From Escherichia coli (GTDB lineage: Bacteria; Pseudomonadota; Gammaproteobacteria; Enterobacterales; Enterobacteriaceae), in the NCBI RefSeq assembly GCF_003334405.1, contig NZ_QOWM01000002.1: a stretch of DNA of 64,000 nucleotides; one strand, 5' to 3'. How positions within the stretch are numbered: position 1 is the stretch's first letter; each line of letters starts with the position of its first letter. Below are positions 1 through 64,000 of the stretch, one piece after another. The notes below the pieces were generated by a model that was given only the letters and a program-made list of their open reading frames with translations, was not told where the DNA came from and ran no database searches. The position numbers were made by a program, and so were the translations under genes.

Positions 1-1268
1 GCGAAGTAACAAATATTGACGCGATTTTCGATATTCTCCGGCTGGTTCAGTGCCAGTACGTTCAGCGGAGTGTTGCTCTTCAGCAACTCTTCAACGTTAT
101 TTTTCAGCAACGGACCGACCACAATACTCGCGCCATCCTGCTGAACCTGGCTTAAGATCTGGCTAAGTGGTTGTGATGAGGTATCGTAGATTTTCAGCTC
201 TGCGGATGGATTTGCGGGTGCGCTTACCGCTGCGGTGCTTGTCGCCGGGGCGCTTACAGGCACCGGCTGGGCTGCAGGCTGTTCACCGGTCAGATCGCTA
301 ACCGAGGCTTGTGCCGGGCTGGCAACGCCATCCACGGTTTGCGGCTGAGGTTGTTCAGCTACGTCTGCGGCAGGTGCGGCAGCTACCTGAGCTGCCACTG
401 GCTGAGTGCCGATATTTTTCGCCGCTTCAAAGCCTTGCTGAATAGTGCGACCAAATACCGCTGCCTGGCCATTCAGTGGCAACAGCAGGGCGATTTTGTT
501 GGTCGAGGCTGGTTTAAACGCTTTTACGTTAACCAACTGCGTTGGCAGCATTTTCGCGCCCGGATTGTTCGGATAACGTTTCTGCCAGTCGGCGATCCCG
601 GCTTTCATCATGTCGGGATCGTTACGGTTATCAAACCAGACGCGCTGCAGATCCAGCCAGCCTTGCAGAATATTTTCGTCGGCGTTGATCACCAGCGTAT
701 TCGCCTGTTCCTGAGTCATGGAGGAGAGCGCCTGCCAGGTGGCATCAATATTCTGCTGTTTTTCTTTCGCGCCAAGCAGCGGTTCCTGAGCAATTAACGC
801 GCGCAGTAAATCAATGGAAGGACGCCCCTGGCTGGCATCGATTTTTGCCTGCCAGTAACGCGCTTGCTGGTTTTGTTCTAAATCGGCAGGTGTGATTTTC
901 GCCAGCAAGTTTTGCGCGCCAGCAAAATCTTTCTGCGCCAGTTTAATCTCTACCGCCAGCAGTGTTTTCTCGCGACGCTGAGCATCGTTCAGTTCTTGCG
1001 GTAGTTGGTTAAACAACTCAACCGCCTGCCCGGTTTTACCTTCTTTCACCAGTGCACGAATGGCGAGTAATTGCCAGTTGATCCTGGTATCATCAGAGCT
1101 TTGCTGCATCTGCTGAAGATAAAAGGCAGAATCAGCCTGCGCCGTGCCCTGCATATAAGCAGTGGACTGATCGGGAGTATGGGTGCCACAACCGGCGAAA
1201 ATCAGGGCTGCCAGAACAACAGGCAGACAACGCGCGGCTTTCAAACGAGAAAATGTTGAGGGTACCAT
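1..1268 (-). CDS. lpoA: Outer-membrane lipoprotein activator of PBP1A, LpoA (N-terminal part; C-terminus lies beyond the window start)
   Basis: Minus-strand reading from ATG at 1268..1266 gives MVPSTFSRLKAARCLPVVLAALIFAGCG..., a lipoprotein signal/lipobox, continuing in frame to position 1. Divergent from rsmI as in E. coli. Confidence 0.9.
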   Translation of the reverse strand, partial: MVPSTFSRLKAARCLPVVLAALIFAGCGTHTPDQSTAYMQGTAQADSAFYLQQMQQSSDDTRINWQLLAIRALVKEGKTGQAVELFNQLPQELNDAQRREKTLLAVEIKLAQKDFAGAQNLLAKITPADLEQNQQARYWQAKIDASQGRPSIDLLRALIAQEPLLGAKEKQQNIDATWQALSSMTQEQANTLVINADENILQGWLDLQRVWFDNRNDPDMMKAGIADWQKRYPNNPGAKMLPTQLVNVKAFKPASTNKIALLLPLNGQAAVFGRTIQQGFEAAKNIGTQPVAAQVAAAPAADVAEQPQPQTVDGVASPAQASVSDLTGEQPAAQPVPVSAPATSTAAVSAPANPSAELKIYDTSSQPLSQILSQVQQDGASIVVGPLLKNNVEELLKSNTPLNVLALNQPENIENRVNICYF

Positions 1269-1332
1269 AATGTATCCAGTGATATTTTTTTTACGCAATG
1301 CTCAATATTAAATCGGCAATACGGACGACACA

Positions 1333-2193
1333 ATGAAACAACACCAATCGGCGGATAATTCTCAGGGCCAGCTTTACATTGTACCGACGCCAATCGGCAA
1401 TCTGGCGGATATCACCCAGCGTGCGTTAGAGGTATTACAGGCCGTTGATCTGATTGCCGCCGAGGATACTCGTCACACCGGTTTATTGCTGCAACATTTT
1501 GGGATTAATGCCCGGTTGTTTGCGCTGCACGACCATAACGAACAACAAAAAGCTGAAACGCTGCTGGCGAAGCTGCAAGAGGGGCAAAACATTGCGCTGG
1601 TTTCCGATGCCGGAACGCCGCTAATTAACGATCCTGGCTACCATCTGGTGCGTACCTGCCGTGAAGCGGGGATCCGCGTGGTGCCGCTACCCGGGCCGTG
1701 TGCTGCTATCACTGCGTTAAGCGCAGCGGGTTTACCCTCTGACCGTTTCTGTTACGAAGGCTTTTTACCTGCCAAATCAAAAGGCCGCCGTGATGCGCTA
1801 AAAGCCATTGAAGCGGAGCCGCGCACGCTGATTTTTTATGAATCTACCCACCGTCTGTTAGATAGCCTGGAAGATATCGTTGCGGTATTAGGCGAATCCC
1901 GCTACGTGGTTCTGGCGCGTGAGCTGACCAAAACCTGGGAAACCATTCACGGCGCGCCCGTTGGCGAGCTGCTGGCGTGGGTAAAGGAAGATGAAAACCG
2001 TCGCAAAGGCGAAATGGTGCTGATTGTCGAAGGTCATAAAGCACAGGAAGAAGACTTACCCGCCGATGCCCTGCGCACGCTGGCGCTGCTACAGGCAGAA
2101 CTGCCGCTGAAAAAAGCGGCGGCGCTGGCCGCAGAAATTCACGGCGTGAAGAAAAATGCGCTGTATAAGTATGCGCTGGAGCAGCAGGGGTAA
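1333..2193 (+). CDS. rsmI: 16S rRNA 2-prime-O-ribose C1402 methyltransferase RsmI
   Basis: 286-aa [38 protein letters not shown]..., tetrapyrrole-methylase-like fold; ATG start confirmed. Confidence 0.95.
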
Positions 2194-2203
2194 CAGTGCC
2201 GAA

Positions 2204-2237
2204 GCGTTGCGTTAATCAAAACGCAACGTCTTCTTTT
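2204..2237 (+). terminator. Intrinsic terminator after rsmI
   Basis: Inverted repeat cgttgcgtt / aacgcaacg followed by tcttctttt on the plus strand; overlaps the convergent yraK stop. Confidence 0.5.
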
Positions 2238-3327
2238 ACCGCACGATGACGGTAATGGTGGCTGTGCCCTGAAATTTTCCTGTTTCCAGCTCACCACCGA
2301 CCAGATTAACTGGCCAGGCGCGCATATTGACGGTGCCATGCCCGGAAGGATCAACGGGAAGGATACCGTTCTGAAAAGGAATATTTGCAACTCCGCCGCC
2401 GAGATTTTCAATACGAATACCGACATCGGGCACATTGTCTGAACTTCTTCGCCTGGCGACCAGGTTGTACTGGTCTACTACCCCAGTTGTACCGTCGATG
2501 CGCATTTGCAACGAGTTTTTAATCTTTGAAGTATCACCACAGTCATAAGTGATATCAAAGTCTACTGGAGTAAAACCGTCTGGCATGGCATTGCGGGTGG
2601 TAAACTTCTGACCATTGATGAATCCAAAATTAACCTTAATAACATCGCCCTGATTAATTTTGCACGACTGTGGGGCGGTGAGATTTCCCTGAATCGATAA
2701 CTTGACTAAATCATGGAAGTCACCTGTAGACGGGCTTCCCATTCCATCGACCCACGCGCCTTTAATGACGGCAATATCCGTTTTCGGAATGGTCATCGAG
2801 CCGAGAAATGGCTTGGTGACATACAGGGTAAAGGTGGTGTTCGCACCAATATTAACGGGTCCATAACGAGACGTATCACCCTGGCAAACACCCGTTTGGG
2901 TTGCAGCAGAATATACCGTGTTGTTTTTTATCTGTGTGAATCGGGTGTTAACAGAGACAACCTGGTCGGTTGTGAGTCCTGGAATGTCGTTTGCCTGTAA
3001 TGTGGTTTTAATATCCAGGCTGTCATTGAGTTTGTAATATCCTGTCTGATGTCCAGTGGTGGTAAGTACGGGGCTGACCATATAGACAAGTTTAACTGCC
3101 TTACCCGCAGAGCAGGAACAGGCGTATTGCCAGTTAGTGCTACTTAGCGTTGCAGAGGTAAACTCCCGTCCTGTCACGTTATCTGTCTGGTTCACCGTAA
3201 CATCATCAACCACACTGCTGTAATTTGTCGCACCGCTAGTGCTGTCGGCTCCACACCCTCCTGAGGAGGCATAAGCGCAGGATGTGGATATCAACAAAAG
3301 ACCTGTTATAAGAGGCGCTCTTTTCAT
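2236..3327 (-). CDS. yraK: Fimbrial adhesin-like protein (chaperone-usher pilus tip/minor subunit)
   Basis: Track ORF 2236..3585 trimmed to internal ATG at 3327, giving MKRAPLITGLLLISTSCAYA (signal peptide), 363 aa; last gene of the yraHIJK operon. Confidence 0.8.
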   Translation of the reverse strand: MKRAPLITGLLLISTSCAYASSGGCGADSTSGATNYSSVVDDVTVNQTDNVTGREFTSATLSSTNWQYACSCSAGKAVKLVYMVSPVLTTTGHQTGYYKLNDSLDIKTTLQANDIPGLTTDQVVSVNTRFTQIKNNTVYSAATQTGVCQGDTSRYGPVNIGANTTFTLYVTKPFLGSMTIPKTDIAVIKGAWVDGMGSPSTGDFHDLVKLSIQGNLTAPQSCKINQGDVIKVNFGFINGQKFTTRNAMPDGFTPVDFDITYDCGDTSKIKNSLQMRIDGTTGVVDQYNLVARRRSSDNVPDVGIRIENLGGGVANIPFQNGILPVDPSGHGTVNMRAWPVNLVGGELETGKFQGTATITVIVR

Positions 3328-3337
3328 TTTTTTATCC

Positions 3338-5854
3338 TTAATGGCACTGCGCTGTGCCTTGTAATACAGAGGTTGTAGGTTCTGAATCCGGTGTACTGAA
3401 AGCAAACTGACATTGTTGATCTGCCTGATTTCCCCAGCGTACAGTCCAGCTTTGTGATTTACTCGATATCCCAGAGAGATATAGTATGCCGCCCTCATCG
3501 ACGATACTTTGTTGCCCTGTATCATCGTTGCTGGCAAGAGCGCCAAAGGGCAACGGTTTACCGTTGCGATCGCTGACTGTAACAAGTACGCGATAACCGA
3601 TATTGGCGTTGAAACGCGCCGCTACCATTGCACCTCTGTTGGGCACCACAAACTGTGTTGTTTGTTCAAGATCGACGTTATCGGGCAGCTGCGTAGTATC
3701 TACCGAGAGACGGTTTTCCTGATAAGTTGTGAGATAAGGAACCACTGCATAGCCAAAAGGATCGGTAGCAATCCCCGGATAGTTTTGTATCCTCACGCCA
3801 GATGCTCCGTTAGCATCGATAAGCGCAAAAGCGTTGCCCAGATATTGCGAGAGCGTCACGCCATGAGGATGGATAACCACGCCGCCGGTAACGCCGTAAT
3901 TGTATTGGCTGCTGTCATTACCGTAGCTGTATCCGGCACTGAAGGTGCCATAAGGTGAACGGTAACTGGCGTTCAGGCTACTGTTATGGTTGTTATCGTC
4001 ATCCAGACTTTGTTCCAGGCTATAGCTCAGGCGACCATCATCCAGCAGTGAGCCATCAAGACGCATTTCATGTTGGGTTGGGCGATCTTTCTGGCTGGTC
4101 ATCTGATAGGAAACCCGGCTACGCGGTAACCAGCGTTCTAACGGAATACTGAGATTCAAAGAGAGTGCGCGGTCATTATTTTGATCAGTGTAGCGGCTGT
4201 ATTGATAATTCAGGCTGTAACCAACTCCCCATTGCTGGCCGGAAACCCCAACAGAGATATTCCTGTTTTTATCGTTATTGCCCCAATAGTCTTGCTGCGA
4301 ACCGGAGGCATACAGACTTACCCCATCAAATATTGTCTGGCTGATGTTGAATTGAATTTCACTTTTTTGGCGACTGTTATAGTCCCAATTGCGGGTATTG
4401 GCTTCATTAAAACTAAAATAGCCATCGTTGGTATAGCGATAGTAGCTGACAGCGATATTGGTGTTGGTTTCCGGGATATCTTTGATGTACTGCGTACGCC
4501 ATTGATAGCCATGAAAAGAGTGCTGGTTATCGAATTGGGTGTCAGCTCTGTTGATATCCATCGACAACGCGCCCAGTGCGCCAAGTGTGCCGCCGATACC
4601 GATCCCCAGCGCATAATAATCTTCAGAACCGAGCAGGCCGCCATACAGCGTAAAAGTATTATTCAAACCATATATTGCCGTGGCTTCAGCAAATTCGGGT
4701 TCCTTGCTATCACTGTTTGCATCAGCGCGATAGCGTCCAGCGGTCGCGCTATACTTTAGATGCCCAGGTCGCTGCATCATGGGTAATGAAGAATAAGGCT
4801 GGATAAAGCGACGTTGTGTACCGTCACTTTCTTCAATCGTGACTTCTAAATCGCCGCTGTTGGAAGAGGGGTAGAGATCGTTAATTTCAAAGGCACCCGC
4901 TGACACGTTGCTTTGATAGATCACATAACCATTTTGCCTGATAGTCACGATTGCACTACTGTTTGCGATACCGCGTACCGTTGGGGCAAATCCGCGCTGG
5001 CTGTTTGGCAACATATTATCGTCGGAAGCGAGTTGCACGCCAGTAAAGGTGTAGCTGGAAAAAATACTGCCGCTGGTGGCGCTTTCTCCCAGAAGCAACT
5101 GAGACTTCAACGCCTTGATATCACGTTGTAAATAACTACTGATGGTATTCCAGCTTGATGTCTGATCGTTGCGTGTCCATGTGGAATAGTTGCGTAATCG
5201 CCAGGGGCCAAAATTAGCACCATTTTGCATATTCAGGTACTGTCGTTGGCTACGATTGCCCTGGCGGTAACGGTTATCAGAACCTGTAAACGAGTAGTTG
5301 GTAAACAGCGTTGGTATACCATCGTCCCAACGAGAAGGGGAGACGTAACCTCTTGCATCACGGTACAGTGCAATTTGGGGAATGCTCAAATTAAGTTGCT
5401 GATGATTGAAATCAAATTCAGCAGCTGTACCGGGAATGATTTGTTCAAGCGAGTTGATCACGCTATCGTCATCTTTTTCAGCCAGCGCCGGGATTTCATC
5501 CACCTTAATACCCAGCTCACGTAGTTGTTCTACCGTAAACTGTGGCTGCAGAAGTTGCTCTGCATTGGCGGTAAATGTAATTTTTTTCTGTGAAACCTTC
5601 TTTTTATTCAGCCAGATATCAACCTGATAAGTTCCTGGTAGTTGTGCATATTTTTTTGAAAAACGCGACAGATCGGTTGTTTGCATACCACTTTTTGTGG
5701 TTTCCAGCATAATGGGGTCGAAATAATACTCTTCGGCGTTAGCGGTAGTGCAAAGCATGCCGCTGCCAGTGAGCACCATCGGCAAACAACGTTTGATGAT
5801 GAGCGCCAACTGTTTCGGTGTGCGTTTATGTCCCTGGTGGTGTCGTTGTGGCAT
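3338..5854 (-). CDS. yraJ: Fimbrial outer-membrane usher protein
   Basis: Track ORF trimmed to internal ATG at 5854 (MPQRHHQGHKRTPKQLALIIKRCLPMVLTGSGMLCTTANA...), about 838 aa, usher-sized, between chaperone and adhesin genes. Start choice is an inference. Confidence 0.85.
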   Translation of the reverse strand: MPQRHHQGHKRTPKQLALIIKRCLPMVLTGSGMLCTTANAEEYYFDPIMLETTKSGMQTTDLSRFSKKYAQLPGTYQVDIWLNKKKVSQKKITFTANAEQLLQPQFTVEQLRELGIKVDEIPALAEKDDDSVINSLEQIIPGTAAEFDFNHQQLNLSIPQIALYRDARGYVSPSRWDDGIPTLFTNYSFTGSDNRYRQGNRSQRQYLNMQNGANFGPWRLRNYSTWTRNDQTSSWNTISSYLQRDIKALKSQLLLGESATSGSIFSSYTFTGVQLASDDNMLPNSQRGFAPTVRGIANSSAIVTIRQNGYVIYQSNVSAGAFEINDLYPSSNSGDLEVTIEESDGTQRRFIQPYSSLPMMQRPGHLKYSATAGRYRADANSDSKEPEFAEATAIYGLNNTFTLYGGLLGSEDYYALGIGIGGTLGALGALSMDINRADTQFDNQHSFHGYQWRTQYIKDIPETNTNIAVSYYRYTNDGYFSFNEANTRNWDYNSRQKSEIQFNISQTIFDGVSLYASGSQQDYWGNNDKNRNISVGVSGQQWGVGYSLNYQYSRYTDQNNDRALSLNLSIPLERWLPRSRVSYQMTSQKDRPTQHEMRLDGSLLDDGRLSYSLEQSLDDDNNHNSSLNASYRSPYGTFSAGYSYGNDSSQYNYGVTGGVVIHPHGVTLSQYLGNAFALIDANGASGVRIQNYPGIATDPFGYAVVPYLTTYQENRLSVDTTQLPDNVDLEQTTQFVVPNRGAMVAARFNANIGYRVLVTVSDRNGKPLPFGALASNDDTGQQSIVDEGGILYLSGISSKSQSWTVRWGNQADQQCQFAFSTPDSEPTTSVLQGTAQCH

Positions 5855-5882
5855 TCCCTGATGACCTGTGTTTTTATATTTT

Positions 5883-6578
5883 TTATTGCAGTGGACGAGT
5901 TTCTGTCCCGGAACTGCCGCCATAATCATTGATCGCAGCCCATTTCACGTTCTTTCCGCCAGATGCAGGAAGTGGTAACTGTTTATGTTCTCCGGGCGCG
6001 ATATATTCAATTTTGCTTGTGAGATCGGTTTTATCGACTGCCAGTCCGGCAAATACGACGTAATATTCAGTTGGGTTATATATATTGAGTGAATGGTCAC
6101 TACGTTTAAATTCCAGTGATTTCCACGCATCGTTTACCCGTCCCTTCAGGTGTGCGGGGCGATAAAACATTTTGATCCGTGTTTTAAATACCAGCGTCAA
6201 CTCGTTAGCATTAACATCATCTGATTTTTTCTTTGCTGGAATGGCACGAACATTAATGTAGAACAGCGACTCTTTATTTTCAGGCAGGTTATCAGCTGTT
6301 TTAATAATTCGCAGTGATGAGTCATCGCCAGCCTCAAGACGAAATAGCGGTGGGGTTATAATAAATGGGGCACGGCTTTTACCATCTATATTATCTACCC
6401 ATGATTGCAGTAAATAAGGCGTTTCTGCGCCTTTGTTTGCGACAGGTAACGCAGCCTCTTTGCGGCTGGCATCATAGATCACTCGCGTTCGCTGTAAAAC
6501 GATTCCTCCTGCAAGCGCCTGGCCAATACAGAAGCTACACAACAAGGTTAATATCACCGCGAATGTTCGTTTTGACAT
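5883..6578 (-). CDS. yraI: Periplasmic fimbrial chaperone (PapD-like)
   Basis: 231-aa [39 protein letters not shown]..., signal peptide plus chaperone-like N-terminus; ATG start confirmed. Confidence 0.85.
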
Positions 6579-6657
6579 AGTTATTTTTCAACCTGATACA
6601 ACGAGAAAGAGGAAGGAAAAGGGCGTTATCTGACAGGTCAGATAACGCCCTAACGTA

Positions 6658-7242
6658 TTAACGGTAATCCAGCGTTACGTTAACGATAGCGTCTGCTTCC
6701 CCTGGGGTGATTTCTGATGGAACTACGGTTGATACGTAGTAAGCGATGAGGTCAACATTGACAATACCATTGGATTCCGCCGGGATCTGATAAACCGTGT
6801 TATCATTGCCCATAGCATTCAGTGGCATAATGTTTCCGCTTTCCGCATCGTCAATACGGATACCCACACCTGTTGCCGCTATGCCAGCAAAAGAGCCTAC
6901 TTTTGCCAGATTAGGGAAGTTAGGGACGGTGCCATTATCTCGCGTTTCCAGCCATAGACGGAAAGACGCTTCAACGTTGCCGTTATCGTGCTCCCACCCA
7001 GTCATTGGGCAGTTAACTAAAGGAATAGTGAATGGAATTTTTGGGCTACGCTCGCCAATATTACGAAACTGTTCGGCATTATAGTGACCAAGAGCAACTT
7101 CAATTTTCTTATCAGAGTCATTGATTTCACAAGCGGATTTTAAAATCTCGCCATCAAAAACTATTTCACCATCGGTTGCAGCGGCATTACCTGCGAAAAG
7201 CGCAAGTAAGCCCGCAATAGCTGTTTTTGTAACTTTATTCAT
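6658..7242 (-). CDS. yraH: Fimbrial major subunit-like protein
   Basis: 194-aa ORF MNKVTKTAIAGLLALFAGNAAATDGEIVFDGEI...; first gene of the operon, preceded by a roughly 400-bp AT-rich region. Confidence 0.85.
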   Translation of the reverse strand: MNKVTKTAIAGLLALFAGNAAATDGEIVFDGEILKSACEINDSDKKIEVALGHYNAEQFRNIGERSPKIPFTIPLVNCPMTGWEHDNGNVEASFRLWLETRDNGTVPNFPNLAKVGSFAGIAATGVGIRIDDAESGNIMPLNAMGNDNTVYQIPAESNGIVNVDLIAYYVSTVVPSEITPGEADAIVNVTLDYR

Positions 7243-7642
7243 ATATAACCTTATCCTTGTAACAAGTACATAATCATATTTAATGTGAATATATGTTCAA
7301 CATCTTTAAAGATTATACAGGCAGAAATATTTCATTGAACATTAAATAGACTGAACTTTAAGATTATATTTATATGCAAATATTTGATATTTTCATTATA
7401 TTGATATCAATTTTCTATGTATTCAAAAGAGTATAAATGCCTGACTTTGCTGCGCCAGGGGGCGAGTCAGAATACGAGGTGATTTATTAATAGAACAAGT
7501 TATATGTATATCTAAAATTAAATTGTTGAACATAACTCCTTTTGCTATCGGCGTTATGTTCAACCCAGTCAAATGTTATTTAATATAATGCGTGACTGTT
7601 ACATAAGTTAATTTAAACATTTTGAGCAAATTTTTCATCTGG

Positions 7643-8398
7643 TTAGGTGTTAATTAAACAAATAAAGTTACTGTGCAGCCATAAAAATGAAGCCGGGATA
7701 GCGGTAGAGACTTTAGCCGTGAGAAAACGATCTGTCGCATCCTGCTTTCCTTCGCCAGTCACCAGTAACAAAACTTCGCGGGCATTGAGAATATCCTTCA
7801 GGCCTAAGGTGATCCCACGAGTCACGGGGCGACCCGCGGTTTTTAACATCTCATGTTGCTGTGTTCTGGCATCAAGTTGACTGATATGGCAGGCCGGTTG
7901 CAGGCTTTCTCCCGGTTCGTTCAGCCCAAGATGACCGTTTTTCCCCAATCCGAGAACGCATAAATCCAGACCGCCTTTGCGCGCAATCAGGTTCGTTACC
8001 CGTTCGCACTCTGTCTCATTTATCTCTTCGGAGCGAAAGCTGATGAGCTGGTCTTCACGTAGCCCCAGCGGCTGCACGATATGCTGTTGCAGGAAAGTTT
8101 CGCAGGTGCCTGGCATCGTTAATGGCAGATCCACCCATTCGTCGAGCTTCACGAAGGTGAGCTGGCTGACATCAACCTGCTGCTGGTGGATTTTTTCTAC
8201 CAGATAATGATACGTCAGTAATGGCGTGGCTCCGGTCGCCAGGCAAATCACGGCATTCGGTTTGCTACGGATCACGGCCAATAAATATTCGCTGGCACGT
8301 TCACTTAACGCCGTATAGTTTTCAACTTGCTGAAGGGTTTGCACAGGATGAAATTCCTTAAGTAAAGAGGCACCACCAGACGCAGTGCCTCGTTCCAT
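7643..8398 (-). CDS. agaI: Galactosamine-6-phosphate deaminase/isomerase (NagB family)
   Basis: 251-aa ORF with NagB-like motifs (…ICLATGATP…, …GLGKNGHLGLNEPG…); last gene of the aga locus. Confidence 0.85.
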   Translation of the reverse strand: MERGTASGGASLLKEFHPVQTLQQVENYTALSERASEYLLAVIRSKPNAVICLATGATPLLTYHYLVEKIHQQQVDVSQLTFVKLDEWVDLPLTMPGTCETFLQQHIVQPLGLREDQLISFRSEEINETECERVTNLIARKGGLDLCVLGLGKNGHLGLNEPGESLQPACHISQLDARTQQHEMLKTAGRPVTRGITLGLKDILNAREVLLLVTGEGKQDATDRFLTAKVSTAIPASFLWLHSNFICLINT

Positions 8399-9190
8399 TT
8401 ACAAAATGCCGAATGCGGAACAAACAATAGAGAGCATAAAAGTCACGCCGATTAACAGCACCGGATGCGCTTTTTTCACCCGCAGGAAGTAATACATCAG
8501 CAGGGTGTAGGCCATCGGTAAAATGTTCGGGAAGACTTTATCGAAGAAATCCTGCTGCAGCGCAACGCTGTGGGTATTGTCGATGGCAAACGATGTCACC
8601 ACGTTAATATGCACATACGAAGCGATCAGCCCGCCGATTACCGTGATCCCGAGGATGGTTGCCGAACGGGCAATCATCTGCGAGTTCTCTCGCACTTTAT
8701 CGATCGCCTTCACGCCGACTGAATAACCGACGTGGGTCCAGCCGACGCGCAGGAAAAAGATAAGCAGGTAAACGGCGAAAAATAGAATCGGCCCCAGCAG
8801 GTTTCCCTGGCTGGCAAATGATGAGCAAATTCCCGCCATAATCGGCAACAAAGTAAACCAGAAAATCGCATCGCCAATCCCGGCGATTGGGCCAAACAGT
8901 GCCACTTTGAGGCCTTTAATGGTGTCGCGGTTTTCTCCTTTTTCTTCCATCGAAATTAATAACCCCATCAGGAATCCGACCAGATTCGGGTGGGTATTAA
9001 TAAATTCGAGGTTATCTTTCATCGCCGCGCTTAAGCCCGGTTTGTCGTCCTTATAAATCTTTTTCAGGATCGGCAACATCGCCCAGGTAAAACCGCCCGC
9101 CTGCATCCTTTCGTAGTTAAAGCTCGCTTGCAGCAGCGACGAACGAAAGCCCAGACGGGTGATATCTTTTTTACTGATTTCAGATCCCAT
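8399..9190 (-). CDS. agaD: PTS galactosamine-specific EIID component
   Basis: Track ORF trimmed to internal ATG at 9190 (MGSEISKKDITRLGFRSSLLQASFNYERMQAGGF...), 263 aa, mannose-family IID signature; overlaps agaC end by 11 nt. Confidence 0.85.
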   Translation of the reverse strand: MGSEISKKDITRLGFRSSLLQASFNYERMQAGGFTWAMLPILKKIYKDDKPGLSAAMKDNLEFINTHPNLVGFLMGLLISMEEKGENRDTIKGLKVALFGPIAGIGDAIFWFTLLPIMAGICSSFASQGNLLGPILFFAVYLLIFFLRVGWTHVGYSVGVKAIDKVRENSQMIARSATILGITVIGGLIASYVHINVVTSFAIDNTHSVALQQDFFDKVFPNILPMAYTLLMYYFLRVKKAHPVLLIGVTFMLSIVCSAFGIL

Positions 9191-9983
9191 TGCTGTAGTC
9201 CTCTTCTTCATTTTTACTGGCAACGGGCTGCGGTTGCGCTTGCTGCCGGGATTTCGCATTGAAAAACTCATACACCGCAAAGCCTGCGCCCAGTACGGCA
9301 ACCGGCAACAGGTTGCTGACCTGGATGTAGCAAACAAACAGGAAACCGGCGATCAGGTAAGGGATATATTGCGCTTTGAACATTACGCGCAGCAGCAAGC
9401 CAAAACCAACGGCAGGCAGAATACCGCCAGCCACTTCAAAGCCGTGGGTCAGCCAGGCGGGCATCGCTTTCACCAGCGCCTGCATCGCCCCCTGTGCCAG
9501 GTAAGTACAGAGGAAAGCAATCACCGCATACGCTGAAGCGACGATGAGCATCGTTGTCCAGTTAAGCCGGGAAAACGCTGCCGTATCCGCCTCTTTCGCG
9601 CATTTATCGGCTTTGGTCATAAATAATGAGAAAGCGGAATAGAAGAACAGAATGACGTACTGCATTAACAAACTAAACGGCAGGCCAAGACCAATTGCTG
9701 TTTTGGCATCAACGCCCGTAGACCATGCAATGACGGTGGTCATCAGACCCGCCATAATCGGGTTGGGCGGCTGAACACCACCTGCAGGGGTTAATCCGGC
9801 GAAAGCCAACTCTGTCAGACCACCGGTAATTAAGCCAGTCTGAATATCACCGAGAATAGCGCCAGTTAGGGTACAAACGATTATCGGGCGGAATAAAAAT
9901 AAGGCTTCCAGCCAAAAATCAATCCCCAGAACAAAAACTAACGCCGCCAGGGATAATCCCTGAAGTAGGGTTATTTCATGCAT
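9180..9983 (-). CDS. agaC: PTS galactosamine-specific EIIC component
   Basis: 267-aa hydrophobic ORF MHEITLLQGLSLAALVFVLGIDFWLEALF..., mannose-family IIC; ATG confirmed. Confidence 0.85.
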   Translation of the reverse strand: MHEITLLQGLSLAALVFVLGIDFWLEALFLFRPIIVCTLTGAILGDIQTGLITGGLTELAFAGLTPAGGVQPPNPIMAGLMTTVIAWSTGVDAKTAIGLGLPFSLLMQYVILFFYSAFSLFMTKADKCAKEADTAAFSRLNWTTMLIVASAYAVIAFLCTYLAQGAMQALVKAMPAWLTHGFEVAGGILPAVGFGLLLRVMFKAQYIPYLIAGFLFVCYIQVSNLLPVAVLGAGFAVYEFFNAKSRQQAQPQPVASKNEEEDYSNGI

Positions 9984-10021
9984 TTTTATTACCTCAAACC
10001 AATATTAAGGCGATTTTAGAT

Positions 10022-10498
10022 TTAGTCAGGGATTTGTTCTTTTTGATCGCCAGGGACGTCCTGAATGAAAACATTCACGCCACGTTGTTTAATAAAACGT
10101 AAGTCCGTGAGATCCTGGTCATCGACATAAACTTTACTGCTGATTTGCTTTTTCCCTTCCGAGAAATGCATATTGCCGACGTTGACATCTTTCAGGTCAA
10201 TACCACCTTCTACCAATTTACGTACCGTTTGTGGCGTACGGCAAATCAGGAAGATCTTCTGATGTGGTGCAGCTTTGCCGATGACGTTAATGGTTTTTTC
10301 GATAGTAAAGAAACGAATGCCAAAGCCGTAGGTTTCCGCGGTAATACCCATTAATTTCTGTTGAATATCATCGTTAGCGACAACATCATCCACGACTACC
10401 AGCAGATTTGCACCGATGGTGGATGTCCAGGTCACGCCAACCTGACCGTGAACCAGACGGTTATCAATACGGGTTAAGAGAATATTTGGACTGGTCAT
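10022..10498 (-). CDS. agaB: PTS galactosamine-specific EIIB component
   Basis: 158-aa ORF MTSPNILLTRIDNRLVHGQVGVTWTSTIGANLLVVVDD..., mannose-family IIB with the phosphorylatable His motif. Confidence 0.85.
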   Translation of the reverse strand: MTSPNILLTRIDNRLVHGQVGVTWTSTIGANLLVVVDDVVANDDIQQKLMGITAETYGFGIRFFTIEKTINVIGKAAPHQKIFLICRTPQTVRKLVEGGIDLKDVNVGNMHFSEGKKQISSKVYVDDQDLTDLRFIKQRGVNVFIQDVPGDQKEQIPD

Positions 10499-10664
10499 TG
10501 TGTAATCCTCACCATAAAGTTGAATAATATAATTTTTTTAAATATATTATTGTTGCGATATTGTAGTGATGTATTTATTAAGGTTTAGTTATCTCCTTTT
10601 CCATTAAGGCACTCCCCGATATTAATCGGGAAGTACATTGGGATAAATCATAAAAAACTAATGA

Positions 10665-11537
<873 letters not shown>

Positions 11538-12692
11538 TTATGCCTGCCACGGATGAATGATTACGCCTTGCACCACGCGGTTAACGGTGCCACTGGCTGA
11601 TGGGGTATCCGGCGTATTGCCCATGTGCAGCGACTGCATCAGTGCAAACGTCTGGGCGTACATCAGGAAGCAAAATGCCTGCTCAACGTCGATAAAGTGA
11701 CGTGACGGTGGCAGGATGATATGTGGACCGGCAGCGACGATGTCGCTGCTTTCCGCGGCGATGGCGATTACACGCATTGCCTGGTTGTCACGGCGAAGTT
11801 CAGCCAGCAGATCAAGATCATACTGACGGGTGTAAGGGTGGCTGGAGACAAATACCACCACCAGCGTTTCGTCATCGACCAGCGATTTTGGTCCATGACG
11901 GAATCCGGTTGGAGAATCATAAAAGGCCGCCAGTTTACCCGCCGTCAGTTCCAGCACTTTCAGCGCCGACTCGCGTGCTGCGCCCTGTAAGCCACCGCTA
12001 CCGAGATAAACGATCCGTTTCCACGGTGCGTAACCAAACACACCTTCGCTGAAATCGCCCAGTGAGGTCAGGATCGCCTGGCAACGATCCGCCACGTCGC
12101 GGAAGGTTTGGCTGTTGATCGTCTCAGGTGCGAAAACCGCGAGGCAGCTGGCCATCATGGTGGTAATGCTGCTGGTCATCGCAAAGCCGCGATCGTGCGT
12201 TTCTGCGGGCATCAGCAGGGCAAACGCGTTATCGCTGTTGATCGCGTTTTGGTAAAGAGCGCCCGCTTCGTTGCAGGTGATCGGCAGGTGATAGCATTCC
12301 GGTACAAATTGATTTGCCAGTTCCACGGCTGCGACGCTTTCCGGGCTGTTGCCGGATCGACCGAAGGAGATCAACAGCAGCGGATGAGCTGGGTTCAGGT
12401 AGTCCATCGGATTGGTGACCAGATCGGTGGTCGGTACGGCGCTGAAGTTTTTACCGGTATGGCTGGCGAGCCACGGCGCGATGATGTCACCGATAAATGC
12501 CGACGTTCCGGCTCCGGTCAGGATGATCCGCAGATTCTCTTTGCGCAGTAACGGTTCAAGGAAGTTATTGAGCGCGGAACGTAGCGCGTCGATGTTGGTG
12601 AGTGAACGGATCCATGCGCGAGGCTGATGGCGGATCTCTTCTTCAGTCCATGTACCGGTTGCGGCGGCAGCAGGGGTGTAATTTTCTGGCAT
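11538..12692 (-). CDS. agaS: SIS-domain sugar-phosphate isomerase/deaminase AgaS
   Basis: 384-aa ORF with tandem SIS-domain features (…LTGAGTSAFIGD…); ATG confirmed. Confidence 0.9.
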   Translation of the reverse strand: MPENYTPAAAATGTWTEEEIRHQPRAWIRSLTNIDALRSALNNFLEPLLRKENLRIILTGAGTSAFIGDIIAPWLASHTGKNFSAVPTTDLVTNPMDYLNPAHPLLLISFGRSGNSPESVAAVELANQFVPECYHLPITCNEAGALYQNAINSDNAFALLMPAETHDRGFAMTSSITTMMASCLAVFAPETINSQTFRDVADRCQAILTSLGDFSEGVFGYAPWKRIVYLGSGGLQGAARESALKVLELTAGKLAAFYDSPTGFRHGPKSLVDDETLVVVFVSSHPYTRQYDLDLLAELRRDNQAMRVIAIAAESSDIVAAGPHIILPPSRHFIDVEQAFCFLMYAQTFALMQSLHMGNTPDTPSASGTVNRVVQGVIIHPWQA

Positions 12693-12734
12693 AACTCAAT
12701 CCTTAGTCTGATGAACTTGACGTCGGGCGTTGTC

Positions 12735-12870
12735 GCTTTCACTTGCCTTTCGTTTCATTTCACTTGGTGATGTCTTTCGTTGATTAAAATCTATAGAAAA
12801 GAAACTGAAAGTTCAATGGAGAAAAAAGAAATAAAACGAAATTTGTGATCGTTGAAAGAAAAGATAAAGG
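12735..12870. promoter_or_regulatory. AgaR operator-like repeat cluster upstream of agaS
   Basis: Repeated ctttcgttt / aaacgaaa-type motifs (ctttcgtttcatttc, tctttcgttg, aaaacgaaattt, gaaagaaaag) read in sequence; same motif family as in the kbaZ-agaR region. Confidence 0.45.
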
Positions 12871-12884
12871 AAGCAAAAGGGATT

Positions 12885-12970
12885 GCTGGATGCGGCGCAA
12901 ACGCTTTATCCGGCCTTGCGGTCACCAACTGTAGGTCGGATAAGACGCGTTAGCGTCGCATCCGACACCG
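12885..12970. repeat. REP/BIME element (two inverted REP units)
   Basis: gctggatgcggcgcaaacgctttatccggcc... and gtaggtcggataagacgcgttagcgtcgcatccgacacc match the E. coli REP consensus. Confidence 0.8.
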
Positions 12971-13042
12971 CTGCACAGATCAAAACGAAAGAAAAAGAAA
13001 GGCCTTACGGGGGAAGTGAAGGCCCAATAAAGGAGCAAACTA

Positions 13043-14176
13043 TCAAAACGAAGCTAATTGACCCTGAATCCAGATTTGTTGCACATGTAGCCCGCTATCC
13101 AGCGCAACGACGCTGGCGCGTTTGCCCGGTTTAAGCGATCCCAGAACACCATCAACACCCAGCATTCGCGCCGGATGCAGCGACGCCATATGGATGGCTT
13201 CCGCAGGCGTTACGCCCGTCAACTCGACCATATTGCGCACTGCCGCATCAACAGACAGCGTACTGCCCGCCAGCCCACCAGACGCGGTACGGACAACGCC
13301 ACCGTGCATCTGCACTTCTTCACCACATAACGTATAGCGACCATCCGGCATCCCAGCTGCCTGCATCGCGTCGGTGATCAGTACGATTCTCTCTTTCGCA
13401 CAGCAACAACACAGCGACATTGCCGCCGGATGCACATGATGACCATCGGCTATCAGTTCCAGCCAGGCGCGCTTGTCCGTTAATCCCGCGCCAACCATTC
13501 CCGGTTCGCGGTGATGTAAACCTGTCATCCCGTTATAGCAATGCACCAGGCCGTCGGCACCAGCATCAAATGCGGCGCGGGTTTGTTGCCAGGTCGCCGC
13601 GCTATGCCCCAGCATCACCCTTACGTTTTGCTGTTTAAGATGGCGGATGGCCTGCAATGCCCCTTCTTTTTCCGGTGCCAGCGCTACCACACGTAAGGTG
13701 TGCTGAGAAACGGCAATCAACTGATCCAGCTCGGCAATTTCAAGCTCGCGAAACAACTCCGGCGGATGCGCGCCTTTATTCTGCGGCGTGAAGTACGGTC
13801 CTTCGAGATAACTCCCCAGCACTTGCGCACCAGGTCCGCCGCGTTGGCAACGTTGAGCAATACGTTTCAGCGCCGCATGAATGGTATTAAGCGGCGTGGT
13901 TACGGTGGTCGGTAACCAACTGCCGACACCTTCGCGTGCCTTGTGCATTGCCAGCTTGTCGAGTACATCCGGCGCGTCATCCATTACATCAACGCCCGCA
14001 CCACCGTGTACATGGGTGTCGATGTAAGCAGGGCAGAGCAGTTCCGCATCGCGTTCAGTCACGCCCGCTGGAATCGGTTCGATTGCTGCGATGACACCGT
14101 CAGCAATACGCAACTGATGGTCATCGAGCCATCCCTCTTCAGTCAGCAGCCTTCTGGCGCGCAGAACGTGTGTCAT
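13043..14176 (-). CDS. agaA: N-acetylgalactosamine-6-phosphate deacetylase, full length
   Basis: Track ORF trimmed to ATG at 14176 (MTHVLRARRLLTEEGWLDDHQL...), NagA-like amidohydrolase motifs (…YIDTHVHGGAG…). Its ATG overlaps the agaF stop as ATGA. Confidence 0.85.
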   Translation of the reverse strand: MTHVLRARRLLTEEGWLDDHQLRIADGVIAAIEPIPAGVTERDAELLCPAYIDTHVHGGAGVDVMDDAPDVLDKLAMHKAREGVGSWLPTTVTTPLNTIHAALKRIAQRCQRGGPGAQVLGSYLEGPYFTPQNKGAHPPELFRELEIAELDQLIAVSQHTLRVVALAPEKEGALQAIRHLKQQNVRVMLGHSAATWQQTRAAFDAGADGLVHCYNGMTGLHHREPGMVGAGLTDKRAWLELIADGHHVHPAAMSLCCCCAKERIVLITDAMQAAGMPDGRYTLCGEEVQMHGGVVRTASGGLAGSTLSVDAAVRNMVELTGVTPAEAIHMASLHPARMLGVDGVLGSLKPGKRASVVALDSGLHVQQIWIQGQLASF

Positions 14177-14607
14177 ATTCCTTCCTCGACCGGACATTCT
14201 TCATGGCAGCGGCCTAACTCGTCCACCAGACTGGTCAGCCCTCGGTGTCCACACTCCAGCGCCTGTACACGGAATTCTTCACCGCTTAACCCTTCGCGCT
14301 CCAGCACCATCTCCAGTAGCAGTTGCAAATTGGTGCCGGTGATCACTTCACAGCCCGGTTTTTGCATCGCCAGCGTTGAAGCTACGCGAAACGGCGTGCC
14401 GCCCAGCAAATCCGTCAGAAAAACAATGCCGTCTTCACAATCCAGTTGGGCGATGGCCTCTTCAAGCTGCGATGTAAGCAGCGCGGTGCTTGAGGTTTCC
14501 GGAAAATCGATGGCGATAAACTGCGATTGCTCACCGAGAATTTGCTTCATTGCTTTTTCCATGCCGCTGGCAAACCCGCCATGCCCTGTCAAAATAATAC
14601 TTAACAT
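14173..14607 (-). CDS. agaF: PTS N-acetylgalactosamine-specific EIIA component
   Basis: 144-aa ORF MLSIILTGHGGFASGMEKAMKQILGEQ..., mannose-family IIA. Confidence 0.85.
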   Translation of the reverse strand: MLSIILTGHGGFASGMEKAMKQILGEQSQFIAIDFPETSSTALLTSQLEEAIAQLDCEDGIVFLTDLLGGTPFRVASTLAMQKPGCEVITGTNLQLLLEMVLEREGLSGEEFRVQALECGHRGLTSLVDELGRCHEECPVEEGI

Positions 14608-14624
14608 CTAATACCTCATTGTAT

Positions 14625-15503
14625 TTAAAGGAAATGGCAGAATTTACCGACGATGCCGAGAACCACGGTAACTGCAATCAGACGCAGCGGACTCCAGCCG
14701 CGGCGTACCAACCAAAACATGGTCAGGGTGTAGACCAACGGTAAGAAGGCCGGCATCAGTTTGTCGATAACATCAGCCTGTAACTTAACCACTGCGTCGC
14801 CCGCCGTGATTTCCAGCGTGGTGCTTAAACGAACATAGGTTGCCACCAGCGCACCGATTACCGTCATCCCAACGATAGACGCAGCATGGCCGACTTTTTT
14901 GGTATTCGCTTTAATCAGTGGAATCGCCGCCACGCCCATGCGGTAAGCATAATGCGCCAGACCAAAACGCAGCCCCAGGTGTACCACGTTGAACAGCACA
15001 ATAAAGACGACTGCGCCAAGAATGGAGCCTTGCAATGCCAGACTGGCTCCAATCCCGCCACAAATCGGCAGTAGCGTTAGCCAGAACATTGCATCGCCAA
15101 TCCCGCCAAGCGGCGCACCGACGGCAATTTTGGTGCTCTGAATACTGTTAACGTCCTGCTTAGAACGCTCCATCGCAAGGATAATGCCGATAACAAACGT
15201 CACCAGAAACGGATGGGTATTGAAGAAACCCATATGCCCCTTCATGGCGCGCGCCAGGTCGCGTTTATTAGTGTGGATCTTTTTCAGAGCAGGCAGCAGA
15301 CCGTACAACCAGCCAGAAGCCTGCATACGTTCGTAGTTAAAAGACGCTTGTAACAGCATGGAACGCCAGGCGACGCGGTTGATATCTTTTTTCGTCAGCT
15401 CCGCGCCAATGCTCTGATCTTCATACACGTTTTCATTGACGCCAGTCAGCAATGTTTCTTCGTTTTCACTGACGTTCGGCAGGGTGGTTTGATTAGATGC
15501 CAT
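14625..15503 (-). CDS. agaE: PTS N-acetylgalactosamine-specific EIID component
   Basis: Track ORF begins at a TTG; trimmed to first ATG at 15503 (MASNQTTLPNVSENEETLLTG...), 292 aa; paralogous to AgaD. Confidence 0.85.
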   Translation of the reverse strand: MASNQTTLPNVSENEETLLTGVNENVYEDQSIGAELTKKDINRVAWRSMLLQASFNYERMQASGWLYGLLPALKKIHTNKRDLARAMKGHMGFFNTHPFLVTFVIGIILAMERSKQDVNSIQSTKIAVGAPLGGIGDAMFWLTLLPICGGIGASLALQGSILGAVVFIVLFNVVHLGLRFGLAHYAYRMGVAAIPLIKANTKKVGHAASIVGMTVIGALVATYVRLSTTLEITAGDAVVKLQADVIDKLMPAFLPLVYTLTMFWLVRRGWSPLRLIAVTVVLGIVGKFCHFL

Positions 15504-16272
15504 CTTCAAATTCCTCTTTCTGTGCCGCAGGTTGAGTCGGTTCAGGAGATTTACGCAGCAAGTCGATCAGCGCCATCGCCAGCGCAGCGGCAGCAATAGC
15601 CAGCACTGGTAACTTGAGCCAGGCGGCGGCAACAAAGCCCAGGATGAAGTAGGGGATGTAGACGTTTTTCATCATGATTTTCAGCAGCACGGCAAAACCG
15701 ATTGCTGGCATGATGCCGCCCGCGACGCCGAGGCCGTCGATTAATCGTTGCGGCAGGACATCAATGATGGTTTTTGCATGTTCCGCGCCGAAGTAGATAG
15801 GCAGGAAAGCGCAGAGAAAATAGAAAATGCCGAGTGCCAGCAGTGCCAGATAGTTCACGCGTTCAATGCCGCGAGTATCGGCGTTCTCCGCCATCCGGTC
15901 GCAGCGAGACATCACGCCGGACATCACCGAGAACAGGAAGGTAATCCCCATCTGTACTGCGACAGCGAAAGGTACGGCGACACCTACTGCGACATCGGGT
16001 TTCACGCCAGTAGTAATGGCAAACGCCGTGCCGACGATAGTACCGATAATCACGTTAGGCGGCTGTGCGCCCGCCAGCGGGGCCAGCCCCATCCACACCA
16101 GTTCCAGCGTACCGCCGGTTAAAATTCCGGTATGCAGATCGCCAAGTACCAGCCCGACCAACGGGCCGAGGACCACCGGGCGGTGCATATGGGTTAGGCC
16201 GTTAAACATATCCAGGCCAGCGATAAAGGCGATAATGCCCAACGCAAATGCCTGCAACAGGCTGATTTCCAT
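15493..16272 (-). CDS. agaW: PTS N-acetylgalactosamine-specific EIIC component, full length
   Basis: 259-aa hydrophobic ORF MEISLLQAFALGIIAFIAGLDMFNGL...; paralogous to AgaC. Confidence 0.85.
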   Translation of the reverse strand: MEISLLQAFALGIIAFIAGLDMFNGLTHMHRPVVLGPLVGLVLGDLHTGILTGGTLELVWMGLAPLAGAQPPNVIIGTIVGTAFAITTGVKPDVAVGVAVPFAVAVQMGITFLFSVMSGVMSRCDRMAENADTRGIERVNYLALLALGIFYFLCAFLPIYFGAEHAKTIIDVLPQRLIDGLGVAGGIMPAIGFAVLLKIMMKNVYIPYFILGFVAAAWLKLPVLAIAAAALAMALIDLLRKSPEPTQPAAQKEEFEDGI

Positions 16273-16282
16273 GATGAATCCC

Positions 16283-16756
16283 TCAAAGTAATTTAAAGAG
16301 GTCCACAGCAGGCTCTGTCGGGACGCCCTGAACGAAGCATTCCACCCCAGCGGTTTTCAGGTCGTTAAATGCTGCGATATCGCCCGCATCCACAGAAACC
16401 GTTTTGGCGATTTGTTGTTTGCCATTGGCGTAGTGCATATTGCCAACGTTAATGCGATTCACCGGAACGCCACCTTTCACCAGCGTCAGGAAATCGGCGG
16501 GTGTTTTACAAACCAGCAGGATTTTCTGTCGATCGGCGGCGCGATGAATGTTGTCGATAACTTTTTGCAGCGTCCAGAAACGTACGGCGATCCCTTCTGC
16601 CAGTACCATTTCCATCAGGTTTTGTTGTACCGGATCTTCGGCAACCTCATCGTTGGCTACCAGCACCAGATTTGCCCCCGCAAATCCGACCCATTGAACG
16701 CCGACCTGACCGTGAATCAAGCGTTCATCAATCCGGCTTAAAACAATATTTGGCAT
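16283..16756 (-). CDS. agaV: PTS N-acetylgalactosamine-specific EIIB component
   Basis: Track ORF trimmed to ATG at 16756 (MPNIVLSRIDERLIHGQVGVQWVGFAGANLVLVANDE...), 157 aa; paralogous to AgaB. Confidence 0.85.
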   Translation of the reverse strand: MPNIVLSRIDERLIHGQVGVQWVGFAGANLVLVANDEVAEDPVQQNLMEMVLAEGIAVRFWTLQKVIDNIHRAADRQKILLVCKTPADFLTLVKGGVPVNRINVGNMHYANGKQQIAKTVSVDAGDIAAFNDLKTAGVECFVQGVPTEPAVDLFKLL

Positions 16757-16778
16757 AGCGTGTTCCTCTTTGTTTTGC

Positions 16779-18059
16779 TTATTGGCCTTCACAGGCTGTG
16801 TGGTACTGCGCCAGGATGTCCTGAATATGGTTGATAATGAGTTCCCGTGGCGTTGGCTGCAGCTCGCCGGAGCGAACTTTCACGTACTGCAGCGGCAGAT
16901 ACTGGCTGATCAGCGGCAGCGGAATTGGTGAATCCGCCAGATTACGTACCAGATGAGCGAAAGCGTCATCAATCTGGCTGTCCGGCCAGTAATAGCGCAC
17001 GCGATCCGAGTAGCTATAACCACGCGCCAGACGACGCGCGTTGCCGTCACCGTGGTAGTGGCTTTGCCAGTATTCCGGGCGGTCGAGCATCACGTCTTCC
17101 AGCACCTGACGCAGACCAGAACAGGCTTTCGCTGGCACCAGTTCTTCTTCAATCGCCGCCAGAGAGAACAGAGCTTCACGCAGGGCGAAGGTCAGCGCTG
17201 GGCCAACTTTCAGAATGGCAAAGTGGTCAATCACCAGCTGGCGCAGCGATTGCGGCGTTTGATAATCGGTAGAGTGCGCTTCGAAAATCAGCGTTTCGTA
17301 GTTTTCGACCATCTGGCTTAAGGCGCTCGCTTTGGCGGGCTGATAATCAATAACGTTGGTGTGATCGAATTCGACGCCGGGTTGAACCACCAGGGCAATG
17401 ATGCGTGGCCAGATGGCATTCAAACCTTGCTTTTCAAAGGCGTGACGATGGGCTTCCAGCGTGGCGCGGGCGGCATCCGGCGTGGTGACCGCCAGCTCGC
17501 TTAAGGTTTCATGCGCGCCGCCAGGTACCGGCACTTCGGTACCAATGACATACTCCAGATCGGCTTCGCCAAAGTGTTCAAGACAGGTTTCTTCCGCCAC
17601 TTTCGCCAGACGGGCGGCGCGTTCAGCCACGATGTCATCAGTTAAGGGAATCGGATCGTCCTGACAGGACATGCTGCAATCAAGGTGGATTTTTTTGAAT
17701 CCTGCCGCAACGTAGCTTTTAATCAAATCATCGGCATTGGCCATTGCCTGAGCGGCCGGCAGGTTTTGCCAGCGGTTTGGCCCCAGATGGTCACCACCCA
17801 GAATCAACGCATCCTGCGGGAAATTCAACGAGTCGGCGAGCTGACAAACAAAGCCGCGAAAATCGGCGGGCGTCATTCCGGTATAACCGCCGAACTGGTC
17901 TACCTGATTGGAGGTTGCTTCAATCAGTAACGGCGTTTGGTTTGCACTGGCGTAGCGGATTGCAGCCTCCAGCACCAGCGGATGTGCGGAACAAACGGCA
18001 TAAATTCCATTTGTTTTGCCCGCTTTGTGCTGTCTCACCATTTCTGTCAGATGTTTCAC
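16779..18059 (-). CDS. kbaZ: Tagatose-bisphosphate aldolase non-catalytic subunit KbaZ
   Basis: 426-aa [40 protein letters not shown]...; the first codon in the track is GTG, so the exact start is uncertain. Confidence 0.85.
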
Positions 18060-18093
18060 TTTCCTCTCCAGTTCAGATTACTGCGATATTAAT

Positions 18094-18300
18094 CTTTCGT
18101 TTTGTTTCAGTTGATACTGCGTCATGGTGAGATAAAAATAAAACGAAAGATAATAGTTTTCTGATCTGATTCACAAAAGAAACATAATGAAAGTCACTGA
18201 AACGAGAGTAGCTTGCGTCAATGGGCAAGGTGGGCTTGCATTTGCTTAATAGAAAGGCGTTAATAGGCAAAACGAAATGAAACGAAAGTTTTACGAAAGG
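18094..18300. promoter_or_regulatory. Divergent kbaZ/agaR control region with AgaR operator-like repeats
   Basis: Multiple ctttcgtttt / aaaacgaaag / gaaacgaaag motifs in both orientations between the divergent kbaZ and agaR starts. Confidence 0.5.
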
Positions 18301-18307
18301 ACTTACT

Positions 18308-19117
18308 ATGAGTAATACCGACGCTTCAGGTGAGAAGCGAGTGACTGGCACCAGCGAGCGACGAGAACAGATCATTCAGCGTCTGCGACAGCAAGGGAGT
18401 GTGCAGGTTAACGATCTGTCGGCATTGTATGGCGTATCTACTGTGACGATCCGCAACGATCTGGCGTTTCTGGAAAAGCAGGGGATCGCTGTGCGTGCCT
18501 ATGGTGGCGCGTTGATCTGCGATAGCACGACGCCGTCAGTCGAGCCATCAGTGGAAGATAAAAGCGCACTGAACACCGCGATGAAACGCAGCGTTGCGAA
18601 AGCTGCCGTTGAGTTGATTCAGCCAGGTCATCGGGTTATCCTCGATTCCGGGACCACCACTTTTGAGATTGCTCGTCTGATGCGCAAGCACACTGACGTA
18701 ATTGCGATGACCAACGGTATGAACGTGGCTAATGCGTTGCTGGAAGCGGAAGGCGTTGAGCTGCTGATGACCGGCGGGCATTTGCGCCGTCAGTCGCAAT
18801 CTTTTTACGGCGATCAGGCTGAGCAATCGCTGCAAAATTACCACTTCGATATGCTGTTTCTTGGTGTAGATGCGATCGATCTGGAGCGCGGCGTCAGCAC
18901 ACATAATGAAGATGAAGCTCGTTTAAACCGTCGGATGTGCGAAGTTGCGGAACGGATCATCGTGGTCACCGATTCCAGTAAGTTCAATCGTTCCAGTTTA
19001 CATAAGATCATTGATACTCAACGTATCGACATGATCATTGTTGATGAAGGCATTCCTGCGGATAGCCTGGAAGGACTGCGAAAGGCTGGGGTTGAAGTGA
19101 TTCTGGTCGGGGAGTGA
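18308..19117 (+). CDS. agaR: DeoR-family repressor of the aga locus
   Basis: 269-aa ORF with N-terminal HTH (…[28 protein letters not shown]…) and DeoR C-terminal domain. Confidence 0.9.
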
Positions 19118-19171
19118 GAAAGGATGCCCGCTGGTCAACACGAATGCGTTCGGCGGGCATTGTGAACACCA

Positions 19172-19636
19172 TCAATGGGTTTCTTCTGTTTCTCGGGTGA
19201 GGGTTTCCCAGTCGGCAGGAGGATGTCCTCTTTTTAACATTTTGCTGAATACGGTATAGGCATCTGTTTTTTTACCGTAGGTGCGCAGAGTGTTTTCATC
19301 GTTCATCCATCCCAGAATGATGACTTTCTCTTTTTCACTATAACGAAAGAAGAGACGATAACGACCAGCACCAAATTTTACCCGTGACCAGTCTTTATTT
19401 TTCCCAGAGCCTAACGACTTGCCATGACGGAATGCCGGTGATGATGGATTGACCGTGATATGCTCCTCAATCACTTTATGGACTACCGCCAATAACTTTG
19501 TGGCGGCTTTTCTCTGATAATTTTCAGGATCTTTTCCCTTTAATGTCTCGACTTCGGCAACTAAAGCGTCGTAGGTTTCCTGAAAACAGGGATGAGCATA
19601 TAGCGCCCAACCATTAACCCTTTGTGGAAAATCCAT
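19172..19636 (-). CDS. yhaV: Type II toxin YhaV (ribosome-dependent mRNA endoribonuclease)
   Basis: 154-aa ORF MDFPQRVNGWALYAHPCFQETYDALVAEVETLKGKD...; its start overlaps the prlF stop (TAATG). Confidence 0.9.
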   Translation of the reverse strand: MDFPQRVNGWALYAHPCFQETYDALVAEVETLKGKDPENYQRKAATKLLAVVHKVIEEHITVNPSSPAFRHGKSLGSGKNKDWSRVKFGAGRYRLFFRYSEKEKVIILGWMNDENTLRTYGKKTDAYTVFSKMLKRGHPPADWETLTRETEETH

Positions 19637-19971
19637 TATTCGTCGTCGCCAATCTCATCATCAATGTTGACGTCCATGCCAGCGACAAGTTTCTTTCCTT
19701 GTTGAATGTTGAATGGACGAGTTTTTTGCGGGTTGTTCTGGATATCTGCATCCAGAAAACGCAAAAATGCATTCATAGTATGATCCTCCTGTTCATCTCC
19801 CAGTCGGCACATAAATACTTGCCCACCAGGCAGAATTTCGTAATGAATGCTGTCCTGGCCTGGCTTCAGTTTTAAGGCCTCACGCACTGGCGCGGGGATA
19901 GTTGTTTGTCCGCGTATCGTGACCTTTGATTCAGTGGTCAGTACAGCGTGAGAGCGAGCATTAGCGGGCAT
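19636..19971 (-). CDS. prlF: Type II antitoxin PrlF (SohA), AbrB/SpoVT-like
   Basis: 111-aa ORF MPANARSHAVLTTESKVTIRGQTTIPAPVREALKLKPGQ... with an acidic C-terminus. Confidence 0.9.
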   Translation of the reverse strand: MPANARSHAVLTTESKVTIRGQTTIPAPVREALKLKPGQDSIHYEILPGGQVFMCRLGDEQEDHTMNAFLRFLDADIQNNPQKTRPFNIQQGKKLVAGMDVNIDDEIGDDE

Positions 19972-20070
19972 GATTCACTGTCCTTTTACAGCCTGTTTTC
20001 TGCTCAAATTATAAGCTTGAACTAAGGTAATGCAAATGCATTATTAATGGACGTGGGGGCTTTAAACAAT

Positions 20071-20097
20071 AAAAACATGGCACTAAGGCCATGTTTT
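20071..20097 (-). terminator. Intrinsic terminator after garD
   Basis: Hairpin catggc / gccatg with 6-nt loop, A-run on the plus side giving a U-tract on the minus-strand transcript. Confidence 0.55.
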
Positions 20098-20119
20098 GCG
20101 AGGGACGTTCCAAAAGAAA

Positions 20120-21691
20120 TCAGGTCACCGGTGCCGGGTTAAACACCGCCAGCTGGTTATGCAGCCCCCATTGATCCGAGAAGGTTTTCTTCTTCCCGCT
20201 GGCGACGTCGAGAATAAAGTGGAACAACTTCCAGCCCACCTCTTCAATAGTTTCTTCGCCGGTAGCGATGGTGCCCGCATTAATATCCATTAAATCAAAC
20301 CAGCGGTTCGCCAGCTCGGTGCGGGTTGCCATTTTAATGACGGGTACCGCCATCAGGCCGTACGGCGTACCACGACCGGTCGTAAACACTTGCACTGTGA
20401 TACCCGAAGCCACCTGTTGCGTGCCACAGACAAAATCGCTGGCTGGCGTCGCGGCGTAAATTAATCCGCGTTTAGTCGGGCGTTGACCGGGCGACAGCAC
20501 TTCAACAATTGCGCTTTTACCCGATTTAGCAATGGAGCCGAGTGCCTTCTCTACCACGTTTGCCAGACCGCCTTTCTTGTTGCCCGGCGAAGGGTTGGCG
20601 CTGCGGTCGGTTTTTCCCATATTGAGATAGTTATCGTACCACTCCATCTCCTCCAGCAGCCGTTTGCCGACCTCTTCGTTCACTGCGCGTGGTGTCAGCA
20701 GATGGATCGCGTCACGCACTTCCGTTACTTCTGAAAACATCACCGTTGCGCCGCAGCGCACCAGTAGATCAGACGCATAGCCAACCGCCGGGTTTGCCGT
20801 TACACCAGAAAACGCATCGCTGCCACCGCACTGCATACCAACGACCAGTTCTGAAGCCGGGCAGGTTTCTCGCTGCCGTTGATTCAGTTTTTGTAGATGG
20901 CGTTCGGCGATCTGCAAAATATCCTCGACCATGGACTGAAAACCGACATGCTTTTCATCCTGCAAACTGACAATGCTGGCGCTTTCTACTGGAATAGCTT
21001 GCACATCATCCGTTCCAGTCAGCAGGCGCTCAGGCTGCAACTTTTCACAACCCAGGCCAATCACCATTACTTCGCCGCCAAAGTTAGGATTCAGCGAAAT
21101 ATTGTGAATGGTACGGATAGGTACAACTGCCGCCGGTGCGTTAATCGCCACGCCACAACCGTACAAATGATTCAGCCCCACCACGCCATCGACGTTCGGG
21201 TATTTCGGTAGCAGATCGCGTTCAATGATTTTTACTACATAGTCCACCACGCCTGCCACACAGTGGACGCTGGTGGTGATACCGAGCAGGTTTTTGGTGC
21301 CCACGCTGCCATCGGCATTGCGATAGCCCTCAAAGGTGTATCCTTCCAGCGGCGGTAAGGGTTCCGGGACTTTGGTTGCCAGTGGCAGCGTGTGTAACGG
21401 CGGCGCTTCCGGTAGTACAACCATTGATTCGTCGATCCAGCTTCCGCGTGGGATTGCACGCACGGCGTAACCAATCACTTCGCCATAACGAATAATTTCA
21501 CCATTAGCCGGAATGTCCAGCAATGCGACTTTATGCCCCTGGGGAATATGTTCAATTAATTCCAGCCCATCCGGAAAACGCGTTCCTGCTTTCAGGCCAT
21601 TATCATTAACAATAATTGCCACATTATCTGTGTCGTGAACTTTTATATAAAACGCAGTTGGCGTTTCTTGTCTGATTTCGATGTTGGCCAT
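20120..21691 (-). CDS. garD: Galactarate dehydratase
   Basis: 523-aa [42 protein letters not shown]..., SAF/altronate-dehydratase-like architecture; divergent from garP. Confidence 0.95.
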
Positions 21692-22065
21692 TGTGCAATA
21701 TTCTCCAGCCAGGGGTTATTAAAATGAGGACCTGGTCTCATTTAAAAATAAATGACTTCATTGGGTGAAATAAGAATGTCAGGAGTTTAAACGCAGAAAT
21801 GTGATCAATGTCAATCATTTCAGGGATTGCAGTGCCGCCCGGTAAGGTAAAGCGCAAATCTGTGCTTTAGCGCGCAACCTTATGTGCATATGCTCAAAAT
21901 AATATTTAAATAGTATTAATTAAATTAGCATTTGCACAATGATTATTATTCTCGCGCTGCTTATACTAATTCCCGAGTTCATTGTCGTTACGGCATAAAT
22001 GAAACTCATAAATAACACCTTCCCCATAATAATAAAAATCAGCATAAGTACCCGAGGTAAATAAA

Positions 22066-34441: not shown

Positions 34442-36736
34442 ATGAAGGTAGATATTGATACCAGCGATAAGCTGTACGCCGACGCATGGCTTGGCTTTAA
34501 AGGTACGGACTGGAAAAACGAAATTAATGTCCGCGATTTTATTCAACATAACTATACACCGTATGAAGGCGATGAATCTTTCCTCGCCGAAGCGACGCCT
34601 GCCACCACGGAATTGTGGGAAAAAGTAATGGAAGGCATCCGTATCGAAAATGCAACCCACGCGCCGGTTGATTTCGATACCAATATTGCCACCACAATTA
34701 CCGCTCATGATGCGGGATATATTAACCAGCCGCTGGAAAAAATTGTTGGCCTGCAAACGGATGCGCCGTTGAAACGTGCGCTACACCCGTTCGGTGGCAT
34801 TAATATGATTAAAAGTTCATTCCACGCCTATGGCCGAGAAATGGACAGTGAATTTGAATATCTGTTTACCGATCTGCGTAAAACCCATAACCAGGGCGTA
34901 TTTGATGTTTACTCACCGGATATGCTGCGCTGCCGTAAATCTGGCGTGCTGACCGGTTTACCAGATGGCTATGGCCGTGGGCGCATTATCGGTGACTATC
35001 GCCGCGTAGCGCTGTATGGCATCAGTTATCTGGTACGTGAACGCGAACTGCAATTTGCCGATCTCCAGTCTCGTCTGGAAAAAGGCGAGGATCTGGAAGC
35101 CACCATCCGTCTGCGTGAGGAGCTGGCAGAGCATCGTCATGCGCTGTTGCAGATTCAGGAAATGGCGGCGAAATATGGCTTTGATATCTCTCGCCCGGCG
35201 CAGAATGCGCAGGAAGCGGTGCAGTGGCTCTACTTCGCTTATCTGGCGGCAGTGAAATCGCAAAATGGCGGCGCGATGTCGCTGGGCCGCACGGCATCGT
35301 TCCTCGATATCTACATTGAGCGCGACTTTAAAGCTGGCGTACTCAATGAGCAGCAGGCACAGGAACTGATCGATCACTTCATCATGAAGATCCGTATGGT
35401 ACGCTTCCTGCGTACACCGGAATTTGATTCGCTGTTCTCCGGCGACCCAATCTGGGCGACGGAAGTGATCGGCGGGATGGGGCTGGACGGTCGTACGCTG
35501 GTGACCAAAAACTCCTTCCGCTATTTGCACACCCTGCACACTATGGGGCCGGCACCGGAACCTAACCTGACCATTCTTTGGTCGGAAGAATTACCGATTG
35601 CCTTCAAAAAATATGCCGCGCAGGTGTCGATCGTCACCTCTTCCTTGCAGTATGAAAATGACGATCTGATGCGTACTGACTTCAACAGCGACGATTACGC
35701 GATTGCCTGCTGCGTCAGCCCAATGGTGATTGGTAAGCAAATGCAGTTCTTTGGTGCACGCGCTAACCTGGCGAAAACGCTGCTCTACGCAATTAACGGC
35801 GGGGTGGACGAGAAGCTGAAGATTCAGGTCGGGCCGAAAACAGCACCGCTGATGGACGACGTGCTGGATTACGACAAAGTGATGGACAGCCTCGATCACT
35901 TCATGGACTGGCTGGCGGTGCAGTACATCAGCGCGCTGAATATCATTCACTACATGCACGACAAGTACAGCTACGAAGCTTCGCTGATGGCGCTGCACGA
36001 TCGTGATGTCTATCGCACTATGGCATGCGGCATCGCGGGCCTGTCGGTGGCGACGGACTCCCTGTCTGCCATCAAATATGCCCGCGTGAAACCAATCCGT
36101 GACGAAAACGGCCTGGCGGTGGACTTTGAAATCGACGGTGAATATCCGCAGTACGGCAACAACGACGAGCGCGTAGACAGCATTGCCTGCGACCTGGTTG
36201 AACGCTTTATGAAGAAAATTAAAGCGCTGCCAACCTATCGCAACGCCGTCCCTACCCAGTCGATTCTGACTATCACTTCTAACGTGGTGTACGGCCAGAA
36301 AACCGGTAATACGCCGGACGGTCGTCGCGCCGGAACACCGTTCGCGCCGGGCGCTAACCCGATGCATGGTCGTGACCGCAAAGGTGCCGTGGCCTCATTG
36401 ACGTCGGTGGCGAAACTGCCGTTCACCTACGCCAAAGATGGGATCTCGTACACCTTCTCAATCGTTCCTGCGGCGCTGGGCAAAGAAGATCCAGTACGTA
36501 AAACCAACCTTGTCGGCCTGCTGGATGGGTATTTCCACCACGAAGCGGATGTCGAAGGCGGTCAACACCTCAACGTCAACGTAATGAATCGGGAAATGCT
36601 GCTGGATGCCATCGAGCACCCGGAAAAATATCCTAACCTGACAATCCGTGTCTCTGGCTACGCCGTGCGCTTCAACGCACTGACCCGTGAACAGCAACAG
36701 GATGTTATTTCACGTACCTTTACCCAGGCGCTCTGA
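34442..36736 (+). CDS. tdcE: 2-ketobutyrate formate-lyase / pyruvate formate-lyase (glycyl radical enzyme)
   Basis: 764-aa ORF; glycyl radical motif near the C-terminus (…[15 protein letters not shown]…). Confidence 0.95.
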
Positions 36737-36749
36737 CGCCGGAGGATGT

Positions 36750-37139
36750 ATGAAAAAGATTATCGAAACGCAACGTGCCCCAGGCGCAATCGGCCCTTAT
36801 GTTCAGGGCGTTGATTTAGGCAGCATGGTCTTCACCTCCGGGCAAATACCGGTTTGCCCACAGACCGGTGAGATCCCGGCTGATGTGCAAGATCAGGCGC
36901 GTTTAAGCCTCGAAAACGTCAAAGCGATCGTGGTTGCTGCCGGGCTGAGCGTGGGCGATATCATCAAGATGACCGTGTTTATCACCGATCTGAATGATTT
37001 TGCCACCATCAACGAAGTCTATAAGCAGTTCTTCGATGAGCATCAGGCGACCTATCCGACCCGGAGCTGTGTGCAGGTCGCGCGTTTGCCGAAAGATGTG
37101 AAGCTGGAAATTGAAGCCATCGCAGTACGTAGTGCGTAA
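36750..37139 (+). CDS. tdcF: RidA-family enamine/imine deaminase
   Basis: Track ORF trimmed to ATG at 36750 (MKKIIETQRAPGAIGPYVQGVDLGSMVFTSGQIP...), 129 aa, YjgF/RidA fold. Confidence 0.9.
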   Translation: MKKIIETQRAPGAIGPYVQGVDLGSMVFTSGQIPVCPQTGEIPADVQDQARLSLENVKAIVVAAGLSVGDIIKMTVFITDLNDFATINEVYKQFFDEHQATYPTRSCVQVARLPKDVKLEIEAIAVRSA

Positions 37140-37210
37140 AGCCTCGTGAGCGGGACGGTCGTAAGGTCGTTCCGCTCCACTTCACTGAACGGCAATCCGA
37201 GGGTGTGGAT

Positions 37211-38575
37211 ATGATTAGTGCATTCGATATTTTCAAAATTGGGATTGGTCCCTCCAGTTCGCATACCGTGGGGCCAATGAATGCCGGAAAAAGTTTTATT
37301 GATCGGCTGGAAAGTAGCGGCTTATTAACCGCGACGAGCCATATTGTGGTCGATCTGTACGGGTCGTTGTCACTGACGGGCAAAGGCCATGCCACGGATG
37401 TCGCCATCATCATGGGACTGGCAGGAAACAGTCCGCAGGATGTTGTCATTGATGAGATCCCTGCATTTATAGAGTTAGTAACGCGCAGCGGGCGGCTGCC
37501 AGTGGCATCTGGTGCGCATATTGTTGATTTTCCTGTAGCAAAGAACATTATCTTCCATCCCGAAATGTTGCCTCGCCATGAGAACGGAATGCGGATCACT
37601 GCCTGGAAGGGACAGGAAGAGCTATTAAGTAAAACCTATTACTCTGTCGGCGGCGGGTTTATTGTCGAAGAAGAACACTTCGGCCTGTCGCACGATGTCG
37701 AAACGTCCGTACCTTACGATTTCCACTCAGCAGGTGAACTGCTGAAAATGTGTGATTACAACGGCCTGTCTATATCTGGTCTGATGATGCACAACGAGCT
37801 AGCGCTGCGCAGCAAAGCGGAAATTGACGCCGGTTTTGCCCGTATCTGGCAAGTGATGCATGACGGTATTGAACGTGGGATGAACACTGAAGGCGTGCTG
37901 CCTGGTCCGCTCAATGTGCCGCGCCGTGCCGTAGCGCTGCGTCGTCAGCTGGTTTCCAGCGATAACATCTCTAACGATCCGATGAATGTCATCGACTGGA
38001 TCAACATGTACGCGCTGGCGGTTAGTGAAGAAAACGCAGCTGGCGGGCGCGTGGTAACGGCACCGACTAACGGTGCGTGCGGCATTATTCCGGCAGTACT
38101 GGCTTATTACGATAAGTTCCGTCGTCCGGTAAACGAGCGGTCAATTGCCCGCTATTTTCTGGCCGCGGGGGCTATTGGCGCGCTGTATAAAATGAACGCC
38201 TCCATCTCTGGCGCGGAAGTCGGCTGTCAGGGGGAGATTGGCGTGGCCTGTTCAATGGCGGCGGCAGGGTTAACTGAACTACTGGGCGGCAGTCCGGCGC
38301 AGGTATGCAATGCGGCGGAAATCGCGATGGAGCATAACCTTGGGCTGACCTGCGATCCGGTTGCCGGACAGGTACAAATCCCGTGCATTGAACGTAATGC
38401 CATTAATGCCGTGAAAGCAGTAAACGCCGCGCGGATGGCGATGCGCCGCACCTCGGCACCGCGTGTTTCACTCGATAAAGTGATCGAGACGATGTATGAA
38501 ACCGGCAAAGATATGAACGATAAATACCGCGAAACATCACGCGGAGGACTGGCCATTAAAGTGGTCTGCGGCTGA
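37211..38575 (+). CDS. tdcG: L-serine dehydratase (iron-sulfur dependent)
   Basis: Track ORF starts at GTG; trimmed to ATG at 37211 ([23 protein letters not shown]...), 454 aa. Confidence 0.9.
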
Positions 38576-38599
38576 CATTGCTGTCAGCTTTCATCCTTG

Positions 38600-38625
38600 G
38601 GTGCACAAATGTGCACCTTTTTTTT
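38600..38625 (+). terminator. Intrinsic terminator at the end of the tdc operon
   Basis: ggtgcac-aaat-gtgcacc hairpin followed by eight T residues. Confidence 0.8.
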
Positions 38626-38849
38626 GTGATCTGCCGCAAATAGAGAATGAATATTCTCCTGCGATTAATTTAGTAGAAAATTCTTATCCATCTCCGTTAT
38701 TTCAAAGTCTTGATTGTGAAGATTTTCTCTGACCTCGCGCGTATCATTTCTTTATTCTAATAACTCGCCTGCAAAAACGTAGACCGCATATCGCCTTGAT
38801 GCGGCTCGGAAAAAAATAATAAGCCCTACAAAATATTGAGCGAGAAATT

Positions 38850-40181
38850 ATGGAAATTGCATCGAATAAAGGCGTCATTGCAGACGCTTCGACCCCGGCG
38901 GGTCGTGCTGGAATGAGTGAGAGCGAGTGGCGAGAAGCGATCAAATTCGACAGTACTGACACCGGCTGGGTGATTATGAGTATCGGGATGGCGATTGGCG
39001 CGGGGATTGTTTTTCTCCCGGTGCAGGTCGGTTTGATGGGATTGTGGGTATTTTTGCTCTCATCGGTGATTGGTTACCCGGCAATGTATCTGTTTCAGCG
39101 ATTGTTTATTAATACGCTGGCAGAATCACCAGAATGTAAAGATTACCCGAGCGTCATTAGCGGTTATTTAGGTAAAAACTGGGGCATCCTGTTAGGTGCG
39201 CTCTATTTCGTAATGCTGGTGATTTGGATGTTCGTCTATTCCACCGCCATCACCAACGATAGTGCTTCCTACCTGCATACCTTCGGCGTGACGGAAGGGT
39301 TGCTGTCAGACAGTCCCTTTTATGGTCTGGTACTGATTTGCATTCTGGTGGCGATCTCCTCACGCGGCGAGAAATTGTTATTCAAAATTTCGACCGGCAT
39401 GGTGCTGACCAAGCTGCTGGTGGTCGCGGCGCTGGGCGTGTCGATGGTGGGAATGTGGCATCTGTATAACGTCGGTTCGCTACCGCCGCTGGGGCTGCTG
39501 GTGAAAAACGCCATTATTACGCTGCCGTTTACCCTGACGTCGATTCTGTTTATCCAGACGTTAAGTCCGATGGTGATCTCTTATCGCTCGCGGGAAAAAT
39601 CAATTGAAGTGGCGCGGCATAAAGCATTGCGGGCAATGAATATCGCGTTTGGCATTTTGTTTGTCACCGTCTTTTTCTACGCCGTGTCGTTCACGCTGGC
39701 GATGGGACATGACGAAGCGGTAAAAGCCTATGAGCAGAATATTTCCGCGCTGGCGATTGCCGCACAGTTTATTAGCGGTGACGGCGCAGCGTGGGTGAAA
39801 GTGGTCAGCGTCATTCTCAATATCTTTGCTGTCATGACTGCATTCTTTGGCGTCTATTTAGGCTTTCGCGAAGCAACGCAAGGGATCGTAATGAACATCC
39901 TGCGTCGCAAGATGCCTGCCGAGAAGATTAACGAAAATCTCGTTCAGCGCGGCATCATGATTTTCGCCATTTTGCTGGCCTGGAGCGCCATCGTACTGAA
40001 CGCACCGGTGTTGAGCTTCACCTCTATCTGTAGCCCGATTTTCGGCATGGTAGGGTGCCTGATCCCGGCGTGGCTGGTTTACAAAGTACCAGCATTGCAC
40101 AAATACAAAGGGATGTCTCTGTACCTGATTATCGTCACTGGTTTGTTGCTGTGTGTTTCTCCGTTCCTAGCATTTTCTTGA
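38850..40181 (+). CDS. cyuP: Cysteine (serine-family) transporter CyuP (YhaO)
   Basis: 443-aa polytopic ORF MEIASNKGVIADASTPAGRAGMSESEWREAIKFDSTDTGWVIMSIGMAIGAGIVFLPVQ...; paralogous in architecture to TdcC. Confidence 0.85.
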   Translation: MEIASNKGVIADASTPAGRAGMSESEWREAIKFDSTDTGWVIMSIGMAIGAGIVFLPVQVGLMGLWVFLLSSVIGYPAMYLFQRLFINTLAESPECKDYPSVISGYLGKNWGILLGALYFVMLVIWMFVYSTAITNDSASYLHTFGVTEGLLSDSPFYGLVLICILVAISSRGEKLLFKISTGMVLTKLLVVAALGVSMVGMWHLYNVGSLPPLGLLVKNAIITLPFTLTSILFIQTLSPMVISYRSREKSIEVARHKALRAMNIAFGILFVTVFFYAVSFTLAMGHDEAVKAYEQNISALAIAAQFISGDGAAWVKVVSVILNIFAVMTAFFGVYLGFREATQGIVMNILRRKMPAEKINENLVQRGIMIFAILLAWSAIVLNAPVLSFTSICSPIFGMVGCLIPAWLVYKVPALHKYKGMSLYLIIVTGLLLCVSPFLAFS

Positions 40182-40208
40182 TTTACCTGAAATTTTAAGG
40201 TTTTTAAT

Positions 40209-41519
40209 ATGTTTGATTCGACTTTAAATCCGTTATGGCAGCGTTACATCCTCGCCGTTCAGGAGGAAGTAAAACCGGCGCTGGGATGTACTGAACCGAT
40301 TTCACTGGCGCTGGCGGCGGCGGTTGCTGCGGCAGAACTGGAAGGTCCGGTTGAACGTGTAGAAGCCTGGGTTTCGCCAAATCTGATGAAGAACGGTCTG
40401 GGCGTCACCGTTCCCGGCACGGGAATGGTGGGGCTGCCGATTGCGGCGGCGCTGGGGGCGTTAGGTGGAAATGCCAACGCCGGGCTGGAAGTGCTGAAAG
40501 ACGCAACAGCGCAGGCAATTGCCGATGCCAAAGCACTGCTGGCGGCGGGGAAAGTCTCCGTTAAGATCCAGGAACCTTGCGATGAAATCCTCTTCTCACG
40601 CGCCAAAGTCTGGAACGGTGAGAAGTGGGCGTGTGTCACCATCGTCGGCGGGCATACCAACATTGTGCATATCGAGACGCACGATGGTGTGGTGTTTACC
40701 CAGCAGGCGTGTGTGGCAGAGGGCGAGCAAGAGTCTCCGCTGACGGTGCTTTCCAGAACGACGCTGGCTGAGATCCTGAAGTTCGTCAATGAAGTCCCGT
40801 TTGCGGCGATCCGCTTTATTCTCGATTCCGCGAAGCTAAATTGTGCGTTATCGCAGGAAGGTTTGAGCGGTAAGTGGGGGCTGCATATTGGCGCGACGCT
40901 GGAAAAACAGTGCGAGCGCGGTTTGCTGGCGAAAGATCTCTCTTCATCCATTGTGATTCGTACCAGCGCGGCATCCGATGCGCGTATGGGCGGCGCTACG
41001 CTTCCGGCTATGAGTAACTCCGGCTCGGGTAACCAGGGGATTACCGCAACAATGCCTGTGGTGGTGGTAGCAGAACACTTCGGAGCGGATGATGAACGGC
41101 TGGCGCGTGCGCTGATGCTTTCGCATTTGAGCGCAATTTACATCCATAACCAGTTACCGCGTTTGTCTGCGCTGTGTGCCGCAACGACCGCAGCAATGGG
41201 GGCCGCCGCCGGGATGGCATGGCTGGTGGATGGGCGTTATGAAACCATCTCGATGGCGATCAGCAGTATGATCGGCGATGTCAGCGGCATGATTTGCGAT
41301 GGTGCGTCGAACAGCTGCGCGATGAAGGTTTCGACCAGTGCTTCGGCTGCGTGGAAAGCGGTGTTAATGGCGCTGGATGATACCGCCGTGACCGGCAATG
41401 AAGGGATTGTGGCGCATGATGTTGAGCAGTCGATTGCCAACCTGTGTGCGTTAGCAAGCCATTCGATGCAGCAAACGGATCGGCAGATTATCGAGATTAT
41501 GGCGAGCAAGGCCAGATAA
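40209..41519 (+). CDS. cyuA: L-cysteine desulfidase CyuA (YhaM)
   Basis: 436-aa [49 protein letters not shown]..., UPF0597-family with conserved Cys motifs. Confidence 0.85.
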
Positions 41520-41540
41520 ACGCCAGGTTTTGGGGATCGT

Positions 41541-41644
41541 GCCGGATGCGATGCTGGCGCATCTTGTCCGGCCTACGGGTTGTTTAATTCGTTAATGTTG
41601 TTGGATTTTGTAGGCCGGATAAGGCGTTTTCGCCGCATCCGGCA
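41541..41644. repeat. REP/BIME element
   Basis: gccggatgcgatgctggcgcatcttgtccggcctac and inverted gtaggccggataaggcgttttcgccgcatccggca. Confidence 0.8.
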
Positions 41645-41652
41645 ACCTGTCT

Positions 41653-41817
41653 TTACGCGGTAGCTTCATCCTCGGCTAAACGCGTTTCAGCATCCGCGAC
41701 GATAGCTTCCAGCTCGCTCAACATCTCTTCATAGCCAAAATTTTTGGCGGTGCGAGCAGGTTCTTTCGCCACCACGGGCTTCACCGGCTGGCGCTTTTTG
41801 GCCAATTTTTTACTCAT
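41653..41817 (-). CDS. yhaL: Small protein YhaL (54 aa)
   Basis: Not in the ORF track (under 60 aa). Minus-strand reading gives MSKKLAKKRQPVKPVVAKEPARTAKNFGYEEMLSELEAIVADAETRLAEDEATA with an agggag Shine-Dalgarno 6 nt upstream of the ATG at 41817. Confidence 0.6.
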   Translation of the reverse strand: MSKKLAKKRQPVKPVVAKEPARTAKNFGYEEMLSELEAIVADAETRLAEDEATA

Positions 41818-41839
41818 CATCATCTCCCTGTAAAAACAA

Positions 41840-42541
41840 CTAGACAGGCAAATCTATCAGCAAAGCGCGCAGTGGGGAATCGGCAACCAGCGTAATGTTA
41901 GCCTCGTCACGAATAAACGCCCCATCACCGCAGGTCAGCGCCGCTTTCTCTTCATGATGCGTAAGCGCATGAAATTTCCCGTGAATCGATTGCAAATACG
42001 CGCGTGGCCCATGCAACTGGAAATTCGCACTTTCGCCTTTGTCGAGCACGATATGGTGCAGCCACACTTGCTGGCGTAATTGCAGGCTTCCCATCGCACC
42101 CTCTGGCGAGGCGATTAATTGCTGCTTGCCCATATTAAGCGCCAGCTTTTGAATCAGCGGATTCTCTCGCTGCGGGCAGGCGTCCAGCCAAAGCTGCATT
42201 CGCGTTAACGGTTTGTCTTTGCTGAGATTGTGTTCGCTATAGCTGACACCCGGCTGGGTAGAGAGCAGCAACGCCTCTCCGGCGCTGGCCTGAACATGAT
42301 TGCCTTCGCTATCGCGATACTCTGCTTCTCCATCCAGAATCACATTTAAAATATCGACTTTGGGATAGGTTCGCGGCTGAAAGGCGGCACCTGGGGCCAG
42401 CACTTCCTGGTTAAGCACACGCAGGGAGGCATAGCCTAACAATTTCGGGTCGAAGTAGTGTCCAAAGGAAAAAGTATACCGGGCCTGCAACCATCCGTAG
42501 TCTGCTTGTCCACACTGCCTGGCAGTTCGGGTAGTAATCAT
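41840..42541 (-). CDS. yhaK: Pirin-like bicupin protein
   Basis: 233-aa ORF MITTRTARQCGQADYGWLQARYTFSFGHYFDPKLLGYASLRVLNQEVL..., pirin N-terminal signature. Confidence 0.85.
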   Translation of the reverse strand: MITTRTARQCGQADYGWLQARYTFSFGHYFDPKLLGYASLRVLNQEVLAPGAAFQPRTYPKVDILNVILDGEAEYRDSEGNHVQASAGEALLLSTQPGVSYSEHNLSKDKPLTRMQLWLDACPQRENPLIQKLALNMGKQQLIASPEGAMGSLQLRQQVWLHHIVLDKGESANFQLHGPRAYLQSIHGKFHALTHHEEKAALTCGDGAFIRDEANITLVADSPLRALLIDLPV

Positions 42542-42645
42542 AATTCTTGACCTCTCTTTACTTCCTTTTATGGTAAGGGGCTGGACGCTACATTGTTAGC
42601 CAGATATTCTGCCCGGTATGTTCAAATTTCCTGAATGAGAACGAA

Positions 42646-43542
42646 ATGGCCAAAGAAAGGGCATTAACGCTGGAAGCACTACGGGTTATGGATGCGATCG
42701 ATCGCCGGGGCAGTTTTGCGGCGGCGGCGGATGAGCTGGGACGCGTGCCTTCCGCACTTAGCTACACCATGCAAAAACTGGAAGAAGAGCTGGATGTGGT
42801 GCTGTTTGACCGCTCGGGCCATCGTACCAAATTCACCAATGTCGGGAGGATGTTGTTGGAGCGAGGGCGCGTTTTGCTGGAAGCCGCAGATAAACTGACT
42901 ACTGATGCGGAAGCTCTCGCGCGCGGTTGGGAAACGCATCTCACCATTGTGACCGAAGCGCTGGTACCGACACCTGCCTTTTTCCCGTTAATCGACAAAC
43001 TGGCGGCAAAAGCCAATACCCAACTGGCAATCATCACAGAAGTGCTGGCGGGGGCGTGGGAACGGCTGGAGCAGGGGCGGGCGGATATTGTTATCGCGCC
43101 GGATATGCATTTTCGTTCCTCGTCGGAGATCAACTCGCGCAAGCTCTATACGTTAATGAACGTCTACGTTGCCGCGCCTGATCACCCGATTCATCAGGAG
43201 CCGGAACCGTTATCTGAAGTGACGCGTGTGAAATATCGTGGAATTGCGGTGGCGGATACCGCTCGTGAGCGCCCGGTGTTGACCGTACAGCTGCTGGACA
43301 AACAGCCGCGCTTAACGGTGAGCACGATTGAAGATAAACGTCAGGCATTACTGGCGGGGCTTGGCGTGGCGACGATGCCGTATCCTATGGTCGAAAAAGA
43401 TATTGCGGAAGGGCGGTTGCGTGTCGTCAGCCCGGAATCGACCAGCGAGATCGATATTATTATGGCCTGGCGTCGTGACAGTATGGGGGAAGCGAAATCC
43501 TGGTGTCTGCGGGAAATTCCCAAACTTTTTAACGGAAAATAA
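42646..43542 (+). CDS. yhaJ: LysR-type transcriptional regulator
   Basis: 298-aa ORF MAKERALTLEALRVMDAIDRRGSFAAAADELGRVPSALSYTMQKLEEELDVVLFDR..., divergent from yhaK. Confidence 0.85.
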   Translation: MAKERALTLEALRVMDAIDRRGSFAAAADELGRVPSALSYTMQKLEEELDVVLFDRSGHRTKFTNVGRMLLERGRVLLEAADKLTTDAEALARGWETHLTIVTEALVPTPAFFPLIDKLAAKANTQLAIITEVLAGAWERLEQGRADIVIAPDMHFRSSSEINSRKLYTLMNVYVAAPDHPIHQEPEPLSEVTRVKYRGIAVADTARERPVLTVQLLDKQPRLTVSTIEDKRQALLAGLGVATMPYPMVEKDIAEGRLRVVSPESTSEIDIIMAWRRDSMGEAKSWCLREIPKLFNGK

Positions 43543-43556
43543 TATTTATTATTGTT

Positions 43557-43582
43557 AATAAAAAGGGGCGAAATATCGCCCC
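43557..43582 (-). terminator. Intrinsic terminator after yhaI
   Basis: ggggcg-aaatat-cgcccc hairpin with a flanking A-run on the plus strand (U-tract on the minus-strand transcript). Confidence 0.6.
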
Positions 43583-43592
43583 AATTCTAAGA

Positions 43593-43949
43593 TTAATTTG
43601 AACCAAACTTCGGATCGTTTCCGTAACGATTGCTGCCAGAAGTACCTTCTGTGCAGAAAAAAACCAGAAGCACGAGCCAGCCAATAAACGGAACAAAAAA
43701 GAGCAAGGCCCAGGCACCTGAACGGTCGGTATCGTGTAAGCGACGGATAGCAAGCGCAAGGACGGGAAGGAAGGTTGCCAGCAAATAAAGCATAGACAGA
43801 TATGGAAGCTCCAGACCTAAAATCAATTGAATGACATTGATAATAGCGCCGACGATGGCGTTAATCAGAGTAAACATCCAGTACTCTTTACGACGTGCGC
43901 GACCAGAGAAACCAACATAATTTTTTAATACGGACAAATACCACTGCAT
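43593..43949 (-). CDS. yhaI: DUF805 inner-membrane protein
   Basis: 118-aa ORF MQWYLSVLKNYVGFSGRARRKEYWMFTLINAIVGAIINV...; paralogue of YhaH. Confidence 0.8.
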   Translation of the reverse strand: MQWYLSVLKNYVGFSGRARRKEYWMFTLINAIVGAIINVIQLILGLELPYLSMLYLLATFLPVLALAIRRLHDTDRSGAWALLFFVPFIGWLVLLVFFCTEGTSGSNRYGNDPKFGSN

Positions 43950-44190
43950 AAAAACATCCCTTTAATTAAAAGTGACGAAAGTCTATTCCGGGTATTGTGT
44001 AAATGCTATTCGTATCTTTCTTTTTCGGATGTTATAAAGGTTTTGATATTTAAGATAAATACATGGTTATTTTTTATAGGTAATTTATATAACGACATTG
44101 AAATATTTTAAATAAACATTAGTAAATTATTCATTCATCAACATAATGATAAAAGCCGGATGAGTCAGACATCCGGCGAGCAGATTTGTT

Positions 44191-44556
44191 TTAAGGTTCC
44201 AGTTTTGGATCTGGTCCAAAGCGGTTTTCGCCTGGCGTACCCGCCTGGCAGTTAAAGACGATGATAATAAGCCAGCCGATAAACGGGATTAAGAATAGCA
44301 GTGCCCACCACGCCGAGCGGTCGGTGTCGTGCAGGCGGCGGAACTGAACCGCCCACCACGGTAAAAACACCAGAATACCGTAGATTGTCGTCAGGATGCC
44401 TTCGCCACCAGCGCGTTGCCAGCCTAACATTTTATCCAGCAGCCCCAGCACGAACGTAAAGATGATGTTGACCAGAATAAACATCCAGTACTCTTTGCGC
44501 CGCGCACGACCCCGGAAACCGACATAATTTTTTAGTACTTTCAGATACCAGTCCAT
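44191..44556 (-). CDS. yhaH: DUF805 inner-membrane protein
   Basis: Track ORF trimmed to ATG at 44556 (MDWYLKVLKNYVGFRGRARRKEYWMFILVNIIF...), 121 aa. Confidence 0.8.
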   Translation of the reverse strand: MDWYLKVLKNYVGFRGRARRKEYWMFILVNIIFTFVLGLLDKMLGWQRAGGEGILTTIYGILVFLPWWAVQFRRLHDTDRSAWWALLFLIPFIGWLIIIVFNCQAGTPGENRFGPDPKLEP

Positions 44557-44697
44557 TTTTGCCTCAATTTTGCTCAATCACTTGTTTTTAAAGCAGCAAA
44601 TTAAGAATAGACGTGAATGAAATGGCAGTAAATATTCGTTCAAGGAATTAATAAAGTGCCGTGAAGGCGCGCTAAGACTGATGACAAGCGCAAAATC

Positions 44698-44798
44698 GCC
44701 AGATGCGCTACGCTTATCTGGTCTGCGCGGGTTATGCAATCTATTGAATGTACAATGTTTTGTATGTCAGATAAGGCGTTCATGCCACATCCGACATG
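44698..44798. repeat. REP-like palindromic units
   Basis: cgccagatgcgctacgcttatctggtctgcgcgg and gtcagataaggcgttcatgccacatccgacatg resemble REP half-sites. Confidence 0.5.
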
Positions 44799-44825
44799 AA
44801 CAACATGCACTTAGCTAATTATCAG

Positions 44826-44851
44826 AGGCACCTCGTAAGGTGCCTTTTTTT
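44826..44851 (+). terminator. Plus-strand-oriented intrinsic terminator overlapping the yqjG stop codon
   Basis: aggcacc-tcgtaa-ggtgcct hairpin followed by seven T residues on the plus strand; both flanking genes are on the minus strand. Confidence 0.5.
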
Positions 44852-45836
44852 AACCGAAGCGAACATCTCGTCCATGCGGTTCATCGAGATCCTGCCACGG
44901 ACCAATTGAAATAATCCCCGTAGGGTTGATGGTCTTATGGCTGCGGAAGTAATGATTACGGATATGATCGAAATTGACTGTTTCGGCGATCCCCGGCATC
45001 TGGTAGATATCGCGCAGAAAACCGTACAGATTCAGGTAATCGCTGATGCGGTGCTTATCACACTTGAAGTGGGTCACATACACCGGATCAAAACGCACCA
45101 GCGTAGTCCACAGGCGAATATCGGCTTCGGTTAGCTGGTTGCCGGTCAGGTAACGATGCTGGCCTAAAATCTGCTCCAGTCGTGCCAGCGATTCAAACAC
45201 TTTCGCCACCGCCTCGTCGTAAGCTTCCTGGCTGGTGGCAAAACCAGCTTTATACACGCCGTTGTTAACGGTGTCATAAATCCAGCCGTTAAGTTCGTCA
45301 ATTTTTGTTTGCAGGGCTGGAGGGTAGTAATCACCCGCTTTCGCGCCCAGCGCATCAAACGCGGTATTGAACATGCGGATGATTTCTGCTGATTCGTTGC
45401 TGACGATGGTGTGGTTCTTTTTGTCCCACAGCACGGGAACAGTAACTCGTCCGCTGTAGTGTGGATCGGCGTGGAGATAAAGCTGATACAGAAATTCATT
45501 TTGATAGAGCGTGTCTCCGGTTGCTCCCGGAAAACTGTCATCAAAGGTCCAACCGTTTTCCAGCATCAGCGGGTTCACTACGGAAACGGAAATAAACGGT
45601 TCCAGTCCTTTGAGTTTGCGCATGATCAGCGTGCGGTGCGCCCACGGGCAGGCGAGTGAAACATAGAGATGATAACGATCTTTCTCTGCGATAAAACCGC
45701 CTGTGCCAGTGGGGCCAGGAGCGCCATCGGCAGTGAGCCAGTTACGAAATGCGGAAGCTGAACGTTGAAATTTACCGCCGGTAGATTTGGTATCGTACCA
45801 GGTGTCATGCCAGACGCCGTCAATCAGTTGACCCAT
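44850..45836 (-). CDS. yqjG: Glutathionyl-hydroquinone reductase (Xi-class GST)
   Basis: Track ORF trimmed to ATG at 45836 (MGQLIDGVWHDTWYDTKSTGGKFQRSASAFRNWL...), 328 aa, contains the CPWA active-site motif. Confidence 0.85.
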   Translation of the reverse strand: MGQLIDGVWHDTWYDTKSTGGKFQRSASAFRNWLTADGAPGPTGTGGFIAEKDRYHLYVSLACPWAHRTLIMRKLKGLEPFISVSVVNPLMLENGWTFDDSFPGATGDTLYQNEFLYQLYLHADPHYSGRVTVPVLWDKKNHTIVSNESAEIIRMFNTAFDALGAKAGDYYPPALQTKIDELNGWIYDTVNNGVYKAGFATSQEAYDEAVAKVFESLARLEQILGQHRYLTGNQLTEADIRLWTTLVRFDPVYVTHFKCDKHRISDYLNLYGFLRDIYQMPGIAETVNFDHIRNHYFRSHKTINPTGIISIGPWQDLDEPHGRDVRFG

Positions 45837-45905
45837 TTTTCTCTCCTCCAATAGCAAAAACGAGGAGCTTCCTCCTCGTTTTTTATCGTTAAGTATAGCG
45901 CGTGC

Positions 45906-46298
45906 TTACCACTTTTTATTCAGCAGGCGGTCGATGCTATACGCGCCCGGACCGGTAATTGCCAGCAGCAGGAATCCGCCAGAAATTGTCAGGTTTTTCA
46001 TGAACATCAGCGAGTTGACGCCTTCAGCAAAGTTGCTGTGAAATAAAAATGCCGTCAGCAGCGTAAAGCCCGCAGTAAACAGGGCTGTGGTGCGAGTCAG
46101 GAAACCGAACAGGATTGCCAGACCACCACCAAACTCAAGCAGAATCACCAGCGGCAGCATAAAACCCGGGACGCCCATTGCTTCCATATATTGTTGGGTA
46201 CCCGCGTAGCCAGTAATTTTTCCCCAGCCAGCGGTAATAAACAGAATCGGCATTAAAATGCGCGCTACCAGTACACCAACATCTTCTAATTTTTTCAT
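45906..46298 (-). CDS. yqjF: DoxX-family inner-membrane protein
   Basis: Track ORF trimmed to ATG at 46298 (MKKLEDVGVLVARILMPILFITAGWGKITGYAG...), 130 aa. Confidence 0.8.
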   Translation of the reverse strand: MKKLEDVGVLVARILMPILFITAGWGKITGYAGTQQYMEAMGVPGFMLPLVILLEFGGGLAILFGFLTRTTALFTAGFTLLTAFLFHSNFAEGVNSLMFMKNLTISGGFLLLAITGPGAYSIDRLLNKKW

Positions 46299-46483
46299 CA
46301 TACTCTCCACTGCGCCACTCAGGCTGCTGATTGTTTTTTTGTGCAATGGCGCGGTATTAGCGTCGTTGCTGTCGATGGAGAGAATCATAAACGTGGTGAA
46401 TGATGATTGTTAGCAAGGAAAACTGTCAAAAATCTTCAAAAAATTTGAGGGATAAGGCCGGAATGGCTCCGGCCAGAGGGAAG

Positions 46484-46783
46484 TTAACCGCGAAGCTGTT
46501 GCTGCTTGAGGGTCGTTTTAACCAGACGCCAGGCGCTCCATACGCCAAAACCGCGTCTGGCCCAGCGGACCAGCATATTAGGATGGCGAATCGTCCAGAT
46601 CGCCATCACGCTACTGCCAACCAGCGCCCAGGAGCGCAGACTTAGCAGCATATTCCAGCGACGATCGTAAGCGCCTGTTGTCTCCAGCCATTCACGACGA
46701 CTGGCGGAAAGATCCAGCCGTTGTTGCTGGATCTGGCTAAGCAGTTGCGCCTTACGTCGTTCACGTTCGACTTTACTGCTCAC
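46484..46783 (-). CDS. yqjK: Small protein YqjK
   Basis: 99-aa ORF, GTG start in the track; overlaps the 3-prime end of yqjE by 11 nt. Confidence 0.65.
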   Translation of the reverse strand: MSSKVERERRKAQLLSQIQQQRLDLSASRREWLETTGAYDRRWNMLLSLRSWALVGSSVMAIWTIRHPNMLVRWARRGFGVWSAWRLVKTTLKQQQLRG

Positions 46784-47177
46784 GGGACTCCTCCTCGAGC
46801 AGCTGCCGATCGTTTGCTAACTCATGGCGTGTATGGCGCAGCAACGTAGACTTACGCGATTTACGTAGCGTCCAGATACCGCCAATCAGTGCCAGTAGCA
46901 GCAACACCACGGTGGTGGCAATCATCGCATTCAGGCGATATTGCGGGTCAACCGCCCAAATAATTAGCACCATCAGGCTCATAAGACCAAATGCAGCGAA
47001 AAGCATCGTCAGGCCCAGCATCAGTAAAAGTTGAAAGAGATTCGCTTTTTCCTCTTCCAGCTCCACCACCGCCAGCCGCAGACGTGTCTCTACCATTTCA
47101 ACCATGATAGAAACAATTCGCTGCCCGATGCCCAGAACGCTTTTACCGGGCCCTTGTGCGTGATGAGTGTCCGCCAT
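46773..47177 (-). CDS. yqjE: Inner-membrane protein YqjE (DUF1469)
   Basis: Track ORF trimmed to ATG at 47177 (MADTHHAQGPGKSVLGIGQRIVSIMVEMVETRLRL...), 134 aa. Confidence 0.8.
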   Translation of the reverse strand: MADTHHAQGPGKSVLGIGQRIVSIMVEMVETRLRLAVVELEEEKANLFQLLLMLGLTMLFAAFGLMSLMVLIIWAVDPQYRLNAMIATTVVLLLLALIGGIWTLRKSRKSTLLRHTRHELANDRQLLEEESREQ

Positions 47178-47179
47178 AA

Positions 47180-47485
47180 TTAACGACGCGACAGCAGAAC
47201 GCCGAGCACTACACCGATTGCAGCGCCAATGCCCACGCCCGTCCACGGATTTTCGCGCACATACTCATCGGCACGCGCCGCCGCGACACGGGTTTGTTTG
47301 GCAATGGCATCACCGGTTTCACCCAGGCGATAACGGCTCTGTTTCAGTGCCTGCTCCGCTTTGCTACGAATCTTACTCAACTCTTCTTTCGACTTCTCGC
47401 CAGATGAGCTAAGCACCTCTTCCAGCGTATCGGAAAGGGATTTCAACTCAGCACGCAGATGTTCCGTAGTGTGTTCTTTCGACAT
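47180..47485 (-). CDS. yqjD: Ribosome-associated membrane-anchored protein YqjD (ElaB paralogue)
   Basis: 101-aa ORF MSKEHTTEHLRAELKSLSDTLEEVLSSSGEKSKEEL... with a C-terminal transmembrane helix. Confidence 0.85.
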   Translation of the reverse strand: MSKEHTTEHLRAELKSLSDTLEEVLSSSGEKSKEELSKIRSKAEQALKQSRYRLGETGDAIAKQTRVAAARADEYVRENPWTGVGIGAAIGVVLGVLLSRR

Positions 47486-47522
47486 AGTTTTCTCCAGGTG
47501 AGTAAGTAGTGACTATTGTGAG

Positions 47523-47891
47523 TTAGTAGTCGCGCGCTTCCAGCTTTTTCAGCTCTTCCTGCGCTTCTGCCAGTTTCCGTTCGCGTTTGGCAATCTTATC
47601 GGCATCGCCTTTTTGCTTCGCCTCGGCTAAATCTTGCTGGCGTTCCGCCACCTCATCTTTCTGCTTTGCGATTTTCTTCTGATGATCGGCACGCAGCTGG
47701 CTATCTGAACAGTTGGCCCGGACTTCACTCAGGGCTTTATTCAGACCGTCAATACGATTCTGGTTTTGGTGTTTTTCGGCATAGCTGATCTCCTTAAGGA
47801 TATTTTGCTCCTTTTCCTGACACAGGGTAGTGGCATAACTACCGGCACTAAGAGCAAAGAGAGAAACAGCTAAAGCGATGCGGTATTTCAT
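47523..47891 (-). CDS. yqjC: Periplasmic protein YqjC (DUF1090)
   Basis: Track ORF trimmed to ATG at 47891 (MKYRIALAVSLFALSAGSYATTLCQEKEQ...), signal peptide plus charged coiled-coil-like body. Confidence 0.8.
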   Translation of the reverse strand: MKYRIALAVSLFALSAGSYATTLCQEKEQNILKEISYAEKHQNQNRIDGLNKALSEVRANCSDSQLRADHQKKIAKQKDEVAERQQDLAEAKQKGDADKIAKRERKLAEAQEELKKLEARDY

Positions 47892-48037
47892 TCTTGAACC
47901 TTCCATTGTGATTCGGACCTATTACAAAGGAACGATTGTCCAGACAACGAAGCGGTAGTGTTAACCACCGCCTCATTAATCATAGACAGTTACGGTGAAA
48001 TCACCAAAGTGAGTGATATGTTTCGGATAACAGGAAG

Positions 48038-48421
48038 TTATCCGAAGCGATGAGAGTTATCCCGTAACCGGGTCAGCCACTGCATAGCCTGACTGTTATT
48101 GTCCTGCTGCGCAATGATGTAGCCATGGGGCAATGTTCTGTCGAGGACCGCTTTTGCGGCGGCGCTCTGGTCGCTGGAGTCAAATGTAATTAACAGAGTG
48201 TCGTTTTTGGGGGTGATACTTTTGAAAGGAATGCCATGAGCGTCAAGGTGATGCCAGATTGAAAAACCGTCTGGCATCGTTGTGCCTTGATGAACGGCAC
48301 GAATCGCCAGCGTAGACTCTTGCTGGCGAACCGCGGACCAGGCCAGCAACAGCGTGCCGACCAGAAGTAAAACAGCGCCGGACCAGGCTAGCTGGCGAAG
48401 CGACATGCGAGGTATTTGCAT
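48038..48421 (-). CDS. mzrA: Modulator of the EnvZ/OmpR two-component system
   Basis: 127-aa [49 protein letters not shown]... Confidence 0.85.
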
Positions 48422-48424
48422 CCC

Positions 48425-49087
48425 TTACCCCCGATTTCCATATTTCTTTTTCCATAACACGACCAGAGAACCTGCCAGGCCAAACACCAGCAGCACCACC
48501 GGGAGCAGCATCAGGCATGACATCAGCTGGTCCTCGTACTTTAAAAATACCGGCGTTTTGCCGAGCATGTAACCCAGAGTTGTCAGGATCAATACCCACA
48601 GCAGACCGCTCATCCAGTTGAAAAACTGAAAGCGCGCGTTATTCAGCCCTGATAACCCGGCAATCGTCGGCAGCAGTGTTCTGACAAACGCAATAAAGCG
48701 ACCAATTAACAGCGCCGATAAACCGTGTTTATGAAAAAGATGGTGTGCGCGTTGATGATAATGCGCGGGTAAATGAGATAGCCAGTTTTGTACGGTGCGG
48801 GTATTGCCCAGCCATCGCCCCTGAATATAGCTGACCCAGCAGCCGAGGCTGGCGGCAACGGTCAGCAGCAGAATCGTTTGCGGATAGCCCATCGCGCCTT
48901 TCGCAATCAACACGCCGACCAATACCAGTAAACTGTCGCCCGGTAAAAAGGCCGCCGGAAGCAAGCCGTTTTCAAGGAACAAAATTACAAACAAGACAAA
49001 ATACAACATGCCAATCATCGATGGATTGGCCAGGGTTTCAAAATCCTGCGCCCACAGGGCTTGCAGCAATTGGGTCAAAAGTTCCAT
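48425..49087 (-). CDS. yqjA: DedA-family inner-membrane protein
   Basis: 220-aa [61 protein letters not shown]... Confidence 0.85.
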
Positions 49088-49431
49088 TCATTATTCCTGG
49101 TGAATCGGTTAACGCCACGCTGGTTTTAAAAGATGCACTACCGCAATGTTATTGCTGTTTTGGTATGTTCTGCGGGTTTGATACATCAACACAGCCTGAA
49201 CTATTCCCTGTTAAATCGTGAGATAAGAAAGCATTCAAAAACATAAATTCAAATTGAATCTAATTGTAACAAAGGTCAACGTTGTTCGTTATCAAAATTA
49301 CATGTCCGTGGAGTCTGATTTTGCTGAATGCAGGGGAGGGTGGCGAGAGGATTTACACAGGCTGACACTTTATACTTTTCGCTTACCGACGAGACAAACA
49401 GGCGCATTGCAGCGCCTGTCGGACAGGAATT

Positions 49432-50208
49432 TCATTTACTGCCGCTGGTGGCTGTATCGAGATGCACCACCGGGTTTTCGGCGAATAGATAGCGGTCGGC
49501 ATTGAACTCGAAGTCGTCGCTGGTTTCGTTAAATAACATGATCTTGGTGTTTTCCAGATGCTGCCACATTGCCAGCTTAGCAGCATGAGGATCTTTGCGA
49601 ATCAGCGCCTTGAGGATTTGATCGTGGTCATCACACCAGTTATCGACGGTACGGGAATCAATGTGTTCGTGCAGTTTTTTCCAGTACGGGTTATGACTAC
49701 GCTGGGTCCACATTTTTTCCACGATAGCCGCCAGGGCGGAGTTCTGCGTCGCCAGAGCGACCTGAATGTGGAACTGCAAATCCCACTCGGAATCACGGAA
49801 GCATTGTTCGCCGCGCGCCTGTTCCTGAATGGCCATCAGTTTCATGATGTCCTGTTTCGTTACCTGAGTTGCCGCGAATTCGGCAATATTACTTTCGATG
49901 AGCTGGCGAGCCTGAAGCAACTCAAACGGACCGTAATTGGCGAATTCCATATTATTGTCAGCCGCCTGCTGATGGCGCGGCTGGTTGGAAACCACATGAA
50001 TACCTGAACCTTTACGCACTTCGACATAGCCTTCAACTTCCAGCATGATGATGGCTTCACGAACTACCGTACGGCTGACGTTCTTTTCATCGGCAATAAA
50101 GCGTTCTGCAGGCAGTTTATCACCCACCAGATAGACGCCCTGTTCGATGCGCTCTTTCAGGTCAGCGGCAAGTTGTTGATACAAACGGCGTGGTTCAGTG
50201 ATTTCCAT
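49432..50208 (-). CDS. exuR: GntR-family repressor of hexuronate utilisation
   Basis: Track ORF trimmed to ATG at 50208 ([53 protein letters not shown]...), 258 aa, GntR HTH plus FCD domain. Confidence 0.9.
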
Positions 50209-50282
50209 ATGCGCTCCAGGCATGATACGGCAGACTATATTTGTTATACCACTTTTGCGAGTTTAGCTCTACTCGCAGTGAT

Positions 50283-50309
50283 GAAAAAGCCGCCTGAGAA
50301 GGCGGCTTT
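50283..50309 (-). terminator. Intrinsic terminator after exuT
   Basis: gccgcc-tgagaa-ggcggc hairpin with A-run on the plus strand (U-tract on the minus-strand transcript). Confidence 0.7.
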
Positions 50310-50337
50310 GAAGGGAAACTAAAACTTACACGAAACG

Positions 50338-51636
50338 TTAATGTTGCGGTGCGGGATCGTTATGTGTTTCCTGCGCCACCTCAATCGCCGGTTTGTTCTG
50401 CAACACGGTCCAGATAACCAGCGCACCTAACAGGTCGAACACTGCCAGAACTGCGAACAGCGGGCTGAAGCCGATGGTGTCAGCCAGTGCACCGACAACC
50501 AGCGCAAACAGCGTACTTGCCAGCCATGCGGACATCCCGGTTAAACCGTTTGCCGTTGCCACTTCGTTACGACCAAACACATCGGAAGAGAGCGTAATCA
50601 GCGCGCCAGACAGTGCCTGGTGGGCAAAACCACCGATACACAGCAGCATAATTGCGACATACGGGTTGGTGAACAGGCCGATCATACCCGGGCCAATCAT
50701 CAGCACTGCACCCAGCGTTACGACCATCTTACGGGAAACGATCAGGTTCACACCAAACCAACGCTGGAACAGCGGCGGCAGGTAACCACCGAGGATACAA
50801 CCGAGGTCAGCAAACAGCATCGGCATCCAGGCGAACATCGCGATCTCTTTCAGGTTAAAGCCGTAAACTTTAAACATGAACAGCGGGATCCACGCGTTAA
50901 AAGTACCCCAGGCCGGTTCTGCCAGGAAACGCGGCAGCGCGATACCCCAGAACTGACGGTTACGCAGGATCTGACCAACGGACATTTTCTTCGCCGTGCT
51001 CACCTGGTGCTGGGCTTCCTGACCATTAATAATATAGTCGCGTTCTTCATCGGTCAGATGCTTCTGGTCGCGCGGATGTTTATAGAAAATCAGCCATGCC
51101 ATCGCCCAGATAAAGCTCAATGCACCGGAGATGATAAATGCCATCTGCCAGCTGTGCATTACGATTGCCCATACCACCAGCGGCGGCGCAATCATCGCAC
51201 CAATCGAAGAACCTACGTTAAAGTAGCCTACTGCGATGGAACGCTCTTTCGCCGGGAACCATTCGGAGCTGGCTTTCAGACCCGCCGGGATCATCGCTGC
51301 TTCCGCGGCACCGACCGCACCACGAGCAACAGCCAGGCCACCCCAGCTACCTGCCAGCGCGGTTGCACCACAGAACACGGCCCACAGCACAGCAAACATT
51401 GCATAACCGATTTTCGTACCCAGCACATCCAGTACATAACCTGCTACCGGTTGCATGACCGTATAAGCAGCAGAATAGGCTGCGATGATATAGGAATACT
51501 GTTGGGTGGAGATGTTTAACTCTTCCATCAGAGTTGGCGCAGCTGCCGCCACAGTGTTACGCGTCAGGTAACCAAGCACGGTGCCGAGCGTCACCAGTGC
51601 GATCATATACCAACGTAACCCTTTAATTTTACGCAT
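50338..51636 (-). CDS. exuT: MFS hexuronate transporter
   Basis: Track ORF (472 aa) trimmed to ATG at 51636 (MRKIKGLRWYMIALVTLGTVLGYLTRNTVAAAAP...), 432 aa. Confidence 0.9.
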   Translation of the reverse strand: MRKIKGLRWYMIALVTLGTVLGYLTRNTVAAAAPTLMEELNISTQQYSYIIAAYSAAYTVMQPVAGYVLDVLGTKIGYAMFAVLWAVFCGATALAGSWGGLAVARGAVGAAEAAMIPAGLKASSEWFPAKERSIAVGYFNVGSSIGAMIAPPLVVWAIVMHSWQMAFIISGALSFIWAMAWLIFYKHPRDQKHLTDEERDYIINGQEAQHQVSTAKKMSVGQILRNRQFWGIALPRFLAEPAWGTFNAWIPLFMFKVYGFNLKEIAMFAWMPMLFADLGCILGGYLPPLFQRWFGVNLIVSRKMVVTLGAVLMIGPGMIGLFTNPYVAIMLLCIGGFAHQALSGALITLSSDVFGRNEVATANGLTGMSAWLASTLFALVVGALADTIGFSPLFAVLAVFDLLGALVIWTVLQNKPAIEVAQETHNDPAPQH

Positions 51637-52016
51637 GTAAAACCTCATCGTTTTGTTATATCCGCAGGAAGCGCGGCCATCATCCCGCCAGAGGCTGAAG
51701 ATGTTAGTTACGACCGGGTAACCGAAAAAAAACCGGCACGCCCCGAACGTTGCCATGAAAGTTTCGTGCTAATTCGGCTTCCGTACCGGTTAACCCGATT
51801 CATCTAACAAATGAATGAATCGGCAATTTGCATTCCGTCGACTTATGATTTGCGACGGCAGAAAGATAACTTGTCATACAACTTTAAAAGGTGAGAGCCA
51901 TCACAAATGTGGGAATATTTGTAGGGACATTACCTGACGACAGCAAGGCCAGTACTGGCGCGGCCTGCAGCGAGATTTACCACTTTGAGAGTAATTTTTT
52001 TAACTACGTTTATTGA

Positions 52017-53531
<1,515 letters not shown>

Positions 53532-53545
53532 GGTCTGGGGTTGAT

Positions 53546-55033
53546 ATGCAATACATCAAGATCCATGCGCTGGATAACGTCGCGGTCGCTTTAGCAGATT
53601 TGGCTGAAGGCACAGAAGTCAGTGTCGATAACCAGACTGTTACGCTGCGCCAGGATGTTGCTCGTGGACATAAATTTGCGTTAACGGATATCGCAAAAGG
53701 GGCCAATGTCATCAAATATGGCCTGCCGATTGGTTATGCATTGGCGGATATTGCGGCAGGTGTTCACGTTCACGCCCACAATACGCGCACGAATCTGAGC
53801 GATCTGGATCAGTATCGCTATCAACCTGATTTTCAGGATCTGCCTGCGCAAGCGGCAGATCGTGAAGTGCAGATCTATCGTCGCGCTAACGGCGATGTCG
53901 GGGTGCGTAATGAGCTGTGGATCCTGCCAACCGTGGGCTGTGTCAACGGCATCGCGCGGCAGATCCAGAACCGTTTTCTGAAAGAGACCAACAACGCCGA
54001 AGGTACTGACGGCGTGTTCCTCTTCAGCCACACCTACGGCTGCTCACAGCTGGGCGACGATCACATTAATACCCGCACCATGCTGCAAAACATGGTGCGC
54101 CACCCGAACGCAGGCGCAGTGCTGGTGATTGGTCTGGGCTGTGAAAACAACCAGGTTGCCGCATTCCGTGAAACGCTGGGCGATATCGATCCTGAACGCG
54201 TTCATTTCATGATCTGCCAACAGCAGGATGATGAGATCGAAGCCGGAATCGAGCATTTGCATCAGCTGTATAACGTGATGCGCAACGATAAACGCGAGCC
54301 AGGCAAACTCAGCGAACTGAAGTTTGGTCTGGAGTGCGGTGGTTCTGACGGTCTTTCTGGTATTACTGCTAACCCGATGCTGGGGCGTTTCTCTGACTAC
54401 GTGATTGCTAACGGCGGTACTACCGTACTGACCGAAGTGCCGGAGATGTTTGGCGCAGAGCAGTTGCTGATGGACCATTGCCGCGACGAAGCAACGTTTG
54501 AAAAACTGGTCACCATGGTCAACGACTTCAAACAGTACTTTATTGCCCATGATCAGCCGATCTATGAAAACCCATCGCCGGGGAACAAAGCGGGCGGTAT
54601 CACCACGCTGGAAGACAAATCACTTGGCTGTACCCAGAAAGCGGGTTCCAGCGTCGTGGTTGACGTGCTGCGTTACGGCGAGCGTCTGAAAACGCCAGGG
54701 CTGAACTTGTTAAGTGCGCCGGGTAACGATGCCGTAGCGACCAGCGCCCTGGCGGGTGCGGGCTGCCATATGGTGCTGTTCAGTACTGGTCGTGGCACGC
54801 CGTATGGTGGATTTGTGCCGACGGTGAAAATCGCCACCAACAGTGAACTGGCGGCGAAGAAAAAACACTGGATCGACTTTGACGCGGGTCAGTTGATCCA
54901 CGGTAAAGCGATGCCGCAGTTGCTGGAAGAATTTATCGACACCATCGTTGAGTTTGCCAACGGTAAGCAAACCTGTAACGAGCGTAACGACTTCCGCGAA
55001 CTGGCGATCTTCAAAAGCGGCGTAACGCTATAA
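53546..55033 (+). CDS. uxaA: Altronate dehydratase
   Basis: 495-aa ORF MQYIKIHALDNVAVALADLAEGTEVSVDNQTVTLRQDV...; paralogous in architecture to GarD. Confidence 0.95.
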   Translation: MQYIKIHALDNVAVALADLAEGTEVSVDNQTVTLRQDVARGHKFALTDIAKGANVIKYGLPIGYALADIAAGVHVHAHNTRTNLSDLDQYRYQPDFQDLPAQAADREVQIYRRANGDVGVRNELWILPTVGCVNGIARQIQNRFLKETNNAEGTDGVFLFSHTYGCSQLGDDHINTRTMLQNMVRHPNAGAVLVIGLGCENNQVAAFRETLGDIDPERVHFMICQQQDDEIEAGIEHLHQLYNVMRNDKREPGKLSELKFGLECGGSDGLSGITANPMLGRFSDYVIANGGTTVLTEVPEMFGAEQLLMDHCRDEATFEKLVTMVNDFKQYFIAHDQPIYENPSPGNKAGGITTLEDKSLGCTQKAGSSVVVDVLRYGERLKTPGLNLLSAPGNDAVATSALAGAGCHMVLFSTGRGTPYGGFVPTVKIATNSELAAKKKHWIDFDAGQLIHGKAMPQLLEEFIDTIVEFANGKQTCNERNDFRELAIFKSGVTL

Positions 55034-55115
55034 AGTCGAAATGAGTTGTTAATAAAAAACGGCGTTTCATAATGTGAAGCGCCGTTTGCTTTTCCATACC
55101 TGCTAAGGATTTATC

Positions 55116-55667
55116 ATGACCGCGTATTGGCTGGCCCAGGGCGTGGGTGTCATCGCCTTTCTGATTGGTATCACAACATTTTTCAATCGTGACGAACGTC
55201 GCTTCAAAAAGCAGCTTTCGGTCTATAGCGCCGTTATTGGCGTACATTTTTTTCTTCTGGGCACCTATCCCGCTGGTGCCAGTGCCATCCTTAATGCCAT
55301 TCGTACATTGATTACCTTACGCACGCGCAGCTTATGGGTAATGGCGATTTTTATTGTGCTGACTGGCGGAATTGGCCTCGCGAAGTTCCATCATCCTGTC
55401 GAACTATTGCCGGTTATCGGCACGATTGTCAGTACCTGGGCGCTATTCCGCTGTAAAGGGCTGACCATGCGCTGCGTAATGTGGTTTTCAACGTGTTGCT
55501 GGGTGATTCACAACTTCTGGGCGGGGTCGATAGGCGGCACGATGATTGAGGGTAGTTTTCTGCTTATGAATGGCCTGAATATCATTCGTTTCTGGCGGAT
55601 GCAGAAAAGGGGAATTGATCCGTTTAAAGTTGAGAAAACCCCTTCCGCCGTAGACGAAAGGGGTTAA
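55116..55667 (+). CDS. ygjV: Inner-membrane protein YgjV
   Basis: 183-aa hydrophobic ORF MTAYWLAQGVGVIAFLIGITTFFNRDERRFKKQL... Confidence 0.8.
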   Translation: MTAYWLAQGVGVIAFLIGITTFFNRDERRFKKQLSVYSAVIGVHFFLLGTYPAGASAILNAIRTLITLRTRSLWVMAIFIVLTGGIGLAKFHHPVELLPVIGTIVSTWALFRCKGLTMRCVMWFSTCCWVIHNFWAGSIGGTMIEGSFLLMNGLNIIRFWRMQKRGIDPFKVEKTPSAVDERG

Positions 55668-55671
55668 ACAA

Positions 55672-56916
55672 TTAATTACGCAGGGCGCTATTTGCCAGAC
55701 GATCGTCTTCTGCCTGGCAAGCTGCCGCAGTGAACAGCACGTCAGTTGAAGAGTTCAGCGCGGTTTCGCAAGAGTCCTGCAATACGCCGATGATAAAGCC
55801 GACGGCAACCACCTGCATGGCGATATCGTTCGAAATACCGAACATATTACAGGCCAGTGGGATCAGCAGCAGAGACCCCCCCGCCACGCCGGATGCGCCA
55901 CAGGCACACAGAGAAGCCACCACGCTCAACAGCAGCGCCGTGGGCAGATCGACCGGAATACCCAGCGTATTAACCGCAGCCAGCGTCAACACGGTAATAG
56001 TGATTGCTGCGCCCGCCATATTGATGGTGGCTCCCAGCGGAATAGAAACGGAATAGGTATCGCGATCCAGATTCAGCTTTTCACACAGCGCCATATTCAC
56101 CGGAATGTTCGCTGCAGAGCTGCGGGTGAAGAAGGCATACACACCGCTTTCGCGCAGGCACAGCAGCACCAGCGGGAACGGGTTACGACGAATTTTCCAC
56201 CACACCAGCAATGGGTTAACCACCAGCGCCACCAGTAACATACAGCCAACCAGCACGACCAGCAGTTGCGCGTAGCCCCACAGTGTGGAGAAACCGGTGG
56301 TTGCCAGGGTAGAAGAAACCAGCCCAAAAATACCAATCGGTGCGAAGCGAATGACCAGTTTCACCATAAAGGTAACGGCATTCGACATATCGTTAACCAG
56401 GTTTTTGGTGGTCTCGTTACCGTGACGCAGTGCGAAGCCGAGGCCGATCGCCCACACCAGAATCCCGATGTAGTTACCTTTCAGCAGCGCGTCGATGGGG
56501 TTGGAAACCATGCTCATTACCAGCCCGCGCATCACTTCGACAATGCCTGACGGCGGCGAAATATCACCCGCGCTACTGGATAAATGCAGGGTAGAAGGGA
56601 AGGCAAAGCTGAAGACTACTGCGGCCAGAGCAGCAGAGAAGGTGCCCAGTAGATAGAGGAACAAAATAGGGCGGATATTGGTTTTCTGCCCGTGCTGGTG
56701 GTTAGCAATAGATGCCATCACCAGCATCAACACCAGGATGGGGGCAACGGCTTTCAGTGCGCCGACGAACAAAGTACCTAACAGACCAACAGCTTCCGCC
56801 GCGGGTTTTGAGATCCATGCCAGAAGAATCCCCAGAACAAGGCCGACCAGGATTTGTTTTACCAGGCTGCCATGAGCCAGACGCCGGAATAGCCCCGGTG
56901 AACGTTGCGTAGTCAT
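55672..56916 (-). CDS. sstT: Serine/threonine:Na+ symporter
   Basis: 414-aa polytopic [46 protein letters not shown]..., DAACS family; convergent with ygjV (4-nt gap). Confidence 0.9.
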
Positions 56917-57160
56917 TTTTCGATCCTTTCATTGTGTTGTCGCACATCCCTGGTGCGTTCTGTCGACGCATCTTTCAGGATGTAACAAAGTGTTTGCAAG
57001 GTCGAGTATAAGGAAAGTTACAGCTTCGGGAAGCGAAAAATGCTGGATTTTAAAGAGAGGTCATATTTTGAAACTTAATGGTTACATTTATTTGACATAA
57101 AAATAAAGCCAACGTGCGGCTTCCAGACTGATGACAACATCAAAAAAGGACTCGGTCAGT

Positions 57161-57265
57161 CCCCTCGCCCCGTTTGGGGAGAGGGTTAGGGTGAGGGGAA
57201 CAGGCCAGCATCGGTGCGAAAAATTACCCTCACCCCGACCCTCTCCCTGGAAGGGAGAGGGAGAA
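57161..57265. repeat. GC-rich nested palindromic intergenic element (box C-like)
   Basis: cccctcgccccgtttggggagagggttagggtgaggggaa ... ccctcaccccgaccctctccctggaagggagaggg: perfect 9-bp stem ccctctccc/gggagaggg with a 5-nt loop, plus gggtgagggg/ccctcacccc pairing. Confidence 0.6.
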
Positions 57266-57314
57266 AACGGTGCTCATGTTAATGACAGGGTACACGGCTT
57301 AGGCAGATTAAAAA

Positions 57315-64000: not shown

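Follow-up and report, generated by a model that had tools for sequence, protein, structure and literature searches.

The closest described system to the locus studied here is the yraHIJK operon of Escherichia coli K-12, which encodes the Yra fimbriae and has been placed in clade gamma1 (PMC3032704) or gamma* (PMC5717340) of the chaperone-usher (CU) fimbriae. The lpfABCD(E) operon, also gamma1, has the same gene order of major subunit, chaperone, usher and two-domain adhesin, but yra lies at a different chromosomal site and has no LpfE-type fifth minor subunit. Type 1 fimbriae (fimAICDFGH) share with yra a clearly homologous chaperone and usher, the pilin fold family and the principle of a two-domain adhesin, yet yra lacks the FimF/FimG adaptor genes, a FimI gene, the fimB/fimE recombinases and the fimS invertible promoter. 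Going by the published description, the closest usher relative of YraJ belongs to the UshC-type gamma* fimbriae of EPEC and ST131; LpfD-like or CupB6-like adhesins are found in this clade, and no E. coli lineage is reported to have both UshC and YraJ (PMC5717340). The agaI/yraH spacer upstream of the operon appears in the same published table as the promoter islands of the cryptic fimbrial operons sfmA, elfA, yadN, yehD and fimA (PMC3661553), which are likewise AT-rich, 300–450 bp long, occupied by H-NS and linked to horizontally acquired genes. It differs from these islands in that it must also carry the aga terminator, because its upstream gene lies on the same strand.

The window, a 64-kb stretch of E. 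coli DNA, contains this already described operon in intact form, and the feature is an ordinary and well-catalogued one. All four minus-strand open reading frames are uninterrupted, and their predicted roles fit the Pfam and PDB matches, so the complete set of major subunit, chaperone, usher and adhesin-like subunit proposed by the first-pass annotation is indeed present (Table 1). The gene names it used are also right, since the proteins show no amino-acid difference from MG1655 b3142–b3145 and occupy the same agaI/rsmI locus. The 400-bp spacer is identical too, and the only difference within the operon is a single synonymous base at position 3518 in yraJ. As had been noted, agaI (7643–8398, same strand) is the upstream neighbour of yraH, while rsmI (1333–2193) lies downstream of yraK and is convergent with it. 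Many E. coli chromosomes are 100% identical to the window over positions 2000–8500. The window around the operon is 2,192 bp longer than its MG1655 counterpart, with agaW, agaE, agaF and agaA intact. For yraK and yraJ we used the starts annotated in identical E. coli records and in MG1655, as those of the longest open reading frames (a TTG at 3585 for yraK; 5929 for yraJ) overshoot.

Table 1. Features of the yra locus and its flanks in the window.
Feature	Coordinates	Strand	Basis
yraH, major fimbrial subunit, 194 aa	6658..7242	-	Intact ORF; annotated in identical records and as MG1655 b3142
yraI, periplasmic PapD/FimC-type chaperone, 231 aa	5883..6578	-	Pfam, PDB
yraJ, outer-membrane usher, 838 aa	3338..5854	-	Pfam, PDB
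yraK, two-domain tip-adhesin-like subunit, 363 aa	2236..3327	-	Pfam, PDB
AT-rich agaI-yraH spacer, yra regulatory region	7243..7642	-	Composition; published H-NS-bound promoter island
Conserved promoter-proximal core of the spacer	7243..7345	-	Identity to E. whittamii; promoter-like match
TTGATA-17-TCAAAT, best-match sigma-70 promoter predicted for yraH by Shimada et al.	7382..7410	-	Sequence from PMC3946193 mapped here
Hairpin with 14-bp stem, then U/C-rich tract, directly 3' of the yraH stop	6620..6651	-	Terminator-like match; folding
Hairpin about 80 nt past the agaI stop, then U-rich run (probable aga terminator)	7525..7564	-	Inverted repeat I1 with 15-nt arms
Hairpin between convergent rsmI and yraK, shared terminator region	2204..2229		Plus-strand terminator-like match with T-run
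Lineage-restricted yra segment, about 5.48 kb, 45% G+C	2190..7672		Flank homology with IAI39 and F11

YraH matches the Pfam Fimbrial family (PF00419) over residues 27–193 (E=9e-28), and its PDB matches are FimI, FimA and FimF (6e-9 for FimI/FimA). Its mature N-terminus, TDGEIVFDGEILKSAC, combines an alternating hydrophobic pattern with a Cys residue, which we take to resemble the N-terminal donor strand of FimA-type pilins. YraI contains both Ig-like domains of a periplasmic chaperone, PapD_N (E=5e-41) and PapD_C (E=1e-11), and matches FimC in the PDB with E=1e-43. In the alignment with FimC the arginine of TRVIY and the lysine of RIK-x-YRP are retained; this pair corresponds to the conserved subunit-anchoring Arg8/Lys112 of the family. 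YraJ has PapC_N, Usher (full length, model positions 1–549 of 549, E=7e-216) and PapC_C domains, and is matched along its length by FimD (E=3e-174) and PapC (E=1e-88).

In YraK the Pfam Fimbrial match (PF00419) is confined to residues 211–362, and the N-terminal region has no Pfam match. Residues 45–360 could nevertheless be aligned to the tip adhesin LpfD (PDB 5AFO, E=1e-11), and the N-terminal domain has a weak match to FimH (E=6e-10). A two-domain chaperone, a three-part usher, a PF00419 pilin and a two-domain adhesin, as predicted from these matches, are the components of a classical CU operon. It is reasonable to propose YraK as the specificity determinant.

The best NCBIfam matches of YraI, YraJ and YraK are LpfB, LpfC and LpfD, respectively. 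Their scores are 195, 740 and 76 bits against equivalog cut-offs of 360, 1271 and 412 bits, and none of the four Yra proteins reaches an NCBIfam equivalog cut-off. No match at equivalog level is to be expected, because there is no Yra-specific model among the matches, and NCBIfam provides no name more precise than "Lpf/Fim-like". With all four proteins under the Lpf cut-offs, the system is classified by its sequences as Lpf-like and not as Lpf proper. We conclude that the locus is very probably yraHIJK as a classical FimC/PapD-type CU cluster of the gamma clade, Lpf/Fim-like, silenced by H-NS and restricted to certain lineages.

The spacer between yraH and agaI had been described as about 400 bp of very AT-rich DNA. 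It is exactly 400 bp long and has a G+C content of 27.25%, compared with 50.0% for the window. Only 65 of the approximately 63,600 overlapping 400-bp frames in the window are equally low or lower in G+C, with a minimum of 26.25% for the frame starting at 7224, and frames as AT-rich as the spacer occur at just one other place, around 27.5 kb. The AT-richness is thus far beyond chance. A search against Rfam gave no match in positions 1–12000 of the window, spacer included, at E≤0.1.

That such a spacer would be of the H-NS-bound, silencing type, as the first-pass annotation supposed, agrees with published K-12 data. The agaI/yraH spacer is a described "promoter island" that is bound by H-NS in the ChIP data sets of both Kahramanoglou and Oshima (PMC3661553), and Genomic SELEX has located an H-NS site and a site for sigma-70 (RpoD) holoenzyme in it (PMC3946193). 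Wurpel et al., citing Korea et al. (2010), describe the CU operons of commensal E. coli strains as cryptic and under H-NS repression (PMC3559732). With its AT-rich regulatory region and its patchy distribution (see below), the locus has two of the properties expected of an H-NS-silenced xenogeneic locus. The operon is not completely silent everywhere, since there are reports of yra transcription by A/B1 urinary isolates in vivo, by HUS-associated STEC and under overproduction of BolA. Forced expression in K-12 led to adhesion, according to citations of Korea 2010 (PMC3559732, PMC12711010), and for yra PMC12711010 names bladder cells as the target.

Many fimbrial operons are phase-variable, as is known for the family, and a perfect 11-nt inverted repeat (7229–7239 and 7661–7671) brackets the spacer. 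A phase-variable switch within the spacer could therefore be the main control on expression, in place of H-NS alone; it would be an invertible element as in fimS or a Dam/Lrp methylation switch as in pap. However, the arms of the repeat lie within the yraH and agaI coding sequences, and inverted repeats of at least 11 nt were found in 11% of composition-matched shuffles, i.e., at chance level. The junction predicted for the inverted orientation was present in none of 3366 genomes, and no recombinase gene adjoins the operon, which speaks strongly against an invertible promoter of the fimS type. A pap-type switch needs two GATC sites and is highly improbable as well, as there are none in 7243–7642. 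Control mainly by phase variation is thus largely refuted, and we give it next to no weight compared with silencing by H-NS.

The spacer is unevenly conserved. Its promoter-proximal core is 84.5% identical to the corresponding E. whittamii sequence, rising to 90% over 7263–7322, whereas the distal 263 nt show 50% identity. Among six diverse E. coli loci no SNPs were seen at 7244–7321. The core holds a perfect TATAAT (7317–7312) and a candidate TTGAAC-16-TATGAT promoter (7300–7273), and conservation is at its maximum at these promoter-like hexamers, 30–75 nt upstream of yraH. When folded, the core shows no unusual RNA structure compared with shuffles (z=+0.4). The sigma-70 promoter predicted from the SELEX study lies further upstream; E. 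whittamii does not share it, and within E. coli it has SNPs at 7386, 7389 and 7408. Its use is therefore doubtful, and we set it aside as the yraH promoter.

The core could also be the operator of a specific regulator or anti-silencer that lifts H-NS repression in response to a host or environmental signal. Two observations suggest this: the core is 85–90% conserved with E. whittamii while the remaining spacer is unalignable and identity in yraH is no more than 80%, and the window has three copies of ATGTTCAAC, each of them within the spacer. We consider this reading possible but rather unlikely.

The hairpin in the spacer 3' of agaI (−18.9 kcal/mol, z=−4.9) is not clearly conserved in E. whittamii. 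From its strong stem and U-rich tail it is probably the terminator of the aga operon. As agaI precedes yraH on the minus strand at a distance of 400 bp, and as this hairpin is AT-rich and could be leaky, yraH might lack a promoter of its own and depend on read-through from the aga operon, the spacer then being only a terminator and an untranslated region. Such an arrangement fits poorly with the binding of RNA polymerase holoenzyme to the spacer in vitro (PMC3946193), with its cataloguing as a promoter island (PMC3661553), with the strength of the hairpin and with the peak of conservation at the promoter-like hexamers. It seems highly improbable, and we favour transcription of yra from within the spacer.

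Two further hairpins were identified within and beyond the operon. The one directly after yraH folds with −26.2 kcal/mol (z=−5.2), and none of 200 shuffles was equally stable. In E. whittamii an equivalent 11-bp hairpin with a U-tract is found at the same place after yraH (z=−3.2). We infer that this element acts as a partial terminator or an mRNA-stabilising structure, which would set the ratio of subunit to assembly machinery. The hairpin between rsmI and yraK has a minus-strand fold of −18.4 kcal/mol (z=−4.4).

The yra genes are part of a lineage-restricted segment. Flank homology with IAI39 and F11, which have empty sites, stops at around 2189 and 7673, and E. coli without yra has some 100 bp of unrelated DNA in place of the segment. 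In the sampled genomes that lack the region, agaI adjoins rsmI. At least 80% of the region was found in 3262 of 5426 complete E. coli genomes, while most or all of it is absent from ∼40%. The gain of yra has been assigned to the E/B1/A lineage (PMC6896753). Among species-representative genomes scanned with YraK, a search that detects close relatives only, the matches were E. whittamii and a 379-bp contaminant contig in an Alkalicoccobacillus assembly. With E. whittamii as the sole true match, the scan therefore points to no donor lineage.

Absence from so many genomes is what would be expected of a decaying relic, i.e., a horizontally acquired cluster that is no longer useful and whose AT-rich leader is left-over foreign DNA. 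Inactivating mutations fit this picture as well. They include independent nonsense mutations in yraJ (codon 490 in L005 and codon 138 in L010), a 358-bp deletion with a frameshift in yraK of F690, whose yraH differs from that of the window about as much as the O157:H7 yraH does, and insertions of IS2, IS1203 and IS1 in other strains. In addition, yraK is truncated in ∼10% of yraK-positive genomes, and Shigella flexneri carries several yra genes as pseudogenes. The window and most carriers, however, have all four open reading frames intact. The operon is syntenic in E. whittamii, and dN/dS between the two species is 0.07–0.12 for all four genes at a dS of 0.67–0.88, and therefore every yra gene has been under long-term purifying selection. 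The conservation of the promoter-proximal 100 nt and of the intercistronic hairpin, together with the reported adhesion on forced expression and transcription in vivo, also argues against decay, and we regard the relic explanation as improbable. The yra operon is kept by purifying selection where it is present, yet it has repeatedly been lost or inactivated in individual strains.

YraK had been singled out as the least conserved-looking component. This holds for the comparison with known family profiles, to which YraK is the least similar per residue, but not across E. coli strains, where YraH is the most variable. Of six sampled strains, five differ from the window by 11–13 amino-acid changes over the 194 residues of YraH and the sixth by 2 (dN/dS 0.27–0.59), against 2–8 changes in the 363 residues of YraK (dN/dS 0.08–0.15). 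Towards E. whittamii the two proteins are tied, with 83.0% identity for YraH and 83.5% for YraK. Within YraK the N-terminal domain is 82% identical to that of E. whittamii and the pilin domain 90%.

By analogy with other CU systems, the four Yra proteins would be exported by the Sec pathway. In the periplasm, YraI would then fold and cap the subunits through donor-strand complementation, and YraJ would provide both the pore in the outer membrane and the platform for assembly. As tip adhesin, the two-domain YraK would start the fibre, and YraH would polymerise beneath it by donor-strand exchange. Transcription would start in the 400-bp spacer, most probably within the conserved 100 nt adjoining yraH, and the hairpin after yraH would probably give more message for the major subunit than for the chaperone, usher and adhesin. 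With H-NS on the spacer, as seen in the published K-12 data, the operon would be all but silent under laboratory conditions.

The literature already covered the operon and its clade, cryptic state and patchy distribution, as well as the occupancy of its leader by H-NS, and the value of the locus as a discovery is small. New here are the limits of the segment and its absence from ∼40% of genomes, the synteny and selection seen with E. whittamii, the conserved 100 nt and the hairpin, the variability of YraH and the inactivating mutations. In practice the analysis provides a clean annotation of the yraHIJK locus, together with some pointers. To wake the operon, a promoter or operator should be sought in 7243–7345 rather than at the SELEX-predicted hexamers, and a stoichiometry-setting hairpin may be expected 3' of yraH. 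YraH should be treated as the antigenically variable component of the fimbriae, and the N-terminal domain of YraK (approximately residues 21–205) is the candidate receptor-binding module.

The minus strand of the window carries four successive intact open reading frames between 2236 and 7242, and these are essentially certain to be yraHIJK. We used the gene starts annotated in E. coli K-12 MG1655 (b3142-b3145) and in E. coli chromosomes that are 100% identical, since the mechanical longest-ORF starts lie too early for yraK (TTG, 3585) and yraJ (5929). Operon and spacer together differ from MG1655 at a single, synonymous position (3518 in yraJ). The four-gene operon with an AT-rich upstream region described in the first-pass annotation is thus confirmed, both by the intact reading frames and by the 400-bp spacer; the observation is real and correctly interpreted, and the operon is already known.

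Features of the yra locus in the window, with protein identity and dN/dS relative to E. whittamii
Feature	Position	Strand	Remarks	Identity (%)	dN/dS
rsmI	1333-2193		downstream neighbour, converges on yraK
Hairpin			between rsmI and yraK; terminator/inverted-repeat scan and folding
yraK	2236-3327	-	363 aa	83.5 (whole)	0.114
YraK N-terminal domain				82	0.132
YraK pilin domain				90	0.062
yraJ	3338-5854	-	838 aa	88.8	0.072
yraI	5883-6578	-	231 aa	90.0	0.083
Post-yraH hairpin	6651-6620	-	14-bp stem, U/C-rich tail, after yraH stop; -26.2 kcal/mol, z = -5.2
yraH	6658-7242	-	194 aa	83.0	0.116
ATGTTCAAC, copy in core	7293-7301	+
ATGTTCAAC, hairpin arm	7525-7533	-
ATGTTCAAC, hairpin arm	7556-7564	+
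Post-agaI hairpin	7564-7525	-	about 80 nt beyond agaI; z = -4.9
agaI	7643-8398	-	upstream neighbour, same strand as yra

The window also includes 2,192 bp that are absent from MG1655 (13043-16272; overall between 9109 and 28860). Like strain ML35, it has intact agaW, agaE, agaF and agaA (nagA-like) genes. Its strain of origin therefore has a complete GalNAc/GalN (aga) cluster and is not K-12 MG1655, yet its yraHIJK is almost identical to that of K-12.

The proposed roles of major subunit, chaperone, usher and adhesin-like subunit were borne out by Pfam and PDB matches. YraH has the Pfam Fimbrial domain and FimI and FimA as top PDB matches (6e-9 to 3e-8). YraI contains PapD_N and PapD_C, matches FimC (1e-43) and keeps the Arg and Lys of the subunit-binding cleft in the FimC alignment, and YraJ contains PapC_N, full-length Usher and PapC_C and matches FimD (3e-174) and PapC (1e-88). 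The Fimbrial domain of YraK is confined to residues 211-362, and residues 45-360 match the two-domain adhesin LpfD (PDB 5AFO; 1e-11). LpfB, LpfC and LpfD ranked first in NCBIfam for three of the four proteins. As all scored well below the equivalog cut-offs, we class the system as Lpf/Fim-like, of the gamma clade, and not as Lpf itself, in agreement with the published placement as gamma1 (PMC3032704) or as "gamma*" beside UshC (PMC5717340).

At least 80% of the yra region is present in 3262 of 5426 complete E. coli genomes. In sampled genomes without yra (e.g., IAI39 and F11) agaI adjoins rsmI, and flank homology with these strains stops at about 2189 and 7673, which delimits a segment of 5.48 kb with 45% G+C; the empty sites hold about 100 bp of unrelated sequence instead. 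The final codons of both agaI and rsmI come from the segment (about 2189-2193 and 7643-7673), so that AgaI has 251 aa rather than the 255 of the empty-site strains, and RsmI 286 rather than 287. Such a lineage-restricted segment fits the published assignment of yra gain to the E/B1/A lineage (PMC6896753). The sole close relative among species-representative genomes is E. whittamii, which has the same order agaD-agaI-spacer-yraHIJK-rsmI. Its AgaI tail is of the same kind (...NFICLI...), which suggests one ancestral junction.

At 7243-7642, the spacer spans exactly 400 bp and has 27.25% G+C, compared to 50.0% for the window; the minimum over all 400-bp frames of the 64 kb, 26.25%, belongs to the one beginning at 7224. 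The agaI/yraH region is among the E. coli "promoter islands" of Panyukov and Ozoline, whose scoring gives it H-NS occupancy in the data sets of Kahramanoglou and Oshima and a link to horizontally acquired genes (PMC3661553). Shimada et al. located a site for the RpoD holoenzyme and another for H-NS in the spacer and proposed the yraH promoter TTGATA-17-TCAAAT (PMC3946193), which maps to 7410-7382. The H-NS binding anticipated for this region thus matches published data, from both the island list and SELEX, and it is highly probable that this is the yraHIJK chaperone-usher operon and that its AT-rich leader is bound by H-NS. Silencing of yra by H-NS would have its basis in published K-12 data; commensal chaperone-usher operons of this kind are cryptic and H-NS-repressed in the summary of Korea et al. 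(2010) given by Wurpel et al. Some expression of yra has been reported in vivo in A/B1 urinary isolates, in HUS-associated STEC and upon BolA over-production. Further strongly AT-rich stretches of the window lie at 27138-28843 (K-12 yhaB/yhaC), 29100-29865 (tdcA-tdcR spacer with tdcR) and 43735-44304, the first two also being in the H-NS-bound island list (PMC3661553).

The post-agaI hairpin is a plausible aga terminator. Read-through from agaI is an unlikely source of yraH transcripts, given that this hairpin resembles a terminator and that RNA polymerase is reported to bind within the spacer. The post-yraH hairpin has an E. whittamii counterpart at the same place and, on the model of analogous hairpins in other fimbrial operons, probably raises the major-subunit message relative to that of chaperone, usher and adhesin.

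The distal 263 nt of the spacer share about 50% identity with E. whittamii and are effectively unalignable, whereas the proximal 103 nt (7243-7345) show 84.5% identity, reaching 90% across 7263-7322; across six diverse E. coli loci, 7244-7321 is free of SNPs. The hexamers predicted from SELEX have SNPs within E. coli and are not conserved. The core contains a perfect TATAAT (7317-7312) and a TTGAAC-16-TATGAT candidate. Since RNA folding of the core showed no unusual structure, the constraint probably acts on DNA, as promoter or operator. ATGTTCAAC occurs three times in the window (64 kb), each time within the spacer: two copies are the arms of the hairpin after agaI, and the third, in the conserved promoter-proximal core, has one mismatch in E. 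whittamii. The motif may serve as a binding site for a protein or have arisen as a side effect of high AT content.

Both a fimS-like and a pap-like switch were rejected. A perfect 11-nt inverted repeat flanks the spacer, with arms at 7229-7239 (yraH codons 2-5) and 7661-7671 (inside agaI, at the right-hand end of the yra segment). Repeats of at least 11 nt arose in 11% of shuffles, i.e., at chance level, the predicted inversion junction was found in 0 of 3366 genomes and no recombinase gene adjoins the operon, which argues against fimS-like inversion. The spacer contains no GATC, as a pap-like Dam switch would need, and an Rfam search of window positions 1-12000 (E ≤ 0.1) matched no known RNA family.

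The adhesin-like YraK had been singled out as the least conserved-looking component. This holds against family profiles, where its per-residue score is lowest, but not within E. coli, where the major subunit YraH varies most. Identity to the window reaches 99% or more for just 39% of yraH matches, compared to 63% of yraK matches; the bottom values of the sampled ranking are about 95.2% for yraH and about 97.1% for yraK. Among six diverse strains, YraH has 11-13 changes per 194 residues in five and 2 in the sixth (dN/dS 0.27-0.59), and YraK, intact in five of them, has 2-8 per 363 (0.08-0.15). Variation in yraK has been flagged as a predictor of O157:H7 clinical outcome (PMC12711010).

The yra copy of the window is intact; natural isolates carry independent inactivating mutations of yra genes. 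Premature yraJ stops differ between two sampled genomes (codons 490 and 138), and strain F690 has a 358-bp deletion with frameshift in yraK and an agaI stop at codon 72, its yraH being about as divergent from the window as that of O157:H7. Other strains have IS2, IS1203 or IS1 insertions, Shigella flexneri carries several of the yra genes as pseudogenes, and about 10% of yraK-positive genomes carry less than 80% of yraK.

A 379-bp contig of about 1x coverage (NZ_VLXZ01000075.1) in an Alkalicoccobacillus porphyridii assembly encodes YraK residues 1-125 with 100% identity and is almost certainly E. coli contamination. Relative to E. whittamii (1111-8995, aligned with window 1333-9190), dS is higher for the yra genes (0.67-0.88) than for agaD, agaI and rsmI on either side (0.33-0.55), which could reflect weak codon bias of rarely expressed genes or an older or separate history of the segment. 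At this dS, the low dN/dS values indicate purifying selection on all four yra genes.

Follow-up and report, generated by a model that had tools for sequence, protein, structure and literature searches.

The aga/kba cluster for the use of N-acetylgalactosamine (GalNAc) and galactosamine (GalN) is interrupted by a deletion in Escherichia coli K-12. The locus studied here raises the question whether it has escaped this deletion, and, if so, what its state says about the relation of the source strain to K-12 and about the amino sugars that the strain can use. The initial annotation of this DNA, made from the sequence alone, had read the cluster as intact and the host as a GalNAc-positive strain of a non-K-12 lineage.

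Organization and integrity of the aga/kba locus

The whole stretch of DNA that was analysed, 64 kb in length and referred to here as the window, contains the complete aga/kba cluster of 13 genes (Table 1). For translation, the gene coordinates were taken from the RefSeq/PGAP annotation of a locally near-identical genome. The ORF list, the translations and the NCBIfam scans gave 13/13 genes without internal stop or interruption, and a search of the 13 translations for frameshifts and premature stops found none. This bears out the initial annotation, which had listed all of them as uninterrupted ORFs with a divergent agaR and had allowed for frameshifts missed by eye. The gene order is the canonical one, with agaR on the plus strand divergent from kbaZ-agaVWEFA, followed by agaS-kbaY-agaBCDI. 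The first minus-strand operon, kbaZ-agaV-agaW-agaE-agaF-agaA, occupies 18059..13043; the bounds that had initially been proposed are exact, with the agaA stop at one end and the kbaZ start at the other, although the strand had been left unstated. The second minus-strand operon, agaS-kbaY-agaB-agaC-agaD-agaI, extends over 12692..7643 and every gene in it is intact. The ATGA overlap of agaF and agaA was likewise confirmed at 14173-14176 on the minus strand, where the agaF stop and the agaA start read ...GGA ATA TGA / ATG ACA CAC..., and it suggests that the two genes are translationally coupled. An alternative, longer agaA ORF starts at 14197 and gives a 25-nt overlap; the ATGA start is the one chosen by PGAP.

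The family assignment was based on an NCBIfam scan of 10 proteins (AgaF, AgaE, AgaW, AgaV, KbaZ, KbaY, AgaR, the AgaS family, AgaI and the deacetylase), and all 10 passed the curated cutoff of an aga/kba family or subfamily. The scores were 898.8 bits for KbaZ (NF012002, cutoff 707), 319.7 bits for AgaV (NF008508, cutoff 180), 410.5 bits for AgaW (NF040757, cutoff 300), 617.6 bits for AgaE (NF040760, cutoff 500), 219 bits for AgaF (NF040761, cutoff 130) and 465.3 bits for AgaR (NF040755, cutoff 260). AgaA passed only the generic nagA model TIGR00221 (290 bits, cutoff 225.65) and stayed below the NagA-specific NF008371, as expected of a NagA paralogue. Of the three remaining proteins, AgaC is the E. 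coli C protein, and AgaB and AgaD are 2 residues off each.

The window was also searched for the AgaR operator consensus, which is reportedly that of Ray & Larson 2004. Four matches were found in the 64 kb against 0 expected, all of them in the two aga promoter regions, and no match was present across the 64 kb outside these regions.

Table 1. Genes and promoter regions of the aga/kba locus (positions in the window)
Feature	Position	Strand	Description
agaI	7643-8398	-	AgaI
agaD	8399-9190	-	Gam-specific EIID
agaC	9180-9983	-	Gam-specific EIIC
agaB	10022-10498	-	Gam-specific EIIB
kbaY	10665-11525	-	aldolase KbaY
agaS	11538-12692	-	GalN-6-P deaminase/isomerase
agaA-agaS intergenic region, agaS promoter	12693..13042		2 AgaR operator matches: 12744-12767, 12822-12845
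agaA	13043-14176	-	377 aa; GalNAc-6-phosphate deacetylase; PGAP name nagA
agaF	14173-14607	-	144 aa; PTS EIIA common to Aga and Gam transporters; not in K-12
agaE	14625-15503	-	292 aa; PTS EIID (Aga); not in K-12
agaW	15493-16272	-	259 aa, full length; PTS EIIC (Aga)
agaV	16283-16756	-	157 aa; PTS EIIB, N-acetylgalactosamine-specific
kbaZ (agaZ)	16779-18059	-	426 aa, GTG start; first gene of the operon; non-catalytic tagatose-1,6-bisphosphate aldolase subunit
divergent kbaZ/agaR promoter region	18060..18307		2 AgaR operator consensus matches: 18173-18196, 18268-18291
agaR	18308-19117	+	269 aa; DeoR-family repressor of the regulon

The cluster of E. coli C ATCC 8739 matches that of the window: the 13 genes recur with order and orientation unchanged, again as two operons with agaR divergent, and the 4-nt agaF/agaA overlap is annotated there as well. 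The window differs from E. coli C at 385 positions in 46 kb (∼99.1% nucleotide identity). AgaF, AgaC, KbaY and AgaR are identical to the ATCC 8739 proteins, AgaR being identical to the K-12 protein too, and the others are 1-4 residues off. This amounts to 14 amino-acid substitutions over the cluster, which include AgaD V252M and fall in AgaA, AgaE, AgaW, AgaV and KbaZ, among others. In O157:H7 EDL933/Sakai the agaW-agaE-agaF-agaA segment is full length as in the window and ∼98.6% identical; unlike the window, O157:H7 carries amber codons at agaC codon 8 and agaI codon 72 (PMC3668189).

Of 5426 complete E. coli genomes, 4945 (∼91%) have the segment deleted in K-12 and 371 have the K-12 junction, which leaves some 110 with neither of the two. 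Among the matches listed, 60 of 60 junction carriers (371 in total) were K-12-type laboratory strains or derivatives. The intact aga/kba cluster is the normal, ancestral arrangement of E. coli, and the locus, correctly recognized as intact, is an ordinary one; its presentation as noteworthy does not hold.

Endpoints and probable origin of the K-12 deletion

Alignment of the window with MG1655 revealed that K-12 does not have the uninterrupted segment and lacks 2305 bp, which correspond to 13598..15902 of the window. Both agaE and agaF fall wholly within the deletion, agaW loses its 3' part and agaA its 5' part. The loss of agaE and agaF with truncation of agaW and agaA, which the initial annotation had attributed to K-12, is thus found in the alignment, and the literature describes K-12 as carrying this agaW'-agaE-agaF-'agaA deletion and as Aga- Gam- (PMC3668189, PMC9628945). 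In MG1655 (b3131-b3141), kbaZ, agaV, agaS, kbaY, agaBCDI and agaR are annotated at positions equivalent to those in the window; agaW' and 'agaA, in contrast, are pseudogenes, and agaE and agaF are missing. K-12 keeps the first 124 codons of agaW, beyond which the frame is lost and a product of 133 aa results, and this predicted AgaW' fusion agrees with the annotated 402-nt agaW pseudogene of MG1655. Only the 3' 555 nt of agaA are kept. The deletion removes the shared IIA (AgaF), and K-12 is therefore Aga- Gam-.

Direct repeats of 6 bp, GGTCGC, lie at the two ends of the deleted segment (13592-13597 and 15897-15902) and make the deletion endpoints ambiguous by 6 bp. An extended repeat at the deletion ends, GGTCGCNGCG, matches at 9/10 positions. 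When a longer repeat or a recombination site was sought at the endpoints, the exact match was limited to 6 bp, and the similarity flanking the ends, in register, was 25/86, which is the chance level. A site-specific element at the deletion ends therefore finds no support. The 2305 bp between the GGTCGC repeats were most likely lost by microhomology-mediated illegitimate recombination or replication slippage. Since the 6-bp microhomology is short and a third copy of GGTCGC is present within the deleted segment, at 15257, we infer this mechanism rather than assert it.

Relation of the source strain to K-12

When the deletion and a difference in repeat copy number (113 bp) were set aside, the window differed from MG1655 by 6 SNPs in ∼32 kb, with ∼99.98% identity in the flanks; positions 34861-64000 lay outside this direct alignment and were set against K-12 only indirectly. 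This compares with 385 differences in 46 kb for E. coli C, and the source is therefore a near-identical sister of K-12 and not a distant lineage. The designation as a non-K-12 lineage in the initial annotation stands in so far as the strain is not an ordinary K-12 laboratory derivative, the window being intact at the 2305-bp deletion junction that marks the K-12 laboratory lineage; it does not stand in the sense of a distant relationship. The source is thus not a standard K-12 laboratory strain, despite flanks that are nearly identical to those of K-12. At four of the six SNPs the window has the E. coli C allele, and the K-12 state at these four is derived, since window and E. coli C share the same allele.

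Such close similarity could also be seen if a laboratory derivative of K-12 had had its aga locus repaired with DNA of an Aga+ donor, through transduction or recombineering. The few SNPs that separate the window from MG1655 would fit this origin, as would the ∼2 mismatches in 24 kb that separate it from K-12 GM4792. We nevertheless consider a repaired or otherwise engineered K-12 highly improbable. The SNPs relative to MG1655 lie to either side of the locus, scattered across 24 kb (3518 to 27566), four of them with the ancestral allele, and the repeat copy number in the rnpB flank is unlike that of MG1655. Natural isolates obtained from raw-milk cheese, swine, chicken and humans match the 2.3-kb segment and its flanking sequence at 100% identity, whereas a usual donor such as E. 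coli C is only 99.1% identical, and among the 371 carriers of the K-12 junction there is no sign of a repaired sub-lineage. The source strain is almost certainly a natural strain very closely related to K-12, with a complete ancestral regulon that was never deleted, and the window shows the pre-deletion state on a haplotype nearly identical to that of K-12. Whether the window also represents the exact pre-deletion aga sequence of K-12, the deletion having arisen between the two GGTCGC repeats in the K-12 lineage, be it in the original host or later in the laboratory, after its split from its closest natural relatives, is in our judgement evenly balanced.

Predicted use of GalNAc and GalN

The proposed pathway follows published work on E. 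coli C and O157:H7, and its gene content was checked in the window. AgaR would repress three promoters, PZ, PR and PS, via operators located between kbaZ and agaR and between agaA and agaS. GalNAc would be taken up and phosphorylated by a mannose-family PTS composed of AgaV (IIB), AgaW (IIC) and AgaE (IID), and GalN would enter through AgaB, AgaC and AgaD, with AgaF predicted to serve both the Aga and the Gam transporter as the sole IIA. AgaA, with NagA as a back-up, would deacetylate GalNAc-6-P, and AgaS would convert GalN-6-P to tagatose-6-P by deamination and isomerisation. Tagatose-6-P would then be phosphorylated by PfkA and the resulting tagatose-1,6-bisphosphate cleaved by KbaY/KbaZ.

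The window was searched for the inactivating alleles AgaF G91S, AgaC Q8amber and AgaI Q72amber; all three were absent, and Gly91, Gln8 and Gln72 are wild type. An Aga+ Gam+, GalNAc-positive phenotype is predicted because the genes are intact and no known null allele is present. The prediction is a sound inference because the proteins are 0-4 residues off those of E. coli C ATCC 8739, which is Aga+ Gam+ (PMC3668189, PMC9628945), and because the known O157:H7 inactivating alleles are absent. The phenotype would also require ptsH, ptsI and pfkA, all of which are located outside the window.

A locus of intact appearance may still be phenotypically silent (Aga-) through a missense or regulatory change. 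There is a precedent in the O157:H7 spinach-outbreak isolates, in which AgaF carries Gly91Ser, a single substitution that abolishes growth on GalNAc (PMC3668189), and in the window AgaA, AgaE, AgaW, AgaV and KbaZ do carry several substitutions when set against E. coli C, as does AgaD with V252M, which is private to the window (the agaD 8437T allele is in no complete RefSeq E. coli genome). AgaF, however, is the E. coli C protein with Gly91 kept, the role of AgaD is restricted to GalN uptake, and AgaA can be dispensed with as long as NagA is present (PMC3668189). The natural isolate CFSAN061761 has all the substitutions other than AgaD V252M, and its sequence at the locus shows no further difference from the window. 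The operator matches are kept in the promoter regions, and the single intergenic SNP relative to K-12 at the locus has the E. coli C allele. A silent locus is therefore quite unlikely, and the Aga+ Gam+ prediction is retained. AgaD V252M, found in the window alone, may have an effect on GalN uptake and could represent a functional variant of the galactosamine PTS.

The aga/gam regulon of E. coli C was reportedly described by Brinkkötter et al. in 2000. It has since been treated by Hu et al. 2013 (PMC3668189). Descriptions of the intact cluster, of its pathway and of the K-12 deletion date back to 2000, and all three are annotated in the reference databases; nothing about them is new here, and no new biological question is raised. 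The practical value of the results is modest: the strain is predicted to be able to live on GalNAc and GalN, two amino sugars derived from mucin, and for the textbook K-12 aga deletion the endpoints at base level and the microhomology are now given.

Gene content and control region

The six-frame ORF list of the window contained a run of minus-strand ORFs and a single plus-strand ORF at the locus (see table). When positions 11000-24000 were searched by megablast, each of 5,426 complete E. coli genomes gave a match, and the match to strain CFSAN061761 was perfect over 13,001 bp. The RefSeq gene names of this strain are kbaZ, agaV, agaW, agaE, agaF, nagA (corresponding to agaA), agaS, kbaY, agaB, agaC, agaD as well as agaI, with divergent agaR. 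Translation of the window at the CFSAN061761 annotation coordinates showed that 13 of 13 genes were uninterrupted and had proper start and stop codons, and the locus was thus intact as the initial annotation had claimed. The curated NCBIfam family cutoff was exceeded by all ten products scanned, among them KbaZ (NF012002, 898.8 bits vs cutoff 707), AgaW (NF040757, 410.5 vs 300), AgaE (NF040760, 617.6 vs 500) and AgaF (NF040761, 219 vs 130). The ATGA overlap between the agaF stop and the agaA start was likewise recovered, and the ORF list also held a longer, in-frame alternative for agaA. The span first assigned to the locus, 13043-18059, coincided exactly with the bounds of the first operon; its location on the minus strand had been left unstated. 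Directly downstream of agaR lies the prlF-yhaV type II toxin-antitoxin pair, which is annotated identically in K-12 and is known and unremarkable.

What we take to be the AgaR operator consensus, after Ray & Larson 2004, gave four matches across the 64 kb of the window, where zero were expected. Of these putative operators, two lie between kbaZ and agaR and the other two upstream of agaS. The lone SNP relative to MG1655 in the kbaZ-agaR intergenic region (K-12 G, window A) is separated by 18 bp from one operator match. As the window carries the E. coli C allele at this position, it is K-12 that has the derived base in this control region of the aga genes.

Coordinates of the features in the window
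Feature	Position	Strand
Minus-strand ORF run	18059-7643	minus
First operon, kbaZ to agaA	18059-13043	minus
Second operon, agaS to agaI	12692-7643	minus
Plus-strand ORF	18308-19117	plus
agaF/agaA ATGA overlap	14173-14176	minus
Start of longer agaA ORF	14197	minus
Segment absent from K-12	13598-15902	
C>T change in agaD	8437	plus
kbaZ-agaR intergenic SNP	18155	
AgaR operator match near SNP	18173-18196	
prlF-yhaV	19172-19971	
113-bp tandem repeat array	26735-27014	
yhaC differences	27493, 27566	

The K-12 deletion and its frequency

In the same megablast search, K-12-type records matched in two pieces that together covered only 82% of the query, and in place of agaW-agaE-agaF-agaA their annotation has a "PTS sugar transporter subunit IIC" and a deacetylase, both partial. 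Base-by-base extension from each side placed the breakpoints at 13597/13598 and 15896/15897, with a loss of 2305 bp, in agreement with blastn against MG1655. Both ends carry the 6-bp direct repeat GGTCGC; an extended repeat, GGTCGCNGCG, matches at 9 of 10 positions, and beyond it the similarity of the flanks was at chance level only (25/86 in register). When the deletion was simulated in the window, an out-of-frame AgaW' of 133 aa resulted, the exact length of the 402-nt agaW pseudogene of MG1655, in which agaA is also annotated as a pseudogene. The initial statement on the K-12 deletion was therefore correct. Brinkkötter et al. (2000) is cited by both PMC3668189 and PMC9628945.

The deleted segment was present in 4945 of the 5,426 genomes, at least 80% of it in 4931 of these. 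The K-12 junction, searched with a 300-bp probe, was contiguous in only 371 genomes, and among the junction matches listed, 60 of 60 were K-12-type laboratory strains or derivatives (e.g., MG1655, DH5alpha, C600, J53, DH1 and NCM3722). About 110 genomes had neither segment nor junction and presumably reflect other losses. TUM9757 matched garL/garP only and AST46 retained 20% of the segment beside an "amidohydrolase family protein"; in such natural isolates aga appears to have been lost independently. An intact locus is the ancestral state and the norm for the species, an already known and ordinary feature.

Predicted amino sugar utilization

The reference is E. coli C, shown by experiment to be Aga+ Gam+ (PMC3668189), and the Aga PTS has been studied in the C strain ATCC 8739 (PMC9628945). 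All 13 window proteins were compared with those of the ATCC 8739 locus: AgaF, AgaC, KbaY and AgaR were identical, whereas the remaining nine differed by 1-4 residues each. None of the function-abolishing O157:H7 alleles AgaF Gly91Ser, AgaC Gln8amber and AgaI Gln72amber (PMC3668189) was present in the window proteins. Together with the AgaR operator matches, this makes the Aga+ Gam+ phenotype predicted from the sequence well supported; it would also depend on ptsHI and pfkA, which lie outside the window.

The change in agaD results in AgaD V252M. The exact 61-mer around it was found in 0 of the 5,426 genomes, every match having at least one mismatch, and the change is either a sequencing error or a SNP that is private to the strain sequenced. 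At most, galactosamine uptake could be affected.

With the gene content verified in the window and the biochemistry taken from the literature (PMC3668189), AgaR would repress PZ, PR and PS. AgaV/W/E would import and phosphorylate GalNAc, AgaB/C/D would do the same for GalN, and both transporters would share AgaF as their EIIA. GalNAc-6-P would be deacetylated by AgaA or NagA, GalN-6-P deaminated and isomerized to tagatose-6-P by AgaS, not AgaI, and tagatose-1,6-bisphosphate cleaved by KbaY/KbaZ. Loss of the shared EIIA explains why K-12 can use neither GalNAc nor GalN.

Relationship to K-12

Apart from the deletion and one 113-bp tandem repeat copy 3' of rnpB, the window differed from MG1655 at six positions in ∼32 kb, and K-12 GM4792 fell short of a perfect match to 26000-50000 by about two mismatches. 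In contrast, E. coli C differed at 385 positions in 46 kb. With E. coli C as outgroup, four of the six SNPs are derived in K-12 and two in the window. The source is therefore a natural strain very closely related to K-12. An engineered K-12 with a repaired aga locus is unlikely, as the distinguishing SNPs flank the locus on both sides and the segment that would have been restored matches natural isolates exactly, not common donor strains. Haplotypes identical to that of the window occur in cheese, swine, bird and human isolates.

Two of the differences from MG1655, 73 bp apart, are nonsynonymous and lie in yhaC (T318I and T294P, MG1655 to window). At both sites the window agrees with E. coli C, which makes the K-12 allele the derived one; in the ATCC 8739 annotation yhaC is a frameshifted pseudogene. 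The repeat array, immediately 3' of rnpB, comprises 2.5 copies with 94% matches, and MG1655 is longer there by 113 bp, i.e., one extra copy. CFSAN061761, otherwise identical, departs from the window from 26750 on, and a tyrosine recombinase gene adjoins its rnpB. The rnpB 3' flank is thus variable among near-identical strains.

The initial observation is real and accurately described, and its interpretation is largely right. Its assignment to a non-K-12 lineage is overstated for a sequence this close to MG1655. The window displays the aga locus of K-12 in its pre-deletion form.

Follow-up and report, generated by a model that had tools for sequence, protein, structure and literature searches.

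The promoters of the Escherichia coli aga/gam cluster carry numerous short CTTTC-type repeats, which raises the question of which copies serve as operators for the repressor AgaR, and which do not. The CTTTCGTTT repeats at these promoters belong to an already known AgaR system, described since 2004. The promoters of agaR, kbaZ, and agaS are all described as bound by AgaR in papers that cite the original work (Ray & Larson 2004, Mol Microbiol 51:813; cited in PMC3668189, PMC4694137, and PMC8667592). It is an autoregulator that represses agaZ and agaS by direct binding (PMC4694137), and it forms tetramers (PMC10991401). Deletion of agaR raises agaA and agaS expression 50-175 fold (PMC3668189), and one sequence given as an AgaR site ‘from PkbaZ’, CTTTCGTTTCATTTTCGTTT, has been used in a synthetic promoter, for which AgaR-dependent repression was measured (PMC8667592). 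In evolution experiments, loss of agaR derepressed both operons, and glucose or tagatose uptake was gained.

The aga regulon matters for the use of mucin sugars in the gut. Given this role and the repeated hits in evolution experiments, an accurate operator map is useful for engineering. The AgaR operator map is not in itself surprising, and it constitutes an example of a regulatory array that is recoverable from sequence alone. Beyond the accessible literature, the present analysis adds a comparative map that separates selected CTTTC copies (six boxes) from unselected ones, a strict box spacing with a convergent pair at both core promoters, found in about 30 genera, and the reassignment of a third repeat run to a covarying terminator.

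The Aga Cluster and Its Regulator

The window, i.e., the whole 64-kb stretch of DNA that was analyzed, comes from an E. coli chromosome with an intact aga/gam cluster (Table 1), and the segment 12600-18400 is 100% identical to many E. coli chromosomes. The cluster is the full version and not the K-12 form, in which 2.3 kb are deleted between agaW and agaA (PMC3668189). As agaW, agaE, agaF, and agaA are intact here (13043-16272), unlike in K-12, the strain should be able to use N-acetylgalactosamine. As far as the K-12 aga operators are described in three papers (PMC3668189, PMC4694137, PMC8667592), the organism, the three promoters, the repressor, and the motif are the same as here, and nothing of substance differs apart from this intact agaW-agaA segment. 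The annotation pipeline names agaA nagA. A yhaV-prlF toxin-antitoxin pair (19172-19971) lies immediately downstream of agaR and convergent to it.

The agaR product matches the AgaR equivalog model (NCBIfam NF040755, 465 bits for a cut-off of 260), and its Pfam domains are HTH_DeoR and DeoRC. Each of the two intergenic regions, kbaZ-agaR and agaA-agaS, was found in over 5300 of the 5426 complete E. coli genomes.

Table 1. Genes, proposed AgaR boxes, and other features of the two aga intergenic regions (window coordinates; mismatches are counted against the reported AgaR consensus).
Feature	Position	Strand	Description
agaI, agaD, agaC, agaB, kbaY, agaS	agaS 11538-12692	all -	
AgaR box S1	12744-12767	+	TGCCTTTCGTTTCATTTCACTTGG; 31.8 bits, 0 mismatches
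Predicted agaS promoter	12788-12816	-	predicted -35 TTGAAC 12816-12811, 17-nt spacer, -10 TAGATT 12793-12788
AgaR box S2	12822-12845	-	CAAATTTCGTTTTATTTCTTTTTT; 30.3 bits, 1 mismatch; just upstream of predicted agaS -35
REP/BIME-type palindromic insert	12880-12967	.	inverted repeats I1, I4, I6; between terminator and agaS promoter
Terminator T tract	12982-13000	-	TTTCTTTTTCTTTCGTTTT; directly 3' of hairpin; candidate weak box 12981-13004
Intrinsic terminator hairpin	13000-13025	-	9 pairs and one bulge, -10.2 kcal/mol (RNA fold)
agaA, agaF, agaE, agaW, agaV, kbaZ	agaA 13043-14176, kbaZ 16779-18059	all -	
Conserved block, kbaZ ribosome-binding site			spacer alignment
AgaR box Z1	18091-18114	+	AATCTTTCGTTTTGTTTCAGTTGA; 28.5 bits, 3 mismatches
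Conserved block	18093-18119		Z1 and TTGATACTG
Predicted kbaZ -10	18114-18119	-	CAGTAT; predicted start ~18106-18107
AgaR box Z2	18129-18152	-	TATCTTTCGTTTTATTTTTATCTC; 21.0 bits; over predicted kbaZ -35
Conserved block	18133-18157		Z2
Conserved block	18158-18178		CRP-type site TCTGATCTGATTCACA
CRP-like site	18160-18175	.	TCTGATCTGATTCACA; 1 mismatch to TGTGA-N6-TCACA, strongly conserved
AgaR box Z3	18173-18196	-	TGACTTTCATTATGTTTCTTTTGT; 27.5 bits, 1 mismatch
Conserved block	18173-18193		Z3
Conserved blocks	18233-18245, 18249-18266		candidate agaR -35 TTGCAT, -10 GTTAAT
Predicted agaR promoter	18236-18264	+	predicted -35 TTGCAT 18236-18241, 17-nt spacer, -10 GTTAAT 18259-18264
AgaR box R1	18268-18291	-	AAACTTTCGTTTCATTTCGTTTTG; 35.1 bits (window maximum), 0 mismatches
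Conserved block	18270-18290		R1
agaR	18308-19117	+	divergent from kbaZ

Repeat Enrichment and Box Model

Five exact copies of CTTTCGTTT occur in the window, at 12747(+), 12983(-), 18094(+), 18141(-), and 18280(-), for 0.78 expected, a count reached by none of 100 whole-window dinucleotide shuffles. All five lie within the kbaZ-agaR (248 nt) and agaA-agaS (350 nt) intergenic regions, which together make up 598 nt, or 0.9% of the window, and have a GC content of 36-43%. Because both regions are AT-rich, the shuffling was repeated locally, with dinucleotides kept. TTTCRTTT is found five times in the kbaZ-agaR region (0.13 expected) and four times in the agaA-agaS region (0.24 expected), and neither count was reached in 2000 local shuffles. 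Enrichment over a shuffled background, which had been set beforehand as a test, is confirmed by both types of shuffling. A repeat finder also returned the CTTTCGTTT-type copies, as direct and inverted repeats of 10-18 nt. The initial annotation had claimed several copies of ctttcgttt/aaacgaaag in both regions. Both orientations are indeed present in each region, far above chance, but 12735-12870 contains only one exact 9-mer, the remaining copies being 8-mers or variants.

The AgaR consensus that Ray & Larson reportedly proposed in 2004 is WRMMTTTCRTTTYRTTTYNYTTKK (24 nt). This string was absent from the results of a full-text literature search, and its backing is indirect, as it comes from two perfect matches in the window. 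The motif search suggested earlier was run with this consensus and bore the proposal out: with up to three mismatches allowed, it returned six sites for 0.14 expected, all in the aga regions, the perfect ones being R1 and S1. The consensus was also used to seed a 24-nt position matrix, trained on 208 unique non-Escherichia sites. This matrix is partly circular, since its training sites were picked with the same consensus; the alignment-based footprints given below are independent of it. The box core reads mCTTTCGTTTYRTTTCnYTT, or CTTTCGTTTYRTTTCnYTT in its shorter form, within a unit of about 24 nt, and consists of two 10-bp direct half-repeats, each with a TTTC, on the same face of the helix. 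The seven best matrix scores in 64 kb (16.9-35.1 bits) are all located in the two aga intergenic regions, the next best score being 8.3 bits.

Six of these sites, four in the kbaZ-agaR region and two upstream of agaS, are very probably AgaR operators, judging from sequence comparison. The regulator family, the published binding, a near-identical published site, and the conservation across genera all support the earlier proposal of operators for a DeoR-type repressor, AgaR, arranged in a multi-site layout.

Conservation Across Genera

A scan with the AgaR protein, using one genome per species, yielded 80 loci from about 30 enterobacterial genera, including Escherichia, Klebsiella, Citrobacter, Enterobacter, Kluyvera, Raoultella, Yersinia, Serratia, Buttiauxella, and Cedecea; Salmonella arizonae and diarizonae are also among the loci sampled. 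The orthologous loci retain the gene order kbaZ<>agaR and ...agaA/agaF-agaS, and the kbaZ-agaR spacer measures 249-251 nt in 63 of 74 loci. When the 73 unique kbaZ-agaR spacers are aligned, sharp conserved blocks appear (Table 1), with diverged DNA between them. Upstream of agaS, the 72 unique sequences are conserved at 12745-12768 (S1) and at 12780-12850 (promoter candidate and S2). Over 1.24 Mb of orthologous loci, the two aga regions account for 517 of the 528 matrix matches with scores of 12 bits or more. In nearly every genus, the box centers of the kbaZ-agaR region, counted from the agaR ATG, are at 30(-), 126(-), 170(-), and 208(+) nt, and the six boxes keep their position, strand, and spacing across the approximately 30 genera carrying agaR.

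These alignments bear on whether the repeats could be a by-product of AT-rich promoter DNA, such as UP-element-like T tracts or curved DNA, with no specific reader. The intergenic regions are AT-rich and the motif itself is T-rich, as such an origin would have it, but composition-matched dinucleotide shuffles almost never reproduce the repeat counts. Furthermore, certain C and G positions in the boxes are invariant across genera while the flanking AT-rich sequence is not conserved, and scores in the other intergenic regions of the window do not exceed 8.3 bits. A compositional origin of the repeats is barely conceivable.

Another possibility is that the boxes are read by a different regulator, for example, a paralogous DeoR-family repressor (SrlR or GatR), NagC, or a nucleoid protein. 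AgaR and SrlR are clearly homologous, AgaR scoring 227 bits with the SrlR family model, which is below the SrlR cut-off. The operators proposed for TagR of E. coli Nissle also contain CTTTC (PMC12226905), so related proteins may read similar words. Nevertheless, in all the genera sampled, the boxes are confined to the two aga promoters, beside an agaR orthologue. The published binding at the aga promoters is assigned to AgaR, deletion of agaR alone derepresses the regulon, and Pz and Ps are induced by N-acetylgalactosamine but not by GlcNAc, the NagC signal (PMC3668189). Reading of the six boxes by a regulator other than AgaR is highly improbable.

The conservation also serves to sort the remaining copies. 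Among the 73 unique spacers, no conservation is seen over 18194-18232, which includes a gaaacgagag copy, nor at the acgaaag copy 18294-18300, except for the AAGG of the agaR ribosome-binding site. The copies 12771-12790, 18197-18210, and 18292-18301 (in which the conserved AAGG corresponds to the agaR Shine-Dalgarno sequence) are not conserved outside Escherichia and are, therefore, not to be counted as operators. The copy 12736-12740, which is not conserved either, was likewise rejected. Such CTTTC copies are specific to E. coli and probably due to chance.

The kbaZ-agaR Region

Z1 is antisense to kbaZ and lies over the predicted -10 and +1 positions of this gene. It is conserved in the 73 unique orthologous intergenic regions, and in other genera its distance to the agaR ATG is fixed at about 208 nt. 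The TTGATACTG block, which includes the kbaZ -10 candidate, is also conserved across genera. Z2 forms with Z1 a 16-nt inverted repeat with 94% complementarity, and it is conserved as well, scoring at least 12 bits in the majority of loci, where about 170 nt separate it from the agaR ATG. As the predicted kbaZ -10 hexamer sets the start, the center of the CRP-like site would be at about -61.5. Motifs of the TGTGA-N6-TCACA type are not enriched in the window (31 observed for 26.8 expected). The presence of CRP and repressor sites in the aga intergenic region is mentioned, with reference to Ray & Larson, in a further paper (PMC12226905). Z3 abuts the CRP-like site, with a 3-bp overlap, and is conserved at a fixed distance of about 126 nt from the agaR ATG.

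A simple sigma-70 scan called none of the kbaZ, agaR, and agaS promoters. The agaR promoter is, thus, predicted from conservation and spacing only, its -35 and -10 hexamer blocks being conserved across genera. Two sigma-70 candidates on the + strand (18111-18139 and 18127-18154) were not adopted, because the conservation blocks fit the agaR promoter at 18236-18264 better. R1, which is conserved, lies over the predicted agaR start site, at about 18271. At 18288-18269, it reads CTTTCGTTTCATTTCGTTTT, one T apart from the published AgaR site (PMC8667592, Table S3). R1 is the predicted autoregulatory operator of agaR and, at the same time, a far-upstream operator of kbaZ.

The word AGAAAGG (CCTTTCT on the - strand) at 18251-18257, within the spacer of the predicted agaR promoter, is invariant across genera. 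It is located 32 nt, or about three helical turns, from the first TTTC of R1 and may be an extra AgaR half-site.

The Region Upstream of agaS

S1, which is antisense to agaS, is situated downstream of the predicted promoter of this gene, at about +14 to +37 from the start predicted near 12781. It is conserved, its distance to the agaS start codon being about 60-66 nt in the other genera. The TTGAAC and TAGATT hexamers are conserved across genera, as is S2, and the S1-S2 register distance is 92-94 nt in 55 of 58 loci.

The REP/BIME-type insert falls outside the operator array. Other genera lack it (gap fraction 0.9), and it constitutes the main variable part of the spacer among E. coli strains. 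A search against Rfam returned nothing above the gathering threshold, the only sub-threshold matches being to the naRNA4 model (RF02564), at this insert; the naRNA4 family is REP-derived. Strain E69 carries a longer REP/BIME-like version, without agaA.

Two further words were noted in this region. TGTGATC (12844-12850) is conserved across genera directly upstream of S2, with its center about 70 nt from the predicted agaS start, and could be a CRP half-site, the second half being poor. CRP dependence is reported only for the kbaZ promoter. In many genera, a semi-conserved, AT-rich TTATTGATCTATAA-like word is present in the middle of the spacer between S2 and the terminator tract. This spacer is otherwise variable, with a length of about 102 nt, and is where the REP element lies in E. 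coli; the word could be a bend or an IHF-type site.

The Predicted Terminator After agaA

The initial annotation had placed a third run of the repeat at 12981-13000, at the 3' end of agaA. The run, aaacgaaagaaaaagaaagg, is actually at 12983-13002 and outside agaA, 41 nt past the stop codon (13043-13045) and directly after a hairpin. On the - strand, the agaA stop is followed by GGGCCTTCAC-TTCCCCC-GTAAGGCCT and then TTCTTTTTCTTTCGTTTT, the hairpin starting 17 nt after the stop codon and being followed by UUUCUUUUUCUUUCGUUUU.

Considered alone, the E. coli hairpin is no better than shuffled sequence (z = -0.21), which is why evidence from covariation was needed. Compensatory changes are found at all five alignable base-of-stem pairs (29 sequences), and the orthologous hairpins average -15.3 kcal/mol (58 unique contexts). 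In the orthologous loci, a hairpin followed by CTTTCTTTTCCTTTC is found at the corresponding position, and the stems differ entirely in sequence, examples being GGCCTTACG/CGTAAGGCC, GGTTTGTGG/TCACAAACC, and GTCTGTCGC/GCGACAGAC; CTTTCTTTTCCTTTC itself, with up to two mismatches, is found in 60 of 71 loci. The agaA terminator was not called by a terminator scan, because its stem is bulged. These comparisons make 12982-13025 the predicted Rho-independent terminator of the kbaZ-agaVWEFA transcript, and such a terminator fits the existence of two operons with their own promoters, kbaZ-agaVWEFA and agaS-kbaY-agaBCDI. The third run is, on the same comparisons, predicted to be mainly the T tract of this terminator, and at best a weak auxiliary AgaR box.

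Like other Rho-independent terminators, this one combines a GC-rich hairpin and a T tract after the last stop codon of the operon, with a covarying stem. It differs from them in that its T tract is broken by unusually well conserved C residues, in a 5- or 10-nt TTTC register resembling that of the AgaR box. From Escherichia to Yersinia and Serratia, these TTTC units are maintained despite a drifting stem sequence.

This peculiarity leads to the question of whether 12981-13004 could be a true AgaR operator that acts on the agaS promoter from a distance, doubles as a T tract, and loops to S2 and S1. At 16.9 bits, the E. coli segment has double the score of any site in the 64 kb that lies outside the aga regions. 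It is oriented on the same strand as the upstream boxes, and two CTTTC pentamers are retained at a 10-bp interval. In those 60 of 71 loci, CTTTCTTTTCCTTTC keeps its C positions although the adjacent stems have changed completely, and the box score exceeds that of about 98% of 376 other terminator-like T tracts in the orthologous loci. In 38 of 60 loci, the distance between the tract and S2 is 99-103 nt, similar to the 95-96 nt that separate Z3 from R1. Nevertheless, the median score is 6 bits in other genera, compared to 20-35 bits for the accepted boxes, and the tract is within three mismatches of the consensus only in Escherichia-type loci. Its distance to S2 varies by clade (47, 62, 66, 86, 102, 127, 152, or 159 nt, the shortest value being that of the Enterobacter group and the longest that of E. 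coli) and shows no clear helical phasing (resultant 0.26-0.67 depending on the period, two clades being dominant). Moreover, the tract does not lie at a promoter, being separated from that of agaS in E. coli by the REP insert, and a hairpin and T tract after a stop codon are fully explained by termination.

A genuine distal operator at this position is, consequently, possible but unlikely. Slightly more doubtful still is the specific proposal that the C-interrupted T tract of the kbaZ-agaVWEFA terminator would act as a distal, low-affinity AgaR operator, looping to S1 and S2. If true, one DNA segment would both terminate the transcript of the upstream operon and anchor the repressor of the downstream one.

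In most non-Escherichia genera (e.g., locus L021, 2700-2720), a box-like CCCTTTCATTRTGTCTC, with about four mismatches to the AgaR consensus, is found right after the agaA stop codon. As it is on the 5' side of the terminator hairpin, the hairpin is flanked by two TTTC-type words. E. coli lacks CCCTTTCATTRTGTCTC and has a degenerate counterpart, CTCCTTTATTG, at 13028-13042.

Repression Model and Related Regulators

At both promoters, the promoter-proximal box is antisense to the gene and the upstream boxes are sense, so that a convergent pair brackets the core promoter; the box centers are separated by 82 and 38 nt at kbaZ and by about 78 nt at agaS. Such a geometry is expected if an AgaR tetramer bridges two boxes. 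In the absence of inducer, tetrameric AgaR would occupy the six boxes, probably cooperatively, and may bridge the convergent boxes flanking each core promoter. This occupancy would exclude RNA polymerase and CRP, and exclusion would repress kbaZ-agaVWEFA, agaS-kbaY-agaBCDI, and agaR itself, until growth on N-acetylgalactosamine or galactosamine lifts the repression. From this arrangement, we infer where exactly transcription starts, how the boxes are bridged or looped, and which promoter step is blocked. The abstract of Ray & Larson is said to place the AgaR sites upstream of the start sites, whereas the predicted starts put Z1 and S1 at or downstream of +1; the start-site predictions may, therefore, be off.

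The same-family repressors GlpR and DeoR are oligomeric and use several operators per control region, some of them far upstream, with cooperative or looping repression combined with CRP activation. Their operators are palindromes, whereas the AgaR box resembles 10-bp TTTC units repeated directly in tandem; for AgaR, it is whole boxes that converge around the core promoter. Another parallel is offered by tagO1 and tagO2, the TagR sites of E. coli Nissle 1917, where a DeoR-family gene is also divergent from a tagatose-pathway operon, with a CRP site beside the operators and CTTTC words, and whose resemblance to aga is noted by the authors (PMC12226905). The TagR sites, which are predicted only, differ by their sequence (CTTTCAAAATGAAAGTAAA), their number (two, compared to six), and their inducer.

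In Citrobacter, AgaR-like box pairs scoring 13-16 bits are present about 8.5 kb beyond agaR (L028 16532-16614, L031 16532-16614, L039 16513-16536). They are located 126-200 nt upstream of a gene for a 419-aa protein that, by eye, resembles the solute-binding component of an ABC transporter, and could point to an extra member of the regulon.

Follow-up and report, generated by a model that had tools for sequence, protein, structure and literature searches.

A prlF-yhaV toxin-antitoxin locus identical to that of Escherichia coli K-12 MG1655, and natural copy-number variation of a heptamer repeat in the antitoxin gene

The two genes that fill positions 19172 to 19971 of the window, by which we mean the whole 64-kb stretch of Escherichia coli DNA that was analyzed, are almost certainly the chromosomal prlF-yhaV type II toxin-antitoxin (TA) operon of E. 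coli K-12 in its intact, wild-type form. We found no sequence feature that speaks against this reading. The module was described in 2007 and is already known, and the allele in this window is an ordinary wild-type one. As given, the finding is a correct annotation of a known module and matters little; the pair still serves to mark where the aga and gar clusters meet.

Results

The locus is identical to prlF-yhaV of K-12 MG1655

The span is filled exactly by two open reading frames on the minus strand, with prlF (also called sohA; 19636-19971, 111 amino acids) upstream of yhaV (19172-19636, 154 amino acids). The former encodes the antitoxin and autorepressor and the latter a ribonuclease toxin with a predicted RelE/ParE fold; RefSeq lists the products on identical DNA as WP_001307405.1 and WP_000347273.1, respectively. 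An earlier note on this DNA had placed the pair at precisely these coordinates, antitoxin gene first and toxin gene second, and the reading frames agree with it on both points; the strand, which it did not give, is minus. The stop/start overlap that it described as coupling the two genes is likewise present. At the junction (GACGACGAATAATGGATTTTCC on the coding strand), the TAA of prlF and the ATG of yhaV form the motif TAATG at 19634..19638 (minus strand), with a single base, 19636, in common. Genes for 111 and 154 amino acids on the same strand, a 1-nt overlap, and a single promoter-like site upstream together give the locus the layout of a type II TA operon. The pair lies between the aga and gar clusters, as had been claimed, with agaR (18308-19117, plus strand) and garD (20120-21691, minus strand) as its flanking genes.

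A query of 1031 nt comprising prlF-yhaV and the intergenic region on either side matches the MG1655 chromosome at 100% identity; there, RefSeq names the products “type II toxin-antitoxin system antitoxin PrlF” and “ribonuclease toxin YhaV,” and garD and agaR are again the neighbors. We see no difference between the window and the PrlF-YhaV (SohA-YhaV) system of that strain. This identity provides the alignment to characterized PrlF and YhaV that had been suggested as a check and, along with strong matches to family models, bears out the claim that the module is a known one. PrlF scores 170 bits over residues 1-111 against the NCBIfam equivalog NF007429 (cut-off, 125) and matches Pfam PF15937 at 7.2e-42 over residues 14-110. 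YhaV matches Pfam PF11663 (Toxin_YhaV) at 8.9e-54, with residues 12-150 aligned to model positions 1-137 of 138. The N terminus of PrlF also scores 27.1 bits against the AbrB-type model TIGR01439, just below the cut-off of 28.3, and residues 16-39 match PF04014 (MazE_antitoxin) weakly (E = 0.0023). No NCBIfam model matched YhaV or the HigB and HigA proteins encoded elsewhere in the window, and the identity of these three was taken from Pfam and from the RefSeq annotation of identical DNA. Judged from sequence, the family matches and the MG1655 identity of prlF-yhaV lie far beyond chance. The locus is held by 5,168 of 5,426 complete E. coli genomes (~95%).

A conserved palindrome covers the predicted -35 element of the prlF promoter

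Upstream of prlF, a promoter scan returned a sigma-70-type promoter candidate at 20008..20036 (minus strand), consisting of a -35 element TTTGCA (20036..20031), a 17-nt spacer, and a -10 element TATAAT (20013..20008). This candidate matches at 10 of 12 positions and is the best of 4 sites in the region; it predicts that transcription begins ~7 nt beyond the TATAAT. Its -35 element is covered by a perfect palindrome, TAATGCA-N2-TGCATTA (20028-20043), which is separated by 1 nt from the half-site TCCATTA (20045-20051, coding strand). Palindrome and half-site together make up the probable PrlF-YhaV operator (20028..20051). The palindrome is unique in the window even with 2 mismatches allowed.

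For comparison, we retrieved loci whose YhaV homologues show no more than 48-57% identity (3 distinct loci, L012/L013 and L014 among them). Upstream of the prlF homologue, L012/L013 carries TAATGCAATTGCATTA-A-TAATGCAATTGCATTA and L014 carries GTAATGCACTTGCATTG-CA-CAATGCAGATGCATTAC; the operator motif occurs twice in tandem, with 1-2 nt spacing as here, upstream of prlF homologues whose toxins are 48-53% identical. Because both the motif and its tandem arrangement are conserved across distant homologues, TAATGCA-N2-TGCATTA is supported as an operator. At the level of sequence, the locus thus shows what autoregulation through a promoter operator requires: a perfect palindrome over the -35 element, with no second match in the window and with counterparts in front of remote prlF homologues. 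The PrlF-YhaV complex has been reported to repress its own operon (PMC12107188) and, in a passage of PMC7781912 that cites Schmidt 2007, to bind a palindrome in the prlF promoter and dimerize cooperatively there. The operator is probably exactly the palindrome at 20028-20043, and repression would act by occlusion of the -35 element.

Translation signals differ between the two genes. A Shine-Dalgarno sequence, AAGGA, lies 9 nt before the prlF ATG (19981..19985, minus strand), and we read no good Shine-Dalgarno sequence upstream of the yhaV ATG (CATTGATGATGAGATTGGCGACGACGAATAATG). The presence of AAGGA before prlF, the lack of a comparable site before yhaV, and the UAAUG overlap point to translation of yhaV by termination-reinitiation. 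This agrees with the single prlF-yhaV transcript that has been reported (PMC5535158, PMC12107188) and with the higher predicted translation of the antitoxin, at an antitoxin:toxin RNA ratio of 1.11 (PMC5535158). The order PrlF then YhaV is found in all three of the distinct homologous loci, where the genes are 5-25 nt apart; the overlap is thus a feature of the E. coli copy and not of the family.

Taken with published work, these elements suggest how the module most probably works. One promoter ~40-70 nt upstream of prlF would yield a bicistronic mRNA, from which PrlF would be translated using its own AAGGA ribosome-binding site and YhaV would be made by ribosomes that finish prlF at its UAA and begin again at the AUG that overlaps it, a coupling that would keep toxin output at or below antitoxin output. 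YhaV, as an endoribonuclease of RelE/ParE fold, would cleave mRNAs undergoing translation on the ribosome, in frame and with a preference for sites before G, and cause a reversible growth stop. PrlF, with a probable N-terminal DNA-binding domain of AbrB/MazE type and an acidic C-terminal region, would bind and neutralize YhaV, and the complex, seated on the palindrome and adjacent half-site overlapping the -35 element, would repress the operon. The two TTCAACA units near the 3' end of prlF would be prone to slippage, and the gain of one unit, the frameshift prlF1, would abolish autorepression and uncouple yhaV. What this scheme says of toxicity and its rescue, of cleavage on the ribosome, of stoichiometry and DNA binding, and of the phenotypes of prlF1 comes from published work. 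The toxicity of MG1655 YhaV and its relief by PrlF were reported with both toxin and antitoxin amplified from that strain (PMC8546651).

A heptamer repeat in prlF varies in copy number among natural isolates

Tandem Repeats Finder reported a heptamer tract (TGTTGAA, 2.3 copies) at 19700..19715 (minus strand), which reads (TTCAACA)x2.3 on the coding strand and is a slippage hot spot; its two full copies are nt 259-272 of prlF. Duplication of this 7-bp unit is the prlF1 event, which has been selected recurrently in laboratory evolution (PMC7686311, PMC12107188, PMC11838884, PMC12323667) and is reported to raise Lon activity, reduce ompF, and make cells tolerant to beta-lactams (PMC12107188, PMC7686311). 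As computed here, an allele with 3 copies shifts into the +1 frame, replaces the last 21 residues of PrlF with HSTRKETCRWHGRQH, and ends translation 25 nt before the yhaV ATG. These changes account for both the lost repression and the polarity on yhaV that has been reported. In the window, prlF is the ordinary allele with 2 copies. A 17-bp hairpin within the prlF reading frame (19723-19767; -17 kcal/mol, z = -3.26) was considered as an mRNA element or promoter of slippage and is probably incidental; we dropped it because the gene has a stronger structure and the homologues lack the hairpin at the corresponding position.

We searched complete E. coli genomes with synthetic 3-, 5-, and 1-copy alleles and read all 20 variant loci. 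The repeat has grown to between 3 and 19 copies in 20 of 5,156 complete genomes: 11 genomes carry 3 copies, and 4, 5, 6, 7, 9, 11, 12, 14, and 19 copies are found in one genome each. The three longest arrays belong to strains AREA_497 (19 copies), SCU-106 (14), and MB06234 (12). The 1-copy contraction allele was found in none of the genomes searched. All 20 expanded arrays are perfect. Fourteen of the alleles are in the +1 frame and 3 in the +2 frame, and the remaining 3 stay in frame with FNIQHST inserts. yhaV is annotated as intact in 19 of the 20 strains; the exception is a strain with 3 copies, whose yhaV is interrupted by an IS66-family element.

The only lead of note in this analysis is that the prlF heptamer varies in copy number in nature and does so mostly within one haplotype. 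All but 2 of the 20 expanded alleles differ by at most 1 SNP from one local haplotype, whose YhaV is WP_000347279.1, WP_000347266.1 or, in FORC_042, WP_024216030.1. A YhaV allele set against that of K-12 in this context carries A11V/T145S/L146F/R148Q/T153N. This haplotype group makes up 26% of genomes (binomial P = 3.5e-9, a nominal value uncorrected for strain relatedness). Local haplotypes that are almost identical carry different copy numbers. Over 60 nt to either side of the tract, the two haplotypes have the same sequence; thus, local sequence does not explain the bias. In the literature we covered, which is partial, the matches concerned laboratory 2-to-3 events only, and we found no paper on long natural TTCAACA arrays.

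Beyond its role as a laboratory hot spot, (TTCAACA)n in natural E. coli could be a contingency-type, possibly reversible, hypermutable switch, an idea that we put forward tentatively and judge more apt to be wrong than right by a wide measure. If it were true, copy number would toggle PrlF among an intact form, two frameshifted forms, and forms with in-frame FNIQHST inserts, would reset operon autorepression, YhaV coupling, Lon activity, and OmpF level, and would yield subpopulations tolerant to beta-lactams and other stresses. The interest of the observation is that a heptanucleotide repeat in an antitoxin gene reaches up to 19 copies in isolates when the gain of one unit is known to lead to multidrug and beta-lactam tolerance in the laboratory.

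The same alleles bear on what the locus is for. Its main role might be regulatory, with PrlF modulating the Lon protease and the quality control of proteins or of the envelope and with the TA behavior secondary. In prlF1 mutants and on overproduction of PrlF, Lon activity rises and the defects of degP and LamB-LacZ strains are suppressed (PMC5408214, PMC7781912), and the repeated laboratory selection of the 7-bp duplication and the expanded alleles in complete genomes, both described above, fit such a role. However, no mechanism has been established for the link between PrlF and Lon (PMC12107188), and the two-gene module and its operator are conserved in unrelated genomic contexts, including beside conjugation genes, a distribution more in keeping with a mobile TA unit that is complete in itself than with a host regulator. 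We consider a mainly regulatory role unlikely, while giving it more credence than any of the other alternatives discussed below. The regulatory and TA readings are compatible and not mutually exclusive.

YhaV retains all conserved family residues and is predicted to have a RelE-like fold

Returning to prlF-yhaV as a TA operon, we asked which residues its toxin shares with its family. Among 1.84 billion representative proteins, 980 relatives of YhaV were found at E up to 0.001, and 61 full-length members with 34-79% identity to the query were aligned. P64, N112, and R118 are invariant among these 61 members, and all three are present in the window protein. Residues conserved in at least 90% of the members are also present, namely W10, G72, W83, R85, K87, R94, L95, F96, and F97 and, further along the chain, I106, W110, D113, D125, Y127, F130, P140, and L146. 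Replacement of two conserved arginines abolishes YhaV activity, as related from Schmidt 2007 in a passage of PMC5408214. A PDB sequence search returned no PrlF or YhaV relatives, and the assignment of catalytic residues therefore rests on conservation and on mutagenesis described in secondary sources. The earlier note had named inactivating substitutions in the catalytic residues as what would refute it; since this yhaV is the K-12 wild type, there are none.

An AlphaFold model of YhaV built on the 61-member alignment has a mean pLDDT of 96.1 and a pTM of 0.90. In a Foldseek search of this model against the PDB, ranks 1-42 were all toxins of the RelE/ParE superfamily (PfiT, HigB2, RelE, YoeB, and ParE), with PfiT 9w3a as the best match (E = 1.4e-4), RelE from both E. 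coli and M. tuberculosis, and the HigB structures 5ifg and 6kml among them. According to the model, YhaV has a RelE-like fold (the BECR fold of PMC11980606), with helices packed on an antiparallel sheet. Two PDB entries were set aside. ThreeFoil, the only sub-threshold match in the sequence search (E = 0.0023), is a repeat artifact, and 2KHE, given as “YhaV monomer” in a review figure (PMC7781912), is Thermus RelE (Foldseek rank 21) and not YhaV.

RelBE of E. coli is, like prlF-yhaV, an antitoxin-first operon, and the modeled fold of its toxin's counterpart here matches RelE structures 4fxh, 4fxe, 4v7j, and 4v7k with target-normalized TM-scores of 0.53-0.76 (4fxe, 0.76). RelE and YhaV share no significant sequence similarity; an hhalign comparison of the YhaV family with E. 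coli RelE was not significant (probability 0.9, E = 0.063) and gave a 23-column local match. In this match, a locally alignable basic motif places RelE K52/K54/R61 opposite YhaV R85/K87/R94, equivalences that we treat as a lead and not a result because the alignment is not significant. The YhaV family is thus joined to RelE by predicted fold and not by sequence profile. YhaV is also longer (154 amino acids, versus 95 for RelE), its model showing long helices and an additional pair of strands at the N terminus, and RelB is a ribbon-helix-helix antitoxin whereas PrlF appears to be of AbrB/MazE type.

The fold also bears on how YhaV cuts RNA. YhaV could be a free, ribosome-independent RNase acting on mRNA and rRNA rather than an mRNA interferase of the ribosomal A site, as the first biochemical study suggested when it found mRNA and 16S and 23S rRNA cut in vitro without ribosomes (PMC5408214; a table in PMC8546651 lists both outcomes). 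However, transcriptome-wide mapping in MG1655 showed mRNAs cut with sub-codon phasing, a bias toward the 5' part of open reading frames, and a preference for G after the cut, as with RelE and HigB (PMC8546651), and passages in PMC7781912 and PMC11980606 that cite Choi 2017 describe translation-dependent cleavage and class YhaV as ribosome dependent. The predicted fold likewise matches the ribosome-dependent toxins RelE, HigB, and YoeB. On this evidence, the ribosome-independent reading seems improbable, and we favor in-frame cleavage on the ribosome.

The MazEF system of E. coli resembles prlF-yhaV on the antitoxin side. PrlF and MazE would have in common a swapped-hairpin DNA-binding domain of MazE-like type, to which the weak matches to PF04014 and TIGR01439 point, and an acidic C-terminal toxin-binding tail. 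The toxins differ: the fold of MazF (MazF/CcdB) is unrelated to the RelE/ParE fold predicted for YhaV. MazF is ribosome independent and specific for ACA. The two systems also form heterohexamers with a 2:4 antitoxin:toxin ratio, which for this module is PrlF2-YhaV4 in a passage of PMC7781912 that cites Schmidt 2007.

The window contains a second type II TA pair

The window carries another type II pair, as had been pointed out. higB (62405-62719, plus strand; Pfam HigB_toxin, 4e-22) and higA (62716-63132, plus strand) overlap, and both bear these RefSeq names on a 100% identical record. HigBA (62405-63132) resembles prlF-yhaV in having overlapping genes and a toxin of the RelE/ParE superfamily; unlike PrlF-YhaV, it has the toxin gene first and a helix-turn-helix antitoxin. 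A comparison of YhaV with HigB detected no sequence similarity. The pairs also differ in their relation to defense models, since HigB and HigA match the PADLOC PD-Lambda-2 A and B models, respectively, whereas none of the PADLOC defense models matches PrlF or YhaV.

The lack of a PADLOC match for either protein argues against a reading of prlF-yhaV as an anti-phage abortive-infection module, and our search of the literature found no report of phage protection by the pair. Many modules of the RelE/ParE superfamily have been linked to defense (PMC11980606). Moreover, the G+C contents of prlF (47.6%) and yhaV (43.9%) are below the 52-53% of their neighbors, which suggests acquisition, and about 5% of E. 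coli genomes lack the locus. We regard a role in phage defense as highly improbable. That the window copy is a decayed, non-functional remnant has virtually no chance of being correct and is already refuted by identity to K-12: the disruptions we saw (IS1 in yhaV, an IS66-family element in yhaV, and frameshifted prlF alleles) lie elsewhere, and in the window, which offers this idea no support, both reading frames are full length, identical to the experimentally active K-12 genes, and complete in their conserved residues.

Hairpins flank the operon on both sides

The remaining features concern the ends of the operon as the intact K-12 module. Downstream, agaR is a convergent neighbor, and its 3' end faces that of yhaV across 54 nt. 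This gap contains an inverted repeat with an 8-bp stem (19124..19160), followed by CCUUUCUC when read in the direction of yhaV. The fold has a computed energy of -21.2 kcal/mol but a z score of only -1.86, and the terminator scan did not call it; it is possibly, and at best, a weak terminator for yhaV and/or agaR. Two terminator-like sites inside the genes (19609..19593 and 19832..19820) were discarded, their number being within chance expectation.

Upstream, a hairpin terminator of garD had been described just before prlF, with garD said to be convergent. The hairpin is there (20097..20072), but garD is not convergent: it lies on the same minus strand as prlF, directly upstream and co-directional, in tandem. 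The intrinsic terminator, identified by the terminator scan and as an inverted repeat (20072..20097, minus strand; AAAACATGGC-N6-GCCATGTTTT, then TATTGTTT), has a perfect 10-bp G+C-containing stem followed by a T run and is located 23 nt past the garD stop codon and ~100 nt before the prlF start. In this position, it would insulate the prlF promoter from garD read-through.

Copy number of a heptamer in prlF

In the window, prlF carries two copies of the heptamer TTCAACA (19700-19715). Among 5,156 complete Escherichia coli genomes we found 20 in which this tract is expanded, and every array is perfect (loci L003-L010 and L017-L028, where the tract begins at locus position 761). Eleven of these genomes have three copies, the known prlF1 duplication, and copy numbers of 4, 5, 6, 7, 9, 11, 12, 14, and 19 occur in one genome each; no one-copy allele was present in the complete E. 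coli genomes searched. The reading frame is shifted by +1 in 14 of the expanded alleles and by +2 in three, and it is maintained in the remaining three.

When the loci were compared with window positions 18940-20473, 18 of the 20 expanded alleles fell within a single local haplotype group, which encodes YhaV as WP_000347279.1, WP_000347266.1, or WP_024216030.1 and accounts for only 26% of genomes (nominal P = 3.5e-9, uncorrected for strain relatedness). The 60 nt on each flank of the tract in the expanded loci are identical to the K-12 sequence, so nearby sequence does not account for this bias. We also considered a functional role for an interrupted 17-bp hairpin inside prlF (19723-19767, minus strand; -17 kcal/mol, z = -3.26), which lies 9 nt upstream of the tract. 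This hairpin is probably incidental, since stronger structure is found elsewhere in prlF and no counterpart is conserved in the homologues.

Natural disruptions, homologues, and genomic context of the module

The toxin gene yhaV is interrupted by IS1 in strain YZLc1-3 and by an IS66-family element in strain PSS-15, and in strain EC23HZZ201 an IS1-bounded deletion extending from just past garD to yraI removes both prlF-yhaV and the aga cluster. These natural disruptions resemble the IS insertions in yhaV that are obtained under chemostat selection (PMC5960147).

The probable operator TAATGCA-N2-TGCATTA is kept upstream of the gene pair in homologous loci with toxins of about 50% identity (L012 and L013, both at 2016-2048; L014, 184-219). 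It is arranged there as two tandem palindromes, whereas E. coli has one palindrome and a half-site (window 20028-20051). In a further locus, L011, a yhaV homologue (2152-2495, 57% identical) adjoins conjugation genes, one for a TraI relaxase/helicase and one of the thioredoxin family that is DsbA/ScsC-like. Its prlF is split into two open reading frames of 37 and 77 amino acids, through a frameshift or else an error in the assembly.

Neither PrlF nor YhaV matched a PADLOC defense model. In the second type II pair (62405-63132), HigB matched PD-Lambda-2_A at 2e-15 and HigA matched PD-Lambda-2_B at 8e-15, the latter covering only positions 7-118 of the 402-position model. No tRNA genes were found within the 64-kb window, and the RNase P RNA gene rnpB (26381-26757, plus strand; RF00010, 318.6 bits) is its only Rfam family above threshold.

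The G+C contents of prlF (47.6%) and yhaV (43.9%), which together span 19172-19971, are lower than those of garD (52.9%), agaR (52.2%), and the entire window (50.0%). This composition is consistent with horizontal acquisition of the module between the aga and gar clusters.

Follow-up and report, generated by a model that had tools for sequence, protein, structure and literature searches.

Ordinary REP/BIME elements at average density in a 64-kb Escherichia coli window, and a possible duplication of terminator hairpins around BIME-1

No intergenic repeats of E. coli are better known than REP sequences and the BIMEs they form; the mechanism of their dispersal is still called unknown (PMC3333891). 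The K-12 genome carries 355 annotated REP loci (bioRxiv 10.64898/2026.03.23.713779) and about 600 REP units (PMC8266576). Published roles of the family concern mRNA stability and supercoiling (PMC3333891, PMC6379681, bioRxiv 10.64898/2026.03.23.713779). REP hairpins in 3′ UTRs can protect the upstream mRNA and cause partial termination in a context-dependent manner, with a large context-dependent variance and no general effect on half-life (bioRxiv 10.64898/2026.03.23.713779). The L linkers of BIME-1 bind IHF (PMC3333891, PMC3184786), and gyrase cleavage occurs at BIME-2 Y units (PMC6379681). Published work presents BIME-1 as an all-or-nothing element and other BIMEs as variable in length (PMC1187871, PMC3333891); in the literature, BIME-1 is held to occur as single copies. 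The related REPIN-RAYT systems have been treated by Nunvar 2010 (PMC2817692), Bertels and Rainey 2011 (PMC3116915), and Ton-Hoang 2012 (PMC3333891). Models of the REP transposase involve no target duplication and place integration beside an existing REP (PMC3333891), and a review describes REPs as lacking the signatures of MITEs (PMC3184786).

We analyzed a 64-kb stretch of the E. coli chromosome from lpoA to fadH, hereafter the window, which is 99.96% identical to K-12, at 99.92-99.98% against MG1655, and runs opposite to MG1655 coordinates 3,294,667 to 3,232,860. It differs from K-12 in two respects, namely an intact aga cluster and 2.5 instead of 3.5 copies of a 113-bp repeat after rnpB. 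Gene positions were taken from the ML35 record, which is near-identical to the window except for the number of 113-bp repeats. A palindrome scan combined with direct reading identified ten REP units in five BIME loci, comprising two BIME-2-type Y-S-Z2 pairs, one atypical Z2-linker-Y pair, and two 153-bp BIME-1 elements (Table 1). The degenerate Z1 unit at 44699, whose stem contains GCCAGATG, escaped the palindrome pattern and was recognised by direct reading. Beyond these five loci, the window holds two short hairpins with the REP stem only and one possible decayed pair. The RefSeq annotations of MG1655 and ML35 list no repeat features, and an Rfam scan of the window returned RNase P RNA only, Rfam itself containing no REP family. 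An earlier sequence-only reading had placed four BIMEs in the window; its coordinates proved right to within 1-3 bases, and its account of them as REP-family sequences arranged as BIMEs was borne out, as were the gene contexts it named. The roles it suggested for them, in mRNA stability and supercoiling, match those published for the family.

Table 1. Positions of REP units, BIMEs, associated hairpins, and related arrays (window coordinates unless a locus label is given)
Feature	Position	Strand	Remarks
Y-type REP, agaA-agaS	12885..12918	+	Head CTTG instead of CTAC; covariance model 47.8 bits
Z2-type REP, agaA-agaS	12931..12966	-	CTAC head intact; 2 mismatches to consensus; 51.8 bits
Candidate strongly decayed inverted REP pair, garR-garK	25114..25181		11.6 + 9.2 bits, opposite strands
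Left decayed terminator-hairpin copy adjoining rnpB BIME-1	26996..27014	+	AAACCGTTCCGGCGGGTTT
Full-length BIME-1 downstream of rnpB (rnpB-yhaC)	27015..27163	+	nhmmer 152.6 bits, profile positions 1-153
Y REP of rnpB BIME-1	27041-27074	+	Preceded by A motif
L linker of rnpB BIME-1	27075-27109		Putative IHF box ATTCAATATATTG
Z1 REP of rnpB BIME-1	27110-27138	-	Followed by B motif
Right decayed copy of the same rnpB terminator hairpin with T tract	27164..27186	+	AACCCGCGTCAGTGAGTTTTTGC
Z2-like REP, cyuA-yhaL	41541..41576	+	Covariance model 47.6 bits; fold z = -2.7
Head-to-head linker, 33 nt, cyuA-yhaL	41577..41609		Weak likeness to BIME-1 L linker
Y-type REP, cyuA-yhaL	41610..41643	-	57.7 bits, best copy in window
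yhaH intrinsic-terminator-like hairpin	44155..44177	-	14.4 bits, E = 0.11
Decayed full-length BIME-1, yqjG-yhaH	44673..44825	-	nhmmer 118.9 bits, profile positions 3-151
Z1-like REP of yqjG-yhaH BIME-1	44699-44727	+	Head mutated
Y-like REP of yqjG-yhaH BIME-1	44762-44795	-	Head mutated; L linker carries ATTCAATAGATTG
yqjG terminator hairpin	44826-44845		Adjoins A-motif end of yqjG-yhaH BIME-1
Y-type REP, rlmG-higB	62137..62170	+	Covariance model 57.0 bits
S linker, 15 nt, rlmG-higB	62171..62185		Joins Y and Z2 into BIME-2 unit
Z2-type REP, rlmG-higB	62186..62222	-	Mutated head CTGG; fold z = -4.35
21-nt hairpin after higA	63142..63162		GCCGGATGC-GTT-GCATCCGGC; fold z = -5.15
Tandem arrays, BIME-1 or BIME-1-like	L036 789-1641; L035 11552-12425; L039 5435-6156; L019 6933-7527		

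The ten units are almost certainly ordinary members of the E. coli REP family (Y, Z1, and Z2) arranged as BIMEs: two BIME-1, two of BIME-2 type, and one atypical. In fuzzy consensus searches, REP matches in the window were confined to the flagged BIME places; a degenerate Z2-type consensus matched twice against 0.00 expected, and the 14-mer head half CTTATCCGGCCTAC matched seven times against 0.24 expected, a number reached by none of 100 shuffles. When the ten units were made into a covariance model and the 64 kb was searched with no filter, the same ten came back at 37-58 bits. Below them stood the hairpin after higA at 18.2 bits (E = 0.01) and the yhaH hairpin at 14.4 bits (E = 0.11), followed by noise at 14 bits or less, and this gap indicates that the window contains no further good REP copies. 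Across the alignment of the ten units, the G/GATG/TTATC blocks were invariant or nearly so, the hairpin was paired in 98.1% of cells, and four pairs were changed on both sides. The covariation score was reached by none of 500 shuffles, and only 24-42% of cells were paired when the partners were slid by 1-3 columns. Single-strand folds gave the usual stem with the conserved internal mismatch, with z values of the REP units down to -4.6. When the rlmG-BIME and rnpB-BIME were used as queries against 5,426 E. coli genomes, they matched a median of at least 29 and at least 39 places per genome, respectively, confirming a high-copy family.

These data also bear on the alternative that the flagged sequences are generic GC-rich terminator hairpins resembling REPs by chance. 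The two short hairpins at 63142-63162 and 44155-44177 are what speaks for it, given that an 8-9 bp stem is all they have in common with REPs and that the one at 44155-44177 resembles a plain intrinsic terminator. The ten main units, however, match a 30-37 nt consensus for which 0.00-0.24 matches are expected by chance, stand at 37-58 bits with all else at 18 bits or below, recur tens of times per genome, and are in no case followed by a T tract (0/10). Consensus, bit scores, and copy number thus refute the chance reading for these ten, and we consider it extremely improbable. The hairpin after higA has the REP stem and lacks the head. In the yhaH hairpin, the stem GCCGGATG/CATCCGGC is identical to the outer stem of REPs, and TTTTATCATT comes after it. 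The two weak, adjacent hits in inverted orientation in the garR-garK region may be a REP relic. The REP-like units claimed earlier in two further regions fared differently: between yhaH and yqjG there is indeed a complete, decayed BIME-1 (118.9 bits), but after higA there is only the 21-nt, stem-only hairpin.

Returning to the ten REP family members, the GTAG/CTAC head was intact in six and mutated in those at 12885(+), 44699(+), 44795(-), and 62222(-). The E. coli REP enzyme needs an unmutated head, with GTAG required (PMC8266576). Because this enzyme tolerates no head mutation (PMC8266576), the four head-mutated units are probably immobile relics. Tandem intergenic regions house three of the REP loci and convergent ones the other two, and the seven divergent regions have none; this placement, strictly extragenic and 3′ of genes, is the known rule for the family.

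At agaA-agaS, the Y and Z2 units stand head-to-head across a short linker of 12 nt, which is a BIME-2-type arrangement, and the Z2 unit folds as DNA at -11.5 kcal/mol (z = -4.6). Long purine-rich tracts on the + strand flank this BIME, and the agaA-agaS intergenic region (12693-13042) shows 80-90% identity, with conserved length, in more than half of the E. coli genomes. In rlmG-higB, the Y unit starts 15 nt past the rlmG stop codon. Both BIME-2 loci are single pairs rather than arrays. The cyuA-yhaL locus starts with a Z2-like unit 21 nt past the cyuA stop codon and ends with a Y unit (-12.3 kcal/mol, z = -4.4) that stops 9 nt short of the yhaL stop codon. Work by Liang and Deutscher in 2015 reportedly bears on translation-coupled effects of REPs near a stop codon, such as those at rlmG (15 nt) and cyuA (21 nt). 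In the Z2-like unit, the stem is preserved by a compensatory change from C-G to T-A, and the paired change is seen in the inner stem as GCGATGC...GCATC against the usual GCGACGC...GCGTC. The linker of this locus aligned to the L consensus with a score of 6, compared with 23 and 15 for true L linkers, and the locus matched the BIME-1 profile at 47.6 bits (nhmmer, profile positions 30-129). Since it combines Z2, a long L-like linker, and Y, we classify it as an atypical BIME.

We then compared the REP density of the window with that of the genome. Five loci were found in the 64 kb against 4.89 expected (Poisson P = 0.54), and ten units against 8.27 (P = 0.32). The density is therefore the genome average, and the description of these elements as frequent does not hold in the sense of enrichment. 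This result weighs against the view that the window is a REP-rich hot spot whose REPs drove the aga deletion of K-12, a view that could draw on the BIME located inside the aga cluster and on other indels in the window that do have REP-arm boundaries. The deletion removes window positions ~13602-15896. In K-12 its two flanks have 10 bp in common. The window breakpoints carry GGTCGCCGCG and GGTCGCAGCG, and the junction falls in an imperfect direct repeat (9/10), GGTCGC(C/A)GCG, inside agaA (13592-13601) and agaW (15897-15906). No REP motif was found at either breakpoint; the scanned interval 13501-16000 has a single isolated REP-stem 8-mer, CATCCGGC, at 13966, far from both. The deleted segment is free of REP cores, and the REP unit closest to the junction, ending at 12966, is ~630 bp away. 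A junction that lies in a direct repeat and is free of REPs indicates a microhomology event unrelated to REPs. We thus regard the hot-spot explanation as very unlikely, and the proposed link between REPs and the aga deletion gives way to a clean negative: this deletion was not REP-mediated.

Elsewhere, a comparison of breakpoints among strains did reveal REP-bounded differences at cyuA-yhaL, rnpB-yhaC, and rlmG/higBA, and in this the earlier proposal stood outside the aga cluster. The cyuA-yhaL region exists as three alleles with one, two, or three REPs, the window carrying the two-REP form. The short allele is 73 bp shorter and retains the Y hairpin only, with its junction in a GCCGGAT heptamer common to both units, and the long allele (IAI1) has 78 bp more, consisting of a second direct Z2 and linker. 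In IAI1, the two direct Z2-like copies have diverged. Among 30 evenly spaced records, the two-, one-, and three-REP forms accounted for about 1/2, 1/6, and 1/4, respectively.

At rnpB-yhaC, the query was covered by at least 80% in only 3,147 of the 5,426 genomes. O157:H7 lacks the BIME-1 entirely and has an empty site with a single AAACCCGCTTCGGCGGGTTTTTGC. Strain G3X16-2 (L012, equivalent of ~27112) carries an IS621-family (IS110-like) element in the rnpB BIME, beyond which homology resumes at the Z1 REP; IS621 is among the elements known to target REPs (PMC3333891). The yqjF-yqjG region has no BIME-1 in the window and does have one in other strains. Matches to the rlmG-higB query ended at the end of the Z2 unit in ~1,060 of 5,426 genomes, and the one checked among these, FELIX_MS724, has no higBA, a difference of ~940 bp (window 62223-63162). 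The left boundary of this indel is the last 14 nt of the Z2 REP, GCGTCGCATCCGGC, and the right boundary is the 3′ half of the higA hairpin, GCGTTGCATCCGGC. The two are direct repeats identical at 13/14 positions, GCGT(C/T)GCATCCGGC, one of which is the Z2 REP tail. In a third group of strains, the 5′ part of higB has been deleted (L010).

The agaA-agaS and yqjG-yhaH regions were constant in length among strains, although their intergenic sequence was unusually divergent. Tandem multiplicity or length polymorphism of BIME-2 was not seen at rlmG and agaA in the sampled genomes; length polymorphism was found instead at cyuA, the atypical locus. The strain comparison is in line with the published presence or absence of BIME-1 and length variation of other BIMEs, and provides concrete examples of REP loci as the places where neighbouring intergenic regions differ between strains.

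The two BIME-1 copies of the window differ in preservation (Table 1). Of the 35 positions in the rnpB L linker, 29 agree with the family consensus, and the IHF-type boxes ATTCAATATATTG (rnpB) and ATTCAATAGATTG (yqjG-yhaH) each have one mismatch to the IHF consensus WATCAANNNNTTR, these being boxes in sequence only. The 113-bp tandem repeat after rnpB (window 26735-27014) contains a terminator hairpin in every unit; against its 2.5 copies, K-12 and ML35 have an extra unit and O157:H7 has a smaller number. It is the terminator of the final, incomplete unit that holds the rnpB BIME-1. A simple terminator scan missed the rnpB-repeat terminators, and hairpins were judged from sequence and alignments.

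BIME-1 copies were gathered blind to their flanks through an exact search with the A motif in one genome per species, followed by nhmmer profiling. All real matches of the A-motif search were in Escherichia. A single 21-mer match in a Clostridia MAG (L021) had no adjacent REP and was rejected; by a size-based estimate, ~0.5 such matches are expected by chance. Abutting direct repeats of 17-24 bp were present at both ends of the element in 8 of 19 non-redundant full-length BIME-1 copies, and five of these were perfect. The flanking-repeat scores were 15-22, compared with a maximum of 4-9 in 200 shuffles. Copies with the hairpin duplication are those at window 26996-27186, L013 1180-1385, L024 1590-1795, and in L016, L026, L031, L033, L036, and L037. 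Every flanking repeat consists of an A, a stem-loop, and 1-3 T, and the full T tract is found only past the right-hand copy. The possibility that the duplicated hairpins are part of BIME-1 itself was rejected, as their sequences differ from locus to locus. The A-motif end always adjoins the upstream hairpin, on its downstream side, so BIME-1 points in the same direction as transcription. The ends of the element are imperfect inverted repeats, with consensus CAGATTGTTGAC / GAGACTGATGAC.

Comparison of empty and filled alleles gave a consistent pattern. For the pairs at rnpB-yhaC, yqjF-yqjG, and ymdF-rutG, a single terminator hairpin is present when the site is empty and two hairpins flank BIME-1 when it is filled; the ymdF-rutG and yqjF-yqjG sites are filled or empty depending on the strain. 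At the gudD-barA locus (L026), no clear empty allele was found in the sampled rows. In L036, there are five tandem units of hairpin plus BIME-1, each of 175 bp. Older copies, among them the two of the window and the one at fepA-entD that is found across species, show the duplication in decayed form or no longer have it. Tandem arrays of BIME-1 or BIME-1-like units were also observed in cryptic-clade Escherichia and E. albertii (5 x 175, 6 x 160, ~6 x 115, and 4 x 148 bp).

Taken together, these observations suggest a MITE-like spread of BIME-1, with integration at the hairpin foot of an intrinsic terminator and duplication of the hairpin as a whole, a reading we favour with reservations and which would add to the family identification above. 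In its favour are the change from one to two hairpins in three empty/filled pairs, the abutting 17-24 bp repeats at 8 of 19 loci (five perfect), the constant position on the A-motif side, the imperfect inverted ends, and the five-unit array of L036. Against it stand the 11 of 19 loci without a clear duplication, including the old fepA-entD copy common to several Escherichia species; the empty and filled alleles may reflect either insertion or precise excision, and the pattern may already be described in the literature. We found no description of hairpin duplication around BIME-1 in the searchable literature, which does not extend to key older papers. The broader proposition, that BIME-1 targets the foot of terminator hairpins, inserting 1-3 nt after the stem in one orientation and duplicating the hairpin, as a rule both general and undescribed, is put forward only tentatively, and on present evidence we lean against it.

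If MITE-like integration does occur, the substrate might be a terminator palindrome that is extruded or single-stranded, with BIME-1 linked to each strand immediately 3′ of the hairpin foot; repair synthesis could then copy the palindrome. Recombination between the two hairpin copies would afterwards lead to precise loss of BIME-1 or to tandem gain. Duplication of the hairpin is not predicted by the existing transposase models, because the single-strand mechanism of IS200/IS605 type is duplication-free. Should the pattern be true, general, and unreported, it would supply a defined, testable target and a junction signature for the 40-year-old question of REP dispersal, and would account for precise 'excision' and for tandem arrays of hairpin plus BIME-1.

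Concerning function, the BIMEs of the window are non-coding, non-autonomous repeats located only downstream of genes. Going by the family literature, their transcribed REP hairpins would slow 3′-to-5′ RNA decay and partly attenuate read-through, BIME-1 DNA would bind IHF at the L box, and the Y units of BIME-2 would be preferred gyrase sites. Their spread and changes in copy number may be due to the single-copy TnpA-REP (REP-associated tyrosine transposase) acting in trans, and also to slippage or recombination between repeated REP arms. For these particular copies, we infer both the functional effect and the responsible enzyme; family identity, a conserved hairpin with compensatory changes, the 3′ extragenic site, average density, and strain variation are established here. 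The flagged elements are thus already known and ordinary, present in average number, and as a finding in the form first stated they carry little weight; the duplication of terminator hairpins around BIME-1 is the one lead that emerges.

Compared with known systems, BIME-1 resembles MITEs (PMC3184786) in its imperfect terminal inverted repeats, its discrete length of 153 bp, its flanking direct repeats, and its empty and filled alleles, but its duplication of 17-24 bp follows the length of the target palindrome, unlike the fixed-length target-site duplication that a DDE transposase makes for a MITE. The likeness to insertion sequences that target REPs (IS1397, ISKpn1, and IS621; PMC1525189, PMC3333891) is confined to the IS621-family element in the rnpB BIME of G3X16-2, where the REP is the target of another element and does not itself move. 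RIP/RIB corresponds to IHF-binding BIME-1 (Oppenheim 1993 and Boccard and Prentki 1993, as reported in PMC3184786 and PMC12306157), of which the copies here show the sequence box. With the REPIN-RAYT systems (PMC2817692, PMC3116915, PMC3333891), they share inverted REP doublets, a long hairpin, a non-autonomous nature, a supposed mobilisation in trans by one domesticated Y1 transposase, and a strain-variable copy number; they differ in that the transposase gene lies outside the window and that, unlike in the REPIN-RAYT models, which involve no target duplication, BIME-1 copies are flanked by a duplicated terminator hairpin. The closest match is the REP/BIME family itself (Gilson 1991 and Bachellier 1994, as summarised in PMC3333891 and PMC1187871), with which the units agree in sequence, length, internal mismatch, head-to-head pairing, L and S linkers, the IHF-type box of the L linker, a location 3′ of genes and outside them, and high copy number, and six of the ten also in the GTAG/CTAC head. 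Measured against the family as summarised there, nothing essential differs, and the copies of this window stand apart only in their four mutated heads, the decayed yqjG-yhaH BIME-1, and the atypical cyuA locus.

Follow-up and report, generated by a model that had tools for sequence, protein, structure and literature searches.

Anciently diverged DUF805 paralogues at the yhaH–yhaI locus of Escherichia coli, where yhaI behaves as an accessory cassette with two deep alleles

The yhaH–yhaI locus was analyzed within a 64,000-nucleotide stretch of E. coli DNA, hereafter the window, to which all coordinates refer. Two adjacent genes are encoded on its minus strand: yhaI (43593–43949), coding for a 118-aa protein and present here as the K-12-type allele (allele 1), and yhaH (44191–44556), coding for 121 aa when read from the ATG annotated in RefSeq, the mechanical ORF list placing its start at an upstream TTG (44577). 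The segment 43593–44556 is bounded precisely by the stop codon of yhaI and the start codon of yhaH, and both the ORFs and the RefSeq annotation agree with the initial annotation, which had described two adjacent minus-strand genes for small inner-membrane proteins. The pair consists of annotated, long-known E. coli genes: RefSeq names the genes at matching loci yhaJ, yhaI, yhaH and yqjG, and the region 43300–44900 was matched in 5,423 of the 5,426 complete E. coli genomes of our sample, some at 100% identity. yhaJ lies on the strand opposite to yhaI, the two genes being convergent, and no further DUF805 copy was found elsewhere in the 64-kb window. The two paralogues differ in composition, with a G+C content of 0.448 (GC3 0.46) for yhaI and 0.519 (GC3 0.62) for yhaH.

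Two features of the surrounding DNA vary between strains. The yqjG–yhaH intergenic region (44610–44790) varies among E. coli strains far more than the DNA on either side of it, differing at up to 13 positions per 30 nt, and displays sub-threshold Rfam matches to the REP-associated RNA families naRNA4 and isrD; it is probably a REP/BIME element. In E. coli strain E8 (NZ_CP104526.1, 644273–646650), an IS1A is inserted within the yhaJ–yqjG stretch, the match to the window being split in two, with a total span ~780 bp longer than the query.

The two genes are separated by a spacer of 241 bp (43950–44190, minus strand), close to the AT-rich ~240 bp given by the initial annotation. Its G+C content is 0.278 and dips to ~0.20 in the core, for a window mean of 0.50, and it is where the yhaI promoter would be expected. 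A pattern scan detected a terminator-like hairpin 14 nt past the yhaH stop codon (44155–44177, minus strand; GCCGGATG...CATCCGGC then TTTTAT), with an 8-bp G+C-rich stem and an RNA fold of −15 kcal/mol (z-score −4.0), so that a predicted intrinsic terminator stands between yhaH and yhaI. A second hairpin follows yhaI (43565–43582, minus strand; GGGGCGATATTTCGCCCC then TTTTTAT; −16.3 kcal/mol, z-score −4.6), between the convergent yhaI and yhaJ. The best site in a sigma-70 consensus scan of the spacer scored 8/12, none reaching 9/12, and the Rfam search returned no match in or near the spacer. The spacer also holds a CpxR-box-like site with one mismatch (44112–44126; ATAAACATTAGTAAA), a kind of match that carries little weight in such AT-rich DNA. 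Two overlapping CpxR-box-like sites, one mismatch each, are present in the divergent yhaK–yhaJ intergenic region (42547–42571); across the whole window, such sites number 10, as against 4.1 expected by chance.

YhaI and YhaH align end to end (BLASTP, E 7e-48), with 66 of 118 residues identical (56%) and 69% similar. The long motif that had been noticed as common to both proteins is indeed found in each of them, in all its three parts (WYLxVLKNYVGFxGRARRKEYWMF, RRLHDTDRS and FIGWL). Because the similarity spans the full length of the proteins and is not restricted to this motif, it reflects duplication and not convergence. Full-length homology, adjacency at a distance of 241 bp and a common orientation make the two genes tandem paralogues. 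Both belong to the Pfam family DUF805 (PF05656), YhaI matching model positions 1–110 of 111 (6.5e-32) and YhaH positions 1–111 (5.1e-35). In an alignment of 52 diverse DUF805 members, GRARRxEYW, RRLHD and a C-terminal NxxG..DP are invariant or nearly so. AlphaFold yields a three-helix membrane model (helices 20–44, 50–73 and 78–99; pLDDT 91.7, pTM 0.81), for which the PDB offered no meaningful match by sequence or fold. YhaH and YhaI are thus predicted to be inner-membrane proteins of ~120 aa with three transmembrane helices, and the positive-inside rule would put the N-terminus on the cytoplasmic side and the C-terminus on the periplasmic side. The positive N-terminal GRARRKEYW and the RRLHDTDRS loop occur in YhaH and YhaI alike and, as these charged motifs are identical, the two proteins should insert the same way round. 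An oppositely oriented (dual-topology) pair of the EmrE/Fluc type was considered and discarded, the charge motifs being the same in both. We infer that YhaH and YhaI could act in the same membrane process, perhaps as oligomers.

To place the pair in a wider context, we examined the corresponding loci from 80 Enterobacteriaceae species, fetched with a yhaH query, together with those of the genomes harboring the closest yhaI relatives. Nearly all share the order yqjF-yqjG-yhaH-yhaJ-yhaK. Of the 80 species loci, 79 have a yhaH-type gene, and 75 hold a single DUF805 gene, of the yhaH type. A second DUF805 copy between yhaH and yhaJ occurs in five (Citrobacter amalonaticus, C. sedlakii, C. rodentium, Huaxiibacter and Lelliottia), and the slot of Intestinirhabdus alba holds the yhaI type only. 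Superficieibacter sp. 1612_C1 (L010:2769-4831) displays four DUF805 genes in a row, of 119, 123, 119 and 144 aa, two of which are only ~32% identical to yhaH or yhaI; the copy number in the yqjG–yhaJ slot therefore ranges from 1 to 4 in Enterobacteriaceae. In the three Citrobacter species, the matching spacers are 217–225 bp long with a G+C content of 0.28–0.30, and the yhaI-type genes have a lower G+C content than their yhaH neighbors, so the AT-rich layout is a property of the yhaI-type paralogue wherever it is found. The E. coli and Citrobacter spacers themselves gave no convincing alignment (41–48% identity), save for a short stretch ~30 nt upstream of the start codon. Note that a gene called yhaI is used in the literature as a species-specific LAMP/PCR target for Klebsiella pneumoniae (PMC8864245 and others). 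The yqjG–yhaJ slot of K. pneumoniae ATCC 13883 (L029) holds a yhaH-type gene only, so the Klebsiella “yhaI” lies elsewhere or is a different gene.

Within E. coli, yhaI is not universal. Among the 5,426 complete genomes, ~2,080 (~38%) carry the K-12-type allele, 2,292 (~42%) a second allele, and in 1,005 to ~1,080 (~19%) the gene is absent. ATCC 11775, NU14 and an O25b:H4 strain, which we take to be members of phylogroup B2, are among the strains without yhaI. Outside E. coli, the gene is likewise missing from E. albertii and one other Escherichia species. Comparison of the window with five other loci (L001, L012, L013, L014 and L043) delimits a cassette of 652 bp (43544–44195, minus strand). 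Besides yhaI and its terminator, it takes in the final codon of yhaH with its stop, the terminator of yhaH and the spacer. Strains with yhaH alone have ~40 bp in place of these 652 bp, made up of the yhaH ending and one hairpin (AAGCACCTTGTAAAAGGTGCTT), which immediately precedes the yhaJ end. The YhaH C-terminus reads ...LEP* in yhaI carriers and ...LEQE* in yhaI-less strains. E. albertii and one other Escherichia species have this LEQE* ending and the common hairpin too, in some cases along with a REP-like insert. This insert, of ~170 bp, is present in E. coli SCPM-O-B-8794, Escherichia sp. E1V33 and E. albertii (L012:3860-4080, L013 and L014), where it sits inside the yhaH/yhaJ terminator hairpin with the hairpin arms duplicated.

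As the cassette is bounded on both sides by the points where its neighboring genes end, the junctions are equally compatible with an insertion and with a deletion. If the two-gene array were ancestral to Escherichia and Citrobacter, yhaI would have been deleted repeatedly, in B2 E. coli, E. albertii, Salmonella, most Citrobacter and others. The yhaI-type genes lying in the same slot behind an AT-rich spacer of ~220 bp in three Citrobacter species are in line with such a history, as is the similar synonymous divergence of the two genes between E. coli and C. rodentium (dS of 1.8 for yhaI and 2.1 for yhaH), which vertical descent predicts. However, this scenario needs many independent clean losses, with 75 of the 80 species loci being yhaH-only, and B2-type E. 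coli, the other Escherichia and E. albertii have in common the LEQE* ending and the same hairpin, no yhaI remnant being found in the yhaH-only Escherichia forms compared. We regard repeated loss as the less likely, though serious, alternative. Parsimony, applied to few outgroups, favors a gain of the cassette: yhaH is the conserved resident of the yqjG-[DUF805]-yhaJ slot, and the E. coli lineage would have acquired yhaI after the yhaI-less groups split off, by recombination from a relative already carrying a two-gene array.

Published data indicate that yhaI is nearly silent unless induced (PMC3891560, PMC2731931). Ler, an H-NS antagonist, activates yhaI 36-fold in EHEC, where it is one of only four Ler-responsive genes outside the LEE island (PMC3891560). 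In a study of the Cpx response, yhaI was up 3.2-fold on arrays and 40.3-fold by qPCR, for 1.9-fold with yhaH (PMC2731931). In Salmonella, YhaH becomes more abundant as stationary phase approaches, and the sRNA SdsR represses it (PMC5137417). That the published induction of yhaI differs from that of yhaH would imply a promoter for yhaI in the spacer. Co-transcription of the two genes, with the spacer as a long intercistronic region, would fit their common strand and the lack of a consensus promoter in the spacer, and one microarray paper lists “yhaH yhaI yhaJ” as a putative operon (PMC2731931). This listing cannot be literal, since yhaJ is on the opposite strand. Moreover, a strong hairpin with its T-run lies 14 nt beyond the yhaH stop codon, the fold changes are far apart (40-fold by qPCR and 36-fold with Ler for yhaI, 1.9-fold for yhaH), and ~19% of the strains express yhaH without any yhaI downstream. 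We thus consider an operon quite improbable. The hairpin after yhaH, the 241-bp spacer and the differing fold changes argue together for independent expression, which the initial annotation had already thought probable; separate expression of yhaI and yhaH is likely, and each gene is probably its own transcription unit.

We then considered the age of the pair. In a neighbor-joining tree of DUF805 genes across Enterobacteriaceae, built without support values, the E. coli yhaI alleles and the Citrobacter, Superficieibacter and Intestinirhabdus genes form one separate, deep clade outside the entire yhaH clade, and the second copies of Huaxiibacter and Lelliottia form another branch. The dN/dS between E. 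coli and C. rodentium is ~0.17 for yhaI and ~0.04 for yhaH; yhaI thus evolves faster, and its deep placement could be partly a long-branch effect. The initial annotation had proposed a local duplication. The duplication itself stands, given the 56% identity over the full length of the proteins. If yhaH had recently been duplicated in tandem within E. coli and the copies had then diverged, two adjacent genes of similar length on the same strand would be expected, but such an origin is very improbable: synonymous sites between yhaI and yhaH are saturated (pS 0.74; dN 0.41), most Enterobacteriaceae carry yhaH only, as do E. albertii, the other Escherichia species and ~19% of the E. coli genomes, and YhaI is nearer to the closest yhaI-type proteins outside E. 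coli, the second copies in Citrobacter, Superficieibacter and Intestinirhabdus (60–68% identity), than to YhaH (56%). Nor is a recent origin masked by gene conversion, since over the first 32 codons yhaI is not unusually similar to E. coli yhaH, its pS being 0.46 with E. coli yhaH and 0.50 with Citrobacter yhaH; a recent conversion at the conserved 5′ end was rejected on the same values, which display no E. coli-specific drop. On these comparisons, yhaH and yhaI are anciently diverged paralogues rather than products of a recent duplication in E. coli.

The two yhaI alleles differ at 56–57 of 357 nt. The differences are concentrated in a patch of 174 nt (43641–43814, minus strand) corresponding to yhaI codons 46–103, which encode the periplasmic loop, TM2, the RRLHDTDRS loop and TM3. 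Identity between the alleles is 69% in the patch, 98–100% in both flanks and 95% in the spacer, and the YhaH protein is identical across the E. coli two-gene haplotypes examined (L002-L005, L092). Within the patch, dS is 1.68 and dN 0.21. With a dN/dS of 0.125, the divergence is, as estimated from these alignments, of genus level and under purifying selection. An imported recombination tract would look like this patch, which does not resemble the outcome of diversifying selection, and mosaic intermediates of the two alleles exist (e.g. protein P0017). Gene conversion from the neighboring yhaH was rejected as the source, the patch being 49–55% identical to yhaH and no closer to it than the rest of the gene. 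Neither the patch nor the cassette could be traced to a donor, the nearest yhaI-type proteins outside E. coli being those mentioned above.

Allele 1 of yhaI contains a T7 homopolymer (43657–43663, minus strand), of which T6 and T8 frameshift variants occur. Their products, of 139 and 131 aa, are common in a large protein collection, where one frameshifted YhaI protein (P0048) is found on 345 contigs and another (P0036) on 190. These forms may be real slippage or assembly errors. That yhaI is a phase-variable contingency gene switched by slippage in this run, as the hundreds of frameshifted contigs might suggest, is hardly credible, since the length rarely varies (T7 in 1,982, T6 in 4 and T8 in 11 of the ~2,080 complete allele-1 genomes), a run of seven bases is short by the standards of contingency loci, assembly errors at homopolymers would look alike and allele 2 is devoid of the run.

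We also searched for links to defense systems and mobile elements. PADLOC gave no defense family match for YhaH or YhaI, and in NCBIfam none of the families exceeded its cut-off. PHROG 12855 (“membrane protein”, moron category) matches both proteins, only as general DUF805 members. Matches at 50–51% identity in the phage collection came from a 691-kb Salmonella contig and from 2–3-kb unannotated records labelled phage, and complete phage genomes gave matches that are only 36% identical. The latter correspond to an unannotated ORF in the Stx phages 75/02 and POCJ13 (KF766125.2 / NC_029120.1, 16349–16693; KJ603229.1 / NC_025434.1, 16337–16681), which aligns with YhaI over 93% of its length and is a distant DUF805 member in a prophage. 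No source or close relative of yhaI was detected in the plasmid collection, and no mobility genes lie beside the cassette in the window. A phage or plasmid origin of the cassette, as a moron or mobile cargo, was rejected on these grounds.

Overall, the account that we hold with reasonable confidence combines ancient paralogues, separate transcription units and an accessory yhaI cassette that would have been gained in E. coli, a later 174-nt recombination patch giving rise to the second allele. What the proteins do is a more speculative matter. E. coli TK001 mutated in yhaH is resistant to phages PhiWec188 and PhiWec190, and plasmid-borne yhaH restores its sensitivity (bioRxiv 10.1101/2024.11.29.626071; PMC12695924); this result, from one group, is the only functional one that we found for the pair. 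The yhaI gene might be a silenced, accessory counterpart of yhaH, with YhaH as a phage-entry factor; once induced by envelope stress (Cpx) or Ler, YhaI would join or replace YhaH in the membrane and alter the sensitivity to phages, or to toxins relying on YhaH, with phage-driven balancing selection maintaining three states, i.e. the two TM2–TM3 alleles and absence. We put this forward as a conjecture with a small chance of being right.

The yhaH–yhaI pair itself is textbook annotation, and what we add to it is modest, mainly the recognition of yhaI as an accessory cassette and of its three states in E. coli, namely two deep alleles and absence. Both genes still belong to the E. coli “y-ome” of uncharacterized genes (PMC11551758), in a very large family without assigned function (28,974 cluster representatives at E ≤ 0.001). 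Experiments on DUF805 could be guided by the picture of yhaH as the conserved core, with YhaH as a phage host factor, and of yhaI as strain-variable, inducible and present in two deep alleles. K-12 should not be taken as representative at this locus.

The locus can be compared with several known systems. The YhaH and YhaI of E. coli K-12 listed under DUF805 in Pfam are the same genes as those described here, and family membership holds without any difference. By its upstream DNA with 28% G+C, its low-G+C coding sequence, its accessory distribution and its 36-fold activation by Ler, yhaI resembles xenogeneically silenced genes, which are repressed by H-NS and activated by Ler; the AT-rich spacer may be subject to H-NS-type silencing that Ler lifts, H-NS binding at yhaI not being reported in any paper that our literature search found. 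Unlike typical xenogeneic genes, yhaI sits in a cassette of only 652 bp, without mobility genes and without a close phage or plasmid relative. Inner-membrane proteins serve as phage host factors in other cases, such as ManYZ for lambda and NfrB for N4-like phages. YhaH is similar to these as a small inner-membrane protein needed for phage infection, the phage data concerning YhaH alone. Finally, many DUF805 proteins in the library contain 2–5 DUF805 domains per chain, complete in P0121, P0122, P0130 and P0131, so that side-by-side DUF805 units are a recurrent arrangement. In these fused chains, each domain has three transmembrane helices and the linker is helix-free, which would place the second domain in an inverted orientation despite the same positive motifs. 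The yhaH–yhaI pair and the four-gene array of Superficieibacter likewise set DUF805 units side by side but, unlike the fused proteins, yhaH and yhaI are separate genes, with separate terminators and different regulation.

Follow-up and report, generated by a model that had tools for sequence, protein, structure and literature searches.

Conserved tight junctions in yqjD-yqjE-yqjK, the last three cistrons of the Escherichia coli yqjCDEK operon, and a proposed scheme for their translation

Classic translationally coupled overlapping gene pairs include trpE-trpD and trpB-trpA, for which coupling was shown genetically. In such pairs only a few bases separate the stop codon of the first gene from the next start codon, or the two overlap, as in the genes described here, and the downstream gene may have no ribosome-binding site of its own, which is likewise the case for yqjE. 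Whereas coupling in the trp operon was proved by genetics, in yqjDEK we infer it, and yqjK differs in having a strong site of its own. The yqjCDEK genes form a co-transcribed operon in E. coli, with sigma-S-dependent promoters both ahead of yqjC and within it; translation of yqjC and of yqjD is repressed by CsrA, in the case of yqjD via its leader (PMC10746276). YqjD sits in the inner membrane by a tail anchor, binds ribosomes and, in stationary phase, blocks translation; together with ElaB and YgaM it is described as a tail-anchored hibernation factor that obstructs the ribosomal exit tunnel, and in vitro the purified YqjD protein inhibits translation on its own (bioRxiv 10.1101/2024.08.16.608256). 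[quoted passage not shown] YqjE and YqjK themselves are still counted in the "y-ome", the set of uncharacterised E. coli genes (PMC11551758). A comparable group is found in Pseudomonas aeruginosa, where PA3040-PA3042 comprise a DUF883 (YqjD-like) gene, a YqjE-like gene and a third small gene, the frames lying less than 15 bp apart; these genes are highly expressed in stationary phase and respond to envelope stress (PMC11302039).

The window, that is, the whole stretch of 64,000 nucleotides of E. coli DNA that was analysed, carries this locus with the following gene models, which come from the open reading frames and from RefSeq.

47485 to 47180, minus strand: yqjD coding sequence, ATG start, 101 amino acids, TAA stop at 47182-47180
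47177 to 46773, minus strand: yqjE coding sequence, ATG start at 47177-47175, 134 amino acids, TAA stop at 46775-46773
46783 to 46484, minus strand: yqjK coding sequence, GTG start, 99 amino acids, TAA stop

This is the same locus as yqjCDEK of E. coli K-12, with no difference within the cluster: a 1.4-kb query (46300-47700) is 100% identical to MG1655, and the RefSeq models of MG1655 have the same coordinates for yqjD, yqjE and yqjK. The identity to MG1655, the RefSeq models and the Pfam matches given below all bear out the gene names assigned in the original prediction. In Table S1 of PMC13245402 yqjD is b3098 and yqjE is b3099, yqjK being next. Outside the cluster the window does differ from MG1655, as its aga region is intact and it holds one additional copy of a 113-bp repeat. 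The 1.4-kb yqjD-yqjE-yqjK stretch was found in 5,423 of the 5,426 complete E. coli genomes. Every cistron of yqjCDEK lies on the minus strand, the intergenic gaps do not exceed 37 nt, and the neighbour genes of yqjE are yqjD, yqjK, yqjC and yqjF. A terminator scan of the cluster returned no terminator-like site on the strand of the genes (its single match is on the plus strand, within yqjC), and Rfam gave no match in the yqjD-yqjE-yqjK cluster, the sole match in the window being rnpB. One structure lies just beyond the last gene.

46456 to 46474, minus strand: G+C-rich stem-loop of 7 bp, 10 nt 3' of the yqjK stop, fold z = -1.8

This stem-loop may mark the end of the operon; it was not picked up by the terminator scan and, with a U-run about 12 nt further, it is no canonical intrinsic terminator. 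The architecture of yqjD-yqjE-yqjK is that of an ordinary operon and not of a new kind of system, and we consider it likely that the whole is explained by these being the last three cistrons of the already known yqjCDEK operon, translated according to the scheme proposed below. The operon, its control by sigma-S and CsrA, the hibernation role of YqjD and the synteny of DUF883, yqjE and yqjK genes are already published; the additions made here are small, and concern the switching of the yqjK start codon at a fixed position, a yqjE gene devoid of a ribosome-binding site, the probable origin of the yqjE/yqjK overlap in an indel, and the hollowness of the holin label carried by YqjE.

Loci for comparison were collected with a pattern-plus-tblastn scan of species-representative genomes. 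A 55-sequence alignment proved too diverse to serve as a search pattern and a narrower one was used, which returned Enterobacteriaceae only, namely 80 loci in which YqjK identity ranges from 63 to 95%. In all 80, yqjD, yqjE and yqjK are adjacent and in the same order. Purifying selection acts on the three genes (median dN/dS, pairwise against E. coli, of 0.10 for yqjD, 0.055 for yqjE and 0.12 for yqjK), and synonymous divergence is near saturation among the compared loci, with dS often >1. Because the narrower pattern search was confined in its yield to Enterobacteriaceae, the distant context is based on three loci, one Lonsdalea-like and two metagenomic; they keep the order DUF883, Holin-X, YqjK, with overlaps of the yqjE/yqjK type of 4, 8 and 11 nt. 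What goes beyond chance is conservation: in all 80 Enterobacteriaceae loci the three genes abut and the homologous yqjK position holds a start codon.

The start signals of the first two genes are as follows.

47491 to 47495, minus strand: yqjD Shine-Dalgarno sequence GGAGA, 5 nt 5' of the ATG, duplex with the 16S 3' end of -6.4 kcal/mol
47175 to 47182, minus strand: junction of the yqjD stop and the yqjE start, TAA-TT-ATG, a 2-nt gap with no upstream Shine-Dalgarno sequence

The 2-nt gap originally predicted between yqjD and yqjE is therefore exact, and the proximity of stop and start is conserved: the spacer is 2 nt in 69 of the 80 Enterobacteriaceae and 1 nt in 10, so that 79 of the 80 have 1-2 nt and the remaining one a 1-nt overlap. 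The Shine-Dalgarno duplex energy at the yqjE start is +1.1 kcal/mol, the weakest among the 26 annotated starts nearby, and its median over the 80 species is +0.7 kcal/mol; pairing 5' of yqjE is weaker than the random background, which was set by 3,000 random 22-nt windows (median -2.2 kcal/mol). Since yqjE has no Shine-Dalgarno sequence, termination-reinitiation from yqjD fits this junction. Ribosomes that end yqjD at its TAA would probably restart 2 nt further on, at the yqjE ATG, and YqjE output would then track YqjD output, CsrA repression included. In Table S1 of PMC13245402, the YqjD N-terminus MSKEHTTEHLR is entered with Ribo-RET and INRI-seq evidence; the YqjE N-terminus at the annotated ATG is seen there by N-terminomics (peptide MADTHHAQGPGKSVLGIGQR), yet the YqjE row carries no Ribo-RET or INRI-seq evidence. 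A start that is used but has no entry from these two methods fits reinitiation, yet a low expression of yqjE in growing cells could also explain it.

The second junction is an overlap, with three features.

46773 to 46783, minus strand: yqjE/yqjK overlap of 11 nt, GTGAGCAGTAA, from the yqjK GTG to the yqjE TAA
46789 to 46797, minus strand: yqjK Shine-Dalgarno sequence CGAGGAGGA, 5 nt 5' of the GTG, inside the final yqjE codons
46763 to 46813, minus strand: RNA hairpin with an inner 8-bp stem at 46775-46803, the yqjK GTG being paired and the Shine-Dalgarno sequence lying in the loop; specific to Escherichia

The overlap length of 11 nt proposed at the outset is correct to the nucleotide. Across species the genes overlap in 76 of the 80 loci (by 4 nt in 45, 1 nt in 15, 8 nt in 10, 11 nt in 5 and 32 nt in 1) and are separated by a 2-nt gap in the other 4, so that the junction lies between a 2-nt gap and an 11-nt overlap in 79 of 80. 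The commonest state is 4 nt, and the 11-nt state is confined to the 5 Escherichia loci. In the junction alignment the tail of Escherichia yqjE has a 1-nt gap compared with Salmonella, Citrobacter, Enterobacter and others, and the common arrangement of the yqjE stop elsewhere is GTGA or ATGA; the 1-nt gap would shift the ancestral TGA of GTGA out of the yqjE frame, and yqjE would consequently be extended to the next in-frame TAA. YqjE is 134 amino acids long in Escherichia, versus 132 in most others. These observations suggest that the 11-nt overlap is a by-product of an indel in the Escherichia lineage and that the conserved feature is the tight junction. In the same window, agaC and agaD also overlap by 11 nt (window positions 9180-9190), and yqiM, nearby, also has a GTG start; with such examples in the vicinity, an 11-nt overlap or a GTG start is unremarkable when taken alone.

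In the scheme that we propose, yqjK would start at GTG 46783, its Shine-Dalgarno sequence being written into the last yqjE codons, and ribosomes finishing yqjE would terminate 8-10 nt inside yqjK. The GAGGAGGA site belongs to the yqjE-yqjK junction, and here the Shine-Dalgarno energy (-11.8 kcal/mol) is the strongest among the 26 neighbouring starts, none of the 3,000 random windows being as strong. Sites of this GGAGGA type are conserved, with a median of -9.3 kcal/mol over the 80 species, and are located 5-9 nt 5' of the start. If the downstream gene of a coupled pair is examined for its own ribosome-binding site, such a site is absent for yqjE and present for yqjK, in E. coli as in the species medians. 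Because its Shine-Dalgarno sequence is very strong, yqjK may be able to initiate by itself, and coupling is not required for its translation. Translational coupling within yqjD-yqjE-yqjK is a plausible and reasonable interpretation that fits the comparative data, better supported from yqjD to yqjE than from yqjE to yqjK.

A further component could come from RNA structure. The hairpin at the E. coli yqjK start has an energy of -24.8 kcal/mol (z = -2.5), and in Escherichia ribosomes ending yqjE would melt this GTG-pairing hairpin, which could add to the coupling. The yqjK start codon is fully paired in just 13 of the 80 loci, RNAalifold found no consensus pairs in the junction alignment, and a short CUGCU/AGCAG stem has 86.8% pairing versus 86.3% in column shuffles, with no covariation beyond the shuffles. 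A conserved RNA structure at the yqjK start was rejected, the mean z being -0.47 over the 80 loci, and the hairpin is treated as a lineage-specific detail.

The tight junctions could also be mere genome compaction, each cistron being initiated independently: yqjK through its Shine-Dalgarno sequence and perhaps from a transcript of its own, and yqjE by recognition, independent of Shine-Dalgarno pairing, of an unstructured A/U-rich start region. The exceptional strength of the yqjK site agrees with this explanation, as does the UUAAUU immediately 5' of the yqjE ATG, and operons commonly contain overlaps of 1, 4 or 11 nt, such as that of agaC and agaD in the window. According to PMC7043885, E. 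coli initiates correctly genome-wide without Shine-Dalgarno pairing. In addition, global mapping predicts transcription starts upstream of both yqjE and yqjK (as cited in PMC10746276), and such starts would allow uncoupled expression. We nevertheless find independent initiation of each cistron unlikely, because the yqjD/yqjE spacer has been kept at 1-2 nt in all but one of the 80 species despite synonymous divergence near saturation, because pairing before yqjE falls below what random sequence provides, and because the N-terminal peptide of YqjE was detected, yet its row in the table cited above has no Ribo-RET or INRI-seq entry.

On the preferred reading, in which translation of yqjE follows that of yqjD, the likely purpose would be to make YqjD at the inner membrane together with two small partners, YqjE and YqjK. 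YqjD matches Pfam DUF883 (PF05957, E = 4e-13, residues 8-60) and the DUF883_C glycine-zipper anchor (PF19029, E = 2.1e-15, residues 72-101), and hydropathy gives a hydrophobic segment at its C-terminus (residues 81-99). The E. coli paralogues ElaB and YgaM have the same DUF883 family membership and tail-anchor design as YqjD, which scores 92.5 bits against the ElaB model, under the 139-bit cutoff of that model. To our knowledge, the genes for ElaB and YgaM are not beside yqjE-like or yqjK-like genes on the K-12 map. PADLOC gave only a weak match in the cluster, of YqjD to LeoC (21 bits). The in vitro inhibition of translation by purified YqjD alone implies that YqjE and YqjK are dispensable for the core activity. 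A possible but doubtful extension is that YqjD, YqjE and YqjK constitute one membrane ribosome-hibernation module, in which the coupling chain, from CsrA-controlled yqjD through reinitiation at yqjE to the overlapping yqjK, would set the ratio of the products and the very basic YqjK, or YqjE, would tune the hold of YqjD on the ribosome at the membrane and its release; in a smaller variant, CsrA could act directly at the GGA-rich yqjK start region too. The support for the module and for this variant is the conserved adjacency of the genes. A structure prediction for the three proteins fused by linkers, made with a paired alignment of 21 species, was uninformative (pLDDT 56.6, pTM 0.25) and leaves a complex unsupported. 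Natural YqjE-YqjK fusions were considered as evidence of interaction and rejected, the long matches being frameshifted, low-quality assemblies.

YqjE is labelled 'phage holin family protein' in RefSeq. It matches Pfam PF07332 (Phage_holin_3_6, "Holin-X") with E = 4.1e-21 over profile positions 5-115 of 116, and hydropathy gives two strong hydrophobic helices (~58-76 and ~84-102) separated by a short loop and followed by a basic C-terminal tail. It is like phage holins in its small size, two transmembrane helices, charged C-terminal tail and PF07332 match, but it is unlike them in being chromosomal and encoded in a stationary-phase operon, with neither a lysis cassette nor phage relatives. There was no match of YqjE to the PHROG phage families, and a search of 50,697 phage records found no true phage homologue, one of the two matches being to a Salmonella contig and the other to a 1.9-kb fragment that carries no annotation; the surroundings of yqjE contain neither an endolysin gene nor any other lysis gene, so that the lysis cassette expected of a functional phage holin is lacking. 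YqjE is a "phage holin" in name only.

Overexpression of YqjE was reported to arrest growth and raise persistence (Chowdhury et al. 2016, cited by PMC10746276 and PMC11302039). Combined with the Holin-X family, the two transmembrane helices and charged tail, and with a partner gene that is adjacent in 80 of 80 loci and overlapping in 76, this effect could mean that YqjE is a holin-like membrane toxin, that YqjK (or YqjD) is its co-translated moderator and that the overlap fixes the ratio of toxin to partner. Overproduction, however, makes many membrane proteins toxic, YqjE belongs to no PADLOC defence family, and the lack of phage homologues, of a PHROG family and of neighbouring lysis genes described above leaves such a role improbable. 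The Pseudomonas counterparts also argue against it, since overexpression of PA3040 or PA3041 did not inhibit growth, in contrast with the arrest reported for YqjE in E. coli (PMC11302039).

YqjE and YqjK had both been described as small membrane proteins in the original prediction; the description holds for YqjE, with its two strong helices, and is less secure for YqjK, in which hydropathy gives one moderately hydrophobic segment (residues 45-63) with basic residues on either side, in a protein of net charge +13. YqjK matches Pfam PF13997 over the full length of the profile (positions 1-73 of 73, E = 9.5e-25) and aligns end to end with 54 relatives. Its predicted structure consists of two long helices, 2-66 and 68-98, with a hinge at the invariant Pro68 (pLDDT 86.3). 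No PDB match to YqjK was found by Foldseek and none by a profile search against PDB sequences; YqjD and YqjE have no solved relatives either.

The yqjK frame is limited upstream by an in-frame TAG at 46819-46817, 12 codons before GTG 46783, and the GTG is, as had been predicted, the sole start, being the only ATG, GTG or TTG between this TAG and codon 45. The next ATG in the frame is codon 45 itself, and a protein starting there would lose most of the Pfam YqjK domain (residues 14-86); neither this internal ATG nor the one at codon 60 is preceded by a Shine-Dalgarno sequence. Among the 80 loci, the codon homologous to the GTG is ATG in 39, GTG in 38 and TTG in 3, never a non-start codon, and it is the sole candidate start in 64. 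At an internal valine, methionine or leucine codon one would expect drift to synonyms that are not start codons, so this pattern strongly supports the annotated start. The family as a whole conserves both the Met-Ser-x-Lys N-terminus and the length of the protein, and longer database entries are C-terminal read-throughs, in-frame internal duplications or upstream-ATG calls. Rare E. coli strains have TGG in place of the upstream TAG; the frame then reaches an ATG 14 codons further 5', and gene calls of 113 amino acids result. Supplements from the papers on INRI-seq, TRAINSPOTTER and acid-stress profiling, as searched here, gave no start-site, expression or peptide evidence for YqjK, which is not among the entries in the available part of Table S1 of PMC13245402; its N-terminal tryptic peptide is undetectable, MSSK being too short. 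That yqjK is mis-annotated, starting elsewhere or being untranslated, would agree with the silence of these supplements and with the 113-residue calls, but is very improbable in view of the low dN/dS in the annotated frame, a start codon that switches between ATG, GTG and TTG at the homologous position of every locus, the Shine-Dalgarno sequence conserved 5-9 nt upstream of it, the conserved N-terminus and length, and the internal ATGs devoid of such a sequence.

Proteins of the YqjD type have only recently been recognised as a class of ribosome-hibernation factors, and YqjE and YqjK are their conserved neighbours. For the design of knock-outs and reporters in this operon, it matters that yqjE probably depends on the translation of yqjD and that the start and the ribosome-binding site of yqjK are located inside yqjE; for these two reasons, a clean deletion of yqjD or yqjE is likely to alter the expression of the genes downstream of it.

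The TAG that precedes yqjK in frame, at 46817-46819 of the window, is replaced by TGG in certain strains of E. coli (seen at loci L002 and L005 and in protein P0007), which opens an ATG lying 14 codons upstream (46825-46823) and leads to gene calls of 113 amino acids. No Shine-Dalgarno sequence was seen by eye before this upstream ATG. YqjK also varies within its N-terminal helix, where in-frame tandem duplications of 10-13 residues are found around LDLSASRREW (variants P0003, P0016 and P0031); such duplications occur in certain isolates of E. coli, Shigella and Salmonella. In several UniRef and NCBI records, proteins of the YqjK family bear the name 'Cell division protein FtsH'. This name looks like a propagated mis-annotation, because the protein has about 98 amino acids and PF13997, the Pfam YqjK family, is its only match.

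YqjD (47183-47485) weakly matches the PADLOC model LeoC (E = 7.4e-5, 21 bits), the match covering positions 104-201 of the 207 in the profile. At L082, a distant G+C-rich metagenomic locus, a fourth co-directional gene (2795-3163, 122 amino acids) begins 3 nt past the yqjK homologue, and a Pfam search of its product gave no hit. In the window, the yqjF frame (45906-46388) has 160 open codons counted from an upstream ATG, while the RefSeq yqjF is shorter, with 130 amino acids and a start at 46298.

Two other regions were compared with the K-12 record MG1655. Three 113-nt units stand in tandem at 26718-27056, the other two matching the first one at 92% and 62% identity; this array starts within the 3' end of rnpB (26381-26757), and MG1655 is 113 bp shorter here than the window. 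In the aga (N-acetylgalactosamine) cluster, which in K-12 contains truncated pseudogenes, about 2.3 kb (13602-15896) have no counterpart in MG1655. It follows that the window derives from an E. coli other than K-12, one whose aga region is apparently intact. In the same cluster agaC and agaD, on the minus strand, also overlap by 11 nt (9180-9190, measured with the K-12 gene models), so that an 11-nt overlap is not special to yqjE and yqjK.

Follow-up and report, generated by a model that had tools for sequence, protein, structure and literature searches.

A convergent pair of BoxC repeat units between alx and sstT in Escherichia coli: anatomy, allelic variation and local instability

The GC-rich palindrome located between alx and sstT in the 64-kb stretch of Escherichia coli DNA analyzed here (the window) consists, with near certainty, of two convergent BoxC units, one of type A and one of type B. 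The pair is probably a non-autonomous, structure-forming repeat that is tolerated downstream of alx and has local instability as its evidenced effect, without being a dedicated regulator of alx or sstT; the part of this account that concerns how the pair works is one that we infer. The pair itself was already known and has been catalogued at exactly these coordinates. The additions made here are allele frequencies in 5,426 genomes, the endpoints of a deletion, and a repeated composite of ~140 bp that is larger than the 36-nt motif.

Identity, anatomy and structural potential

The window represents a K-12-type E. coli chromosome in reversed orientation relative to MG1655, and the coding sequences of alx and sstT gave the conversion window = 3296860 - MG1655 coordinate. 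A distance of 53 nt separates the alx stop codon from the start of the pair, and 245 nt lie between its end and the sstT start codon; the pair thus spans the region 245-345 nt upstream of the latter, and the coding-sequence coordinates (Table 1) bear out the original prediction that the element lies 3' of alx and within the sstT upstream region. The GC content of positions 57161-57265 is 63%, compared with 41% for the remainder of this intergenic region and 50% for the window, which places this block in the top 2.2% among 105-nt windows. The perfect 9-bp stem with a 5-nt loop that had been reported from it is present as CCCTCTCCC (57239-57247), a TGGAA loop and GGGAGAGGG (57253-57261), and becomes 10 bp long if the loop is reduced to 3 nt. 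A larger palindrome with 24-nt arms that are 88% complementary (57177-57200 and 57224-57247) encloses this stem, and a third arm pair is formed by 57160-57170 and 57189-57199. The description of the block as a GC-rich nested palindrome is therefore confirmed by its sequence, its inverted-repeat arms and its GC content. RNA folding, which had been proposed as a check, yields a very stable hairpin on both strands, with -66.9 kcal/mol and z = -4.1 for the alx-sense (minus) strand and z = -4.6 for the plus strand, and none of 200 shuffled controls folded as well. The corresponding single-stranded DNA fold has -33.1 kcal/mol (z = -6.0).

The original assignment to the box C family proved correct, as two published catalogues list both units by coordinate. 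Using the published three-block pattern CCCTCNCCC-N3-6-GGGNGAGGG-N3-GGGNGAGGG as the consensus, exactly two matches were identified in the window, 57162-57197 on the plus strand and 57227-57261 on the minus strand, whereas shuffled sequences give an expectation of 0.00; a chance palindrome was rejected on the basis of this expectation and of the shuffled folds. The name BoxC goes back to Bergler et al. 1992 and was also used by Bachellier et al. 1999. The TMECO motif was introduced with the remark that it had been "earlier described as BoxC" and was found again as PIT by Hoyne and Maher (Holder 2015, PMC4666352), the PIT elements being the subject of Hoyne et al. 2000 and of Hoyne & Maher 2002. 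Table 1 of the TMECO study contains 23 copies in MG1655 (Holder 2015, PMC4666352). Two of these copies are relevant here: TMECO no. 12, a type B motif at MG1655 3239599-3239634 (+) with the sequence CCCTCTCCCTTCCAGGGAGAGGGTCGGGGTGAGGGT, and TMECO no. 13, a type A motif with one mismatch at 3239698-3239662 (-) with the sequence CCCTCGCCCCGTTTGGGGAGAGGGTTAGGGTGAGGGG (Holder 2015, PMC4666352). They convert to window positions 57226-57261 (-) and 57162-57198 (+), respectively, and the sequences are identical. The same two units appear as HPG2 #34 and HPG1 #35, annotated "alx >>> sstT", in a later catalogue (Kaplan 2016, PMC5100583), and Petrillo et al. 2008 include BoxC among the known repeat families of E. 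coli, with a length of 56 bp and 32 copies. Published copy numbers in E. coli range from 22 to 32, including the 23 motifs of Holder 2015 (PMC4666352). The family has been rediscovered four times, as a palindrome, a triplex, a G-quadruplex and an instability hotspot, none of which revealed a function or a mechanism of spread.

Each BoxC unit follows the same plan: a C-rich block is separated by a loop from its G-rich complement, which is followed in turn, after a loop of 3 nt, by another G-rich block in mirror orientation to it (Table 1). Read on the minus strand, the type B unit is CCCTCTCCC-TTCCA-GGGAGAGGG-TCG-GGGTGAGGG-T and includes the perfect 9-bp stem. The second loop is TTA in the plus-strand (type A) unit and TCG, a CCG-like loop, in the minus-strand (type B) unit, and the convergent arrangement leaves a gap of 27-28 nt between the two.

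Table 1. Coordinates of the BoxC pair, its flanks and neighboring features in the window
Feature	Position	Strand	Evidence or remark
alx	57315-58280	-	coding sequence
sstT	55672-56916	-	coding sequence
BoxC type A unit, one mismatched triad	57162-57198	+	pattern match; TMECO 13; HPG1 #35
Type A block 1, CCCTCGCCC(C)	57162-57171	+	followed by loop GTTTG
Type A block 2, GGGAGAGGG	57177-57185	+	followed by loop TTA
Type A block 3, GGGTGAGGG(G)	57189-57198	+	end of unit
BoxC type B unit	57226-57261	-	pattern match; TMECO 12; HPG2 #34
Spacer, 27 nt, with central palindrome GCA-TCGG-TGC at 57208-57217	57199-57225	.	paralogue alignment; folds
Type-A-side flank, AGACTGATGACAACATCAAAAAAGGACTCGGTCAGTC	57125-57161	.	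partly conserved among paralogous copies
Type-B-side flank, AGAAAACGG	57262-57270	.	partly conserved among paralogous pairs
Strain-variable cassette	57101-57310	.	three states: full pair, collapsed hairpin, unrelated segment of ~350-420 bp
Left deletion endpoint, direct repeat GGGAGAGGG	57177-57185	+	simulated deletion
Right deletion endpoint, direct repeat GGGAGAGGG, 76 bp from left copy	57253-57261	+	simulated deletion
Terminator-like hairpin T1, alx-sense	57144-57166	-	consensus scan; -10.4 kcal/mol, z = -2.8
Terminator-like hairpin T2, alx-sense	57105-57123	-	consensus scan; -7.5 kcal/mol

The alx/sstT copy is among the five inverted pairs of one type A and one type B motif that were described in K-12 (Holder 2015, PMC4666352). 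Four convergent pairs of MG1655 (alx/sstT, hrpB/mrcB, fepB/entC and ygfF/gcvP) were aligned, and their similarity extends over the spacer, the sequence GAACAGGCCAGCAYYGGTGCGAA being common to three of the four, and over ~35 bp of the type-A-side flank. Single type A copies at adk/hemH and zntA/tusA have the proximal flank in common with the alx/sstT copy. Because of this similarity in spacer and flank, the duplicated unit is a composite of ~140 bp rather than two motifs of 36 bp. Insertion of the units into pre-existing hairpins, or the presence of an outer enclosing helix, was rejected, as same-copy flanks (-16.9 kcal/mol) did not differ from cross-copy flanks (-16.6 kcal/mol; p = 0.34).

The two units also have a marked potential for non-B structures. 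Judged by its sequence, the type B unit offers nine of nine canonical purine-motif triads (G.G:C, A.A:T and T.A:T) and the type A unit eight of nine, the third block running antiparallel to the purine block. G-quadruplex motifs, defined as four runs of at least three G with loops of 1-7 nt, were identified at 57176-57198 (+) and 57227-57247 (-), and they are the sole two in the 64-kb window. CD and NMR measurements showed that the TMECO family can form triplexes in vitro; DMS footprinting of another BoxC copy in vivo did not detect a triplex (Holder 2015, PMC4666352). For the HPG motifs, a switch between G-quadruplex and hairpin was demonstrated by CD (Kaplan 2016, PMC5100583). At the BoxC-pair locus no Rfam family reached its gathering threshold; the best matches were generic miRNA hairpin models with at most 27 bits versus 72-105 bits, and these sub-threshold matches are explained by the long hairpin.

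Copy number, alleles and local instability

A blastn search with positions 57150-57275 against 5,426 complete E. coli genomes identified BoxC matches in all of them, the number of places per genome ranging from 1 to 30 (median 17). Nearly all of these places are chromosomal (83,181 of 83,215), the other 34 being on plasmids, and K-12 derivatives have 19 places, in good agreement with the 18 published K-12 loci. BoxC therefore constitutes a dispersed, multi-copy repeat family. The copy-number search, which had been proposed as a check because a single-copy element would speak against a repeat, thus supports the suggested repeat family, and a single-copy element is rejected by the median of 17 places. 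The second part of that suggestion, that the repeat is a mobile one, is unproven, as clean empty sites, clean presence/absence polymorphisms and target-site duplications were seen at none of the three loci inspected (alx/sstT, adk/hemH and zntA/tusA).

Three classes of alleles were distinguished at alx/sstT by megablast of positions 56880-57400 followed by the alignment of representatives. The full pair, as in K-12, is present in ~2,606 of the 5,426 genomes (~48%), whereas a short allele lacking 76 bp was found in ~1,139 (~21%), counted as genomes with at least 80% coverage minus the full-pair genomes, and long alleles with a replaced segment in ~1,660 (~31%). An intact pair is thus absent from this location in ~52% of E. 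coli genomes, and alx and sstT are retained. In the long alleles a region of ~210 bp (window ~57101-57310) is swapped for an unrelated segment of 350-420 bp. Divergence among the alleles begins just past the alx stop codon, while ~185 bp upstream of sstT (56917 to ~57100) are common to them. The short allele can be traced to a simple event: a simulated deletion from one GGGAGAGGG direct repeat to the other yields, but for one base substitution, the short allele as found in strains MS1737 and EC13, and leaves a single chimeric hairpin. This allele illustrates the "palindrome effect" described for inverted TMECO pairs, for which a comparison of 56 strains also points to instability (Holder 2015, PMC4666352).

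The same kind of replacement occurs at the BoxC locus adk/hemH: from the stop codon onward, ~46% of genomes continue with another sequence, a segment of 158 bp being replaced by one of 54 bp. At zntA/tusA the BoxC unit is conserved. A set of 52 G-quadruplex sequences, 23 of which are BoxC copies, was found to be enriched in MutL-bound replication-error regions with Z = 10.6 (Kaplan 2016, PMC5100583); at the level of the family, the link between BoxC and instability is a correlation. A plausible course of events begins with single-stranded DNA exposed during replication, repair or transcription, in which a unit may adopt the form of a hairpin, of an intrastrand triplex of the purine motif or of a G-quadruplex, and the pair as a whole may fold into a hairpin of ~100 nt or a cruciform. 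Such folding would juxtapose the two GGGAGAGGG direct repeats, and replication slippage would then delete the intervening 76 bp, while in other lineages the entire post-stop segment has been exchanged. Transcripts of alx entering the pair would form a very stable RNA hairpin, their termination occurring more probably at the weak hairpin and U-tract sites downstream.

At the level of the element, the alx/sstT pair does not differ from the family described under the names BoxC, PIT, TMECO and HPG, of which it is a member. Its resemblance to other classes of repeats is partial. Like REP/BIME sequences, BoxC units are short GC-rich intergenic palindromes that often occur as inverted pairs in multiple copies, lie mostly beyond gene 3' ends and form stable RNA hairpins. 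However, the sequences are unrelated, BoxC has far fewer copies, its third G-rich block confers triplex and G-quadruplex potential, and no cognate RAYT, IHF or gyrase binding, or mRNA-stabilizing role has been demonstrated for it. REP/BIME was accordingly rejected as an identity, since there is no similarity to the REP palindrome GCCGGATGCGGCG...CTTATCCGGCCTAC; a true REP was seen in the zntA/tusA region of UTI89. The composite that is duplicated whole, with two inverted units and a short conserved spacer, resembles REPINs (Bertels & Rainey 2011) and MITEs such as ERIC/IRU, but the BoxC pair lacks an associated transposase, a target-site duplication and a clean insertion polymorphism. In common with H-DNA-forming mirror repeats and G-quadruplex sequences, BoxC possesses mirror-related purine blocks with a complementary pyrimidine block, four tracts of at least three G with loops of 2-3 nt, and an association with deletions and hypervariable flanks; in contrast to these, it is a dispersed family with conserved sequence and no simple-sequence tract, and its structures have been demonstrated only in vitro and on single strands. 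A GC-rich hairpin 3' of a stop codon is also reminiscent of a Rho-independent terminator, yet the BoxC stems lack a direct U-tract, and the terminator-like sites in this region are separate small hairpins.

BoxC blocks in other bacteria

A pattern scan of a genome collection identified the three-block core outside E. coli as well, the four organisms among the matches listed serving as examples rather than as a taxonomic distribution. A metagenome-assembled genome (MAG) of Methylomirabilota contains at least 13 copies, including three convergent pairs with gaps of 29-31 nt as in E. coli. The betaproteobacterium Roseateles (Mitsuaria) chitosanitabidus, in which the core is greatly amplified, has at least 145 copies in the genome stretches scanned, and the core is also present, among the matches listed, in a Contendobacter MAG and in an unclassified MAG. 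The free positions of the pattern are occupied by the same bases in all taxa listed, and the loops are lineage-specific. In Mitsuaria the unit measures ~50 nt and has sharp ends. No Rfam matches were obtained for the Mitsuaria and Methylomirabilota loci.

With respect to the neighboring genes, 4 of 105 Mitsuaria copies are located between divergent, 34 between convergent and 67 between tandem genes, and in K-12 two of 23 motifs lie between divergent genes (from the table of Kaplan 2016, PMC5100583). Among the Mitsuaria units situated 0-30 nt past stop codons, 49 of 53 are antisense to the gene, so that the C-rich strand is in the mRNA (p = 7e-11). The gene calls were checked on a sample of eight ORFs, all of which have NCBIfam matches, several reaching the end of the family profile. 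The same tally for K-12, with six antisense and three sense units, is not significant (from the table of Kaplan 2016, PMC5100583). As far as could be found in the literature, there is no earlier report of such a post-stop orientation rule.

Alternative explanations and implications

The palindrome had also been proposed to act as a transcriptional terminator or insulator, and this proposal lacks support on several grounds. By sequence inspection, a U-tract directly after either BoxC stem is absent. Term-seq data contain no 3' end in MG1655 3239500-3239899, the mapped ends being in the alx leader (MG1655 3238482, strong) and in the sstT leader (3239923) (Adams et al. 2021). BoxC/PIT elements are reported to have neither promoter nor terminator activity (Holder 2015, PMC4666352, citing Hoyne & Maher 2002). 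An intrinsic terminator was rejected for these reasons. Two weak terminator-like hairpins are separate from the BoxC hairpins and lie downstream of the pair on the alx-sense strand (Table 1). T1 reads GAGGGGACU-GACCG-AGUCCUUUU followed by UU, and its 5' arm overlaps type A block 1; it is locus-specific, its stem not being kept in paralogous copies. T2 reads GAAGCCG-CACGU-UGGCUUU followed by AUUUUUAU, and is present in the short allele and missing from the long alleles. Read-through of alx is induced by alkaline pH. Because this induction and the strong 3' end in the alx leader suggest little transcription of the alx 3' region in the Term-seq libraries, the search for alx 3' ends, which had been put forward as a further check, provides a weak negative.

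The main rival of a tolerated repeat is a role at the RNA level, akin to the mRNA-stabilizing 3' structure that had also been proposed, in which the pair is a 3'-UTR element whose ~100-nt hairpin blocks 3'-to-5' exonucleases and/or aids the adjacent weak terminators; if so, alx mRNA would be stabilized and read-through into sstT limited. The location of the pair 53 nt past the alx stop codon and the stability of its alx-sense fold agree with such a role, as do a run of six T and another T-rich hairpin within 60 nt after the pair, the partial conservation of the A/T-rich run at the type-A end in paralogous composites, the preference of the family for gene 3' ends and its avoidance of divergent promoter regions, and the orientation-specific post-stop placement in Mitsuaria. 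We nevertheless consider this role rather unlikely. The missing U-tract, the missing Term-seq end at or just after the pair, the reported lack of terminator activity of PIT elements and the lack of conservation of T1 all count against it, and ~52% of E. coli genomes do without the intact pair. In addition, the hairpin has an uncompensated central mismatch in ~40% of copies, in E. coli and Mitsuaria alike: at its free position block 1 carries either T or G, and block 2 keeps its A (58 of 59 Mitsuaria G copies being uncompensated), and there is no sensible association between this position and block 3. These uncompensated mismatches therefore provide no evidence of selection on Watson-Crick pairing.

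It is quite unlikely that the pair is a miniature mobile element, a REPIN-like replicative unit copied by an enzyme that recognizes the folded three-block structure, despite several observations that such a model would explain. The spacer and flanks common to paralogous pairs indicate that the ~140-bp composite was duplicated whole, copy number varies considerably among E. coli genomes, the convergent architecture recurs in Methylomirabilota with a similar gap, and Mitsuaria has accumulated many copies. Yet slippage deletion and segment replacement, instead of clean empty sites with target-site duplications, were found at the two polymorphic loci, very few places are on plasmids, and the pair spacing in Mitsuaria varies from 30 to 272 nt. 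There is, moreover, no association of the motif with transposons, phages or plasmids, and most TMECO sites are at the same loci across 56 strains (Holder 2015, PMC4666352); no candidate transposase is known. A role as a regulatory element of sstT, be it an insulator, a promoter-proximal DNA structure or a protein-binding site, appears highly improbable. The pair does lie in the sstT upstream region, and a non-B DNA structure might in principle be sensitive to supercoiling, but the three allele classes differ only beyond the ~185 bp next to sstT, which all of them share, and because of this the sstT promoter and leader are most likely located in the conserved segment and the BoxC cassette is dispensable. 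Furthermore, the genes flanking the family have no common functional class and there is no favored distance to the ORF, nor is promoter activity reported for the family (Holder 2015, PMC4666352).

The non-random placement of the family and the identity of its blocks in distant taxa give a hint of constraint or function beyond "junk". The BoxC unit may accordingly be other than inert, as a cross-phylum element that is constrained or used at gene 3' ends, and the alx/sstT pair would then be a working 3'-end module and not debris; this is regarded as a doubtful proposition. The Mitsuaria bias could stem from a function of the C-rich strand in the RNA, such as the protection of transcripts by a hairpin at the 3' end or by a pyrimidine-motif triple helix; it could also reflect strong selection against G-quadruplex- or triplex-forming DNA on the non-template strand, or a mobilizing enzyme aimed at gene ends.

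For the window, the tolerated, structure-forming repeat remains the preferred interpretation, most of the functions originally proposed being unsupported, and it is suggested that the locus be annotated as a BoxC pair (TMECO 12 and 13), and neither as a terminator nor as an sstT regulator. The orientation rule in Mitsuaria leaves this verdict on the alx/sstT pair unchanged and offers a concrete starting point for finding out what constrains the family. In E. coli, the intact, collapsed and replaced alleles form a natural allelic series that may be used to test how the pair influences slippage and the expression of alx and sstT.

Replacement of BoxC-bearing segments in intergenic regions

At alx/sstT, approximately 31% of the 5,426 E. 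coli genomes carry a GC-rich segment of ~350-420 bp instead of the BoxC pair, and the ~285-bp core of this segment is itself a repeat, being present in 3-5 copies per genome. The replacement segment matches the Rfam TwoAYGGAY RNA at 33.1 and 30.9 bits, sub-threshold scores relative to the gathering score of 43, and in some records a 48-aa hypothetical protein is annotated within it. At a second BoxC locus, adk/hemH, the stop codon of adk is followed by 158 bp that comprise a BoxC unit and a terminator-like hairpin, and in ~46% of genomes this whole stretch gives way to an unrelated 54-bp segment with a hairpin of its own. The replacement starts exactly at the adk stop codon, and adk/hemH shares the 'swapped 3' cassette' pattern of alx/sstT. 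In the zntA/tusA region of UTI89, an additional REP (BIME-type) palindrome insertion of ~165 bp directly adjoins the conserved single BoxC unit; the REP and BoxC families both accumulate in this one short convergent intergenic region.

Coordinates of BoxC-like units and associated segments, given within each locus
Feature	Locus	Position	Genome	Region
Segment replacing BoxC pair	L003	325-745	E. coli EE72d	alx/sstT
Segment replacing BoxC pair	L004		E. coli NCTC9112	alx/sstT
K-12 copy of ~285-bp core	L010	1201-1485	K-12-type genome	yohP/dusC intergenic
Intergenic allele, 158-bp segment with BoxC	L131	171-328		adk/hemH
Intergenic allele, unrelated 54-bp segment	L133/L134	171-224		adk/hemH
Extra REP insertion	L135	175-330	UTI89	zntA/tusA
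Convergent three-block unit pair	L012	1551-1651	Methylomirabilota MAG JACPAT01	
Convergent three-block unit pair	L017	1031-1130	Methylomirabilota MAG JACPAT01	
Convergent three-block unit pair	L018	985-1086	Methylomirabilota MAG JACPAT01	
BoxC-like unit, ~50 nt	L019-L125		Roseateles/Mitsuaria chitosanitabidus NBRC 102408	

Leaders of alx and sstT

The alx leader, which we take to be a pH-responsive RNA element, would in that case appear not to be represented in Rfam, as the leader region (window 58281-58700) yielded no Rfam match at E <= 1. Published Term-seq data place a strong 3' end in this leader at MG1655 3238482 (window 58378). The same type of published data contain a strong RNA 3' end at window 56937 (MG1655 3239923, minus strand of the window), 21 nt before the start codon of sstT. 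This end points to attenuation within the 5' UTR of sstT or to a leader transcript of short length.

BoxC-like units in distant taxa

The genome stretches examined of Mitsuaria NBRC 102408 hold 145 BoxC-like copies. Of the 53 units located 0-30 nt past a stop codon, 49 are oriented antisense to the gene in question (p = 7e-11), and the end of some units is directly abutted by the stop codon (C-TGA-AGACCC). Sense-oriented units lie at a greater distance from the stop and are second members of divergent pairs, and just 4 of 105 copies occur between divergent genes. No orientation bias of BoxC in E. coli is reported in the published accounts of the family consulted here.

The pairs in JACPAT01, a GC-rich MAG from a phylum other than that of E. 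coli, have spacers of 29-31 nt and end sequences identical to those of the E. coli alx/sstT pair. Contamination of the MAG may be their source; the blocks of the units are identical to those of E. coli, whereas the loops differ.

At the sixth base of block 1 (window 57167 in the type-A unit), E. coli and Mitsuaria copies alike have either T or G: 13 of 23 E. coli copies belong to the 'mm' types, and G occupies this position in 59 of the 145 Mitsuaria copies. As the block 2 base that pairs with this position is constantly A, an uncompensated central mismatch recurs in the family and is common to distant taxa.
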